Both the position numbers and the translations under genes were made by a program. Under the pieces are notes generated by a model. That model was given only the letters and a program-made list of their open reading frames with translations, was not told the origin of the DNA and did not search any database. Positions 1-64,000 of a stretch of 64,000 bases of DNA are shown piece by piece (positions within the stretch are counted from its first letter, which is position 1; each line of letters opens with the position of its first letter). Source of the DNA: Podarcis liolepis (lineage: Eukaryota); assembly GCA_965112155.1 (NCBI GenBank), contig OZ218103.1; one strand, given 5' to 3'.

Positions 1-684
1 TCAAAAAGGCCTCACAGCCTGCATCTAGTTAGCTCCTTCCTCTCCAATTCTGGGCAAACCTTGTCCTTGAATCAAAAAGTAAGTGATGTACACAGCCCAT
101 TCACAAAATCTGGGGCTTTGTAATATACACAAAAGCCTATCAGGCAGAGCCTGACATAACAGATACTTTTAAAAATAGGTGATGTCCTTATTAGGAGAAC
201 AGTTTGATGAGGCCAGGAAAATAGGTCGCCCAGGGTAAGCCAGCTGATCTGCTTTACTGCACTTAAACAAGCGGGTGAAAATGTCTGTATTTTTCAAGTT
301 TCAGTTACAATGCGTGAAGATAACAAAATATTCATTTGCCATAGTTACACATTTCAAAATCTGATCCAATGCTTTGTTCCTAGGTATTTTAAGAAGCTCC
401 CAAACAGCATAGCTATGCCACTCAAGGGGCTCTTTTGGGGTGTGGAGGGGGGTAATGCAGACATGGAAAAAGAAGGGAGGCAACCTGCAAGGAAACTGGC
501 ATGACTCAAGCAGTGGAGCACTTTTCAGGATGGACCATGGCTCAGTGATGCACTGTATGCTTTTCTTGTCAAACAGGGGTCACTAATGCAATGCGCAGTC
601 ACCATAGAAGCCACAAAAGCCTTTAATGACCCTAGGCTTTCATTTTTTAAAAAATGTAAGTTTCTAGTCCTCCTAGAAATAAAA

Positions 685-1195
685 TGATCAGGGAAGACAG
701 GTGGCAGGGACTGGCTGGACACTCAGGAGTGGGCACCGGGAGAAGAGAGGTTGGAAACTGACTTGGAGGAAGAGATCAGTGATCTGGGGAGCCGGGAGAT
801 GAGAGTCAGAGGCAGGAGAAGCTGCAGGATTGGAGAACAGGTACAGGAGGCGTTAGAGATAGGTCAAGCTGGTGTAAAGTCAAGGGCTGCCACTCCTCCT
901 ACTCCTGCCTTACCTCTCCTACTCCACTTTCCACCAGGACCAAAAGAGGATTGAAGGGGGAGGAGCAGAAGCAGGTTACACACAGGCGTAGTCTTTGACT
1001 GCTTGCAGAAAACTCAGGTGGGAGAGCTGAGGTTGGGGTGGGACCCCTCTTTGTTGCTGCAACTGCCTCATTGGGTACACACGTAGGAGTAGCTGAGAGA
1101 CGTAGGACTGATGGGCATGCCTTGCAAGTGTACATTTGACAATAAAGAGTTAATTCCTCACTCTGGACGTTCCTTACCTGACAGCCCCATGACAG
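685..1195 (+). mobile_element. LTR-like (solo LTR) repeat, purine-rich, boundaries approximate
   Basis: Begins TG, ends ATGACA; AATAAAGAGTTAA at 1141; clear homology to the - strand copy at ~45.07-45.66 kb; no TSD resolved. Confidence 0.5.
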
Positions 1196-3227
1196 ATAGG
1201 TGCTGCAGAGCAGCAACAGCTGAAAGGCATGTGTTCTACCTGTGGACCTGCCCGTCTTAGAAAGGCATCTCCAGGGTCCTAGACAGGCACACCCAAGAAA
1301 CTAACAAGCAAAAAGAAAGCAGCTGAAAAATTCATTTAGAGTAGCTTTAGAGTGGCTGTTTGGACACAGCAGTCTGAACTGTAATAGAATGCCAATGATA
1401 TGGCATTGCCACTGAGTGCTGGGACAATGTCAAAGGGTCCACTAGCTGGGGAAAGAATACATTTCAGTCCTCTGCAATGATGGAACAACAGCCGTAATTA
1501 CCTCGAAAAGGCTTCTGTTTCCTTTTGGAAAAGATGAATGCTGCTCTCTCACGGCGATGCAGGTGTGAAACGTCTTGGGAAGAAATATTGGCTCTGCATA
1601 AGTGCTGATTATTAATAAGCTATATAACTACTCAACTGCAGCTCTTCACCTTTAGCGTGGGCTGAGATTCCAGTTATTTCAAGCAGATGAAGTTGCTTGT
1701 CATCCATGCAGTGCTGGGGATCCCACACACCTTGTGTGTACATCTCAGATTAGTCATTAACAAGCGACACAGAAACGCTGGCTTGTTGGCAGAGCTGTGT
1801 GGCAAATGAGGACCAGTTACTTTTTCTGCAAGTAACCTCTGCTTCCCATGAATTACAACTCTTCTGTGTAGAAAAGAATAGTTGATGTGGAGGTTTTTCC
1901 ATTCTCTTTGCGTGAATCAACCACTTCTCATTTCCTTTCCCACCCCACTGCATACCATTCAACATGGATTAAATAGTTTGTGTTTTACTTTCATGTTGTA
2001 AATAAGAAGGCAGAGAGCTAGCCTAATGGCATATGCAAAGCCAAATCAGTGATGTACTTAGGGAGTTTTAGACTCTGGACTTAATGGCTTTATAGGGAAG
2101 CCCACTTAAGAAGTGAGTATGCATTATTTCAAAGTGTAATAAACCAGTACTTTGGGGGACCCTCTGCTAGTTATGCCCTGAGCTCACCACTAACCCATGG
2201 ATAATGGGTATTGTTTTGGATAATGATATTGTTGGGGGTGCACATGGTTCATTCCCCTCTGTAACATGGCAAGTGATCATGGGGCCCACCTTTTGACATG
2301 TCTTGGAAGCCAAAAAAGGAGAGACAAAGCCTTGAAACGATGCTCCAATGATTTTTTTACATGTGAAATATATACAATGCATTTTGGTGTACCACATTAT
2401 TCCGCTTATTGTACCAACTCACTGTAAAAATCACTCTATTATTCCCTCCCCCAGCTTAGGCGGTGAGAGGGACAGCACTTTTTGCCTCCAGTCCCCTGAC
2501 CTGAAAGTGAACCGTGGAGGTCAGCTGCAACACATTTTAGCAAGGAGGGGGGCTGCATTTGGCTCCTAGTTGCTGCCTCCATTCAGTTCTTCTGGTGATT
2601 CTTGGGCTGCACGCACCTGCCCACCTTTCGGAGCCAGTGTAGGAAATGTTCTGGTTACCACTTAATTAGGGCCATGTATGATTTTCTTCCTGGAGGTCCT
2701 GGTTGGCCTTGGATATGGCAAACTTTTTGCCTACTTCACTCTGGCTTAGTTTTGGTAGTTTCCCCACATTTCCATTTGGTGGACACAGCATGGGGTTGAG
2801 TTATTTGGGAGTGATGAGCACTTTGAGGCACCTTCTAGAAGACGAAGGGGTGCTTCCTCATACCTGCCCACCAATGCCTCATGGCTGGAGAACAGGGGCG
2901 GGACAGGGCCTTGCTTGATGACTGGCCTGCTCAACCACTCAATGCCTCATGGCTGGAGGGGGCATGAGAAGGTCAGAATTCCCTTGGCGGAGCTAACAAC
3001 CTGGCAAAGAAAAGCTAGGAATAGGGCATTAACTGACAAGGGAGCTCACACAAAAATCCAAGAATTAGGTTACAGGTTCCTATGCCTCGGATTCATAGGA
3101 GGCCACACAGTTTGGACCTTGTTAGAATAGTAGTGTTACCTGTTTGCAGATTCCAAAACTTCATGTCTGGTCCCTTATTAAGAGGTGGGTGTGCAAATTA
3201 ATACTGATTCTTGCCCTTGAGAAGGTG

Positions 3228-3416
3228 ATACAGGAACATAGGAAGCTGCCTTATACTGAGTCAGGCGATTGGACCATCTAGCTCAGCAGTGTCCATGCTG
3301 ACTGGCAGCAGCTCTCCGGGTTTTGAGAAAGGGAATCTGTCCCAACCCTACCTGGAGATGGCAGGGGTTGATAATGAGACCTTCTGCATGCAAGGCAGAT
3401 GCTACACTACTAAGCC
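3228..3416 (-). mobile_element. tRNA-derived squamate SINE with CR1-type tail (Squam-like)
   Basis: GGAACATAGGAAGCTGCCTTATACTGAGTCAG tail and degenerate tRNA-like head (TTGCATGCAGAAGGTC on the - strand). Confidence 0.6.
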
Positions 3417-3767
3417 CCGCCCCTGCCAAAATGTGTTGGCCACATTTCATCACAAATAAATTTGTTGAGCATCAATCACTTCAAGACCCCCGCCACCATC
3501 ACCAACTTTCTCTTTTTCTCTCACTTTCTCTGGCTTACAGTCCTCTTGGTACTGCTCTTCTCCATTTTTGGTTCAGCAACATGGCTTGGGCCAGAACTGG
3601 GTGGAAGGATTAGGGCCTCTTCTCACACTACAATTTGACAAGGTGGGGGCGCTTTTCACATCTTTTTCCTCGCTCATCTTTTCCATTCTGCATTTTCAGA
3701 TGCAGACCTGATTGCCTTTTTCTCTGTGCCAGCGGTCTCACTGCAAATGCCTTTTCTCTCTGTTTAG

Positions 3768-3860
3768 GGATCTATGAAAGATGAACACAACATCAGCAAA
3801 ACCACTTCTATAATTGAAAGTCAGCATCACCACCTACTGCACTGCTTGGAAAAAACAACT
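3768..3860 (+). CDS. KCND3: Kv4.3 potassium channel coding exon (human exon 5 equivalent), [31 protein letters not shown]
   Basis: tgtttag/GGA acceptor, ACT/gtaagt donor, 93 nt phase 0; contains the Kv4-family motif [15 protein letters not shown]. Confidence 0.97.
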
Positions 3861-5149
3861 GTAAGTAGCAACAGGAAGCCTTCTAACTTTGAATCTCACA
3901 CTCTTGGGGGTGATTTCAATTGAAGAAGATGCAGGGATACTACAAAGTAAACAACACAAATACATAGATTTATGTACCCTGGGAGACATAAAAATATGTT
4001 ATTAACAGTTGATGGGATGTGCTAAATATTTTATACACGCCTTAGTTCCAGCACCATGTTTTTTTTAAAAAAATGTGTTGCACCAAGCAACCCAACAGGT
4101 AGCTTCTCTCAGGACTCAACATGTCTTTTCGCTTTGTTGACCTTCAGATGCTTTTCTTTTAAAAAGCACCAAAGTCTGATGCCTAGCAAAAGATTGCCAC
4201 CGAGAATTAAAGGCAGAGATGCTCAGGGTTTGCCCTTACTAGTAGTTGGCTTTGGGTTGGTGCCAACTTGAAATGCCTGCTGTGCACACCTGTCTTGCAC
4301 TGCCTACAAGTTGTTGGATTATACCCAGGAATCAAAGCAGCATGGCATACTCCAAGGTGAAAGCTGTACTGCTCAGAAGATGGGCAAAGGCTTCCATTTC
4401 AACTACTGCATACTACAGTGAAAAGTGTACAGCAGCCCTGGGAATAGAATGATGTGACAGTTGCCTGAGACCTGCACATAAAAGCAGTCTTCTATGCAGG
4501 TAGCCAATGCAGATGCACTTCTAGTTACATCCTCATTAGTATCATATTGCTCATCTGGGCTACACTCACTTGGCTAGATGAGTCATTTGAAGAGCCTCAC
4601 AATGCACATCCCCGTTCAGTTGTTACACGTGGCTACTTGGCCACAACTAAAGCTGCATTGGGACCCGTATCTGTGTTGTCTTTACCCCTTCAACACCACT
4701 TCTTCAGAACATTAGATTATTATCCATCTCCAGCTGCCTGTGCCTCTGTTTCTGCAGTGCAGCAGCAGACCACCCTAAACACAGGCAGCGTACGGGAGAA
4801 AAGCAGATACCTTTTCCCATAGGGAAACTCAAGGGCGGGTGCAGAATGCACAGCCCATGTTGCTGTCGTTTCCGCCAGCTGTAGGAGCAGGTAGAAGGCA
4901 CCACATCCAGAGGCATGGCACATATGGACTGCAGAGACTAATGTGTTGCATGAGCATGTTCAACACCCCCACCCAAGAAATAAGCACTATCAATATGCCT
5001 TGGGTAATATCTCCATGATGAGACATTTATTCATAAACAAGCATCTCTGTGCATTTCTGTCATGTTCATTTGAGAAGGGGGGGGGGGAGTAAGGCTAAAG
5101 GATGAAGTTTGCTATCCCTGCTATCAAATGGATAAACAGAGATCCAGTC

Positions 5150-5310
5150 TGGTATGGGAGTAAACAGAGTGTTGGAAGTAGAGTGAAGAGATCTCAATTC
5201 AAATTCTCCCGCAGCCACGAATCTTGCTGGGTGGCCTTACACAAATTACCTACCTCACAAAGTCATTGTGGGGAGTGAAATGTAGTTATCTTTATGTATG
5301 CTGCCTTGGA
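5150..5310 (+). mobile_element. Degenerate MIR/CORE-like SINE
   Basis: TCAAATTCTCCCGCAGCCACGAATCTTGCTGGGTGGCCTT...CCTACCTCACAAAG resembles CORE SINE. Confidence 0.4.
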
Positions 5311-5434
5311 CACTATAGAGGAAATAAGGGGGTGGAACAGTGGTGAAGAAATAGGAGCACTGTTTATGCAAATGCTATTCAGACAACAAATGTGTGTAGA
5401 ATCAACATGGGGAAAGGGGCACAATAAACTGATA

Positions 5435-5690
5435 TATTATTCCATTTATATTGCCTCCTTCCTCCCAGTGGAGCCCAGGGCAACAAACAAGTGACAAAAT
5501 AATTTAAACACCTTAAAGCAATTCCAATACAGACGCAGACTGGGAAATCTCAGTATTGCAATTTAAAAAGCTTGTTAAAAGAGGAAAGTCTCAGGCACCC
5601 AAAGTCAAGAGATGGTGCCTGCCTATTATTTAAGAGGAGGAAATTCCAAACTGCAGACGTCACCACACTTAATGCCCAATTCCTGCATTA
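5435..5690 (-). mobile_element. Degenerate L2-type LINE 3' end
   Basis: ATTTATATTGCCTCCTTCCTCCC tail-type sequence followed by GAGGAAATTCCAAA, typical antisense L2 3' region. Confidence 0.4.
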
Positions 5691-6952
5691 ACCAACCTCT
5701 TCAACTTGGGCATCGATTGGGTCATGTATGTACATAAGCTCTGTTCAGAGGGCACAAACCACTCCTGTCCCCTGCATTGATTCTACATATATTTGTTGCC
5801 TGAAAAGAACACCGGCCTCAACAATGATGTGAAGCTACTGAAGGGATTGCCATTGGGTCAATGTTAGTATAATAATAAACTGAGGAGGGGGGAAATAGGA
5901 AAAAGAGTTTCTAATGCCTTTAAAGCTGATTGGTTAAAGAAGCAATTAATGACCAAGATATATATGAACTAATCTGATAGGAAATATAATAAATTATTTC
6001 CCATCTATCCTCCAAGCTGAGATCCTAATGTAAATATGTATAATGCTTTGTCAGAAATTGGGGGGCAGGAGTTGGAATCAGATGTGGCTCATTGCAACTT
6101 TGATCAGTGATAAATGGCTATTTGGTTATAGGAAGGGGTATGCAACTGACCTAAACCATCCATCATTTTCAACACAGAAGTTGTCATCCACGGACTGACA
6201 TGCAGCATGTTTGGTGTATGCTTTTCAGTGCACCCATCACAACAGTTCAGTCAGCATTTGTGCTGAAAACGCATGTCTTTCCATCATACTTACTTGATCA
6301 ATGAAGAAAGCATTGCACTAACAAAAGAAATTGTTGTGATAATTTATGGATTGCTGAAACACCAAAGTGTCATTCTACAATGGTACAAAGTTGTCAGAGA
6401 AATGAGGAATGACCTACACATAAAAAGAGTTTTACCAACAGTTTTGAAAGGGTAATTCACCTTTTCCTCAAACCAGAAATCAGATTCATTGTATCACCTA
6501 CGCCTGTTGAAATTCAGTGTCATTCTAAGCTGTGGTTAATTCTCTCCAAACTCAGGCAATTGCTCAAAACAAAACCTGTAAAATAAAGAAAGATAAAACA
6601 AGGAAATAAATTCAAGAGCCATACCCCTTATTCTGTATCACAATACATCCCATATTTTCTTCAGCAGCACTACTTATTTTACTCTAATTCAGCTCTATGG
6701 CTTTTAGTTGCTCATGTGCTGCCATCTGGGGGTGCTTCAGATAAATGGCTTATAATATTTTATTCTGGGCCACTTGGCTCTCAAAGGAAGCCCAAGCATC
6801 TTATTGGTGTAATGCGAAATGTGTTAAAGGAAATGGTCATATTGCCCATTCAAACTTGTGTGATGCCACGTGGAATGCTGGGAGTTGATTTTGGAATGCT
6901 AGGATGGACAATCAATGGTGTTTTTATCTTTTGTTGACATGTTGTCCTGTAG

Positions 6953-7009
6953 GGATTGTCCTATCTTGGGGATGATCCCCTGTTATCTGTACGAACTTCC
7001 ACCTTCAAG
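6953..7009 (+). CDS. KCND3: 57-nt alternative exon encoding the 19-aa Kv4.3L insert, GLSYLGDDPLLSVRTSTFK
   Basis: cctgtag/GGA acceptor, AAG/gtattt donor, phase 0; matches the mammalian long-isoform insert GLSYLVDDPLLSVRTSTIK; missing from the ORF track. Confidence 0.96.
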
Positions 7010-8255
7010 GTATTTCCTTCTTAATTCAATCCATTTGCTGCAGTCTCTGTGCCATGTCTTGAGTGTTGTTTCCTTCCTTGTTGTTGATCCCGTTTTTAGC
7101 AGATTGTGCATGCTGGTGCTCTTTTGCTCTCTGGTGGCTTCCAGTGTTATTAAGACTGTCAAATGGAAAACAGCTTTATCTGTTTTTTCCCCACCCTTTC
7201 TAGCTCAAAAAAGGAATATGCTAAATATGAATGTTAAGTTATCTGCCCTTTGTGGTTGTGGGAGTTGTGTATGTTCTGAGGTCTTATCCTTTCTCGCTCC
7301 TGTGTTAAGTACAAGACACCACTCATCTCTCCCCTGTTTTGTGCGATGTATATTTCCCTGATCTGGCTAAAATTGCTATTCTAGGTTACACAACATTACA
7401 TTTCTAGAGTATTCTTTATGCATTATGGGAGTAGCGTGGAAACTGCTGTCAAAACATTCAAAAGCCTGGTGCCTCGTGGGTGCTGCCAATCACTGTCCCA
7501 CAGGATTATCTCCTTTGATCTTGGCCAGGTGTCAAGTACGTGGGAAGACCTGCCGGCATGACCCTACCCATATACTAACAGGCTTTTAAAGATTATGATA
7601 GTCCCACAGAATAAAGTTGCAGGTAAAAAGGTCCTGTGACATATGAAGGGACCTCTTTCCTGGAATTGGAGTCCTAGGTGGAAGCTTTCTCACAAGTTGT
7701 CTTCCTACCTGAAAGCACAGAATGACAGCTCTGTGCAATTCAGCTGGGTTGATTATAAAATATCAGCATCACCTTTCCCCTAACCATGTCGTTCTCCCTT
7801 CCATTTGCCATCCTAACCGCTTTGCTTAGGTCTATCTCTGCTTCATAATGTTAAATCAGGAAGGTCATGATAAAATCAAGATACTTATGCTCCTGCCAGA
7901 CAGCTAACACGTCTTTGTCCTTCTGTGGTAAACTACAAGCAGAATTGCACATGGCTTTCTGCACTACTGGGATTGTTGAGCTCCTTCAATGTGTACATCC
8001 TATGTTCCTTCTACACCAGTGGACATGGCATAGCTGCTGTGGGTAAGGCCATTTGAAGCTCAGCACACATTTGGTATAACTTTGTGGTGGGTATTATTTT
8101 ATGACTCTTATTGATTGGTTTATTATGCATATTAAAATTATCAGTAAAACGTTTTTCCAATGTTTTTTTTTTCATGAGAGATATAGCAGTATAGCCACCA
8201 TGATGTAAAATTTTGTATAATGGTGGAGTCCCTAAGATGGTCGGATGTCATATGA

Positions 8256-8538
8256 CAGGCATGACCAACAGGTAGATCGTGATCTACTGGTAGATTGTGG
8301 GGTGTTCCTGGTAGATCCTGGTTGATCTCTGGCCTCTCAGCAATCTCCTTACAAAAAAGCAAAAAAAAGCAACACAACTTTGGCTTACTGAAAAAGCTCC
8401 ACAACTTTGGCTTCCTAAAAGAAAGCTCCACAACTTTGGGTAGATCACTGCCAGTCTTTTTATGACAATGGGTAGATCACTGCCAGTTTTTTTTATACTG
8501 TGAGTAGATCACAGTCTACTGGGAGTTGGACGTCCCTG
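8256..8538. mobile_element. Non-autonomous hAT DNA transposon (MITE)
   Basis: TIRs CAGGCATGACCAAC...GTTGGACGTCCCTG; 8-bp TSD TCATATGA (8248-8255)/TCATATGG (8539-8546); repeated subterminal GTAGATC and CACAACTTTGG motifs. Confidence 0.85.
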
Positions 8539-10753
8539 TCATATGGTAACCTCCTTCCAGCAACTCCTGCAGTCTAGCTGGTGCCAAATGTATTGCTCTG
8601 CTTTCCTTTGGACATCTGAGGGGCCAAGGAGGGGGTCTTCTTCTCTGGGCAACACTGGATATCCATGCACACTGCCCAGGCTTGCGCCTCAAGGAGTTGA
8701 CTTTGGTTCTGCTAACACAGCAAGAACAACATGGAAGGAAGCAGTGGCAAGTTACTGGTCTCTGCAGCCACAGCAGGCGCTGCGATTCTCCAGCAGTTTG
8801 ACTTCACCCCGAGGTGCACCTCATTGTATCTCAAGACAGATGGATGCCAACAATAACGATGCTGCAGGACCATAATACTTTATGAAAAGAATGCAGATTT
8901 TAGGAAAATGATTTTTTCAAAAAAGCTTTTACCCTCTGCCATGACTAAGGGTTGTAACCACAACATTATAGCATTATGGGGTGGGGGTTTTTTAACAAGA
9001 AAAAACACACTACAGTCAGAAAAGTGTTTTAGTGATATTTAAATGATTGGTTTCAGAAACAAAAATTATTCCCGCGTCATAAAATGCACCCATCACAAAT
9101 GCTATAAGTGCTGAGCTGTGATTAAGTTCACTTTCCTGATATCTCGCTGCCTACGTAAAAACCACGCCTGTTGAAAAATATGGCACATTAGGCAGCTATG
9201 CCCATGGAGGTTGTGTTCTGAATAAAGATGGACTTTCTTCAGTCTGAGAAAGATGGACGAACCACAGGGAAATTTATGATAAGAATAATTGGATAACGGT
9301 ATTGTGTGGATTCCCCTAAAAAGTGAGTGAGTGAAGCATGACAATTCTGCACTAAATGCCTATGGTTGTATCCAGTGTTCATAATGCTCAGAGTATACCT
9401 ATTGAAATGAATGGACATGACTGAGGTCCACCAATTTCAAGGGTTCTACTCTAAGTAAAAATTAATTGGCTACAGAGCCTAAAGCTGGGGTATGTCTGCA
9501 TCAGCGCTGCTTGCTGCATTGCTTTTCATTTCAATTTGCTGCTGGGGGTACAACCTGCATAGGTTTCCTTTTCTTCAAGCTCAAAAAAAAAAAAATTCAT
9601 GCAAAGGAGGTGGTTGGCATATGATGCACATTTGCCAGTTTGTATTCCACTTCTTGGCCTTCTTGCTAGTCTTTGTCTTGCCCTTTATCACTTACTAGTC
9701 TCTTTTCTATAATGGTAAAATTGCACCATATGCCAGCATTCCTCTCTAGCATATTTAATTTCATCTGCGAACTTCTTTTAGTAGAACCTAAACCTGAGTG
9801 CTTTGCAATCCTCGCTTGAGATTCCTCCTCCCCTATTTGGGACAAATTGCATCAAATTTAGAGATGTGCATAAAGGCGAAAAAGTGCTGATTCTATGTTT
9901 ATTCACATTTTAATAAACAATTCTCTGAGGAGTAAGTCCTTCTGTAGAAGGGGGGCACTCAGAGATTATCTCCCAAACCCATAAATGACAGAAACGAAAT
10001 GAAGCGAATGAAATGTGACAAGAGTTTTGGTCTGGGGAAATGAGTGTAGTCCCACAAGTAATCTTCAAACATTTTCCACACATATGTGCTTCCTCTTCTC
10101 TCAGACTTGAAAAAAGTTAGACACAACTCCACCCTACAGCTCCAGAAACAAGATTAATTGCGGGGGGGTGTGTGTGGAAATAGCAATGCATCTTGGGTAA
10201 TTGGATGCATATTCACAAAAACTTGCTAATTCCTCGTCCAACAAGGTAAGAGACCTTTCTTCAAATTTATCATGGAAAGATTTATCATGGAACTTTTCAC
10301 ATGAAGTACTCTTAATTATTTTGGGTTGTATCCAAATTCTGGTCCTATTCAGAGCAGACCCAATGAGATTAATGGACTAACTTAGTTGGGTACAAGCTTT
10401 ATATTAAAATGCTTAAGTGTCTTCCACCTTCAGCTGCAATGGCGGCACTTCCTGTCAATGCCTGAGAAGGAACCTGAGCAGGAAAAAAAATATGTTGGCT
10501 GTAGATATGGATGGATACAGCTAGAGCACGTTTCCATCTGGAAGTGTCCTTTTCAACAGGAAGTGCCACCAGCACTAGCTGAAGAGCCTATTAGCTTCTC
10601 GAAAGAGAGTTATGTCATGGTTCCCAAAAGCACGACCGAACAGAATATGCAAAGGTCCTTGTTTGAAAGTTTAGTCGCCCTCCGGGTGGTGGCGGCGATT
10701 GTTTAAAGTCATCTTGGGAAGTTCCTGACATTTGCTGACGTTCTCCCTGACAG

Positions 10754-11001
10754 AACCATGAGTTCATTGACGAGCAGATGTTTGAGCAGAACTGTCTGGA
10801 GAGCTCGATGCAGAATTACCCGTCCAGCCGCAGCCCCTCCCTTTCGAGCCACCAAGGCCTGAGCACCTCCTGCTGTTCCCGCCGCAGCAAGAAGACAACC
10901 CACCTCCCTAATTCCAGTGTGCCAGCGACCCGGCTGCGGAGCATGCAAGAGCTCAGCACCATACACATCCAGTGCAGTGAGCAGCCCTCACTTACAACAA
11001 G
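10754..11001 (+). CDS. KCND3: Kv4.3 coding exon (human exon 7 equivalent), [14 protein letters not shown]...[23 protein letters not shown]
   Basis: ctgacag/AAC acceptor, AAG/gtacgg donor, 248 nt; recognisable Kv4.3 C-terminal sequence. Confidence 0.98.
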
Positions 11002-14000
11002 GTACGGTAGCAGGAACCCCTTGGTCTAGGAATGAGGGTTTTAGCAGACATGTCTGTGAGCCCAAGCAGGGACAAGTTCGTTCAGGCAGTGTGTTGAGCT
11101 GGCGTCCGGGATGCTTTTCCCATGCCACAAGTCCAGCGTAGCAGAGCTGAAATAAAATTTAGTGCAAATTGGAAGACATTTTTAATATCGTCCATGAGGA
11201 TTTGCATTGTGCATTTTCACATTCTACTGGTGGGGGGGTTACAGATACAGAAAATTAGTGTTTGGCACCTCCCTGTGGGGAGGTAGATGTCTCTACTCTC
11301 AGCATCACTGTATCATGGCAGTTGCTAGGAAGCAGATGGCTGGTAATGCTAGGATTAAGAATCTACAAATAACCATTTCCCCTAAGCAGTTTCAGGCACC
11401 ATATAGTAAGCTTTTAAGTGGCTAGCATGTGACACCCAGGCATCTGAATCTACCTTTCTTTGGTGATTTCCGCCATGGACATTCGTAAGGCCCATTCAAC
11501 ATGGCGAAACATCGCAATTTTCTGCCTCCTGAAAAACGTTCAGAAAGTGAGTCAGATGTGGAGAGTTGCCGTCTGGAATCATATTAAGCATTGCAAGACT
11601 ATTAAAAATACCAACAATTCACTGTGAAATAAACTCTTACATAGGCCAGCATGTTGTTGTGTGAATCAGCCTACAGTCAGGGCAGCTTATGTCAAAAGCA
11701 AATGAGATCTAGTATAGTGTTTAAGGAGAAAGCAGTCAAGCCTACACTGCTGGAAGAGAAAGATAATTTTAACATACACTTGCCATTGCTGCATAATAAG
11801 CAGAAATGAACAGCTGCAGATCTTATTGCCAGGGAGATGCTGTTCTGGTGGGGAAATGATACCTGCTAATATTTTCCTGTTATGCAACTATTAAATGAAA
11901 TGAGGACGGTATATGGGTTAGGCAACTGTTCATATAGGAATAATCTGAAATATATATTGGTTTGATTCTAGATCATATGGTTGTGTTCAGCAGGAAATAG
12001 GTGATAACTGATAACTGAAATTTCTTAATTCTTAAAAATTGAAGTGGCAAAAGAAAGTGCAGCAGTGTTGTAAGTGGGTCAATTTTTTCACCCCATGTTT
12101 AATTTGTGTATCTGCTTCAGGCTAAGGACATATAGGATAATACCAAACCATTCTTTGCACTTTTTTTAATGTGGCTCATACTATTTTCTAAGCTTATTCT
12201 GCCTTCTGAACCCTCCCCAACCCAACACTGACACGTGCACAGCACACAGATCCCCCTGTTGGGGGATATAAAATTAATAATTCTGTGGCCCCTCCTAAAA
12301 CCACATACAAGTAGTGATGCTACCAGAACGTAAAATCAATGAGTTCTCAAGTCAGATTTTACTATGCTTATGATTTTCAAATGGATAATGAGCCGTGACT
12401 TCAATCCAAAAAACTGTTTTCATCATTCAAATGAGAATGATTGCAATTTCTACACCTGTGCAAGGGAGCATTCTTAGAATTTTTGCTGCAATATGAGGTG
12501 ACCTGCCAGACGCTTTTCTGAACATGACCAGAAATGTCCCTGAAAGTGCAATCACATAGCAATGTTTCCAGGATCTGTATGGAAAGGAGGAGGAGATGGC
12601 TGTCCCATGTCATGATGTGGGGCAGCCATCTTTTTGGCTCACAGACTATCTTGTATTGTGCAAGTATACATTTGAAATTACTTTGAAATCTTATAACAGA
12701 GAGAACTCTGAATTGCTGGTGTTAGGTTCATAACACGGTGAGCAAATCGGGAGTTGTCTGCAATATTTCTATCTCACCTTTCTGCCTGGAAACTGGCCTG
12801 CAAGGCAGCTGACACTGTAAAAGCCCACACCTAGTAACACAATAATAAAATTATTTTAAAGACAGTAATAACCTTATTTTATGAAGACTCTGGGAGGAAC
12901 CTGTCCTGCCTCCAGCCATCCCCTCCAAGAGCAGGCTCCTTTGGTCTCGGCAGCTGCCCTTGCACATTCAACACAGCGCAACATTAGCTGAATGCAAATG
13001 TGCAGAGTAGGAATTTATCCCAGGTTGGCTCCGGATTATTCTTTATCTTTTATCTGCTCCATCAGGGCAATGGTAGTTAGCATTCACTGGTGATGGGAAG
13101 TTAGGTAATAGGTTCCTGGCCACAACATGCAAATCAGAGTGGGGAAAGAGGTCAGAGGGCAATCGCTGGAGAGCACCTAGAGGCACTGAGATGGGGGAGA
13201 CAGTGGTGTAAGAAGGGGGAGTGCGGTGGGTGCTGGCCACCCCCAGTGCCATCACTGAGGAGGGGTGACAAAATAGCAAAAATATGTGTTTTAGTAAAAA
13301 TAACTCCTGCACCCACTGCACGCCCCTTCCTACGTCACTGCAGGAGCACTCTGCCCTCGAGTGACTTCCAGAAACCAGAAGCATTGCTGTCTCCAACTTT
13401 GCAGGCAGAGCACAGCCTTTATGGCTAGCAGCCTTCAACAGCCCTCTCCCCCATGAATCTGCCTAATCCAGATGTGTAGCTAGGTGAGGCCGGGCGGGGG
13501 GGCACCAGGCATCACACCTTTTCTTTTCTGCAGCTTGTTTGCATTATGCAGCCAGAACTTTGGGGCTCAGGGGAGCAGCAGTAGATATCCCTCCTCAACA
13601 CAGCTAGAAGTCTGACCAGAAAGAGTCAGATGCAGACAAGGAGATGGGGTCTTGCTCCCCCATAAATGGAGGGAGGCAAAAGCTTGTTGCCTGCACCCAA
13701 AAGTTCCGTATTTTGGGAAGATTGCCTCCGTAAAATAAAGAAAGCTGTAGCCTCAGTTCAACCTAATGATGTGTGCCTTATTTTGGGTGTGGGTACAGCT
13801 GGCAACCGTCAAGAGCACTGAACCATTGTAAGGTTCCTACTGATATACCTAGAATGACTGAGGTTTCAGAAGATCCTCTTTATAAGTCACTCTAAGATTA
13901 CAGCCAGGGTTTCATACTGAAAGAGTTTTTTGTCTTTGTATTGAAATCCAGATAGGCAGTTGGCTAGAGAGCAACCCTATCATTTCCACTCCATAATTAA

Positions 14001-14771
14001 TCATAGGATGCAACCAGTGCAGCTCTTAATAGGAATGTTTCTAGCTGCCAAGCCCTTAGGACTTCTGCAGAGTGATATTTGAGCCGGGCAAGGAGTAAAG
14101 AGACAGAATGGCAGCCAAGTAATCTAGGATGACCTGTAAGGGTAGACATGCTGCAGAAACAAAAGCAGGATTAACCATTAATTGGGCAGAATATTCAACA
14201 GCTAGACCCAACAAGATAGGATTCCATGTTGACGTTAATCAGTGTGAAGAATGAATCTGTGTTGTTTCCTATTTAGGTTGCTTTTAGATCAGCTATGGGC
14301 AATATATGTGTTTTTCTTGGCTAGTGCTCAATTACAGGTTGGAGGAGGTCGCAGTCTCCCATTTTTACTGTCCAGGTATTTTGGGTGGCGAGGGTTTTGA
14401 GCAGAAACTCATTGGGGGCAGCTTGTCCCAAGAATCATTGATGGGGCAGGCTGCGCCACAGCCTCCAGGCTAAAACCAAAGAACAGAAAGGAGGGCCCCA
14501 AATGCTGGCTTTTGGAATTTAGACCTGTCTTGCTGAATGCATCCATGCCTTTACAGTACTGCCAATTTATCAAGAAATCTCCCATGTCCCCAACTGGGCT
14601 TGAAGAGGTCCTAGCTGCATAGAGTCCTTTGTGGCCCACCACCTAGTTTTAGCCTAGTCTTTACAACCTCTGACAAAGACAATATTGCGCGAGGATATCC
14701 AACACTTGTGACAAACAACTTGCAGCTTCTGCTCCTTTTAATCCTCCCCCTGGCTGTCTTTTGTCTTTTAG

Positions 14772-14973
14772 TCGATCCAGCCTAAATATGAAATCAGACG
14801 ATGGGCTGAGACCGAACTGCAAAGCCTCCCAAATAACCACAGCAATCATCAGCATTCCGACGCCTCCAGCACTGACCCCAGAAGGCGAAAGCAGGCCTGC
14901 CCCATCCAGCCCTGGCCACTCAACGAACATTACCGCTATGAGCAGCAACATTGTCAAGGTGTCGGCTTTGTAA
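14772..14973 (+). CDS. KCND3: Kv4.3 last coding exon ending ...[10 protein letters not shown]
   Basis: ttttag/T acceptor completes AG-T (Ser); RSSLN...IISIPTPP...VSAL (PDZ-binding end); TAA at 14971-14973. Confidence 0.98.
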
Positions 14974-17542
14974 GGCTGTGTCAGTCAAAGGAGGCTGATT
15001 GGAAGGCCGGCGTTTCTCTCCCTTTCCCCACCTCCATGTTCCTCCTTTGCTGCAAATTGTGCCTAGATGAGTGGCTGGGTGGACAGCTAGACCAACCTGA
15101 CCGGCATCTAAGAATTAACTGCGGGAGCCTCGCAAGGCAGCTTCCTTCAAACTCACATTCATGCTGCAGAGTGAGCTCAGAAGAACTGGGAAGCTAGAAG
15201 GGGCTGGTTGGAAGGAGCTCTCTTTTGTCTGTCAACAAGAAGAAATGTTCCCGGATGTGGGGCATAGAAGAGTTTCCAGAAAGTGGAAGAGACGTCCTGT
15301 CATAGCTACGAGAAAGTCAATAAAGAAGCAGAATTATAACACTGTGTATCTCAGCACCTTTTCAATGGTTTTTAATGGATAATATTTATTCATGAGGATA
15401 TGACTGAAAAAGGTGATTAGAAAAAAAAACGGATTTTGTGATTATTATTATTATTATTTCCTTCATGCAGCAGGATCTTTTAATCAACCAAAAGTACACA
15501 TTTGCTTTCTTTTATAGCTGAAGGTTTTAGGCAAAAAAAAAAGCCACCTTGTCACGAGAATTTGATTTTCATTCTTTTGTGAGTGTGTGTGTGGGTGAGA
15601 GCAAGCAAGAGGATTTGTGAAACTTGGCACACTCCGACTACAAAAGATCTGAGCACACTTTCCGGTTTCTGGGCTCAACCCTGCAAAGACGTACCATCTG
15701 CATGGTCCACGACAAGCTTTAAGTAGTGCCTGTAGAGCCAGGGGTTCTACTCACTGTGTACCCTTTTCTTGCATGAGTGTGTCTTTGCAGGCTTCAGCCT
15801 TTAGTGCGCAGTAGCAAAAATAGAGACCTGCATGCAGTCACACACACACAAGCACCAAGAAAACTCTCATTGTGGATGGCATTCTTTCTTAAGACAGGGT
15901 TTTGTTTTTTTCTGTAATTGCCTTTTAATTCAACACAAATTGCAGTTGCAAACAGTGTATTTGTCTGCTAATTATTGTATGTGCTGGGGGGGGATATTTG
16001 TTGGGGAGAAGACAGGCATTTGTAGTCCACCACAATTTTCTGCTTTTAAAAAAATTATTTTGTTATCACTGGCTTGTAAAGAGTGTGACTAGAATAACCA
16101 GTTCTGTATTTTTTAAAAAGTCTAAAGAAGTAAGCCTAGGGGGGATTTTATTTTTTAATCTTGTACACACGAGTTTCAAAGAGGGCAAAATCAGTCAAAG
16201 CAACTGCGCCAGATGTTCAGAAATACTCTGTAATCTATGCCCATGCTTTCTTTCTTTTTTCTGTTTTATATGTGTTTATTTAATAGTATTGGAAGTGTCT
16301 CCCATTGTATATAGTAGCCAGATAGTCAGTGGAAACTGTCCTTGGTAGGATTACTTCAGGAGCCAACTGTTTTGCATGGACTGATAGTGTGTTTCATTTT
16401 GTAATACAGTCCTGTGGCTCTTAGTGACAGTCTCTGGGTTGCATCAGTTTGATGGATAAAGCAATTTAACAATATTTGACTTTCCCTTGTTAAAGCATCA
16501 TTTCCTGCCAAAGAGGAGGATCGCTTCTAGATTGTTGGGATCTACTTTATATTAGAGTACCATTTCTAAGCAATTTATAAAACACTGTTAATAGATGGTT
16601 AAATATGTTTCAAAAATAGTTCACCAATTGTTAAAATATTGTTATACTGTTTAGAAAGCGTAGGACTGTGAGTCATAACCAGCTATAAGGTTTTATACCG
16701 ATGTTCTCATAATGTACCTCCCCTGGGTGCAAACCTGTGGGACTTCTATCCATGTCAACAAGGCTTACAATAATACAGAGCTCTGTGGATTGTGTTCTTT
16801 CGTCACAAATTTTACACGATTTATTAACCTTTTCGGACTCATTTAACCTTTCATTTTTTTCCAAATGTATTTTAGGTTGTGTATCCCATAATGTCTTTTG
16901 CAGCTTTGCAGCTTTCATTTTTGGCAAACCATCACAAAATGTGGCCCAGAATGTTTTTGATCCTGAAATTGTGTTGCTGTGAAAACATGGAGGTTTTGCA
17001 AACCCAACATCATGCTCAGAAAAAAATATAATAAGCAGCTCCAATGGGGGGGGGGAGGGAGGGAATCGTCTTTACTTTCAGACTTCTATTCTGATTTGCT
17101 TTTCGGCATCTAAATTAAAAGCATTGAGCAAATAGTGCTTGGAAGCCACAAAAAGGAATAAAAACAGCTAGTTCTAATGAAATGTACCTTTCAGCCAAAT
17201 AAAATTAAAACTTAATGTAACGTATGATCACCTACTAACAACAAACTTGTTTCTTAGTTTATTTCTTTTTTTCTCAGATACCTTATAGTGCTATGTTTTT
17301 GTTTATTCCAAAACCCCTTCCATCTTCAGATTTCAAACAAGGAATTTTGGTGCATTGGCCACAGAATCCCTTGCAAGCTGAATCCTAGAAGACAACAGGT
17401 GATGCTAGGTAACAACCAAGCCAGTTAGGTCTACATTGTCCTGCACATACTGAACGTCCACCTTAAAATATTCAACTGTGTCACTGTGTTGTAAGGAAAA
17501 AATGGCAATGGTGGACATGTGAACTTGTCCATCATGAAACAG

Positions 17543-17832
17543 ATTCAGGTGGATAGCCGTGTTGATCTGTCATAGTCATAATAAATAACAAGATGAAAGA
17601 TGAAAAAAATCTTTTTTTAATAATTCCAGTGGCACCTTAAAGATCAACTTCCCTGTGGGACCAACTATTATAACATTCATCAACAGTTATAAGGTTGAAG
17701 CAACCTCTGCTTCAGAGTATCTGACGAAGTGTGTATTACACACGAAAGCTCATACATTGAAAGCTTATATTTAGTTGATGTGCCACTGGAATTATTAAAA
17801 AATATATTTTCATCTTTCATCTTATTTATTAT
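17543..17832. mobile_element. Penelope-like element fragment with inverted arms
   Basis: Reptile Penelope end motifs (TAGCCGTGTTG...GTGGCACCTTAAAGA; CACACGAAAGCTCATAC); inverted arms 17578-17635/17780-17832; TSD CATCATGAAACAG (17530-17542)/CATCATAAAACAG (17833-17845). Confidence 0.85.
17715..17772 (+). ncRNA. Minimal type I hammerhead ribozyme motif (Penelope-associated)
   Basis: GUAU-CUGACGA-A-GUGUGU(AUU)ACACAC-GAAA-GC-UC/AUAC: core boxes, perfect 6-bp stem II, palindromic AGCU stem III, stem I GUAU:AUAC. Confidence 0.75.
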
Positions 17833-20800
17833 CATCATAAAACAGTCTTCTCATCAAGACATTCTCAATAAGCTTCTGAGGAACTGAAGGTTCCAAGGAC
17901 ACAGTTTTTAAAAGCCACTGTTCTAGTAATATGAGACAGGCCTTAATTTACCCCCTAATGTTTGTCCAAGAACCCTTTTTCAATACCACAGTTTAGCCTT
18001 GGAACAAGAAAAGGATGTGCCTTTTGAGTGTCTGCAGAGTAATATCTCTCCCCTATCCCCAGTCCCACACATCTAGGATTAGGGGAAAGGTTTGTGGGCC
18101 AGTGGCGAACAAATAAACTTCAGCTCTGGTACCTCTGATTTCAGAAATTAAGTACTACATTGTCCTCAAGTCCAATCATTCCATTATCTCATGGGTGATC
18201 CTGTTTAATTCACTCCAGTGAAAGCAAACTTTTGCCATTTCCCTTGTGAAACTGGTGCACAGTCTACGAGAACTGACCCATAAGAGTCTCTGTGATGCCC
18301 AATTTAAACTTTCCTTTGCTTCGTTTAACTTCATCACATCTCATTATACCTCTTGCCTAGTCAATTTGAAGCTTGATCCTTCACTACCCTCACCATATTG
18401 CATTGACTTTTTACATCTGTGCAAAGGGAGGCTAAAATGCAGGGTGTCCTTGCACATGCAGAATATGTCACAGCTCGAGCAGAAACAAACCCTTTTCGTC
18501 GCGAGATCACAGATTATGTAATTGGTATAAAATGAGAGTTTATATGGGGAGAAGAGCCTGGCTTCCTTAAGCCACAGTCCAATACTAACCAGTCCTTCTA
18601 TAAAAAACGTCTACTCCCATCTCCAATGCAGAGTTGTGGTTCTTATCATGCGTGGCCCACAGGATGATATAGAAAAGGACCGCCTCTGGCTCTTCTGCCT
18701 CCCTGCACCATGGCAAAAGTATCTTTGTTCAGCTGCATTGCAGGGAGGCAGTAGGCAAATGTGCGTCTGCAGTAAGGGTGCGAGGGCTGAGCAAAGCATA
18801 TAGGAACATAGCAACAGGCACTATGATGCCATTAACCATTGCAATCCATGACCAGTAGGAGAAATCACAGCAGGTAGCATTCCATGATACTGAATCATTA
18901 CTATTAGTCGCCAGATGAGATGGGGGCCCTGTACCTTTCCTATTCTGTAGGAGAAGGCATTTTGGCAAGTGGAGCTTTTCATGCAGTTCTTTATAACTGA
19001 CCATTCTAGAAGAGTGTGCCTTTACTTCAAGAATTCAATGTTTCTTGGTTTCGTTGTATGGCTCCAGCAAATCAGAACCCCAGAATATTCAAATTTGCAA
19101 ACTGGAAAATTGGTGTTTGGTGGATCAGGATCTTTATTTCAATATTCTGATGTTCTCATAATTTGGTTTTTCTTACAAGCCTCCAAAATGAATTTGTCTG
19201 CATCAAACCCACAAATGTAAATGTGGGTTCAATGGTCGCTTGGAAAATTGGTCTAGTCTCTTGGGATGATGGAATGTTACTTCTTTTTGCCCATCTATAG
19301 CATGACTTTGGCATGTGTGTGGTGCACTTGAGGGAGTACGGTACTTGAAAGTCCCAGGCAATATACCTCCTGCCAAAGACATACAGAAGTACTAACAGTC
19401 TGCATCATCAACCCCCCTCCATACCCGCATACCATTAGTCTGCTGAAATCACATTGACTTCTATTGGATTTTAGCAGTGTAGCTGTAGGATGTGCAGCCT
19501 GTTATTTTAATAATAGTGGGAGGTAAATAATGTCTTTGCTCTGTGAAGGGCACAGGAGAATTACTCCTATGGAAAGGTGCATGAGTGCAATGCCCCTTCC
19601 ATATATGCAAGGGAAGAATAGTGGATACTGTCTAATAACTCCAGCTCCTGGAGTCCCACAATTGGGTGAGAAAAAGCAGCAATAGTTCCAAACCTGTTGG
19701 TTGTGAAGTAAGATGTGGTTTCTGTGCTACCCACCATTTTGCCCCTACTAGACGTATCCAGCTATGTGTTTTCCCTCTCGTCTTAGAAAACCAGTGATCT
19801 AGTGCATTTTCCATCCCAAACTGACTCTGAAACATTCATTTATTCCCACCACTTGGCAGTTGGCATCACATTTCATATGACTATTACTTTTCATAAGCAG
19901 AATTGGACAAAAATATTTCCCTGCATATATGGCATCTTATCGTACCAGCATATCACAGCAAACTAAATGCTGACCATTCACTATTCCTGAAACACATAAT
20001 CTCACTGCTGTCAGTCAGTATGATCCACAACTTCTCATCACTTCAGCCAAGAGACCAGTGTGCATGAGAATTTTGAAAGTGTATGGCATTCCCCTGATTT
20101 TAGAAAAGGGATGTTCCTGAATATGCGGACATTAATGGGTATATTGGGGCTGATGGATCAGAAACAATGGGCACAATCCAAGTACTTTTAAGTCCCATTG
20201 ACTTCAATAGATAAATTTAAAAATGCAGTATGCTTACCATACCTATTGAAAGCAAAAGTACTTAACTTTGGATTTCAAATGTGACTACCTGAACACTCTC
20301 CCCCTGAAATATCATTGCCCTGCTTAGTATCTTAGAACCTAGGGAATGTGACTTTAGTCTTACATTTTCAAGTAGGGGATTATGGGTCTTTTTACAATAT
20401 TTGCAACTGTTTTGCTATGTATTGAGAAATAATTAAATAGACAAAATGTTAATCTGACTCAGGTCTCTGAGCCCCAAATCTGATAGTTTCTCTCGCTTTC
20501 TAAATTCTAACCAACTCTACAGCAGATCGAAAACAGTAGAGCAAATCCAACTGAACTCATCTTTTCCATCAACACAAAATAAAAATTCCGTCTTGTGTTT
20601 TAATATTTCCACTGAATTTTTCCATTTCTGAATTAAAAACCATTAAACAAAGAAGAGGGAGATGGAATCACCAAAAAGAGAAAAGCAATAAGAGGATTTT
20701 TTATTTTAATATTTTGAAGAGTGTTTCTTAGATGTACAAATTTTTTCTACAGAAAGGTGTCCTTTTTTTGCAATTGATGTAATTGTATACAGATCTTCGG

Positions 20801-22387
20801 TTGGTTTGTATTACCCAGGAAAATGAGTTCTTTTTAAATCAGTAGATAATCAACTTATTGTTCTCTTCCCTCTCAAAAACTAGTCAGTCATAGGAAAGTG
20901 AACTGTCTCCTTGTAACTCAGGTTTTCAATAGCAATGGCCATAGACAAATGTCACCTCCAGTGAGGTACTCCCTCTAGATTAGTTCAGTGATTAGGGCTA
21001 CTATCCTCTATACACTTTAGGTAGGAGTAAGTCCCACTGAACTGAGTAGGACTTCTGATTAAACATGCTTAGGATTGTGCCGTAAAACTGTTGATCAGAA
21101 CTTCTGTTCATGACTCACTGTGTCTCCTGGAACAAGCCACTCTGACTTTTTAACGTCTCAGTATATCTACCAATAAGATTCAGGTAGTTTTAAAAATAAC
21201 TTCCTCTCTAGTTCAGTGCTAAATTTATGATCATTTGCTTAACTCAATTAAAACTCTTTAATATTAAAGTATACAAAATGTTTTCTGGAGGGGGGATGCC
21301 AAATAAGATGTCTCATTATTTAGAGCAATTACTGATTGGAGAAGTTAGTTTTTAAGGGAGACAAATTGTTGGAAATATACCAATGGCCGTTAATCAAGAT
21401 GATCAGCATTTTTTTAACTCTTAAGGTGGGCACGCTGTTTAAATCAAACAATGAGGAACAGAGGGACTGTCATTACTCTGTGATGTTACACTCTGAAGCC
21501 TTCAGCTACGACAAATATCAAATAACCAGAGTAAGATCTGCACTTCCTTTAGGCTATAAGGGGAATCATCAAAAGAAGAAAGATATCTTTTGTGGATGGT
21601 TCCTCATGTCAGAGATGCTATGAGAAAAAAGGGGACATGCAGGTCAAGGTGTCTTCATCTCCAAGTCCAGATTGAGTGAATTGGACGCAAAGATGGAGAA
21701 GTCCATTGTCGATTGGAATTTCAGGAACCACGGGGCTAGATTTACTGTTGACCTAACACAGCACGACAGTTCTTTTGTTTTTCTTGTCTAATTATTGTAG
21801 TCATCAGTCATGGGACCAAATGACAAATAATCCTCTAGTCTTGCTTTCAGTCAAAGGTTTCATAATTTTGTGCGTATGTGCGCATATGTGTGTATTGCTT
21901 TCTTTTCCTTTGCAGACTAATGCTTGCCACGGCAGGTCAAACAGCCATGCAGCTGAGAGATTAAGATCCGTAGTATATCCTTTTCTCAGTTCTCTGTTGT
22001 TACCATGACTGGAGTTGCAGCTGGCTCCATGGACCAATGAAATATATTACAGAACATGTGTGATGGTATATTTTTGATAAATCAGTGAGACATTCCAATG
22101 CAATGGTGTTTGCGCTAGAGGTTTTATGTTGTTACCAGAATTCTCTCTCAATTGCATTATTTTCTATTTTCATACTCTAAATGGGCTTTGCTTACAAATC
22201 ATCACGACCAACTGAGACAAAATTGTACTGTACAAAACTGCAGGTAGATTCGTTTCAGAAAAACTTTCTAAAGAATCCTAAGTTTCCTGTTGTCTTCTTT
22301 TGAAACTGTAGTGCATATGTTGAAACTTGTATATCATTTACAGTACTGCGTCTTGTGCCACTGCTGTACCTGATGTATCCAATCTGG

Positions 22388-22393
22388 ATTAAA
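22388..22393 (+). terminator. Candidate distal poly(A) signal of KCND3
   Basis: ATTAAA at the end of a non-repetitive UGUA-rich block, followed by U/GU-rich sequence and then repeats. Confidence 0.45.
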
Positions 22394-22509
22394 TGGAATA
22401 TGTGCCACAAAGCACTGAACTCTTGCTGTAGATTTCTTTTAACTGGGATCACTAATGAGATTTAAAGCAGCTGATGGCTTTAACAGTAAATCCACTAAGT
22501 CTAGCGCCA

Positions 22510-22740
22510 TTTCTTGTAATGCCCAGACAGAATAGCCCCAGAAGTCCACAAGCAGGGCCAAAAAACAATAGCCTCTCCAACGGCTGCCCTTCCGTCCTTC
22601 CCAACAACTGGTATTCAGAAGTATAGTGCTTAATGTTCTCTAATTAGTCACCATAGCTAATTGCCAATGATAAGCCTATCCTCCGCCATTTTTCTAATCT
22701 CCTCCTAAAGACATCTTGGGACAATGAATTCCATCAAACT
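22510..22740 (-). mobile_element. Degenerate CR1 LINE 3' fragment
   Basis: CCCAACAACTGGTATTCAGA...CCTATCCTCC...CTAATCTCCT...ATGAATTCCA, antisense reptile CR1 3' region. Confidence 0.5.
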
Positions 22741-23060
22741 ATACACTTTTCTTAGGCAGTAGATTCAGGACAATCAACTTCTTAGGTGTCCAGAGAACAA
22801 CTTCCTCCTGCTCCCCACCCTTGCTAGGGAACAGGCCCATGCACTCTTTTTGGGAGCATGTATCAATAGCATCTATACTTACATTCACAGGACCACCATA
22901 GTACAGAATTAGGGAGGTTGAAAGACTCATTGCTGATATAGCCTTTTTTTCTTCCTCTAGTACTTCTGCTATTTAAAAATACGCACTAGGGAGCTTGATC
23001 AGCCTGTACTAGGGCTGCAATCACTTCAGTTATAGAACTTATACATATCCCCAGGCTACA

Positions 23061-23398
23061 GCAAGGGTGGGGAATATTTTTAGTCCAGTGGGCTAGACTG
23101 TTATCTACCCCCAACCCTTTGTGGGCGAAGTCTGACAGGTGGGCAGAGCCAAGCACCTGTCAATCACAATACCACAAGGGCATCAACTGACCTCTTCTGC
23201 AGGCAGGTTCCTCATAAACCCTTTAAAGGCATTAGTTTGTACAGTTCTTTGAATAAGGCTTTGCAGGTTTTTCACTGAGCCAGGTTTTACCTGCTACACA
23301 GCTGGCATCTTATGACATCAGGTATAGGGCAGGTGGGCATGAGAATTAGGCAGGTTGGCCTAATTAGACCCATGGGCAAGAGGTTCCCCACTCTTGGG
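23061..23398. mobile_element. Degenerate hAT-type MITE
   Basis: Terminal CAAGGGTGGGGAA...TTCCCCACTCTTG inverted repeats. Confidence 0.5.
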
Positions 23399-24140
23399 CT
23401 GAAGTACTTCATTCATATATGCTATAAAATACAGTAAAATGTGTTGCTAGTTGTGTGGATACCTTCAGATGACTGCAAAGTTATCAAAAAACTATTCCAA
23501 AGTTTTTCCTGTGCAACACCCAACCATGGATTTGGGGAACAGTGCAAGCCTGTAGGCAGGAACTGTGCTGTTTTCTTAATCTTTATACAACACCTAGAAA
23601 ACTTTTAACACTTAGGCTGTTTAAAAATATGTAATTCTCCCCTATATGTCATAGGCTGCAATTAAAGTACGTGTCATGTGCTACAAACATTATAGTTTAC
23701 AACTAAATATAAAATGCATCTTCAAAACTGTCCCAGAACTGAAAGCTGAAAACATCTATTGAAAGCTATTTGACTCCATTACAATATACTGAAGTACACC
23801 TGGCTCTGACTCATTTAATATTCTCACAACTCAAAACATCCCACGTGGAATACAAGTAACAAGAAGCAAAGTATCAAAAAGCTTACAGAAGTTTGAACCA
23901 TTAATAACTGGTCAGCGAAGAACATACATTTAAGTAACAAGAGGAAAACCTGAATGGAGGCTATGACCCAATTGTGATACTTTGGAGAAGTGGAAGAGGT
24001 CCAATATGGACACAGCTGAAAAGTGGATAATCCCAGTATTGCTGCTGAATGAATGAAGAGTCAACAGCTTCCAAGGAATTTTCATAATTCAGCAACAGCA
24101 TTAGTATAGCATTCCTTCTGCATGTTGTAAGTCATATATT

Positions 24141-24154
24141 CCACTAGGTGGCAC
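24141..24154 (+). promoter_or_regulatory. CTCF-binding motif
   Basis: CCACTAGGTGGCAC fits CCASYAGRKGGCRS at every position. Confidence 0.6.
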
Positions 24155-25384
24155 CTATTTTTCTGTTTCCATTGTGAGACGCAGATCCAGTAGGATAAAA
24201 AGCATGCTTTTATATTAAAAACTATAGTTGTTGTGTGTCAAAATGCTACCTCAGCAGTTAAGTATCTCAGCACCTCCATTAAAGGTCTTATGTAATGCCT
24301 TGCTGGAACAGAAAAAGAATATTAGTATAGTATTTGATCCCAACAGCGACCACCTGTTTGTGGAAGCTCCTGGAAGCTCACAAATAGGATACGCAGATGA
24401 GTGCCTTTCACTGTGCAACCCAAGTACAAGCATTCCCAACCTTTATGCGTACAAGGAACTCTTTTTACCGTCAACATCTTTTCAAGAATGCCACATGTTA
24501 ATTGTAATTTTAGGCTCTGTTATTTGGGGGGAGGAATGACAAAAAATTATTATGAACTTAATGTGGTAAAAAAAAAAAACACTGCAGGGTGTGAACATTA
24601 TCAACCTGTGCCAGAACTGAATTAACAAGACAGAGGGGTATGTCTCCCTGTACACCATTACTCATGCTTTTACCCAGTCAGTCTCCCATCACGTCATGGT
24701 TTTGCATAGGATATAGAGCAGCTGAAACAAAGCAGGGCAATTAGCTGCAGTTAATATGCAATTTCATTTCTAATTAAAGTTTTCCCTTATGCATGGCAGG
24801 CCTGATATTGGTATCCCCTGGAGTACCATCCAATTATGATAGTTTTTTATATTATTATATATGTTAAAAAACTTATCACATCGCTAAACCAATCTAGCTC
24901 AAAAAGTGTTATTTATACAGTTTTAATTAAGATTTATTTAAATCAGCAACATGTGTTAATTGAGATATGCTTTTTTATTTATGCCACACAGAAGGAAGCA
25001 CTACAGCTGTAGTACACTAGGAGTCTTGTCGTTTGAAATGATAATTTATTAAAAGGAAGTAGGGAGTTGCCAATTAGAAAGAGGTAGTAGCTTACTCGCA
25101 GTGGATAAGTCTTTTCTGGAAATTCCCCAGCTTTTCTGGAAATGACCAAGTTGGTCACGCCTTTTTCATAATGTTATTGATCACAGTATCACAACTTGCC
25201 TCCTACCCCACAAACTTTGGGTCAATCATTCTCTGTTAGCCTAAGTTACTGCATTTCTGTGAGGATCTTCAAGACAAATGAAATAAAGACATTTTGCTGT
25301 CCTTAAAAAAGGAAAAGCTGAGATTTCAAGTATGTACTTGTTATAGATATGCTGAACTGTACATATACAGAATGCAAACAGAAC

Positions 25385-25581
25385 AATCTTTGGGGCCTTC
25401 ACAGTAGTTGCATCCGCCCTGTGGAACAACCTCCCATCAGATGTCAAGGAAATAAACAACTGACTCTTAGAAGACATCTGTAGGCAGCCCTGTATTATTT
25501 ATGTCTGATATTTTAGTATGCTCTGATATATGCTGTGAGCCACCCAGAGTAGCTGGGGGAAACCCAGCCAGATGGGTGGGG

Positions 25582-25612
<31 letters not shown>

Positions 25613-25620
25613 AATAATAC
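25385..25620 (+). mobile_element. L2-type LINE 3' end with (TTA)n/(TAA)n tail
   Basis: GCCCTGTGGAACAACCTCCCATCAGATGTCAAGG...CCCAGAGTAGCTGGGGGAAACCCAGCCAGATGGG; related copies at 29.06 kb and 47.83 kb. Confidence 0.75.
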
Positions 25621-26247
25621 AATAAAGAAGGCTCTAAGAATGAACTTCATCAAGAATAGAAATCATACGTGAGTATTTTCTTACTTTAAAGGGATTGCTT
25701 TCTAAAGTTTCTTTCTGACCCATTTCTCAAACAATAGTTTAAAGTTCTCACCAAGCTTAAGGGAAGCTGTAAGGTCTAAACAGAATCTCTTGAGATCTTT
25801 AAGCATTTTATCCTCTCCATCCTATGAATGAGAAGTTATTTGCCCCTGTTACCCACAAAGGCCTTCAGAGTAGCAAGATGGGGAATCCAGAGAAATAAAC
25901 TAGCATTCTGGACAATTAGGCTCCATTTTACCTCTCAAAGAACGAGTGCTATTTGCTGGATGGGAATACAGACATTTTAAGATAGATTAGTCCCACAACT
26001 CAACTGAGATTACAGAGAAATGAGAAGAAGCGGCCATATATTTTGGTACATCTGACACCCAGAAATGAGCATGTTAACCTCTGTACAAATTAAAACGCTC
26101 ACCATACATGAGGGAAAAAAGTAAAGGCAGTAATCTTTTCCAAGTTCATAACCCAAAATAAATGAGAACAGTAATCTACAACAGATTTCCCATGCATCTT
26201 ATGCCAAGAGTAAATCAGTATCAACATAAAACACTATTTTCATACTG

Positions 26248-26253
26248 TTTATT
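26248..26253 (-). terminator. DDX20 poly(A) signal AATAAA
   Basis: TTTATT on +, ~143 nt past the DDX20 stop codon. Confidence 0.65.
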
Positions 26254-26395
26254 AGCAATACTGTTGCAGCATTTCACCTTCTGGAAAGTATACAAAACAG
26301 TATATACATGGAATAAAGAAAATATGTGAATGTAAACAGAAACAGAAAGGTGATTGAAGATTCCACTAGTAGGTTTTGGGTGGCAGGAATTCCCA

Positions 26396-27492
26396 TTATC
26401 TGTTACCGCGCAACAACTCTTCAAAATAGATTGCATTGGCATGATAAGCAGTTAGTAAGTTTGATGGTCGCTGATACATTTGGTAGTATGAACGAGACGC
26501 TTCTGCGTAATGGTCCCGCCAAGCCCGGTAATATGCTCGCCAGTATTCCTCATAACTCTGATCTTCACGCTCAGGGAAAGGAGTAGGTTTGACTTCAGAT
26601 ACACTTTTAAAATTCTTGCTCTTGGAAGGCTTGGTGGTACAACAGAAGCGGCTTTGATTGCTCTGTTTTACATTCTGTTCCTTTATCTTCTGTAGCTGAG
26701 GACTCTTTTGGAACTGTGGTGGTTCAGGGACACCACTGAACTGCGAAACACATTTCTGATCTGATGTCAGTGCACCATTGTCTCTTTGTTGTGTATCTGA
26801 AGATGCTTTACTATATGACTGGTCCTCCCAGCTAGAGGTGGATGACCCAGAACTGTAAGAGCTACTATCGCTATCAGAGTCTCCTGTCAATACATGAGCT
26901 TTTGCAGCATGCAAGCTGGATTCTGTTTCAGTATAAATTCTATTAGTATCACTTTCTGGGTGTTGATGCTGCTCTCCTGGGCCTGTATAGCTTCTTATTA
27001 TTTCCACTTCTCTCTCTGAGCCTTCTTTAATGAAGTATTCATAATCCTCAATGAACTCCGCCATGCTCCATGTGCTGGTGGACTGCTGGTTCTTAAATGA
27101 TGATAAGCAAGGGATCTTGGGAAGCATGCTTTTTAATGTTTCCCTGTCCATCTCCTCGTTATGCTTTCCAGAAGTCTGAAGACAAGGCTCTATTTGGCGC
27201 TTCTGCTGAGTAATACTATGGGAAGACTGTTGCTTCCTGGTTATTTTTGGTTTTGTATCCTCCATTCTTGTTTTAAGTAATTGCTTCTGTTTGAGGGCTT
27301 GTTTTGGCTTGGCTGCAACAGAATTTTCACAAACAACAGGAGCACTGGTGCTTACTGTTGTGTGCTGCATGGTCGCCTCCGGTCTCTTAGCTGGCAACAG
27401 AGATGCATGCTGTGAAGCATTGGGATATGGGACAGCAGTGACTTCGACATCCCAGCCTTCAAACTGTTCCATGAGCCCAGGAGGTATAGGTT
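26396..27492 (-). CDS. DDX20: DDX20 exon 11 (long C-terminal exon to stop)
   Basis: gtgaag/AACCT acceptor gives EPIPPGLMEQ; open to TAA; ends in the Gemin3 C-terminal motif YEEYWRAYYRAW...YHANAIYFEELL. Confidence 0.96.
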
Positions 27493-28064
27493 CTTCACAA
27501 GAGAAAAATGTTATTAGTCAAGAGCAACATACAGTATCTCTTTTCAAAGAAATTCTCCTAATCACAAATATATCTAAGTGACTCCATCATAAAACATGTT
27601 TTGAATGCAAGCATTTGATTAAAAGCATGTGCCAGGTGTTTTTACTAGACAGTTTGTAGTTTAAAAATAAAAGAAAGATCAATACATACAAAAGTATTAC
27701 TATTAGCTAAATGAAGTTACATAATGCTATAAAACAGTCAGAGCTAAAGAATAATGATCCCATAAGCCAATGACTGGGTAAGTCCATCTAAAACAGTCAA
27801 TTTTCTTCTTTTGACAGCTTCCAAAAGTTAAGGTTTCACAACCTCTCTTGCTGAACTGCTCTGCCAGAAAGGAACATCTTCCTAAATCTATGTTCATCTT
27901 GTTTGGAAATATTGTTTCCTGTCCTCTTTAGAGCTTCTCAGTTTTTATACTGTTGAAGGTCACAAGGTTGTCATACTAAGCAGCTCCCTTATTTGACCAA
28001 ATGCATTATTTATTTAGTGTCTTAATTACTGGGCTATTAATTATATTGTCAATGAATCTAGCTT

Positions 28065-28190
28065 TACTGGATAGCTCAAGTGGTAAAGCACAAGACTCTT
28101 AACCTCAGGGTCATGGGTTTGAGCTCCATGTTGGGCAAAAAGATGACCCTTGTGGTCCCTTCCAACTCTACAATTCCATGATTCTGTGAC
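28065..28190 (+). mobile_element. tRNA-Lys(CTT)-derived SINE with CR1-like tail
   Basis: GGATAGCTCAAGTGGTAAAGCACAAGACTCTTAACCTCAGGGTCATGGGTTTGAGCTCCATGTTGGGC resembles tRNA-Lys, fused to GGTCCCTTCCAACTCTACAATTCCATGATTC. Confidence 0.8.
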
Positions 28191-28588
28191 TTTAAATGAT
28201 TTAACAACTAAAAACTCTGGTACATTACTTTTCTGAAATAATTCAGTATTTCCACTCAGGAAACAATTAACTAAATATTTAAGATTCAGAATGTGCCTAT
28301 GGTACAAACCTATACATAGTATAAAAAGAAACCCCACTTAATTTAATGGGAGTTACTCCCAGGTAAGCAAGTACAAGACTGCAGCTTAACCACCTATAGC
28401 ACCATTCAGAAGGACAGGGACAGAGAACTTGTGGCTCACCCACTGTTGTTCAACAGCAAGCAATGAATGACCAGGTGTGATGGGAACTGTACTTCTGGAG
28501 GGCCAGTTTTCCTGTCCCCACCTTCCCCGCATAAAGACATGCTCAAATTAATGCACCATGGTCCCACATACACCAGAAACACTTGTAC

Positions 28589-28690
28589 CTGGTAAAGGAA
28601 GCAACCGAAGGTTACATTTCTGTGCAATTTTCATCATCATGTTTTCTTCTTCCCCACGGCAGCAATATGTCACTGCTAGCCCTAAAGTTC
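28589..28690 (-). CDS. DDX20: DDX20 exon 10 (102 nt)
   Basis: cacag/GAACT...CCAG/gtacaa; [33 protein letters not shown]. Confidence 0.96.
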
Positions 28691-28777
28691 CTGTGACAAA
28701 GCAGAGAGATAAATCAGTTGGAAAGAGTTGTAGATCCAGCACCTGTCACTGCATAGCAAACTCAAAGCAGTATTTAC

Positions 28778-28883
28778 CAAAGCGCCCAGCTCTGCCAATC
28801 CGATGCATGTATGTTTCCCAATCCAAAGGCACATCCAAGTTGATGACTAGATTCACCTTCTCAGCATCAATTCCACGGGAAGT
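28778..28883 (-). CDS. DDX20: DDX20 exon 9 (106 nt), helicase motifs V-VI
   Basis: ctcag/ACT...TTTG/gtaaat; TSRGID...[11 protein letters not shown]. Confidence 0.98.
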
Positions 28884-29054
28884 CTGAGAGGAAGGATGGG
28901 TGAAGTTAAAGGTGGTAGTAAGGAGGAAACAAGTCAAACACAACATTTAGACTTCTTCAGTTGTTCCATGGTACCAGGAATAAACCGCAGCCTCCCAATC
29001 AATTTACACACATTAAGACACAAAACAAGCCATTTGCTCTAGTTCCGAAGGACT

Positions 29055-29210
29055 ACTTTTATTTATTTATTTATTATTTATACCCCGCCCATCTAGCTGG
29101 ACTTCCCCAGCCACTCTGGGCGGCTTCTAACAAAATATTAAAATACAGTAACCCATCAAACATTAAAAGCTTCCCTAAACAGGGCTGCCTTCAGTTATCT
29201 TCTAAATGCT
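29055..29210 (-). mobile_element. L2-type LINE 3' end
   Basis: TTTATACCCCGCCCATCTAGCTGG...CCCCAGCCACTCTGGGCGGC...CTAAACAGGGCTGCCTTCAG, reverse of the 47.83-kb copy. Confidence 0.75.
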
Positions 29211-29749
29211 GCTGGGTGTGTTGCTCAAAAACAATTGCTTCAGCATAGTTTCATTACAGTAAGTGGGCACAATCCACAGAAGATCAGGAGCGTTCAAGGC
29301 TCCCTAGGATGCATTAATGTAATTTTGCAACTTAAACCATTCTAATTTCAAAGCCATCTAAATGACACTTCTCTGGGTCTTCCTCAATGAGACTACTCTG
29401 AAAATACTATGCTTTCATTTTTGCTCACAACTGTCTATACAAACCTTAAAAGAAATATGCTGGAAGTAGACTAAACTTTGGAAAGACAAGAGCATGGGGA
29501 AAATATCTTCATCAAATAGTGGTTAGTATTTTCCTCTTCTCAAGATTGATTTACAACATATTTTAGTGCAAAGAATGTACGGTTTCAAATACTATTGCAT
29601 TTGTATGTACTAGCACATTTCCCAGGGACATAAGCGCACTAGCTTGGTTGGAGTTTCTACTTCCTTAAAGTCAGATCTATATGAAGTACATCTATAAACC
29701 TTTACACTTTTTAAAAATTCGACATCAGGGTGGAGTGGGGGAACCTCAC

Positions 29750-29832
29750 CAAATCAGTTGAAATCAAGACTCTGCAATGAAACTGCTTGAGTTTGGCCAT
29801 AGCATCAAGTCGTTGGTTCTGATTCATACTGC
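29750..29832 (-). CDS. DDX20: DDX20 exon 8 (83 nt)
   Basis: ctctag/GCAGT...TTG/gtgagg; [27 protein letters not shown]. Confidence 0.97.
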
Positions 29833-30114
29833 CTAGAGAAAGACGAACAAATGGAGAAATGAAGACCAGACAACAAAAGTACTAGCAGAATCATTAGGGT
29901 AGTGTCTCCTCCACACACACTTTTCTCTAATCTATCTATTGTACATACATAGTAATTCCTACCAAGCTCAAATGGGCCTTACTCCTAAATTAATATTTAT
30001 ACAATTGCAACTTAAAATAACATACTTACACATGTGCATGAAAACAACAAATTCCACATAAAACATTGCTGAAATTAATATAAGAAAAAATTATCAATAG
30101 GCCTGCAAACTTGC

Positions 30115-30173
30115 CTGAAATGCACTCAGCAGGAAAACCTTTGGAAGTCAGTAAATCTGCTAGATGTTGAGCT
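30115..30173 (-). CDS. DDX20: DDX20 exon 7 (59 nt), GC donor
   Basis: tttcag/AGCT...TCAG/gcaagt; [19 protein letters not shown]; only this boundary keeps the frame. Confidence 0.95.
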
Positions 30174-30665
30174 CTGAAACAGTGAAAAAGAAAATACAGT
30201 AAATGTATTTATAGCATAACACTTCATGACTGCCCCACTTGCCAGCTCCTCAAAACTGTCTGACAGGAGTGTATAGCAAATATTTAACAAACAGCTAAAC
30301 TTAGCAGCATATTGTTCCTGGCATAATAAGATGCAAGCACAATTGATTTAATCTGGAATCATTTCCCCTTGATTACTTCATCCGCTGTATATATGATGAA
30401 CTCTTAGTCTTTAAGTCATAAAAATATGGTGTGTGATTTAAAGGCATGAGATTTTTAGAAATAAATCCTACTGTTTTAATTCAATTCAATACTGCATGAC
30501 ACACTAAACAATAGATGACCAATCTTACAGCCCTAGAAACTCACTAGCTTTACCAACTTTAATGTGCATTGGCTTTCACTTACAGAAACAGGAGCATTGC
30601 TATAAAACACCAAATAATTCATTGTTATTTTAGCTAATCTAGATTTTTAAAAAAACATAAAATAC

Positions 30666-30804
30666 CGGCTATGTAGATTCGAGAAGACCAGGGCCTGGTT
30701 GAAAGGAATCTTGCTGAACAGCTCCTGTAAATGCTCAGCCTTCTCCTCAAAAGTCTTATGAGGTAACGGGTGAGAATTCACAACTTTGAAGTACTGCTTC
30801 AACC
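30666..30804 (-). CDS. DDX20: DDX20 exon 6 (139 nt)
   Basis: ggttag/GGTTG...GCCG/gtattt; [10 protein letters not shown]...[13 protein letters not shown]. Confidence 0.97.
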
Positions 30805-30989
30805 CTAACCAAAACAGGATGGGCTTATATATCATTTGTACAAACAAAAACTCCTTTAAGGAAAGGATACAAATGTAACAATAATAAATGGTTGTCCCAA
30901 TAATTCTGGTTAAGTTGTTATATAAAGGATTAACATGGCAGACAATAAATTAAAACCACATATTTATCAAGGTGACAAAGTCTATAACT

Positions 30990-31125
30990 GGGGTGGTGAT
31001 TGTATGGCCTTCCAGAAACTGTTGGACTCTCAACTTCCATCAGCCCCAGACAGCATGGCCAATCATCAAGGATGATGGGAATTAAAGGCCAGCAACAACT
31101 GGAAGGTCATAGCTTCCCCACTACT
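30990..31125. mobile_element. Short hAT-type MITE (same family as 42788-42925)
   Basis: Internal inverted CCTTCCAG...CTGGAAGG and CCATC...GATGG arms. Confidence 0.6.
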
Positions 31126-31196
31126 TTAGAATCAAGCATACAACTCTAAGATATTTGGAGGGTTGTGCAGAAATGCAAAGAGCACATCATACATAC

Positions 31197-31339
31197 CAAT
31201 GAGACTTGGGTCCGTGGGATTCAATCTCACAAAGGTGGGATCTCTCATGTACCTAGTCAAAGAATTAGCCAAGGATTCAGGATAGGTGGCCGACACAGCC
31301 AACATTTGCTTATTGGCTGGTAGAGAAGAATAAATCCAA
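31197..31339 (-). CDS. DDX20: DDX20 exon 5 (143 nt), motif III SAT
   Basis: ctgtag/TTGG...ATTG/gtatgt; [22 protein letters not shown]...DPSLI. Confidence 0.97.
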
Positions 31340-31441
31340 CTACAGAGAGAGGATGGGAAGCACCATTTAGAACAAACACTTCAAACCAAATATGTTTCAG
31401 AAACAAAAAGATTATAATGATTACTGGTAGGCTACTCTTAC

Positions 31442-31556
31442 TTGATTTGATCCTGGAAACTACCTTCTTCCAGAAGCTTATCTGCCTCATCAAGAATGAA
31501 GAGACGAATGCTGGCTGTATTCAGATAGTTCAGTTCTATGAGTTGCTTTATGCGCC
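31442..31556 (-). CDS. DDX20: DDX20 exon 4 (115 nt), DEAD motif
   Basis: ggcag/GGCGC...TCAA/gtaaga; [11 protein letters not shown]...[20 protein letters not shown]. Confidence 0.98.
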
Positions 31557-31788
31557 CTGCCAACAACAAAAATTGCATTAGGATCTTAAGCATACAACAC
31601 ATCTAACTGAAATAAATATACTTTTGCAAAAGAATAGTAAACATAGCACCTTGCTAAATATGACTGATTAACTCTCTATGTGCAGTTTTCAAATTCTGCT
31701 CTGTAAATATGTTTGCACAGACAGCATCCACTAGTTTTTGTAGCACAATACAAGATTTGATAAACACATATCATTTTATTTGTCTCAC

Positions 31789-31957
31789 CAGGAGAGCCAA
31801 CTGCTATGTGACACTTTTTCAGCCTCATTTTATCTTGGTTTAAAGGGGTTCCTCCAATGAAGACATGACATTCCAAGCCTTCCATCTTGATCCCAATAGT
31901 TGTAATAACTGCATGAATCTGAACAGCAATCTCTCTGGTAGGGGCCAAGATCAAAAT
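31789..31957 (-). CDS. DDX20: DDX20 exon 3 (169 nt), motifs Ia/GG/Ib
   Basis: ttcag/ATTTTG...CCTG/gtgaga; [13 protein letters not shown]...FIGG...VGSP. Confidence 0.98.
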
Positions 31958-32193
31958 CTGAAAAAAAGGTCAAGCTGTGAATAGACTAGAAGAACAAACA
32001 AAAAATGAATACATCATATTTCCTAGATTATTAACCCCTCTGCTCCCGTAACAGCTGAGGGACCAATAAGTGACACTTCTTTGATGGCATTTTTAGTCAG
32101 CTAGAAGCCAGATATCCCCTCAATAAGTGCCAATCACACTTACAAAGCATCCTTAAATATCAGCATAAATCCATATGTAACAGTTATAATAAA

Positions 32194-32326
32194 CTGAGCT
32201 TTTGTGTGCATGCACACGAAAGCTCATACCAATAACAAACTTAGTTGGTCTCTAAGGTGCTAGTGGAAGGAATGTTTTTATTTTGTTTCGACTACGGCAG
32301 ACCAACACGGCTACCTACCTATATCT
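32194..32326 (+). mobile_element. Short Penelope-like fragment in DDX20 intron 2
   Basis: GCACACGAAAGCTCATACC...CTAAGGTGC...AACACGGCTACC; 12-bp TSD AGTTATAATAAA at 32182-32193 and 32327-32338. Confidence 0.85.
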
Positions 32327-32459
32327 AGTTATAATAAAGCTTACCTATGAGGGAGCTAGAATGAAACTCTCACTGAATAGCACTGCCCTTGTAAATAATC
32401 TTGTTATTGATTACTGACATCACTTCTCTCAAAACTTTACACAAAACTATAATGCTCAC

Positions 32460-32554
32460 CTGCGTAAAAAGGCTTTCCAAAATAAGGGAATCAAGTGCAA
32501 TAGTAGAGAAGACACAGGTTTTACCAGTGCCAGATTTTGCTTGTACAATGAGAT
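32460..32554 (-). CDS. DDX20: DDX20 exon 2 (95 nt), Walker A
   Basis: ttcag/ATCTC...CAG/gtgagc; [16 protein letters not shown]. Confidence 0.98.
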
Positions 32555-33400
32555 CTGAAAAGTAAACAAATAGAAAAATGTCAAGAAGCAGCCAAAAGAT
32601 CACCACCAAAAATCCAGGACAAATGACAAGTAAATTAGGCCAGTCATCAGCAACCAATTCACTTTCAATGGAACACCGCTCCAAAGCTAAAACCATCCAA
32701 CAGTCATCCATCTAACAGCAAATAAATATTTACAGTACACCAATCACATTAAAATATATTAAAATAGAGATTAGATGTTTCATCAGTATTATTAGCTTCA
32801 TCTTGCAACTTTGTCTCTTCCAAGTGATATCTAAACAAACAAACAAACAAACAAACAAACACATAACACAAAGCTCCTATGCTGGTACAAGAACAAATGG
32901 GCACCAGGAGTGGGTCTTCTTGCAGTAGCAATTTTCTTGAAGGCAACTTGCCCTTCACTTCTGATCTTTCTCTACAATATGCAGGTGGAAGTAAAATGCC
33001 AGGTGTTTGCTTGATTTCTCATCTCACCGCATACCAGGACATGTACAGAGTATACGCCACTTCAATCAATAATAAGATTCTCAAAACATCAATTTTAATC
33101 CAAAAGTCCTGCACAGACCCAACTTAAATGTTTTATTGTCTGTTTTTCATAGACCATCTCCATGCCCTCTCACCATACGCCTTTTAAAAAAAATCCACAA
33201 AGACAAAAGAAGGCAATGGTTGCATCCGTGGCACATGCCACTTTAGTTTGGCCTGCAACCTACAGCCCAGTTTTGCATATTAGCCACTTAGCTAAGGAGC
33301 CTACTGCAATATGCAAAAGGCTCATTGCCTCAGAAAGGCCTCCTTAAACACGCAAGCACAAAGCTCTGGAATAACCCTCTGAAAGGTAAAATGCCTGCTA

Positions 33401-33814
33401 CAGTGGTACCTTGGTTCTCAAACGCCTTGGTACTCCACCAACTTGGAACCCAAACACTGCAAACCCAGAAGTGTGAGAACTTTTTTTGGAAGCCGAACAT
33501 GCTCCGTTTTGAGTGTTGCGCTTCCAATTTGAGTGCCACAGTTCCATTTTGAGTGTTACGCTGAGGTCTGCCTGTTTTTGCTATTTATTTTGTGTTTTTG
33601 TGGCTCTCTTTTTTGTTTTTTTGACTGTGTGGAACCCAGTTCAGCTACTGACTGACTGATTGATTGTGTGACTGAGGTACATTGTTTATTGCTTATAGGG
33701 GTTGTTTTTAAAAGCCTGGAACGGATGAATCCATTCTGCATGACTTTCTATGGGAAAGCGAGCCTTGGAACAGACTTCCGGAATGGATCAAGTTTGAGGA
33801 GCAAGGTACCACTG
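33401..33814. mobile_element. Tc1/mariner (pogo/Tigger-like) MITE
   Basis: TA|CAGTGGTACCTTG...CAAGGTACCACTG|TA: TIRs with TA TSD. Confidence 0.9.
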
Positions 33815-34049
33815 TACCTTCTTACAGCCCACATTGCTCCACTGCCTCAGCAGCATTTTTCTTCCCCACGCAAGTTCTTGGCCTGACTTCTGACACTCTC
33901 CTATCCTTTGGCACAAAGACTCTACACCCAGGGCCGGCCCAAGACATTTTTGCACCCGAAGCCAAAACCCCAATGGCAGTCCATTCCCTGCCAGGGAAGG
34001 AGTGGAGATCTACACAAGGAACAAGGGCGAGGAGAGAGAAAGATCCATA

Positions 34050-34830
34050 TCGGGATCTGCTGACCCTGGGGATCCTGCCGCAGAAGGCGACGGCCTCACC
34101 TGCCCTCCCAATCCCTCATCCCGCCTCACCTAGGCCGCAGCGCCCCAGCGGGATGGCTTTGAGCTGCACTGGGGAAGGCCTCAGGAACCCGGCAGCTTTC
34201 AGCCCCTCCAGGACCGGGGCCGACAGCAGCAGCGACCCGAAGTCTTCGGGCCCTTCGTGCAGAAGCACGTCCCGGGTACGGAGCCAGCTCTCAGCAGGAG
34301 CCACCTCGGTAGCCGCCATCTTGGGAAAGAGAGCGGGAACCCTGGGAAAGCGTCGGGAGAAACGAGGGGCGACGAGACCTTGCGGATGTGACGACAGAGG
34401 TGCGCGCGCCGAACACAAACACAAAAAAGATACGGCGCGGTGGGCGGGGGGGGGGAGAGAGAATCGCTTCAGAGAAGTGCCTGAGAGAGGAAGCGGATTG
34501 CGGGGGGGGGGGGGGGAGATAATTGGATGGCTGAAAGAGGACCGAACCATTGAGACAGGGGTGGGGGTGAAGTGAGCGTAGGTCCTTTAGGCTGCGGGCG
34601 GAACCAAGCAGCCATTCTTTGTGGGGGGGGGGCTGCACCTAAGCGGGAGAAATAAAGGGCTTATCTAAGGCAGCGTCAAGATGGGTGGAAAGGAGGAGGA
34701 GGCGGCGGCGATCGCGGGCTACTTCCATCTATATACTGCCTGAAGCTCGTGTTTTCATGACAGAAGCCCCCGTTGCTGCCTCCGTTTCACTTCCTTTTCA
34801 GGCTTGTTTCCAGTGTGTCTTTTTCTCGAT
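34050..34830. promoter_or_regulatory. CpG island / DDX20 promoter
   Basis: High GC and CpG; YY1 motif AAGATGGCGGC over the ATG (34312-34322); GGAAG/ACTTCC ETS-like, ATTGG and G-run motifs. Confidence 0.8.
34130..34319 (-). CDS. DDX20: DDX20 (Gemin3, DEAD-box helicase 20) exon 1 coding part, Q motif
   Basis: AAGATGG Kozak ATG at 34319; RTRDVLL...[34 protein letters not shown]; CTAG/gtgagg donor; all 11 exons join to 2298 nt (765 aa). Confidence 0.96.
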
Positions 34831-34899
34831 TGGAAGCACCTGTGGGCAGAGACCTGCTCTCTTTCTTTCTTAAGCACCTTCTATCTGAATGGGATCTAG

Positions 34900-34903
<4 letters not shown>

Positions 34904-34955
<52 letters not shown>
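34904..34955. repeat. (TA)n microsatellite, ~26 units
   Basis: Direct reading. Confidence 0.95.
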
Positions 34956-34960
<5 letters not shown>

Positions 34961-35920
34961 TATTTTTCTGCTGTGGTTCTTGTATTGACGTTTTCTCTTG
35001 TTTCGTTTCCGATTTTTTTGCAAGCTGAATTGGAATTTGATAATAAAGAGCGGGATCAGTGTGTTAATAAAACGAACATTTGGCCCTCGATTAATAACAA
35101 TCATAAATAAAATGCAGTGATATATATATATCAGCTAGAGGCTTCTACATTTTAAGCAAACATAGTTTGGGAATGCTGGGTAGAAGATCCATTGAGAAGT
35201 TGGGAATTACTTCTGTGTAAAGATGAATCGGATTGGGTACCGATCCTAAAATTACTTGGGAGTAAAACCTACAAGCAAATGGGACTCATGTGTAAAGTTG
35301 TATAGGATATGATTAACTTTTGCAAGGAGTGATATACATGGTGATGATTGATCACCATTTGCTAGTAGTCAATAAGGCTCAACAGAACTCTTTGTTGACA
35401 AAATCCACGTCATAATTTTGTTTGTTCAATAACAATTGCACATGCTGTTTCTTACCAGAAGAGGGTGCACCCTGCTCAGAAACGCATCTTTTCTAAAGCT
35501 GTGCACAACAAAACTTCCCGTTCTGTATCAGTTTATGAGCAAAGAAACTGCATTCTTACTTCAAAAATCATAGAAGACTTCTCATCATGGGTGCAGGCCT
35601 GGACCAAGCAGGGGGGAGAGAGCTGGCATGTGTCCCAAGCAGCAGGTGGGGCAGTGGGGCAGCAAAATTATCAGCTTGTCGTGCCCACTCCTGTGTGTGC
35701 ACAGACTCTCAACTTTGCCAGGTGGGGTGGGGCAAAAGTTTGCAAGGATGAACGTGGGGCAGACTTCCAAGTCTCCCATAACCCTCCTTTTAGGCTCCAC
35801 AATCAGGGCTTGAAAGGGGTGGGTGTGGGAAGTCTTGGAAAACCTACCCTGAGCTGATCTCTGTGTTGAAAGGGATTGGTGCTGAGCAGGCTTTTTGAGC
35901 CTCCCCACTTTGAAGCTCTA

Positions 35921-36146
35921 CAGTGGTACCTCGGGTTACAGACGCTTCAGGTTATAGACTCCGCTAACCCAGAAATAGAGCTTCAGGTTAAAAACTTTGC
36001 TTCAGGATGAGAACAGAAATCTGGCTCTGGCGGTGCGGCGGCAGCAGGAGGCCCCATTAGCTAAAGTGGTGCTTCAGGTTAAGAACAGTTTCAGGTTATG
36101 TACAGACCTCCCGAACGAATTAAGTACTTAACCCGAGGTGCCACTG
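35921..36146. mobile_element. Tc1/mariner-type MITE
   Basis: TA|CAGTGGTACCTCGGGTTA...TAACCCGAGGTGCCACTG|TA. Confidence 0.9.
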
Positions 36147-37233
36147 TACAGGATTTCAAAGCCTCCCCACTCCTTGAAAAGCCTTCCTGGTATGAAGCCA
36201 AACCCTGGAAACTATAGTTAATTTAAACAACAACAACAACAACAAAAAGATTGATGATCCTGAATTGTCAAACCATAGTTTTAAGTTAGATGGCAATCCT
36301 ATACCCACATACATAGGAGCACGTCCCATTAGCTTTAATTATACTTACTTTTGTGTGCACATTATAGGATGGTGCAGTTAGTCTTTTAAACGAACTCTAG
36401 TTGTGTCACACGATGGTATGTACTGTGTAGTTTGCCCCTTGTATATGGAGGTGGTTGTTAGCAGTGGACACTTCTTCCATATTTTATTTCTTTTTCGCAT
36501 TCCTTTTGATTTGGATATATTTATACAAGTGAAATTTACATAGCATAGACTGTATGCATTGGGCAAGCATGTCATGAACAGGGAAGAGAAAGGGTTCTTT
36601 TTGTAAGGTATACATTTTTAAAACTTATTTAAAATTTAACTTACAATTTTGTTGTGCACATTGAATATGGATGTACAGTAGATTAAAAAAACAATTTTGC
36701 TTGTTTTTTTAAAATAAATATGTGCAACCTGTTTTTCCAGAGAGTGAAACACAAGTGCACTCCTAGGAAAAATCTATATAGCCTCCTTTCCCCATAAACT
36801 ATCCAATCTTGTTAACAGAAAAGTTTGAAACAGCTGTTTTGGGGTTTGCGCAGTTTCTTTCTCCTGTTTCACTTAATGTAATGAGCAGCCGCTCTGTGAT
36901 GTCAGCTCATATTTAAAGTTATGGGTGAGCTGAGAAGTGAAGAAAGAAAATTTTTGCCAGGCACAATTCTTGTGTCCCTATATCTTTTGTTGGTGGTGGT
37001 CCTGGTGTTGGCTGTGGAGGAAAAAACAATGCAATCTATACCTGTCTGTTCAGTAGTAAGTCCCATTCAGAATAGCGGGACTTAATCCCAGGTAAGTGTA
37101 CATATGCCTTCATGTTTTCACCTCCATGGATGGAGCTGCACAGCCCATGGAGATTGTGCAATCAATGGCTACTAGTCATAATGTCTGTGAGCTAACTAGG
37201 ATCAAAGGCCACATACCTCTGAAATAATACCAG

Positions 37234-38772
37234 GTTTTGTTTTTTTTATTAAGTTCTTTTTTGAGACAAAAACATACAGGGTGGGGGAACAAAAACATAC
37301 AAGCGAACAACACAGTAAAATAAAGAAAAAAGACTAAGCAACACATCAAACAAAGAAAACAAACGAGAAACAAACCAGCATCCATTCATAACGTAACAAT
37401 GCTTGACTTCCCTCCATCTCGGCTTTGGGCTATGTGACTACAGTACCTTTCTGCGGTATCATTTTACAACCTTCATCTATACGTCACAGGCTTTATGTTA
37501 CACCTACTGTGATTTTAATATTCCCTAAATGTGCTTCTATGTATGTTATGAATTTCTTCCAATCGTTAATAAATTTTACACTTTTTTGATACCTGGTTTT
37601 TTGTGTCATCTTTGCTAATTCTATATACTCGCATAATTTAATTTGCCATTCTCTAACAGTTGGGATATTAGGGGTTTTCCAATTTTGCGCTAGCAATATC
37701 CTGGCGGCTACCGTTGCGTATTGGAACATTGTTTGGTCTTCTTTCTTGATTTCCTCTCCGACCATTCCCAGGAGGAAGGCTTCGGGTTTTTTGGGGAAAG
37801 TATATTTCAATTTTTTTTTTAATTCATCATAAATAAGTCCCCAAAACCTTTTCACTTCATCACAGGTCCACCACATGTGGTGGAAATCACCCTCCGGTTT
37901 TGTCTCCGGTCTTATACATTTTTTCCAATTTCACAGGAGTGATGTACCAACGGTACATCATTTTTTCCATATTTTCTCGAAGTCCAACACATGCTGTGAA
38001 CTTCATATCCTTGTTCCAAAGTTTCACCCACCTATCGTAATCTAGGTTGTATCCAAGATCTATGGCCCATTTGACCATAACTTCCTTTATCTCTTCATCC
38101 TTAGTATCCCAATCTAGTAAATGATTATACATTTTGGATAGGAGTTTGGAATTGCCTTCTAGTATTTCCACTTGGTATCTGGACTTTTCTCATTCATCCC
38201 TGTTTTTTTATGTTCGTTCCATAAGGCGTTAATTTGGTGAAATTGTAGCCAACCTGTTAATTTATCCTTTAAATCTTCATATGTTCTGATTTTCCATCCT
38301 TTATCTGATCTTACCAGGAGGTCTTCATAGGTCCATCTTTCACTTTCCATGTTTAATTTTTTGATTGTTAGAATATCAATTGGTGATAGCCACCAGGGGG
38401 TGTCTTTTTCTATAAGTCTTTTAGTTCTATCCCATACCTCAAGCAACGCTCCTCTGATGATATGGTTAGAGAAGCCTTTATGTACCCTCTCTTTATTGTG
38501 CCACAGATATGCGTGCCAACCGAATCTGGTGTTAAATCCCTCTAAATCTAACAAATCTGTGTTTTTCAAGACGATGCATTCTTTGATCCAACACAAACAC
38601 GAGGCCTCATAGTATAGTTTCAAGTTCGGGACAGCAAACCCTCCTCTGTCTCTTCGATCTGTAAGTAGCTTAAATTTAATTCTTGCTCTTTTACCCTGCC
38701 AAATAAATCTGGAAAGGGTTTTCTGCCAATCTTTAAACATTGTCGTACCTCTAATCACCGGGATGTTCTGAA
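37234..38772 (-). mobile_element. 5'-truncated L1-clade LINE (frameshifted ORF2 C-terminus + 3' UTR)
   Basis: ORF pieces FIWQGKRARIK...GGFAVPNLKLYYEA, KMMYRWYITP, HMWWTC...FW; A-rich tail; 13-bp TSD GAAATAATACCAG (37221-37233, 38773-38785). Confidence 0.92.
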
Positions 38773-38911
38773 GAAATAATACCAGTTTTTAGGGATCAAT
38801 AGCAGAAGGGAGCTGTTCCGGTCATGTCCTGCTTGTGTGCTTCCATTAAGAATTTGGCTTGTTGCTGCAGAAAGCAGGACTCTAGACTGGGCAGTCCTTT
38901 GGCCTGAGCTA

Positions 38912-39175
38912 CCAGATCCTGAAGCTGAGGCTCCAATACTTTGGCCACCTCATGAGAAGAGAAGACTCCCTGGAAAAGACCCTGATGTTGGGAAAGATGG
39001 AGGGCACAAGGAGAAGGGGACGACAGAGGACGAGATGGTTGGACAGTGTTCTTGAAGCTACCAACATGAGTTTGACCAAACTGCGGGAGGCAGTGGAAGA
39101 CAGGAGTGCCTGGCGTGCTCTGGTCCATGGGGTCACGAAGAGTCGTACATGACTCAACGACTAAACAACAACAAC
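38912..39175 (+). mobile_element. BovB (RTE) LINE 3' fragment
   Basis: LKLRLQYFGHLMRREDSLEKTLMLGKMEGTRRRGRQRTRWLD...HGVTKSRT; (CAA)n tail. Confidence 0.95.
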
Positions 39176-40397
39176 CAGGACTTCTCTTACATTCTTATGT
39201 TAGTCCGTGCTGCTTGCAGAATTGCCTTCGTATGTGGCGTGCATGAACTACAAATCTCTTGGGCTCTGCTCTAGCTTAGCGTCACAAGTCTGTCAAAGTG
39301 CTTTGGAGATTAATAGTTGGTTTCATTTCCAGGAATAACCAACCAACCAACAAAAAACATTTGCTGCTACCAGAACATCCGTTGTTCATTCATTCATTCA
39401 TTCATTCCTGTCAAGTTCTCAGTTTGGCATAAGATACGTTTTTTATGTGGAACATGAGGTGAAAGTATTCAGAAAACATACCCTTATATTCTGCTGCATC
39501 TGCCAAAAAAGGGTGAACACATATATCCCTTCAGTAAACTACAAGGAACATTTGATTTGCAAATTTTCCTGGTCAGGAGTAACTGCAGTCATGTATGACT
39601 GGGACATAAAAGCACTCCCCTGTAATTGAAATTCCACAAATCGAGCGGGGAGGGAGAAACCCTCTCTGAGCAGCTGAAATGATTAGTTATACCTTTTAGC
39701 AAAAGGGTGTGATCCCTCAGGGTAGCGGACCCGGTTTATAGTGTTCTTTATGAAAACAACCTCTGTTCATTCTGCTCCAAGGCAATGCGATAAATAACCT
39801 TGCCTATTTGACATACAGTGTTACATACAGCCCGATACGTAATTTAACACTGATGCAAACAGTGTTATCTGTTAGCTAGGGAAATTGTGCTATGGCTTCA
39901 AAAGCAAGGAGGTGGGTTTTAATTGACATACTGATTCTGAAATGCAACTGCCATTCATATCAGTGATTGCAGGGAGGGGGGAACCCTTTGCTCTTGGTTA
40001 GCAGACAAGAGAAACCTGCAATAAAATGCTGCAGCATGGAGTGCACCTCTTCAGGGTGCTAGCCAGCCCATTTCCAGGGCACTCCATTGCATTTCTCCTC
40101 CCACCTTCCTGCTCCACAATAGGCACTCAGCATTGTGTGACCACAAGAGCATATTCTGTCTTCATTAGGATGTTTTGGGGTCCCTCATAGGGGTTATCCT
40201 CCCTGTTTTGTTGTGTGTCTACAAATCTTGGAGTTCATCCAAGCTTGCTAATACCTTCATCTTGCGCATGAGTGGTGCCATTTTGGCTATATATGGAGTT
40301 TTATTCTGAATAGACCCGCTGAAATGAATGAGCATGACAATGTTATGTCCATTGATTTCAGTAGGTCTACTCTTAAGGTCTACTAAGTAAACTTAGT

Positions 40398-40749
40398 AAA
40401 AGGTAAAGGGACCCCTGACCATTAGGTCCAGTCGTGGCTGACTCTGGGGTTGCAGCGCTCATCTCTCTTTATTGGCTGAGGGAGGCGGCGTACAGCTTCC
40501 AGGTCATGTGGCCAGCATGACTAAGCCGCTTCTGCTGAACCGGAGCAGCGCACGGAAATGCCGTTTACCTTCCCACCGGAGCGGTACCTATTTATCTACT
40601 TGCACTTTGACGTGATTTCGAACTGCTAGGTTGGCAGGAGCAGGCACCGAGCAACGGGAGCTCACCCCATTACGGGGATTCGAACCGCCGACCTTCTGAT
40701 TGGCAAGTCCTAGGATCTGTGGTTTAACCCACAGTGCCACCCACATCCC
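40398..40749 (-). mobile_element. Sauria SINE (full length)
   Basis: AAAGGTAAAGG = reverse of the ACCTTT tail; B box GGTTCGAATCC on the - strand; TSD AGTAAA(A)CTTAGT at 40386-40397/40751-40763. Confidence 0.92.
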
Positions 40750-42337
40750 TAGTAAAACTTAGTCAGCTACCATTCAGGGAGTTATATGAGGCCAAATGTA
40801 TACCAGTTATACTGTTTGTGTTTTTAAAATATTTTGATTAAAAATTTGGTAGACTTTGGCTGCTATGCAGCATATACTTACTTAGAAGTAATCAATGCAT
40901 GCAAAAAGTCCTATTTTCTGTCCCTGGCATCTCCAGTGGGATTGGAGGCAACCTAAGCCATCTTTACCCATTAGACTGTTGAAAGTAACTGTTTCATATC
41001 TTCAGGCCATTCTTTCATTTCATTGTGGCATTTTATAGAATTAGCCATTCAGGGTTTCTAACTGCAAAATTAAGTATGGATTACATTAGCTTGGGATATA
41101 TATATATTGTGTGTTCTGTTAAGCAGCAATAAAGATAATTGGTTTCACTTTTGCAAGTTGTCATAATAATCTGGCACTTCAAAACCACATAAAAAGCAAA
41201 TTTTGGCTTTGACTTTTGGGCGAGACTTGTTTGAGGAAATAGTTTAAAAAAATCAAACCCAGATATTTCCGCCTATGGATTTGTGTCTGCATTGGAAATA
41301 GTGACACACCAATAGAAAAGTGGCAACCAGAGCAAGCATTGAGAAAGATAATCATTCCTCTCACAGACATGTGATATTACAGCTAATTTAGTAACTGATA
41401 TTCTGTTGGAGGTGTCACGGATGTCAACTTGGCAACCCTGCAAGCTTCCTAGAGGGGGTTGTTCAAGTAATTGCTTCCTCCTTAAACAAGGTTTGCCAAA
41501 CCCTAACCCCTCAAACGCAGTTGACACCATTTGCATAATATGCACTCCAAGTGCCCTAATCATGCATTATGTACAAAATTAATCTGTCTGATTTGCATAA
41601 CTTATTCGGACTGATTCGTTCCACTTCCACCAAATACTACAAGCTGTGAGAAAAGCAGAAGTGAAATATGCTTTAACCTGTTTTGTTGTTTAATGCCTGT
41701 TTATGCTCACAGTTGGCCTGTCAGAAATAAAACAGGGTATATTCAGCTAGGGCACATATGCATATTTCTGACCTCATAAACTGCTCCAGCAACACCAGAA
41801 GCAGTCTTTCCAGATGCTACCTCTTGTCTACCTGGCATTACTAATATCACACATGAACTGAGAGGTGTAACACAGTATCCTCTGTTACCTACTCAGGCGA
41901 ATTGCTTCTCTTGGCAGTTACAACAAAAGGGAAGCAAGACAATCAGATTCAGGCTTGATGCTATTGTACAATGACTGGCAGGCTAGCCTGGGATCCAGGA
42001 GGTCCTGGGCCAACTCAGCCCTGCACCTGCGCTTGCAGTTTCCAATTTTTGCTGTTTTCACTGTTCCCACTGGCAGAGGATGCTTTGAGTGGATTCTTGC
42101 CCACTCACACATTTGGCAGCTGGCAAGAGGCCAGTTGATTTGGGAGAGCTGGGTGGTCACCTCTGCCTAATGCAACCTTCAGATCCAGTCTGGGAGGGTT
42201 GCTCTGTCCCTGTTTTATTGTTTACTGATGGACAACTGTATGGTTTCATTGTGTTTTATTTGTATTGTATTGGCATTGTTCCAATACAATTGTTCCATTT
42301 TATAATGGATAGTGGATAGATAACAAATAATGGATAG

Positions 42338-42340
<3 letters not shown>

Positions 42341-42382
<42 letters not shown>
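42341..42382. repeat. (AC)n microsatellite
   Basis: Direct reading. Confidence 0.95.
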
Positions 42383-42384
<2 letters not shown>

Positions 42385-42787
42385 ATATATGCCTTCAGCA
42401 CCAACAAATCCAAGACATTCCCGAATCGTAGCATGCATCCATGATTTAATAGGAGGATGAATATGCTCCAGTAGATTTTGCCTCCATTGCTAGTATCCAT
42501 GTAGCACTCATACAGGTTGATATTTGCAAACCAGCTCTGGGGATTTAAAAGCACAGGTCCCTCAACTTATGCATTCAAATCCTCTAGTAGATGGCTTTGA
42601 AATCCTTAGCCACGGTGTTTCATGTTTGAGGACTCACCAGTCTAGTTTCATAACTGTCATTTAAATATCCAAGAAATCAAGACTAATTCCGTGAGGCTGT
42701 GTATCTTTAAATCCTCTTTAAGGTTTTTTGTTATTATTTTTGAAAACCACAAGGTTGAAGTGTCTTTAAAATTCTGTTCATGTAGAA

Positions 42788-42925
42788 CAGGTGTGGGGAA
42801 CTTTAGGCCTACTGGATGTTGCTGAACTACAACTCCCATCATGCCCGGCCATGAGTCATGCTTGCTGGGGCCAGTGGGAGTTGTAGTTCAGCAACATTTG
42901 AGGAGACAAAGGTTCGCCACATCCA
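42788..42925. mobile_element. Short hAT-type MITE with internal palindrome
   Basis: TGTTGCTGAACTACAACTCCCA...TGGGAGTTGTAGTTCAGCAACA; 8-bp TSD ATGTAGAA (42780-42787, 42926-42933). Confidence 0.88.
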
Positions 42926-43469
42926 ATGTAGAACAAATCCCTAGTCTACCAGGCATACAGTATTGTGGCCAAGCCTTCATGTGGCAGTCTGGAAGTGCTT
43001 TTGGCCTCTTTGAAGCAAAGCAGAGCATCCCAGTGGAACTATAGTTACATGTTTACAGGGCCTCCTGACAGTCACCTATGATACAGTATGCAGGGAGCAT
43101 ACTGGAGCCTTTAACAACTGTGTAGCATGCAGAAATTCTACAATTTAAGACTGGAAATGCAATTATCTGGAAAGTTCTAGCTTTTCACATTTTTTTCTGT
43201 CAGATATTTTATTATGTGTGCGGACGCTTATTTGTTATGGAACCCTCCAGTACATCTGCAAAAGAAGATACAAATTGCATATGATACAAAGCTTGTGCAA
43301 ATCTTGTGTCCTCATTTGTGAGTGACTGAAGGACCCAATCCACATATAGTAGGCCTAGAAAATCCTGTTGGCACCCCAGAACAGAAGTAGTGATACACAT
43401 CCCACTGAACGGGAGGAGGCATGTATAGTAACACAACTGTTTATTAAATTAACACTAAATATGGGTGTC

Positions 43470-44195
43470 AAGATGGCATCCTTATTGGCCACAATGACAG
43501 ATGCCTTTGTTACACCCCATTTGGATTACTGTAATGAGCTCTACATGGGGCTGCCTTTGAAAAATGCTCAGAAAGTTCAACTGGCTCAAAGAGCTCCAGC
43601 CAGATTGTTAACCAGGGCTGGTTATAGGGAGTAGATGACTCTTGCTACAAATGCTCCACTGACTATCAGTTTCCATGCACAGTTCAAATGCGGGTTATGA
43701 CCTATAAAGCCCTACATGTCTTACATCCAAGCTACCTAAAAGACTGTATTTCCTCATACAAACCTGTCCATGTTTTGAAATATTCAGGGGATTCTCTTCT
43801 CTCGCTCCCACCACCTTCACAGGCACGCTTGGTAGAGATGCAAGAGAGGGCCTTTTTGGTGGTGGCTTCTCCCAGACAACTTTGGAACTCCCTCCCTAGA
43901 GAGGCTAAACTGCCTCCCTCCTTACTGTTATTCTGCTGGCAAGTGAAGACATTCTTGTTCCAACTCTATCATTTGATGAAAGGGCTGGTACCGTGCTGTG
44001 TTTGTTGTGATTGTATGTTTTTAATACTAGATAGATAAATAGATAGATAGACAGAGAAATAGATAGATAGTTTTAATACTATCAGTGTTTATTTGTTTTT
44101 AAACAATTGTTCTTTCTATGTTTTTAGTAGTTCTTGTTCTTCTCTGTAAGCGCCCTAGAGTTCCTGTCAGGTAAAAAGGCGGAATAGAAATAGTA
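43470..44195 (+). mobile_element. Old L2-clade LINE 3' part
   Basis: Decayed ORF2 C-terminus AFVTPHLDYCNELYMGLP...TYKAL...RAFLV...LWNSLP. Confidence 0.85.
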
Positions 44196-45073
44196 GATCA
44201 ATAAGATACCACAGTCTCATATTTGTTGCTTCAAAGGATTGAAAAATGTACTCCTAGTTTTGTAGACCCTGCCAGTCATAATTACGCCATTTATGATTAG
44301 GGTACTCTTGAGAGATTTCATTCTCTCGTACAGAATAAAACATCTCAAGCCAACTAAGATCAATCTTTCAGATTGCATGAAATCCAGGACTGTAGGGCTC
44401 TCATGTCCAAACAGACCATTTGCAGTGGAGAAGAAATTCATAAGTGCATAGCCATCATGCCAGACCATTATTCTCTCTCCTCGCTACCTCCCTATGGCTC
44501 TTTTTATTGCTGATTTCTTTTATTCTGCGTAACCTAAGAATCAATCCTGAGGGTTGATGAGCCTGTTTTTGTATCTGCTTTAGAGTCTTCACCTTTTGAA
44601 AATGTTACCCTGAGACATTTTAGCCTTTAGTAGCAATTTATAATGCAATTAAATTTCTGCTCCTATTTTTTGACTATGTGCCTTTTCTTGTATGCTGCAT
44701 CTCGGAATTATCCCAATTATATTTCTGTTCACAAAACATTGCATATTCTGTCTCACCAATGTACTTACTGGGTTGCTGTTGGGTTTTTTAATAAAAAAAT
44801 CTCTACAAGCTCTGTAAATGGTTGCGAAGGTTGCTATTTAGAGTTTCAAACCCCATTGCCCCCACCCTTCACTCTATTCCCCATCGTGTTCAAGACAGTG
44901 TGTGCTCACTGTGTACTCCTGGACCCTCTTCGATCTCCCCTTCCCTATAAATGAGGGACCCAGGCACAGTCTTCACACACTCCCTCTTGTATTGCCAAAT
45001 GTTTCTTAGCAGCATCACAACCACAGCACCAGAATAACCAGAAAAATGCTGGACTACAAGGCAGTACAAAGAA

Positions 45074-45660
45074 TGAGCCAGCAGTAAATCACACCATTCA
45101 AAGTTGGAGTTAACTCTTGATTAGCAAAAACACGGTCTCCACAGACTTGGCCTAAAGAGCACAGCAGCTCATTCCTGGCGGGTCTTTCTCCATGAAATCA
45201 GTTGCCGAGACTGAAAGTCAGTCCACTCCTCCCCAGAGTCATCTAAGTCCCCTCCTCTCCAGGGCTTTCCCCAAACAATAGGAGACTGTGCCTGTGTGCA
45301 GCCAATTTGTCCTCTGTCCTTTTCATGCCTCTCTTGGTTCTGGGGCACAGGATGGGAGATGAGCTTGTCGCAGCACATGACTCTTCACCAGCCTGACTCA
45401 TCTCTGCCTCGACCTCCTTCCTCCCAGTCACCTGCTTCAGCCTCTGCATCTGATCCTGGACTTGTCTCTGCCACTGACTCTCCCAGCTCACTGAACCCTG
45501 TTATCTCTTCCGCTTCTGACACCTTCTCTTCCCCGTCTTCTCCATCTGACCACTCATCGCTGTCCCACCACCAGTCCCCCGGGCTCTGAGCCTTTTCCCT
45601 TTAGTGGTTCCCCAGCTTGTTCCTCCCACCAATAATACTCTGGTGGCAATCTGGGATAAC
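45074..45660 (-). mobile_element. LTR-like repeat, same family as 685-1195 (boundaries approximate)
   Basis: Shared AAGAGTTAA near the 3' end and shared CCAG(G/A)ACCAA(A/G)AGAGG...CACACAGGC block. Confidence 0.55.
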
Positions 45661-47825
45661 CATAATAATAATAGAAAGCTTAAAAAGAATGAATGGCATA
45701 AACTTTATTCCACAGTGGAATACAGAGTTCATATTTCTACCAAAAACACCAAGTATTTATGAATGCTGCCAAAATACTCATATTTAGTGGAAATGTGCCA
45801 ACCATGAGACTGTTTTGCATGCTTTTAAAATAAAATTATCAGACATGTAAACAAAGCAGAGATTCTTCTCTCTGTTCCACAGTGAAAAGGGACAGCAATG
45901 GAGTTGTTGCTGCGTCCTTGCTGATTCCCCAAGCCCATCTGTCTGATCTATGCTTACACAAATCTACATGAGCAGAGAGCTCCATTAAAGTCAATTAGGC
46001 AACATATTGACACAGGAAGGCTGCAGAAAGCATGCAGGAGCTCAGATCAGGTTACTCAACTGGACTTGTGCACACGCTGGGATGAAGGTTAGCTTCCCTG
46101 CTGCTGTCTCTCTTGTGACCTTGATCAAGCTGCTGAGGCCACTACCTTTAAAGTATGGGGAAGGGTCGTAGCCCAGGGACAGAGCATCCACTTTGAAGGC
46201 AGAAGATATCAGGGTCAATCCCTCACATCTTCTGAATCCTTACCAGGGCAGAGCTACTTACCTGGAGAGAGATAGTGCGTCTTCCGTTATCCACGTTTAA
46301 ACTTCCAGTTTAATGTGTAACATGTGGAGCTACCTTTGAAGAGTTTTAAACTGCATTTAATTCAGAATTCAGCAACAAGAGGAAGATCCACAGTAATTCA
46401 GAGTATTCCAGAGTTACAGTATTCCTGTCAAGATAGGCAGGCAGCCAGTATCTGTACTTTTCAGAAACAACTGAAGACATTTTTCTTTCAACAAGCTTTC
46501 CCAGGTGTTTGGCTAGGTCTCCATCATAGGGGTCTATTTTGTATTGTTTTAAAATTTACCCGTTGTTTTTTTCTGTGTTGTTTCAAAACCATTTTAGCTC
46601 TTTTATTGCATTTTGTACACCACCTTACCTGAGACGTGTGTGCGGAAGGCAATGATAATGATAAAAATAATGCATTCTCATATATATATAGAGAGAGAGA
46701 GCAAGAGAGAGAGAGTTTCTTTCATTACAAATACATGATATAATAGTCACAGAACAAACTTTACATGTATCACTCTTACAGTGGTCTCCAAGGAAAATTA
46801 AATCAATAACCCCTCTAAAAAACCCAGCCCCCAAGTATCAAATAACCTATACCATGTTTTATCTTTTATACTACTTAAACGATATCAGGTCACAATGTTT
46901 ATTTTGCCTTTCTTTTCATAAGTTATATGTAGATGGTGGGTCTCCCAGGCCATCAGCACCTTTATATATTGAATAAAACAATACTAAGTGTTGACAAAGT
47001 TGTCTGAAACTGTTTGTTTCTTTGAGTCTTTTTAAACACTGAGTGATTCCCCCCCCCCCATTAAGGCTATATACCAGACCTTTTGCACCCAATGTTCCAA
47101 AATGAAGTAATTTGCAGTTTTCCAGTGTTGACCTATGGTTTGATGTGCTAGAAAGGTGATTAGATTCCATTAATTGTTATTTCCCCAGGCTTTTAACCCT
47201 TGCTGGATACTCACACACACTGCCTACCATATATTTTTGAAAGTGGTTTGTCTATCAGTCTGCCTATTTTCTATGCATTCTATGCAGATCATCACCCAGT
47301 TTGACATGATGGTTCCTGTTTTTGGAGGAGCCCATTTTTATCCATGTTTGGATGGGGTGGGCGCCATTTTGAATCTAGATGGCGGACCGAAGTGTTCCAG
47401 AATACACTGATTTTGATGCCTCTGAAGATATTGTCACCCCATGTTGAGCCACCTGAAGCTCTCCTGGGCTGTTAGGTGGGGGGCACTGGGTGGGAAGGAC
47501 AGATAGGCAACCTCTGCTTTTGAACAGCCCTGCACTGCACTTTTGATGTGCTTGTTCCCAGCAAAAGAACACACACGTGTGCATTCATACTGAGCTGAAT
47601 TGAACCCTCCCTTCACCAGATGGTGAGTCGAAAGTGCAATCTTGCTAGAGGCATGGGGCTGCTCTGCCAGTGTATTGCCTGAAGTGAACGTGCTGGGGAA
47701 GCAGACTCCAGCACACACACCCTTAAAAAAATCCTGGGAACTATAGTTTGCCCTTCACAGAACTACAATTCCCAGCAGCCTTAATCTACAGCTTCCATGT
47801 TGCTGGGGGGTGCTTTGAATAAATA

Positions 47826-47952
47826 GAAGACATCTGAAGGCAGCCCTGTTTAGGGAAGCTTTTGATATCTGGTGAATTATTGTATTTTAATGTTTTGTTG
47901 GAAGCCGCCCAGAGTGGCTGGGGAAACGCGTCAGATGGGCGGGATATAAATA

Positions 47953-47987
<35 letters not shown>
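47826..47987 (+). mobile_element. L2-type LINE 3' end with (TTA)n tail
   Basis: GAAGACATCTGAAGGCAGCCCTGTTTAGGGAAGC...GCCGCCCAGAGTGGCTGGGG. Confidence 0.8.
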
Positions 47988-49701
47988 GTGGTGCCCACAA
48001 TTGTCTTCGCTTTGAAATACATTGCTTTTGGAACTGCAGAGCTGCTGAGGGCAAGGGCCCTGGATCTTTGCCATTCCTCATCCAATAGCATCCCTTTCAT
48101 ATGTCTTTGGTTTAGGTTATTGATAGGCATTTTTCTTTTTTAAATGAGATAATCATCTCCTACTCCCCTGAATCTTAGCTTGAAACTATTGAGTCCTCTT
48201 TGGTGTCATCTAGGATTCATTTACAGGGCAGCAGTATATAAGTGTGTGTGTTTTAATATCTCCATGGTGACTATTTTCACTTCTCCAGAATCAAAGCACT
48301 AGAATGAAAAGAGGCCATTGAGTCTGACATGAACGTGTCCTCCATATTCATCATCAAAACGAATGTCTCAGAGCATTTCTGGCATCCATTTTCTTTATGA
48401 GAAAGGCACTGTAATTTGCCCATCAGTTGACAAGGTTTTAGGGCAGCACTTAACATCCCAGTTGCTCTGACAATTGGCAAAGTGTTTCATTTTTCCCAGC
48501 AGGACTAATATAAGAAGCTGTTACAGATGATGGTATAAAAAGGGTGTAGTGCCTCCATTTGCAATGTGCCTCTTCCATTGACAGCAGGGGAAAGGGAGGG
48601 GATGAAATCTCTAGAGTGCCCAAGAATAAAGAATTTATTGGCCCAACACGTTTCAAATTAAAATTCTTCAGGGGCACTACCAATAAGAACAATGAACATT
48701 ATTTATAGCGTCAGATGTCATTAATAGCCATTATACAATCTCTAGGAAAATTATCAGTATCATTAAAATATCAATAATAAAGGGAAAGTACAGAAAATAT
48801 CTTGTGATAATTTTGTTTATATAAATAGCTGGGGGGCGGAAAAGGCTTCATAATCCTTAAGTTTTACACACACAAGAACACACAGATAAATGTAGATAAA
48901 TTTAGGTAACTTGATAAATAATGCCGAAAATGTTGCACATAGTTTATAAATGTCTTTATCTGGTATTCGCATAAGCTGGTATATTTGTATGGGAGTAAAG
49001 GTGTCCCCCACCCCAAACAAAATTGAATGGGAATAAGAGGTTAAGAAAAGGAGAAATGCCTTTGACCTCCCCTCTTCTGCCATCACAAGCCCAGCAGAAA
49101 TTTATATTTGGTGATTCCTGCACCTCAGATTCCTCCTCTCCTGCCTGCCTCAGATTGACCTGCCCATGAATCTACATCACTATAGAATAAAAATATCGTC
49201 AATGTAACACAACCAAATGGGAAGTGATGACGTTCACAACAGTAAATGCTACATTTTATAAATTATTTTTATTCACTATTTAAATTTCTTGACCCCTTTT
49301 GTCACCTATAGTGGAGCGGTTTCCAGAATTAAACTATCAGTTGTTACAAAAATACATAAAAAGCAGCCAAAAAGTACTGAGAACAGACAGTGGCCTCACT
49401 GCTTGACCCCAGATGCCTGGCACATAAGAATGTTTTGACTTTGACTTGATCTATCAGGGTCTCTGACATCTGAACTTCTGGTTTTTACTTTCCTATACTT
49501 TATTAGCCACCTTTCCAGGGAGAAACGCTGCTCACAGAAAAGTCAGTAATGTATTCTTGGTCAATCCAGCAAAGGAGATCCATGAGCAGAATCAGGTTTC
49601 TGTCCACAAGGTGCGGTCTTGCAATATTAGTCTTGGTGGTCCCATAGAATTTCTGGTGTAGAGGTGGATGTGCCTACTAATTCAGGGCCTACTAATTACC
49701 T

Positions 49702-50049
49702 GGGACGCGGGTGGCGCTGTGGGTTAAACCACAGAGCCTAGGACTTGCTGATCAGAAGGTCGGCTGTTCGAATCCCCACGACAGGGTGAGCTCCCGTTGT
49801 TCGGTCCCAGCTCCTGCCAACCTAGCAGTTCGAAAGCACGTCAAAGTGCAAGTAAATAGGTACCGCTCCGACAGGAAGGTAAACGACGTTTCCGTGTGCT
49901 GCTCTGGTTCGCCAGAAGCAGCTTAATCATGCTGACCACATGACCCGGAAGCTGTACGTCGGCTCCCTCGGCCAATAAAGCGAGATGAGCGCCACAACCC
50001 CAGAGTCAGTCATGACTGGACCTAATGGTCAGGGGTCCCTTTACCTTTA
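49702..50049 (+). mobile_element. Sauria SINE (full length)
   Basis: Pol III A box TGGCGCTGTGG, B box GTTCGAATCC, tail CCCTTTACCTTT; inverted homolog of 40398-40749. Confidence 0.92.
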
Positions 50050-53000
50050 ATGGTTACATGCATGCAACAGAGTTGGATTAAGGCCATGTGGTTCCCACCA
50101 GGTTACATCCTGAACATTTCTCAAAACAATTAAAGCAGAATGAATTCCGTAGTGAAAAGAACATCTTTATTTCCAAGCAAACATCAACGAAGACAATTCT
50201 TCCAAAGCAGTAAACTTCTGATGATGCTCTTTTAAAAAAAAGACTTGGTAAAAGTTTTCCAAAACATTAAAGAAGGTCAACTTGTTTGCATTAACATGGT
50301 CAGCAAACCTGAACTTCAGGGTTGTTGTTGTTATTCCATAGGACCATGGGAAAATGGATTCATAATTACGGTACTCAGTTAATTAAATCACTAGTCAGAT
50401 TGTGGCAGCCAAAATAGATCAGGAGACATAACACTGAACTATAGAAACTATGGTTAGTATTTTGTCACCTCTTGGTAGCTTTTCTCAGCTGCACAGCCTT
50501 AACGGTTTGGAATCTATATAGCTTCAGACCTGGGTACCTTAAGGACTACCTCACTCCTACAAGAAGCTGTGGGATCATACTCAGAGGACTTGAGTATAAG
50601 GGGTCATATTTTTCTTTACATTTCTAGTACTATTTCACTAAAACTGGGAAACCTCTGGCCGAGAGGTCCAATGTGTTCTTTGGACTCTATTAGCAAGGCT
50701 ATTCCTTGCTAATCTCCTACCAGACATTTAATTAATTAATTAAGGCAATTTATATACTGCTTCATTGCAATAGTCTCCAAGAGATGTACAACAAACTCAT
50801 GCTCATCAGCAATCACTGGGACATTCTAAAAAGACTTAAATAAAGTCACCAGAGCCACAAAATCCTGGGTCACATTGCTTGTCTACACTAGACATGCTGA
50901 TGCTGCAGTCTGCATCCTATTAAGCCCTCCTCATGACCATCACCACAAATGCCCGGGGGAAATGTAAGAAACACTTAAATGCAACAGGCTGGCAACAACC
51001 TCAAGTGGATGCTCCCTTAAGATTGAATGAAGGATGCCAGTTCCAAGGAAAGTGGACTAGCATGGAAGCAATTATATAAGCAAAAGCACATTGAAAGTTT
51101 TAATTTGTGTACACACGATCTATCCTGGACACACACCCAGAGTGCTGGCAACTTAACTGCTGGCAACTTAACAAATGAGAGTCCTGGGAAGGCTGTGCAA
51201 TGAATCAGAAGGCACAAAAATGCAAAACAACACTTCTAGCAGCTGAGAGATGCACTTTATTCTGATAGAAATAGCTGAGTCATGCTAGGTGAAAAGAACA
51301 CTTTTAAAACTGAGATGGATAGGTTTATGAAGAGCATTGTATAATCAGTGTTCATCTGATGACTCAGGGTCTGCTGCAGCCGAGGACACTGGAGATGTGC
51401 TAAAGGATACCAGATGAAAGGAAGTGGTGCTAAAAAGTACTACGATAATTTGGGGTTGGGGGACAGCAGCTGTTATGAATTGACACAAAGATTGCTCTTT
51501 CCCCTCTGCAGTTCTAGCAGGCGTGATCTGGGTTGAATCAGCACTAGCCCCAGCGTCTGCGTCCCAAACCAAATCAAACAAAAGCAAAGGAGGAAAATGT
51601 TTTTCCTGCTCATGGATCACACAGCTCACTGGTTCTGCAAATTATGCATGAGGGCCTCAGAACGGTGCTCTTGCCAGTTGCCAGGTGAAGCCATTTCCTG
51701 TGGGCATTTGTGAACATGCCGGACAGCTTAATATTTGCTCAACGCAGATTTTAACACTTGAAAGAACACATATACTTTTTGAAGCATCTGATTTTTATTT
51801 TTAAAAAGAAGGCTGGTGTGCTTTATAAACACATTCATTGGGGCAACATAGAAAACAAGATGGTCTCCCTCTTGCTCACTGCTAGGGTACTTTTTCTGAG
51901 CTGTGAGTCATTTTGGAAATCATACTCTCGCACTTCCTACTTGTGGTCATGGCTGATGGACCCTCAGGATACACAGAAGTCAATGATCTCTTGATGTCTT
52001 TTCCTATCCATGGACATGTGAGGATGGTTTTGTCAGGTGGGTTGGGTTGGGTTGAAGTTGCTGGACCTTGGAGAGCTCCAAGCAGATAGCTTTTTCCATT
52101 CCAGTCTGGAACACAGGGCTTATCCACACCCCTATTTGCCCCACTGCTTCCTACCCCCCCCCCGGGAGAAGACCACGGTTTAGCACTGAATCAGAGCAAA
52201 TGGCAGTTGGATTTTCCATGGATTGCTGTTTGTTCCAGTCTAGCACTAAAGAGTGGGTTTTCTGAGGGAAAGCAGCAGAGCAAAGGCAAAAAGTTCAGGA
52301 CAAACAGAAAACCACTCAGACCTAAGCTTTCTAGGGATGAGTCAAGTGGAAGTGTGTATGAGCCCTCAAATGAAGCTATTTATCCCTCTTTGGACAGACT
52401 CACCCCTCCTAGGCTCCACCCCCTTTCTGAACAGTGAAGACGCTTGAAAGGGTAATCCTTTGGCTTGGAGGCTAACATTCAGTTGCCTTCAACCTTCCAT
52501 GTTGGCTGCTCTGCAAAGCCTGGAACACAAACTATTAAGGTGGAGGCACTTAACAGTATCACCAAAAAAAATAGGACCAAAGCGGATGTAGATATACATG
52601 AAACGTGCAAAGGCTATACAAATTTAGAAAGAATTACCATTATTTAAATAGAAACACAATGCATCTCAGCATAGTGACAGAGTGACTTTCGCTCCTTTGC
52701 TGTCCAGGTTTATGGGTAACCATGTGGCCCCTGCTAGATAGTTCTCTAGTTCTTTATCTTTAAAATGGACTTTGACCAAACAGTCCTTCAGATATAGGGA
52801 TGCCTTCAAACTGAGGTCTGTAAAATATAACACATAGCCATGTATGCATACAAAGTCATCCTCCAACACAAAATATTGGCAGAATGGTGGGTTCAGTCTT
52901 TTTAACACTATTGGTTTCAGTCTTGCAAACCTGTACCAGAAAACAGATTTTTCCATTCATCTACTTAATATAATGCCGTGATGTGTGTGCATCTTCTGAA

Positions 53001-54224
53001 AGCAAGTGGTTTTTCAAAGCTGCCAGGTGACATTTGATAGCCTTACAAAGCCAGGAAAATATATATCCTAATCTGTACAGTCTATAGGGAGAGTCCAGCT
53101 GGCCAAGAAGAGCAGACAGATTTCACGATAAAAGTGTGCAGTGAGGCCGTGGCTTCTTGGCTTAGATTTTTAGACAACAGTTGAGACTGGCAAATCTCCC
53201 ACTTGCAAGATGGAAGGAACCCTAGGGAACTTCATTTGTTTTTGTTTTTTAAAAAAAGATCCTTTCAGTGATATATGAAGCTTACAGCTCAGAGTTATAC
53301 AAAGTCTTGTGCAATCAAGAGATTTGGTTTCTTGCCTTCTTTTTAATCAATTAAATAATGGGAATTCTAAAAAAAAAAGAGAGAGAGAGAACAGCAAGAA
53401 GACTAAAAAAATAAGATAAAGGGGTGATGTGAAAAGATTAGTGGTGAATTAAGCAGGAGCCAAGGGGAAGTCTCACTATAAGGCTTTGGAGTTTGGACTT
53501 CATTTTAAATAGTGTCATAATAAAGGTATCAGGCCAAGTACATGTAACTGCAAGTAGGTGTCACTGAGTTCATTGGGACAACTTCCATGTTTCAGGCTGC
53601 ATCTGTTCACAGAGACTAGAAAACACTGGAGCACCACTTCTTAATTAAATAGCCACTTTCCTATAATAAAGGCTTATCGCTTGAATTTAAAAACTGGTGC
53701 TTATATGTTGCTTCTTGGGCAGTTCATGAATAGCACAATGTTGAGATTTCCTTAAAGCTCTCACCAGATTTTTATACATCACTAGCACGGAAGGTATATT
53801 TTTGGAATTAATAAATGAGAAGAAATCTGGAAGGTTAAGACAGGGCTGTCTTCCATGTGGAATATGTAACTCTTTGCTCCAAGCAAAATATAACAGCCAG
53901 AGAAAGGGGCTTCCAAGGGTTACAGACAAGATTATTTTCCAGGCCTTCCTGGAGAACTGAACCTGGGATATTCTGCATACACTCTGCCACTGAGCTATGG
54001 TTTTTGCCAATTTAAATGCTCCCCATTCCACCAATCTGTAAGCTAACGTAACACACCAGCTACAAATATACGAATGCATTAAGTCAACCCTTTTAATATT
54101 TATATGTGTGTTGCTTCCTTACTTGCACAGCTTGTAAGCTTACACAGTATTGAACATATTCTCATGTTCAAGTTAAGAGATAAAAAGGTACAGACTCACT
54201 TATGAAAAGCATTTATAGTAACTT

Positions 54225-54701
54225 GTTGTTGTTGTTTAGTCATTTAGTGGTGTCCGACTCTTCGTGACCCCATGGACCAGAGCACGCCAGGCACTTCTGT
54301 CTTCCACTGCCTCTCGCAGTTTGGTCAAACTCATGTTTGTAGCTTCGAGAACACTGTCCAACCATCTCGTCCTCTGCCATCCCCTTCTCCTTGTGCCCTC
54401 AATCTTTCCCAGCCTCAGGGTCTTTTCCAGGGAGTCTTCTCTTCTCATGAGGTGGTCATAGTATTGGAGCCTCAGCTTCAGGATCTGTCCTTCCAGTGAG
54501 CACTCAGGGCTGATTTCCTTAAGAATGGATGTGTTTGTTCTTCTTGCAGTCCATGTGACTCTCAAGAGTCTCCTCCAGCACCATAATTCAAAAGCATCAA
54601 TTCTTTGGCGATCAGCCTTCTTTATGGTCCAGCTCTCACTTCCATACATCACTACTGGGAAAACCATGGCTTTAACTATACGGACCTTTGTTGGCAAGGT
54701 G
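54225..54701 (-). mobile_element. BovB (RTE) LINE, 5'-truncated
   Basis: Open 153-aa ORF (TKVRIVKAMVFPVVMYGSESWT...DAFELWCWRRLLRV...HGVTKSRT); (CAA)n tail; 11-bp TSD TATAGTAACTT (54214-54224, 54702-54712). Confidence 0.96.
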
Positions 54702-55264
54702 TATAGTAACTTAATATTTTTTAAAAAAACAACAATTCACATGCATGGAGGCTAGCACACTTTTCTGCAGACTGCCCTTTCTGCGAGATATGACTTCACC
54801 CAGCACAAATTTAAACATATATTACCCGGAGGCTTGGAAATGTTACTGGTTAAAACATTTTCAGAATCTTTCAGCTCACGTCCCTTATGTAAACATGCTA
54901 TTATGGAACTTGCACACGCAAAAAGCTCACTACTCTGAAAGGTGGAAAAGTTACCCTTTTATACCATCTCTTGGTGGTATCTGTGTCAGCATTCGCTCTT
55001 ATCCCCTCTATAAACTACAGAGCTGTTTCAAAGAGCAGCTGCTTCTTTGAAATGCAGTAATATTAGCAGCAACATAATCCATATGTTGGCCAGATAAAGG
55101 CAATGAAAGAAACTGCATGCCCTTGAGAAATAAAACCACGTATGAAAATTCCCAGGTGCTGCTTCTCAAAGGTAGACCTTCTCAAGAGTCGCAAATGTCT
55201 CAGCTGCCCCCATTCAGACAACAGGTAGCTCAAACATACAGCCACACTGGGTGGTTTGCTGGAG

Positions 55265-56179
55265 TTGCGCACTTAAAGAAGTGTCCGTCATTCTAGAATG
55301 ACCGCTCCCTACATCAAATGGGGGGTGCTTTTTGCGCAGTCGCGCACAGCCCCACCATCCCATGCAGCTCCCGGCAGTACAGCCTGGATACGCCCCCCCC
55401 CCCCGGGCTGGACACCTGAAGGTAGCTGCCTACCTCTGCCAGTTACCCATTCCCAGCTGGGGGGGGGGCGTTGCCAGGAGAGAGTTGGCCAGGTAAGGGG
55501 AGGGATCACCCAGCCCACACAATAGTGGGTGGAACTTACCTGGAAGTTCTCAGTTGGTTTCAGAGCTTCTCCCACCCTGCCCTCCCTTAGTTAAGCCTTC
55601 TTTTGCCGGTTAACCTCTCCTTTATAGGTATGCGAGCGCTGCTACTTCAAGGTCGCTGTTGAAGGGCCGGAAAGGAATTCTCTTGCATTGGCAGGTTTGC
55701 CTTTCCCATAGCAAAACGTTACAACTTTGGCGGTTTCAGGCCGTGGGCGGAATCCTTTAGTCTATCTTCCCTAAATGGGTGTGTGTGTGTGAAGTGGTGA
55801 CCCATGCCCCCCCCCTGCGGCGGCGATCCCAGGGTTCACAGTTAAAGGGGCTGTTTAGAGGGGAGGCATTGGCCATATGCTGTTAGGTTGTCATTGCTCT
55901 CCCCTGCGACGGTGGCGAAATGGGGGGTGGGCTCTCTGCTTGAACAGATGTTCTCCAGAACGCCAGCCCAATCCCCACATATTCTGGATAACCCTGATGT
56001 TCCCCTTGTCCCCGGCTGGGGACTGAGAGGGATAAACGCCCAATGCCTAAGCCGAGGTCTCCCTACATCTGAAGTTTTAATAAAGTTGTGGCCAAATTTT
56101 AATCCTATAACACGTTGTCTTGAGTCATTATTCCACGCGGGTGTCGCCCAGGGTCGGGGGTCTCTGCCTGTCCGCGCAA
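55265..56179 (+). mobile_element. CpG-rich solo-LTR-like insertion (~915 bp)
   Basis: Terminal inverted TTGCGC...GCGCAA (TG...CA inside); AATAAA 56079-56084 about 100 nt from the end; flanks GGAG/TGAG; sharp GC/CpG contrast with flanks. Confidence 0.6.
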
Positions 56180-57145
56180 TGAGCTAACTCCCATAGCAGT
56201 GCCTATTAGCTTGCCTACTAGTACTGAGCTTTTCCTTTTGTACGTTAATCATCACTGGGTTTCTTCCCATCAAAAGGAACACTGGAGAGATTTATGGGCA
56301 AAGTTAAATATTAGATTAAGGCTGCAATGATTCATTTGTGTTAATTTTCACATATGGAATCTTGCATCTGGCTTGTGATGTTTTAAAACTATTTCAACAA
56401 AAAATGAAAAAAGGTTGTTTTCCACTGGATCACACGCCTTGCGATTTATGAAATTGCAACTGTACTCTTGTTCTGCCCTATCCATCTTGCAATGAACTCC
56501 ATATATCAGGGGGAGGGAAAGCTTTACAGAGTACCCGAAAACAAATATTACCTTCCACTGAAGCACCAATTGAATATTGTTCAACTGTGGCAACAGTCTC
56601 TGCAGAGTATATCATGCTGTAAATCAATGAGTTATCGTTGCTGTTAAGATTTAAGAGGAAAGGGCCAAAGAGACAGCTTGGATATCAAAATCTATTTTTC
56701 CATGACCCAGGGAGAGAAGGCTTTCACTCAGCATGCTCCTGTTTGGAAGCAGCTGGAAAAGAAGACACTTGCTGGAAGGGTGGTTGGGCGGGCGGGCGGG
56801 TGTGGGGTGTGTGTGTGTGTTTCTCTCCCTCCCTTTACAGATCATAAAAAGGCAGGCTTCTCAAAAAATGTCTCCAGCCCTTGGGGTATGTAGAGTGCAA
56901 ACTTGGATAAGAGTTGCAGTGAGGGGAATGGGAAATTCCCAGAGAAAATTCTATGTTTTTAAGTAAAAATGTCTTGGTAAAATAGTATTCTGGACTGCTG
57001 TGTGATCAGCTACTGTAGATTACACAGACCTTGCACCTAATCACTTCACATTGCCTCAAACAGTGGCCTGTTTTCCTTCCTTCTGCCAAATCAACAGTGG
57101 CCTGCTCATGCATTAAGCTACAGGTGAACAAGGGTCAAGCAATTT

Positions 57146-57265
57146 CCAGAAGAGTAGCCTTGTTTGTCCTTTGCAGCTTAAAAAACAAAAATATTGTGGC
57201 ACCTTAAAGACTGATAAATTTATTATGACGTAAGCTTTGATGGGCTCAACTGCACTTCATCAGAG
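57146..57265 (-). mobile_element. Degenerate Penelope-like fragment
   Basis: GTAGCC...TGTGGCACCTTAAAGACT...TAAGCTTT...CACTTCATCAG (CTGATGAAGTG on the - strand). Confidence 0.7.
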
Positions 57266-58229
57266 CCATGAAAGGCTGATCAGCTGAGTGATGAGGAATT
57301 AAATGGTGTCCGTGCATGTCCAAACCTATTTAAATATTTTTTTAAATCAATTCTTCTAACAGGAAAAACAAAGCTTGAGAACACAAGGATGATATGTGTT
57401 GAGAGATCTCAGGTACCTAAGCAGGGCTCCCACAGCCACAGGGCTGGCATTTGCCTGTCTCCCACTGCTGTTTTACCAAGACCCGTGCTCCTATTGCCCT
57501 TTGCTCTCCCAGTCCCACGATCAAAGTGTTTGAAAACCACTTGGAAGCAGAAGGGAGGAATTTTTTATTGTTTGGCTCAAAGTTTGGAGTGCGTGTGTGT
57601 TTGTGTGCAAAGTGCATACAGCCCTGCTAATAACAAATGGAAGATAGCCACTAATTAACTCAGTCTCCCAAACAAAACCAAAATATGTTCTATCCCCTTG
57701 GTTCTGCCCTCTGATACTTTTTTATTTTTTCCACCAATGAAGGAACACAAACACTCAAGAGTGCTCCTATTTTCAGTTCAGCTTTAAGGTGCTAGAGATT
57801 CCCTAACATGGGTAGGCCTGTCCTGAAACCTGCTTCTCCTAACACGTGCACAAGTCGTCACTTGAAGCTGCAGTGCACACCAAGTGTTGGCCCTGCCTGT
57901 GTAAGGCACCCAACCTTGTTCCATGTGGTGGACTCTCATTCTGTGGTGGCTGGTGGAATAGAGAAGCAAGTGGGCTAATAACAAAATACTGGAAGGATGA
58001 ATTCATGATGCAATAATGGTGCAACTATGCTTGGAATTATGCACTAGCCGAGAAGCCCACCAAGCAAGTTCGAGCACTAAGATGGCCAGACTATGGGGGT
58101 GATTTTGTGGGCCAATGGTGTGGATTTAGTTAATGGGTGAATAGATATATGAGGCTGCGATAGCTCCCTCCATACATATGTCTCACTGTGGCAATGACCT
58201 GTTGGGATGAAGAAGAAAAAAGCTTTAAA

Positions 58230-58469
58230 CAGTTGCACATTGGATCCCGAACGCCTTGCGAGTTTAACGCTTTGGCTCCCGAATGCCGCAAACCTGGAAG
58301 TGAGTGTTCCGGTTTGCGAATGTTCTTTGGAACCCAAACGTCCGACGCGGCTTCCGATTGGCTGCAGGAGCTTTCTGCAGCCAATCAGAAGCCGCATCTT
58401 GGTTTTCGAACGTTTTGGAAGTTAACGGACTTCCAGAATGGATTCCATTCAACTTCCGAGGTACCACTG
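58230..58469. mobile_element. Tc1/mariner-type MITE with central palindrome
   Basis: Right TIR GAGGTACCACTG|TA, degenerate left TIR CAGTTGCACATTGG; homologous to 62873-63123 in opposite orientation. Confidence 0.85.
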
Positions 58470-58669
58470 TACAGACATTATTCTATGATCTCTGTCAAAT
58501 CTGAAAGTATAATGTACTGCATGATGTACTATTATTATTTTTTAAAAAATGGGTTCCCCTGCTTCATTGGTTTGTTAAATAAATATTTTAAGTTTAACTT
58601 CCTAACGTTAAATAGCTTTTTAACAGAAAGGAAGAGCACCACAGACACACAAATCTATGGTGCAACCAC

Positions 58670-59405
58670 ATTAGGAATACTGTGTATGGTTCTGGTCATC
58701 TCACCTCAAATAGGATACCATAGAGTTGGAAAAGGTTCATAAAAGGGCCACCAAAATGATCATGGAGAGAAGAAAGAAGCTGGAGGGACTGTCACCATCC
58801 ACCTCCCATTGCAGCCTCTCCCTCTCTGCAACTGAGAGGAGAATCAGCACTAGTGGCTTTTTCTAAACAAACAAGTTGTCTTATCTGTTTTATTGTAACT
58901 TTTTGTGTGTGTTTTTTAAAAAGTGGTGCTTACTGTTGCAATAATCTTATGTAAACTAAATTGTGAGGTCTGCCTGAAAAGTAGCACGTAAATACTGTGA
59001 ATAATCAAATAAACAATAAATTTCCCCATGAAGAAAGGTTGTGGCGTTCGAGACTTTTTAGTTTAGAGAAAAGGCGACAAAGAGGCGACATGATAGAAGT
59101 TTGTAAAATGATGCTCACCGTTAGATAAAGTGAATAGAGAAAAGTTTTTCTCCCTTTCTCATAAAACTAGAATTGTGATCATCCAAGAAAGAGGGATGGT
59201 GGAAGGTTCTCGCCAGACAACGCACAGAGGAACTATGGAACAGGAGGCAGGGATGGCCACCAACCAATTTGGGTGGCTTCAAAAGAGCTTTAGACAAATT
59301 AATGGAGGACAAGGCTAACATCTACTAGGTGAGAGAACAGGAGAACAGGATGCTGAACTAGATAGCCCATTGCTTGGTCTGATCCAGCAGGCTCGTCTTA
59401 TGTTC
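58670..59405 (+). mobile_element. Fragmented CR1 LINE 3' region (interrupted ~58770-59020)
   Basis: GAGTTGGAAAAGGTTC...GGCCACCAAAATGATC; TTTAGTTTAGAGAAAAGGCGAC...GACATGATAGAAG; tail GGTCTGATCCAGCAGGCTCGTCTTATGTTCT. Confidence 0.7.
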
Positions 59406-59409
59406 TGAC

Positions 59410-60100
59410 ACGCAGAGCGGGAACGCACTGGAGCCAAACAGGCAACCCAGAGGGTCTGTGGTTGCGCTGACTTGAGAAGCCAGGCCCACCCCCTGGGGCG
59501 GGACCTCCCTACCGGTGCGCAGACAGAAGACACCCTCGCAAACTTGGGAGCCGGCTCTCTCCTTAAGCCTCGCCTCTGCCTCCTGCTGCCGAAGCGGCTC
59601 CGAGCTGCCAATCACCAGCAACGCTCGACCCGCGCGCTCCGCGCGTCGAGATCTCTCTTGCCTCTCTCTGGCTCTCCAGTTTGCTGCTGCTGCTCTGCTG
59701 CTCGCGCACCGAGCACATTCTCTTGCCAGCTTCTGCAAGAGGAAACTGCGCGCGGGGCGCACGCCTGTTTGCAGCCCGTGTTTGCAGGCTTTCCGCGCGC
59801 TGCAAGCCTGAGATTCAGCGCGCGCGGCGTGCATGTGCCATTTCAACTTTTTATCTCTTTCCTAAGGGGAGATCGGGCTTCTGGTTTTCCTTGGTGAAGT
59901 GAATAAGAGAAGGCAAACTTCCAACCTTCTACTTTTGGAGAGAGCGATATTCTTATCCAGAGTGACCAATGGGCATTTAAAGGGGCCGCTGGATTAGTTG
60001 GCGCTGGCGAGGAAAGCACCTCTCAAGATTGCCTGGCCGGACTTGGATGGTGGAAGAGCCGGAATCCCTGCAGCAGCTGAATTACTCCAGAGCTACCCGA
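59410..60100 (+). promoter_or_regulatory. CpG island / INKA2 promoter region
   Basis: Dense CGCG motifs, GC box GGGGCGGG ~59494, CCAAT 59966-59970, TTTAAA 59976-59981 upstream of the coding exon. Confidence 0.7.
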
Positions 60101-60168
60101 TGGACTTGGATGTTAGGATGGAAAAGAAAAACATGGATCATTACCTACGCCGTCTGAAGCAGGAGTTG
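60100..60168 (+). CDS. INKA2: INKA2 (FAM212B, PAK4 inhibitor) first coding exon, MDLDVRMEKKNMDHYLRRLKQEL
   Basis: MDxYLRRLKQEL matches the INKA2 N-terminus; TTG/gtaaga phase-0 donor; synteny with DDX20/KCND3; start Met uncertain (60100, 60118 or 60133); next exon lies beyond the window. Confidence 0.9.
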
Positions 60169-61409
60169 GTAAGAAATGCCCGGGAAAAGAAGGGACTGGG
60201 GGACTGGGTAAGAGGAAATAGAGTCTGCATTTGGGATCTGTCTCCTGCTCCGTTTGCAACTTCCCTGCTAGGGGGTGTTAGTCAATGAATGTTGCCTCAC
60301 TCCCGCTCTCCTTCCTGCACAGCGCTTATTTCCCGGGCTTTGTTTAGAGATCTCGCCGTGTCCTTCCTTTGCAGCTGTGTGGCCTCCAATTTCCCCACGG
60401 GGGATTTTTTGTTTCCTTCCAAGCCCCTGGGATGAGATGGGATAAAGAGGAAGACTCCACAGTCCTCTCCCACCCCCCACGACTCCATCACGGAAAGTGG
60501 TTTCCAAATCTGTTTGCACAGTTTAGCTTTTGCCGCTGACACGGTGGCTAAATCCCATTGACAGTAATAGGTGTTTAACCCTTCTCTCAATGTGTGTTGG
60601 TGTCTTACGCTCTTCTCTTTTCTGGCTGGGAGCGCTGGCACCGACAGCCACCCCCCTCACCGCGCACTCCTTTGCTCTTCCTGCAAAGGCATCGCCTTCT
60701 GTTTGTTTAACTGTGACAGGGAGCGGTGAACTTTGTAATCAGTTCAGACACCGAGCCCTTTATCATGAGCCCTGAAAGGGATTATAAACTGGCATCGCAT
60801 CACAACCTGTTACTGTCTTCCTTCCCCATGTTCTTGCACTGTTAGTGTGAGCATCTAACTGGATAGAAAGCTGCACCCACCCACATCAAAACTGCATTCT
60901 CCCAAGACCTAACTGCGTACCTCCATTCATTTTCTCCTTCCTAACCTGGACCTGTCAGGCAGGTTTACCCTTGGGCTCCTTCCCAACGTAGCTCATCAAT
61001 TTTTCTCCTCTGGTAGCCCAGCTCTGAAACATTTTTTCCCCCCAGAGCACAGATGTATCATCTCTCTAGGCATTCTGGTTGCCTGCCACTTCTTTTAATT
61101 ATAGGGGTGCCTACAAATCTTCAGAGGCAGACGCATACCACAAGGCAATCATTTCCCATTGGCTTTCTCTCCTAAGCTTCCGTTTTTTGTTTGGTATTGT
61201 ACAGTTTTGCTAATAGCCCTGCTGGAGCGTTTTAATTTTCATTCAAAGTAGCGACATCCAGTTCTGGAAGATGCCGAACGCCACTTGTTCAGTGTCCTAA
61301 AAGGAAATGCTGAGCCTCGCATCCAATTTCCATCTATAGAATGTGCGCCTGGCATTCTGGAAATATCTGAGGTCCATTACCCATCACACAGCTACACCAG
61401 ATAGCTGTT

Positions 61410-61500
61410 GCCATTATTGTTATTCCCATTTTACAGACGGAAAACTGAGGACCCACAGCAAAGTTCGTACAATTCGAACCTGAGTCTCCCCAACTGCGCA
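61410..61500 (-). mobile_element. MIR/CORE SINE remnant
   Basis: ATTATTGTTATTCCCATTTTACAGACGGAAAACTGAGG is the antisense MIR core. Confidence 0.7.
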
Positions 61501-62312
61501 GCTAGACCGTGTTTCCATTTTACAGCCGAATCCCTCCACTACTGACACTGAAAGATTTGCATTGACCCGTATTGAATCACTCTAGCTGTGCATTCAAATA
61601 AAAAAAGACTGGAATCCTGGTAAAATTCAATGTAAAGGTGATGATGGTCAAGTGATGAGATGCAAAGAGCTTTGTCATGTTTTTCTCCCTTCTACCTTGG
61701 CAGTGGAGATCCACCACTATACCTTGCAGCACATTCTGACTCCCACCCAATCAATTCCAGTTCCTTCCCTGTCTTGTCACTGCCTGTTCCATCCACAGAC
61801 ACTTAATCTAATTTATGGTGCTGGAGGCAGGCCAGTCAGCTAGAATTTTTTTCTACCCAGACTTTTCCCCTTAAGGACATAGCCAAGCTGCTTTGCAGAA
61901 TCCTGCACATTTTCTTTAGAAATGCAAGAAGAATGTTATTTCTGCAACTCTTCTAATCTGCATATTGTTTTACAACCCCCCTTTTCTTAGCCACTTTCGC
62001 AGCTACCCTGTAAGGTAGCGCATGCGCCCCCCCCCACCAGCATATTACCATCTACAGACTAAACAAATGTTGTCACCTAGTGATAAAGTGGGGTGGAGTT
62101 GTGGCTTAAGTTCCTATCTCCCAGATCCACATATAATACCTTAATTACTAGACTGCACTGCTTCCAAAAAAGAGAAGAGATCAGAGTTGTTATCTCTCTC
62201 TTAGATGTAAATGGCCCTTTGGGCAGAGATTGACGAGTGTGATACTGAGCACCTCGCACTGACATTCTGCCCTTCCTCCACCCCACGGCTCAGGCACAAG
62301 TGTTTCTTGCCG

Positions 62313-62332
62313 TGACATGTTTGGGCTTGCCC
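62313..62332. promoter_or_regulatory. p53 response element in INKA2 intron 1
   Basis: TGACATGTTT+GGGCTTGCCC: two RRRCWWGYYY half-sites, zero spacer, 19/20 match. Confidence 0.7.
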
Positions 62333-62872
62333 ACCAGCAGATACTTCTATCTGATGCCCTAGTTTTTTGTTCTAATGGATTAGTAATGAAGCATCGGGAT
62401 GTCTTTAAATAAAGCACTGGAATTGTTCAGCAGGGCTATGAAAAGAAGAAGAAGAAAGTTCATGTCACATGTGAATAAATAATAGCAACTGCAGTTCTGA
62501 GAGAGAGAGAGAGGGAAAGGTCATGGAAGAGTCAAAATGGTATGAAGAGCTTCGGGATACAAAAGCTTTCTTTACATCCGAAAGATGACTACCACCAACA
62601 CTAGTGAATAAAATCCAAGTGGGGCCAGCCCAAACTGGAATTCATAATGCGCTCCAGTGTCTTAAGACCATGATCTGCCAGGGATTTAATTCTAACTGGA
62701 ACCATAAAAGCAGACCTTTTTAAGTGCCAGAATGTTGCTCAAGTGTCATGCGCATGGGATTGATGCTTTAGTGGAGGTGTGCAAAAGTGCCAGAGTCCCA
62801 TTTACAGCCCAGTCCTAGGCATATTTACCCAAATGGAAGCCCCAATATAGGAATATAGATTACAATCCTGTA

Positions 62873-63123
62873 CAGTCGTACCTTGGAAGTCGAACGGAAT
62901 CCGTTCCAGAAGTCTGTTCGACTTCCAAAATGTTCAAAAACCAAAGCGCGGCTTCCGATTGGCTGCAGAAAGCTCCTGCAGCCAATCGGAAGCAGCAGAA
63001 GCCCCATCAGTCATTCAGCTTCCAAAAATAGTTCACAAACCAGAACAGTCAACTTCCGGGTTTGTGAGGTTTGAGAGTCAAAATGTTTGGGAACTAAGCT
63101 GTTCGATTTCCAAGGTACAACTG
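62873..63123. mobile_element. Tc1/mariner-type MITE with central palindrome
   Basis: TA|CAGTCGTACCTTGGAA...TTCCAAGGTACAACTG|TA. Confidence 0.9.
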
Positions 63124-64000
63124 TACTCACACAAGCACTGAAGATGCACTGCCAGTAGAAGGCTTCATCCAGTGTGTGCTCAGCTTGGTCAAGGAGGAGA
63201 AAACTGCAGGCAGAAAATACAAATATGGTGTAAAATGACAGACATGCCCACAGTGTTGCTGAGAATGCCGCCCACCAATCAGGGTATGTGCCAAGGATGG
63301 TGTCTGTGAGGCAGCCAATGAACTTGTGGGCATGCCTCAGAAATCATCACATGCACAACCTGCCCCCCTGTTCTATCTACCCCAGTGACACAGCCAACAA
63401 TGGTCCTGCTGCCAGTCCCTCGGGTGTCCTTCCATGCGTATGTTTGAATCACCTTGCACACAATCCACCTAAAGGGGAGAAGGCCCACAACACAGCACTC
63501 ACATATCTCCTTGGGGCAGGATACATACAAGCAGGTTGCACAGTCCTCTTCTTGGATGGGGTCCAGAGCCACCCATGGGACAAGCAGTCCAGAAGATGGG
63601 CAGGAATATGCAACGAAAGTGGCCGCAGAATAGGAGCCTCTGTGGCCTCCCTGCAAAGGGCAAGGGGTTAGGAAGCAGGAGATTGGAGACCAAGCCTCAC
63701 CAGGGAGAAGGGGAGAAATACAGCCTGACTCTCCTCTCACATGCCTGGCAAGAAATATGTCAGGGTCAAAAGAGAAAGGGCTCCCAGGACTTGAAGCTCT
63801 ATAGAGCAGTTTCCCGACCACTTAGCCACAACATTGGACAGGAATCTGCCCCACTGTCTTAAGACCCGTTTATATGGGTTGCAGCAGGAAACTTAGCCAG
63901 ATAGAACAATTCATTCTATATATGCAGGGGGACCCAGGTTTGAATCCACGGTACAATCCCACATTAGAATAGGTGGCAAATGGCACCCTACAGGTAGGCA

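What the first reader, a model, noticed from the sequence alone, without database searches (positions are those of the whole stretch)
17715..17772. Sense hammerhead ribozyme in the putative KCND3 3' UTR, possibly made cis-active by a local duplication
Seen: CUGACGA (17721-17727), an extra A, perfect stem II GUGUGU/ACACAC, GAAA (17744-17747), then GC-UC and AUAC pairing with upstream GUAU. Known: Penelope-like elements carry minimal type I hammerheads whose short palindromic stem III is thought to need dimerisation. Unusual here: a second GAAAGCUUAUAU (17759-17770) replaces the CAATAACAAAC found at this position in the 32.2-kb copy. This allows an intramolecular stem III (AGCU 17747-17750 with AGCU 17762-17765, 11-nt loop), a CUU triplet (cut after 17766) and a 6-bp stem I (GAGUAU:AUAUUU, two G-U pairs). 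Inference: a transposon-derived self-cleaving element that could remove the distal UTR and poly(A) tail from long Kv4.3 mRNAs. Activity may be low (CUU triplet, weak stem I), and inclusion in the mRNA is unproven.
Basis: partly seen in the sequence, partly recalled or inferred. Interest (0 to 1): 0.82.

Follow-up and report, generated by a model that had tools for sequence, protein, structure and literature searches.

The report
Ordinary Penelope-element hammerhead relic near KCND3
The hammerhead-ribozyme motif is really there, but it is one routine copy of a very abundant lizard jumping gene (a Penelope-like element); the "local duplication" said to activate it is found throughout that repeat family, and nothing shows that it is part of, or cuts, the KCND3 messenger RNA.

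Summary
The motif is a textbook minimal ("min") hammerhead of Penelope-like elements (PLEs). It has CUGACGA, the family-typical unpaired A, a 6-bp helix II closed by G10.1-C11.1, GAAA, the palindrome AGCU, and a 4-bp helix I (GUAU:AUAC).

It lies inside a 294-bp fold-back PLE mini-insertion at 17540-17833, flanked by a 10-bp target-site duplication. This is 2.75 kb downstream of the Kv4.3 stop codon, on the sense strand.

The second GAAAGCUUAUA box is not a local event. Contigs laid at 80% likeness show a high-copy family (summed depth 2849 against 37), and its other copies carry both boxes without a gap.

In thermodynamic models the second box instead pairs with the upstream GCUUC to close helix I of the ordinary hammerhead, which would cut after 17751.

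Published work shows that such ribozymes are inactive as monomers, and that the Anolis one needs the PLE protein.

The sparse RNA reads stop before about 17.2 kb, where poly(A) signals cluster. Inclusion in the mRNA is therefore unsupported.

The same scan noted 110 findings mentioning hammerhead and Penelope elsewhere in this genome. Verdict: ordinary, low interest.

The parts
14761..14973 (+). End of the last KCND3 (Kv4.3) coding exon, ...NIVKVSAL, with the stop codon at 14971-14973
   Evidence: ORF. It matches residues 568-636, the C-terminus, of human Kv4.3 isoform 2 at E 5.9e-30.
17114..17209 (+). Cluster of four poly(A) signals (ATTAAA 17114, AATAAA 17157, AATAAA 17198, ATTAAA 17204), about 500 nt upstream of the hammerhead
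   Evidence: The sparse single-cell reads of a related species end before this point.
17530..17539 (.). Left target-site duplication, CATCATGAAA
   Evidence: It matches 17834-17843 at 9/10. Similarity of other family copies ends at 17539-17546 (loose ends).
17540..17649 (-). Inverted, 5'-truncated PLE 3' arm, including the terminal AC-rich tail (...CAACACGGCTATCCACCTGAATCTG on the minus strand). It has no hammerhead.
   Evidence: Inverted repeat 17578-17640 / 17775-17835. In other family copies the minus arm runs on into a hammerhead region behind 17649 (table 7).
17650..17833 (+). Plus-strand PLE copy carrying the hammerhead. It lacks the last ~40 nt of tail that the minus arm has, and has a 7-nt deletion after 17779 relative to about a third of the other copies.
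   Evidence: Contigs from other family copies span 17670-17823 (table 8). CTTAAAG is put in behind 17779 in 476/1528 of depth (table 4).
17709..17720 (+). 5' strand of helix I: closing stem GCUUCAG, an unpaired A, then GUAU
   Evidence: MFE fold. Pairing probabilities are 0.6-0.77 for GUAU:AUAC and mostly 0.45-0.76 for the closing stem (one pair 0.23).
17721..17728 (+). Catalytic box C3-A9 (CUGACGA) plus the unpaired A between positions 9 and 10.1
   Evidence: The extra nucleotide is a conserved trait of PLE min-hammerheads (PMC4209133).
17729..17743 (+). Helix II: 6 bp, GUGUGU/ACACAC, loop AUU, closed by G10.1-C11.1
17744..17751 (+). G12-A13-A14, the palindrome A15.1-G-C-U16.1 (AGCU 17747-17750) and C17. 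The ordinary cut site is after 17751.
   Evidence: The architecture is as published for PLE min-hammerheads. The position of the cut relative to helix II agrees with the mapped site of the Anolis PAc hammerhead.
17752..17764 (+). 3' strand of helix I: AUAC, an unpaired A, then UUG-A-AAGC. It overlaps the start of the 'second box'.
   Evidence: Duplex energy is -8.3 kcal/mol against -3.4 +/- 1.8 for shuffles (1.75% as good).
17759..17769 (+). Second GAAAGCUUAUA box, a 10/11 repeat of 17744-17754 and a family-wide feature
   Evidence: D3. Contigs from other family copies span it with 0-1 gaps. The loose-end consensus of other copies reads ...AAAAGCTCATTCCTAGAAAGCTTA.
17834..17843 (.). Right target-site duplication, CATCATAAAA

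Best explanation
The stretch is the hammerhead motif of one dead copy of a high-copy Penelope-like retroelement family of a lizard genome. A single insertion produced a 294-bp fold-back mini-element (17540-17833). It has an inverted, 5'-truncated 3' arm on the minus strand (17540-17649) and a plus-strand copy (17650-17833) that carries the hammerhead. A 10-bp target-site duplication flanks the pair. The motif is the ordinary PLE min-hammerhead. Helix I is GUAU:AUAC extended by a closing stem. It also has CUGACGA, an unpaired A, a 6-bp helix II, GAAA, the palindrome AGCU in place of a helix III, and a cut site after C17751. The second GAAAGCUUAUA box belongs to the family sequence. In this RNA its first letters are predicted to close helix I by pairing with the upstream GCUUC. 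By inference from published members of the kind, such a motif cannot cleave as a lone monomer: it needs a second copy, and in the Anolis element it needs the PLE protein. Here it most likely does nothing for KCND3. It lies about 500 nt beyond the poly(A) signal cluster at 17114-17209, upstream of which the few RNA reads seen here stop. Shown: the anatomy, the family-wide nature of the repeat, and the predicted folds. Inferred: catalytic inactivity and absence from the main mRNA.
For: Family membership: at 80% likeness the summed contig depth over 17554-17751 is 2849 against about 37 in flanking bins. At least six contigs that differ from the window by 6-11 letters (five of run X1, one of X20) span about 17670-17823. 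Four of them cover both boxes with 0-1 gaps. No deletion is listed between 17750 and 17778. The only majority difference is A>C at 17756. A loose-end consensus from other copies also shows both boxes. G>A at 17726 (20% of depth) and at 17744 (16%) shows CpG decay of the catalytic G8 and G12 in the family, meaning the copies are under no selection. 'Opposite strands' joints in other copies (table 5) show that the inverted arrangement recurs. Folding: the MFE uses 17709-17720 with 17752-17764. Literature: the min-hammerhead traits (nucleotide between 9 and 10.1, G10.1-C11.1, palindromic 15.2-16.2, long helix II, short helix I with a closing stem, opposite-strand pairs 100-700 bp apart, presence in reptiles, inactive monomers) are in PMC4209133. 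The Anolis Poseidon hammerhead shows no cleavage without PLE protein, no RNA-seq read ends were found at its cut site, both DNA strands are cut and extended, and the 30-40 bp tail is optional (PMC11167929). RNA: about 10 single-cell reads fall in 15.2-17.16 kb and none in 17158-17355 or 17950-20127. A bulk run gives nothing on unique sequence. Poly(A) signals are listed.
Against: No cleavage assay exists for this sequence. The catalytic core of this particular copy is intact, with G8 and G12 retained. A version of it appears in the MFE of the whole fold-back transcript, so an intramolecular helix III is not excluded. Nearest-neighbour energies ignore hammerhead tertiary contacts. RNA evidence is thin: it comes from a related species, from unknown tissues, and from 6-12% of each run. 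Run X20, if it is RNA, has a contig over 17317-17649, and AATAAA at 18112 could serve a longer isoform. The family evidence comes from collapsed contigs at 80% likeness or more, not from a full census of copies.
Confidence: 0.85

Rival explanations
1. The second AGCU (17762-17765) pairs in cis with the first (17747-17750) to give a 4-bp helix III. GAGUAU:AUAUUU forms helix I. The RNA then cleaves itself as a monomer after U17766 and trims long KCND3 3' UTR isoforms.
For: The geometry is a valid hammerhead topology. The helix III pairs have probability 0.19 in the short context, and three of the four appear in the MFE of the whole element. A helix III mimic added to a PLE min-hammerhead gave detectable cleavage in vitro (PMC4209133). 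The core of this copy is intact.
Against: The repeat is not specific to this locus. The fold is about 10 kcal/mol above the MFE with P about 2e-4, and its helix I has probability below 0.001 and -0.6 kcal/mol as a duplex. The published helix III mimic worked mostly at non-physiological Mg2+. The Anolis PLE hammerhead is inactive without its protein. No RNA reads fall in the unique flanks. A CUU triplet is a poor cleavage site (established hammerhead biochemistry, from my own knowledge).
Confidence: 0.04
2. Family-level adaptation. The 15-nt-spaced repeat arose once in the master copy of this lizard PLE subfamily and is kept because it helps the element's own hammerhead, either as the closing stem of helix I or as a switchable cis helix III. 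It is irrelevant to KCND3.
For: A 10/11 repeat right next to the core is unlikely by chance. It is shared by other family copies. Its first six letters are complementary to the upstream GCUUC, and the helix I duplex is better than 98% of shuffles. Two other PLE subfamilies in the window lack it.
Against: No covariation could be tested, because only one copy of the subfamily is readable here. The z-score of the local fold is only -1.03. The segment aligns with an AT-rich stretch of near-equal length in other subfamilies, so a few substitutions could have produced it neutrally.
Confidence: 0.2
3. The fold-back acts through its long hairpin rather than the ribozyme. The arms, about 55-70 bp, would form double-stranded RNA in any read-through transcript, which could be a substrate for editing or small-RNA processing.
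For: The inverted arms are 79-93% complementary. The whole element folds at -103 kcal/mol with the arms paired.
Against: No transcript through the element is shown. The A>G differences seen there also occur in the DNA contigs, so they come from other family copies. Such fold-back PLE inserts are common in this genome.
Confidence: 0.04

Closest known systems
Minimal hammerhead ribozymes (min-HHRs) of Penelope-like elements (Cervera & De la Pena 2014, PMC4209133; Lunse, Weinberg & Breaker 2017 as cited in PMC6765202)
   Same: [quoted passage not shown]
   Different: This subfamily carries a second GAAAGCUUAUA box 15 nt after the first, which the two other PLE subfamilies in the window lack. The inverted partner arm here is truncated before its own hammerhead, so there is no second ribozyme nearby to dimerise with.
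Hammerhead of the Anolis carolinensis Poseidon PLE, PAc (Mob DNA 2024, PMC11167929)
   Same: A lizard PLE hammerhead with helices I and II and loop II but no helix III. The cut site lies just 3' of GAAA-GCU-H. The element's 3' end lies about 100-140 nt downstream, in an AC-rich tail that is optional. This fits the minus arm having the tail and the plus copy lacking it.
   Different: PAc is an autonomous, coding element whose ORF starts at helix II. Here there is no ORF, since the frame from helix II runs into a stop at 17772-17774. PAc cleavage was measured and needs the PLE protein; nothing was measured here.
Discontinuous hammerhead in the 3' UTR of rodent Clec2 genes (Martick et al. 2008, as summarised in PMC6765202)
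   Different: The Clec2 ribozyme is a full three-helix hammerhead with demonstrated cleavage, and it is conserved at orthologous positions. The present motif lacks a stable helix III, belongs to a dispersed repeat, and is not shown to lie within the mRNA.

Membership tests
PLE minimal hammerhead (min-HHR) | Catalytic boxes C3-U-G-A-N-G-A9 and G12-A-A14, followed by A15.1 ... U16.1-H17 | tested here: met
   CUGACGA at 17721-17727; GAAA at 17744-17747; AGCU at 17747-17750; C at 17751.
PLE minimal hammerhead (min-HHR) | [quoted passage not shown] | tested here: met
   A17728 is unpaired; G17729 pairs with C17743; helix II has 6 bp. The criteria are from PMC4209133.
PLE minimal hammerhead (min-HHR) | No helix III; positions 15.2-16.2 palindromic | tested here: met
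   AGCU is followed directly by C17 and the 3' strand of helix I.
PLE minimal hammerhead (min-HHR) | Short helix I (4-5 bp), optionally with loop 1 and a closing stem | tested here: met
   GUAU:AUAC plus the closing stem 17709-17715 / 17757-17764 in the MFE. The duplex is better than 98% of shuffles.
PLE minimal hammerhead (min-HHR) | Lies in the terminal repeat or 3' region of a Penelope-like element | tested here: inconclusive
   It lies in a high-copy dispersed repeat with the PLE-type architecture: hammerhead about 100-140 nt from an AC-rich 3' end, an optional tail, an inverted partner and a target-site duplication. No reverse-transcriptase ORF of the family could be read in this window, so the link to PLEs rests on architecture and on the published descriptions.
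PLE minimal hammerhead (min-HHR) | Self-cleavage (as dimer or protein-assisted) | not testable with these tools
   This needs an in vitro transcription and cleavage assay.
Rfam hammerhead families (type I RF00163, type III RF00008, type II, HH9, HH10) | Score at or above the family's gathering threshold with a covariance model of the three-helix ribozyme | tested here: not met
   There is no hammerhead hit at gathering score in the whole window, and none at E<=10 in 17500-17950.
Cis-acting 3' UTR hammerhead (Clec2-like) | Lies between the stop codon and the used poly(A) site of the mRNA | tested here: inconclusive
   It is 2.75 kb downstream of the stop codon on the sense strand. RNA reads stop before about 17.2 kb and poly(A) signals lie at 17114-17209. 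Depth is too low to exclude long isoforms.
Cis-acting 3' UTR hammerhead (Clec2-like) | Stable three-helix fold within a single RNA | tested here: not met
   The proposed fold is -7.3 against an MFE of -17.2 kcal/mol, with ensemble probability about 2e-4.

The most novel reading that the evidence does not exclude
The 15-nt-spaced repeat of the GAAA-AGCU-H-helix I strand arose in the master copy of this lizard PLE subfamily and turns a dimer-dependent min-hammerhead into one that can supply its own helix III in cis. Every intact copy, including this one downstream of KCND3, would then be a weak monomeric self-cleaver that could truncate read-through or long-UTR transcripts.
Probability: 0.05. 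Interest if true: 0.55.

Novelty: new member of a known kind. Interest (0 to 1): 0.13.

Why it matters
As it stands this matters little. It is one more dead copy of a known kind of ribozyme-bearing retroelement, in a genome that holds very many of them. The useful result is negative. The feature that made this copy look special is a family trait, so the locus gives no case for ribozyme control of Kv4.3 mRNA. The only thread worth keeping is at family level: whether the internal repeat of this lizard subfamily changes how its hammerhead folds, as a helix I clamp or as a cis helix III. That question bears on why PLE hammerheads are built to be inactive alone.

Tried and rejected
- **Rfam covariance models.** No hammerhead was reported at gathering score or at E<=10. 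This is expected for a motif without helix III and is not evidence against the motif.
- **My first motif script.** It missed the true helix II because it extended the stem greedily into the loop. The hit it printed, ending at the second GAAA, is an artefact of that script.
- **Scan of metagenome contigs for other family copies.** It found nothing.
- **Earlier-findings search by sequence.** It found nothing.
- **Supplements of PMC11167929.** A search for tail motifs, to compare with the Anolis element, found nothing. The Lunse et al. 2017 paper is not held, so I used the summary of it in PMC6765202.
- **Pfam on the last exon.** It gave no family. The PDB sequence search settled the gene identity instead.
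- **Run X20, labelled 'RNA?'.** It covers the stretch patchily at a uniform depth of 4-7.5 out to 20.9 kb, with no fall-off. I read this as genomic DNA or an unresolved source, and did not count it as evidence of transcription.
- **Bulk RNA run X23.** It gave nothing on unique sequence.
- **Trans dimer (double hammerhead) of two copies of this RNA.** It comes out at -29.3 kcal/mol against -31.8 for two separate monomers. It is therefore not favoured, and there is no second same-strand hammerhead nearby.
- **CTGATGA...GAAA match at 21780-21807, minus strand.** It has no helix II and is at the chance level.

Full report
**1. The observation**

The letters are as described.
- CTGACGA lies at 17721-17727, followed by one extra A at 17728.
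- The hairpin is GTGTGT (17729-17734), ATT, ACACAC (17738-17743).
- GAAA lies at 17744-17747, followed by GCTC.
- ATAC (17752-17755) lies opposite GTAT (17717-17720).
- A second GAAAGCTTATA lies at 17759-17769. The repeat finder lists it as a 10/11 direct repeat of 17744-17754 at a spacing of 15.

The core pattern CTGANGA-N12-24-GAAAGCTH occurs once in the window against 0.08 expected. No Rfam hammerhead model reports it, at gathering score or at E<=10. That is expected for a hammerhead without helix III.

**2. Where it lies**

The ORF ending ...NIVKVSAL, with its stop at 14971-14973 on the plus strand, matches the last 69 residues of human Kv4.3 at E 5.9e-30. The motif is therefore 2.75 kb downstream of the KCND3 stop codon, on the sense strand.

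**3. What it sits in**

The motif is part of a 294-bp fold-back insertion.
- **Minus-strand arm, 17540-17649.** This is a 3' arm of a repeat ending in an AC-rich tail (...CAACACGGCTATCCACCTGAATCTG), truncated at its 5' side before any hammerhead.
- **Plus-strand copy, 17650-17833.** This carries the hammerhead.
- **Arm complementarity.** The arms are 79-93% complementary.
- **Target-site duplication.** The pair is flanked by CATCATGAAA (17530-17539) and CATCATAAAA (17834-17843).

Two further, more decayed copies of related subfamilies lie at about 32190-32320 (+) and about 57135-57285 (-).

This architecture matches what is published for Penelope-like elements.
[quoted passage not shown] They report these often as pairs on opposite strands 100-700 bp apart, and in reptiles (PMC4209133).
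- For the Anolis Poseidon element, both DNA strands are cut and extended. Reverse transcription starts in an AC-rich stem-loop about 111-118 bp into the ORF, which itself begins at the start of helix II. A 30-40 bp tail is optional (PMC11167929). This fits one arm here having the tail and the other lacking it.

The ordinary cut site is after C17751.

**4. The 'local duplication'**

I laid the contigs of a DNA run of the source species on 14980-20900 at 80% likeness.
- **Copy number.** Summed depth rises from about 37 in unique bins to 2849 over 17554-17751 and 971 over 17752-17949. This is a high-copy family.
- **Both boxes present in other copies.** Contigs that differ from the window by 6-11 letters, and so come from other copies, span 17677-17769, 17678-17777 and 17670-17774 with 0-1 gaps. 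Others span 17671-17775, 17678-17809 and 17736-17823.
- **No deletion.** No deletion is listed between 17750 and 17778. By contrast, a 7-nt insertion behind 17779 is reported at 31% of depth, and skips of 96-120 nt are also listed, so a 12-15 nt gap would probably have been listed.
- **Only one majority difference.** In the hammerhead region this is A>C at 17756.
- **Independent confirmation.** A loose-end consensus from two other contigs reads through ...AAAAGCTCATTCCTAGAAAGCTTA, so it has both boxes.
- **Decay in the family.** G>A at 17726 (20%) and at 17744 (16%) shows CpG decay of G8 and G12 among copies.

The second box therefore belongs to the family.

Aligned with the two other subfamilies in the window, the box occupies the place of an AT-rich segment of nearly the same length (difference of 4 nt or less). 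Nothing of 12-15 nt was added at this locus. Whether the master copy acquired the box by an old duplication-replacement or by a few substitutions cannot be told here.

**5. How the RNA is predicted to fold**

- **Local MFE (17700-17790).** It pairs 17709-17720 with 17752-17764. That is GUAU:AUAC plus a closing stem in which the GAAAGC of the second box pairs with the upstream GCUUC. This duplex is -8.3 kcal/mol against -3.4 +/- 1.8 for shuffles, and 1.75% of shuffles are as good.
It scores -7.3 kcal/mol against -17.2 for the MFE. Forcing it gives an ensemble probability of about 2e-4. Its helix I has pairing probability below 0.001 and -0.6 kcal/mol as a duplex.
It is less unlikely: probability 0.19 locally, and three of its four pairs appear in the MFE of the whole fold-back transcript (-103 kcal/mol). 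In that fold the long arms pair and neither version of helix I forms.
- **A trans double hammerhead of two such RNAs.** It scores -29.3 kcal/mol against -31.8 for two separate monomers. No second same-strand hammerhead lies nearby.
- **Overall local fold.** Its z-score is only -1.03.

**6. What is known about activity**

- Single PLE min-hammerheads showed no detectable self-cleavage. Dimers, trimers and a construct with an added helix III cleaved weakly, mostly at non-physiological Mg2+ (PMC4209133).
- The Anolis Poseidon hammerhead shows no cleavage without the PLE protein, and no RNA-seq reads were found to begin or end at its cut site (PMC11167929).
- A review summarises that PLE hammerheads act as dimers and are slow even then (PMC6765202).

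**7. Is it in the mRNA?**

- **Single-cell RNA run of a related species (about 6% read).** About 10 reads fall between 15178 and 17157. None fall in the unique bins next to the element (17158-17355, 17950-18147) or on to 20127.
- **Bulk RNA run.** It gave nothing on unique sequence. Reads over the element itself come from other family copies.
- **Poly(A) signals.** They lie at 15319, in a cluster at 17114-17209, and next at 18112 outside the element.
- **Run X20, guessed to be RNA.** It covers the stretch patchily at an even depth of 4-7.5 out to 20.9 kb. I read this as DNA or as unresolved.

There is therefore no support for inclusion, and weak evidence that the main 3' ends lie upstream. Long isoforms are not excluded.

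**8. Verdict**

It is wrong on the point that made the finding interesting. The motif is an ordinary member of a known kind. The same scan holds 110 notes mentioning hammerhead and Penelope in this genome, several on fold-back mini-elements, and another on a min-hammerhead in a KCND3 intron.

The most novel reading left open is that the subfamily's internal repeat gives its hammerheads a cis helix III. I put that at about 5%.

Noticed in passing
window 32186-32325 (+): A 5'-truncated PLE 3' region of another subfamily. The CUGANGA box is broken (CTGAGCT...). Helix II, GAAAGCTC and the AC-rich tail (...CAACACGGCTACC) are kept. It has no second GAAAGCT box.
   Followed up: partly
window 57135-57285 (-): A third PLE copy, with an intact CTGATGA but G12 changed (CAAAGCTTA) and a degraded helix II. 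It is a dead hammerhead of yet another subfamily.
   Followed up: partly
window 17530-17539 and 17834-17843: A 10-bp target-site duplication (9/10 match; 12/13 if the next CAG is counted) brackets the fold-back pair. Both arms therefore came in with one insertion event. One arm has the optional ~40-nt tail and the other does not.
   Followed up: yes
window 20179-20221: Four bulk RNA-seq reads of a related species match only these 42 nt, with unrelated sequence on both sides (table 7). This is probably a short shared repeat or a fragment of a transcript from elsewhere.
   Followed up: no
window 17726 and 17744: In the repeat family the two catalytic guanines G8 and G12 both sit in CpG dinucleotides. 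They read A in 16-20% of contig depth from the other copies. This is a built-in route by which genomic copies of these hammerheads die.
   Followed up: partly
window 15319 and 17114-17209: Candidate KCND3 poly(A) signals. The proximal one coincides with a small pile of single-cell reads at 15178-15375.
   Followed up: partly
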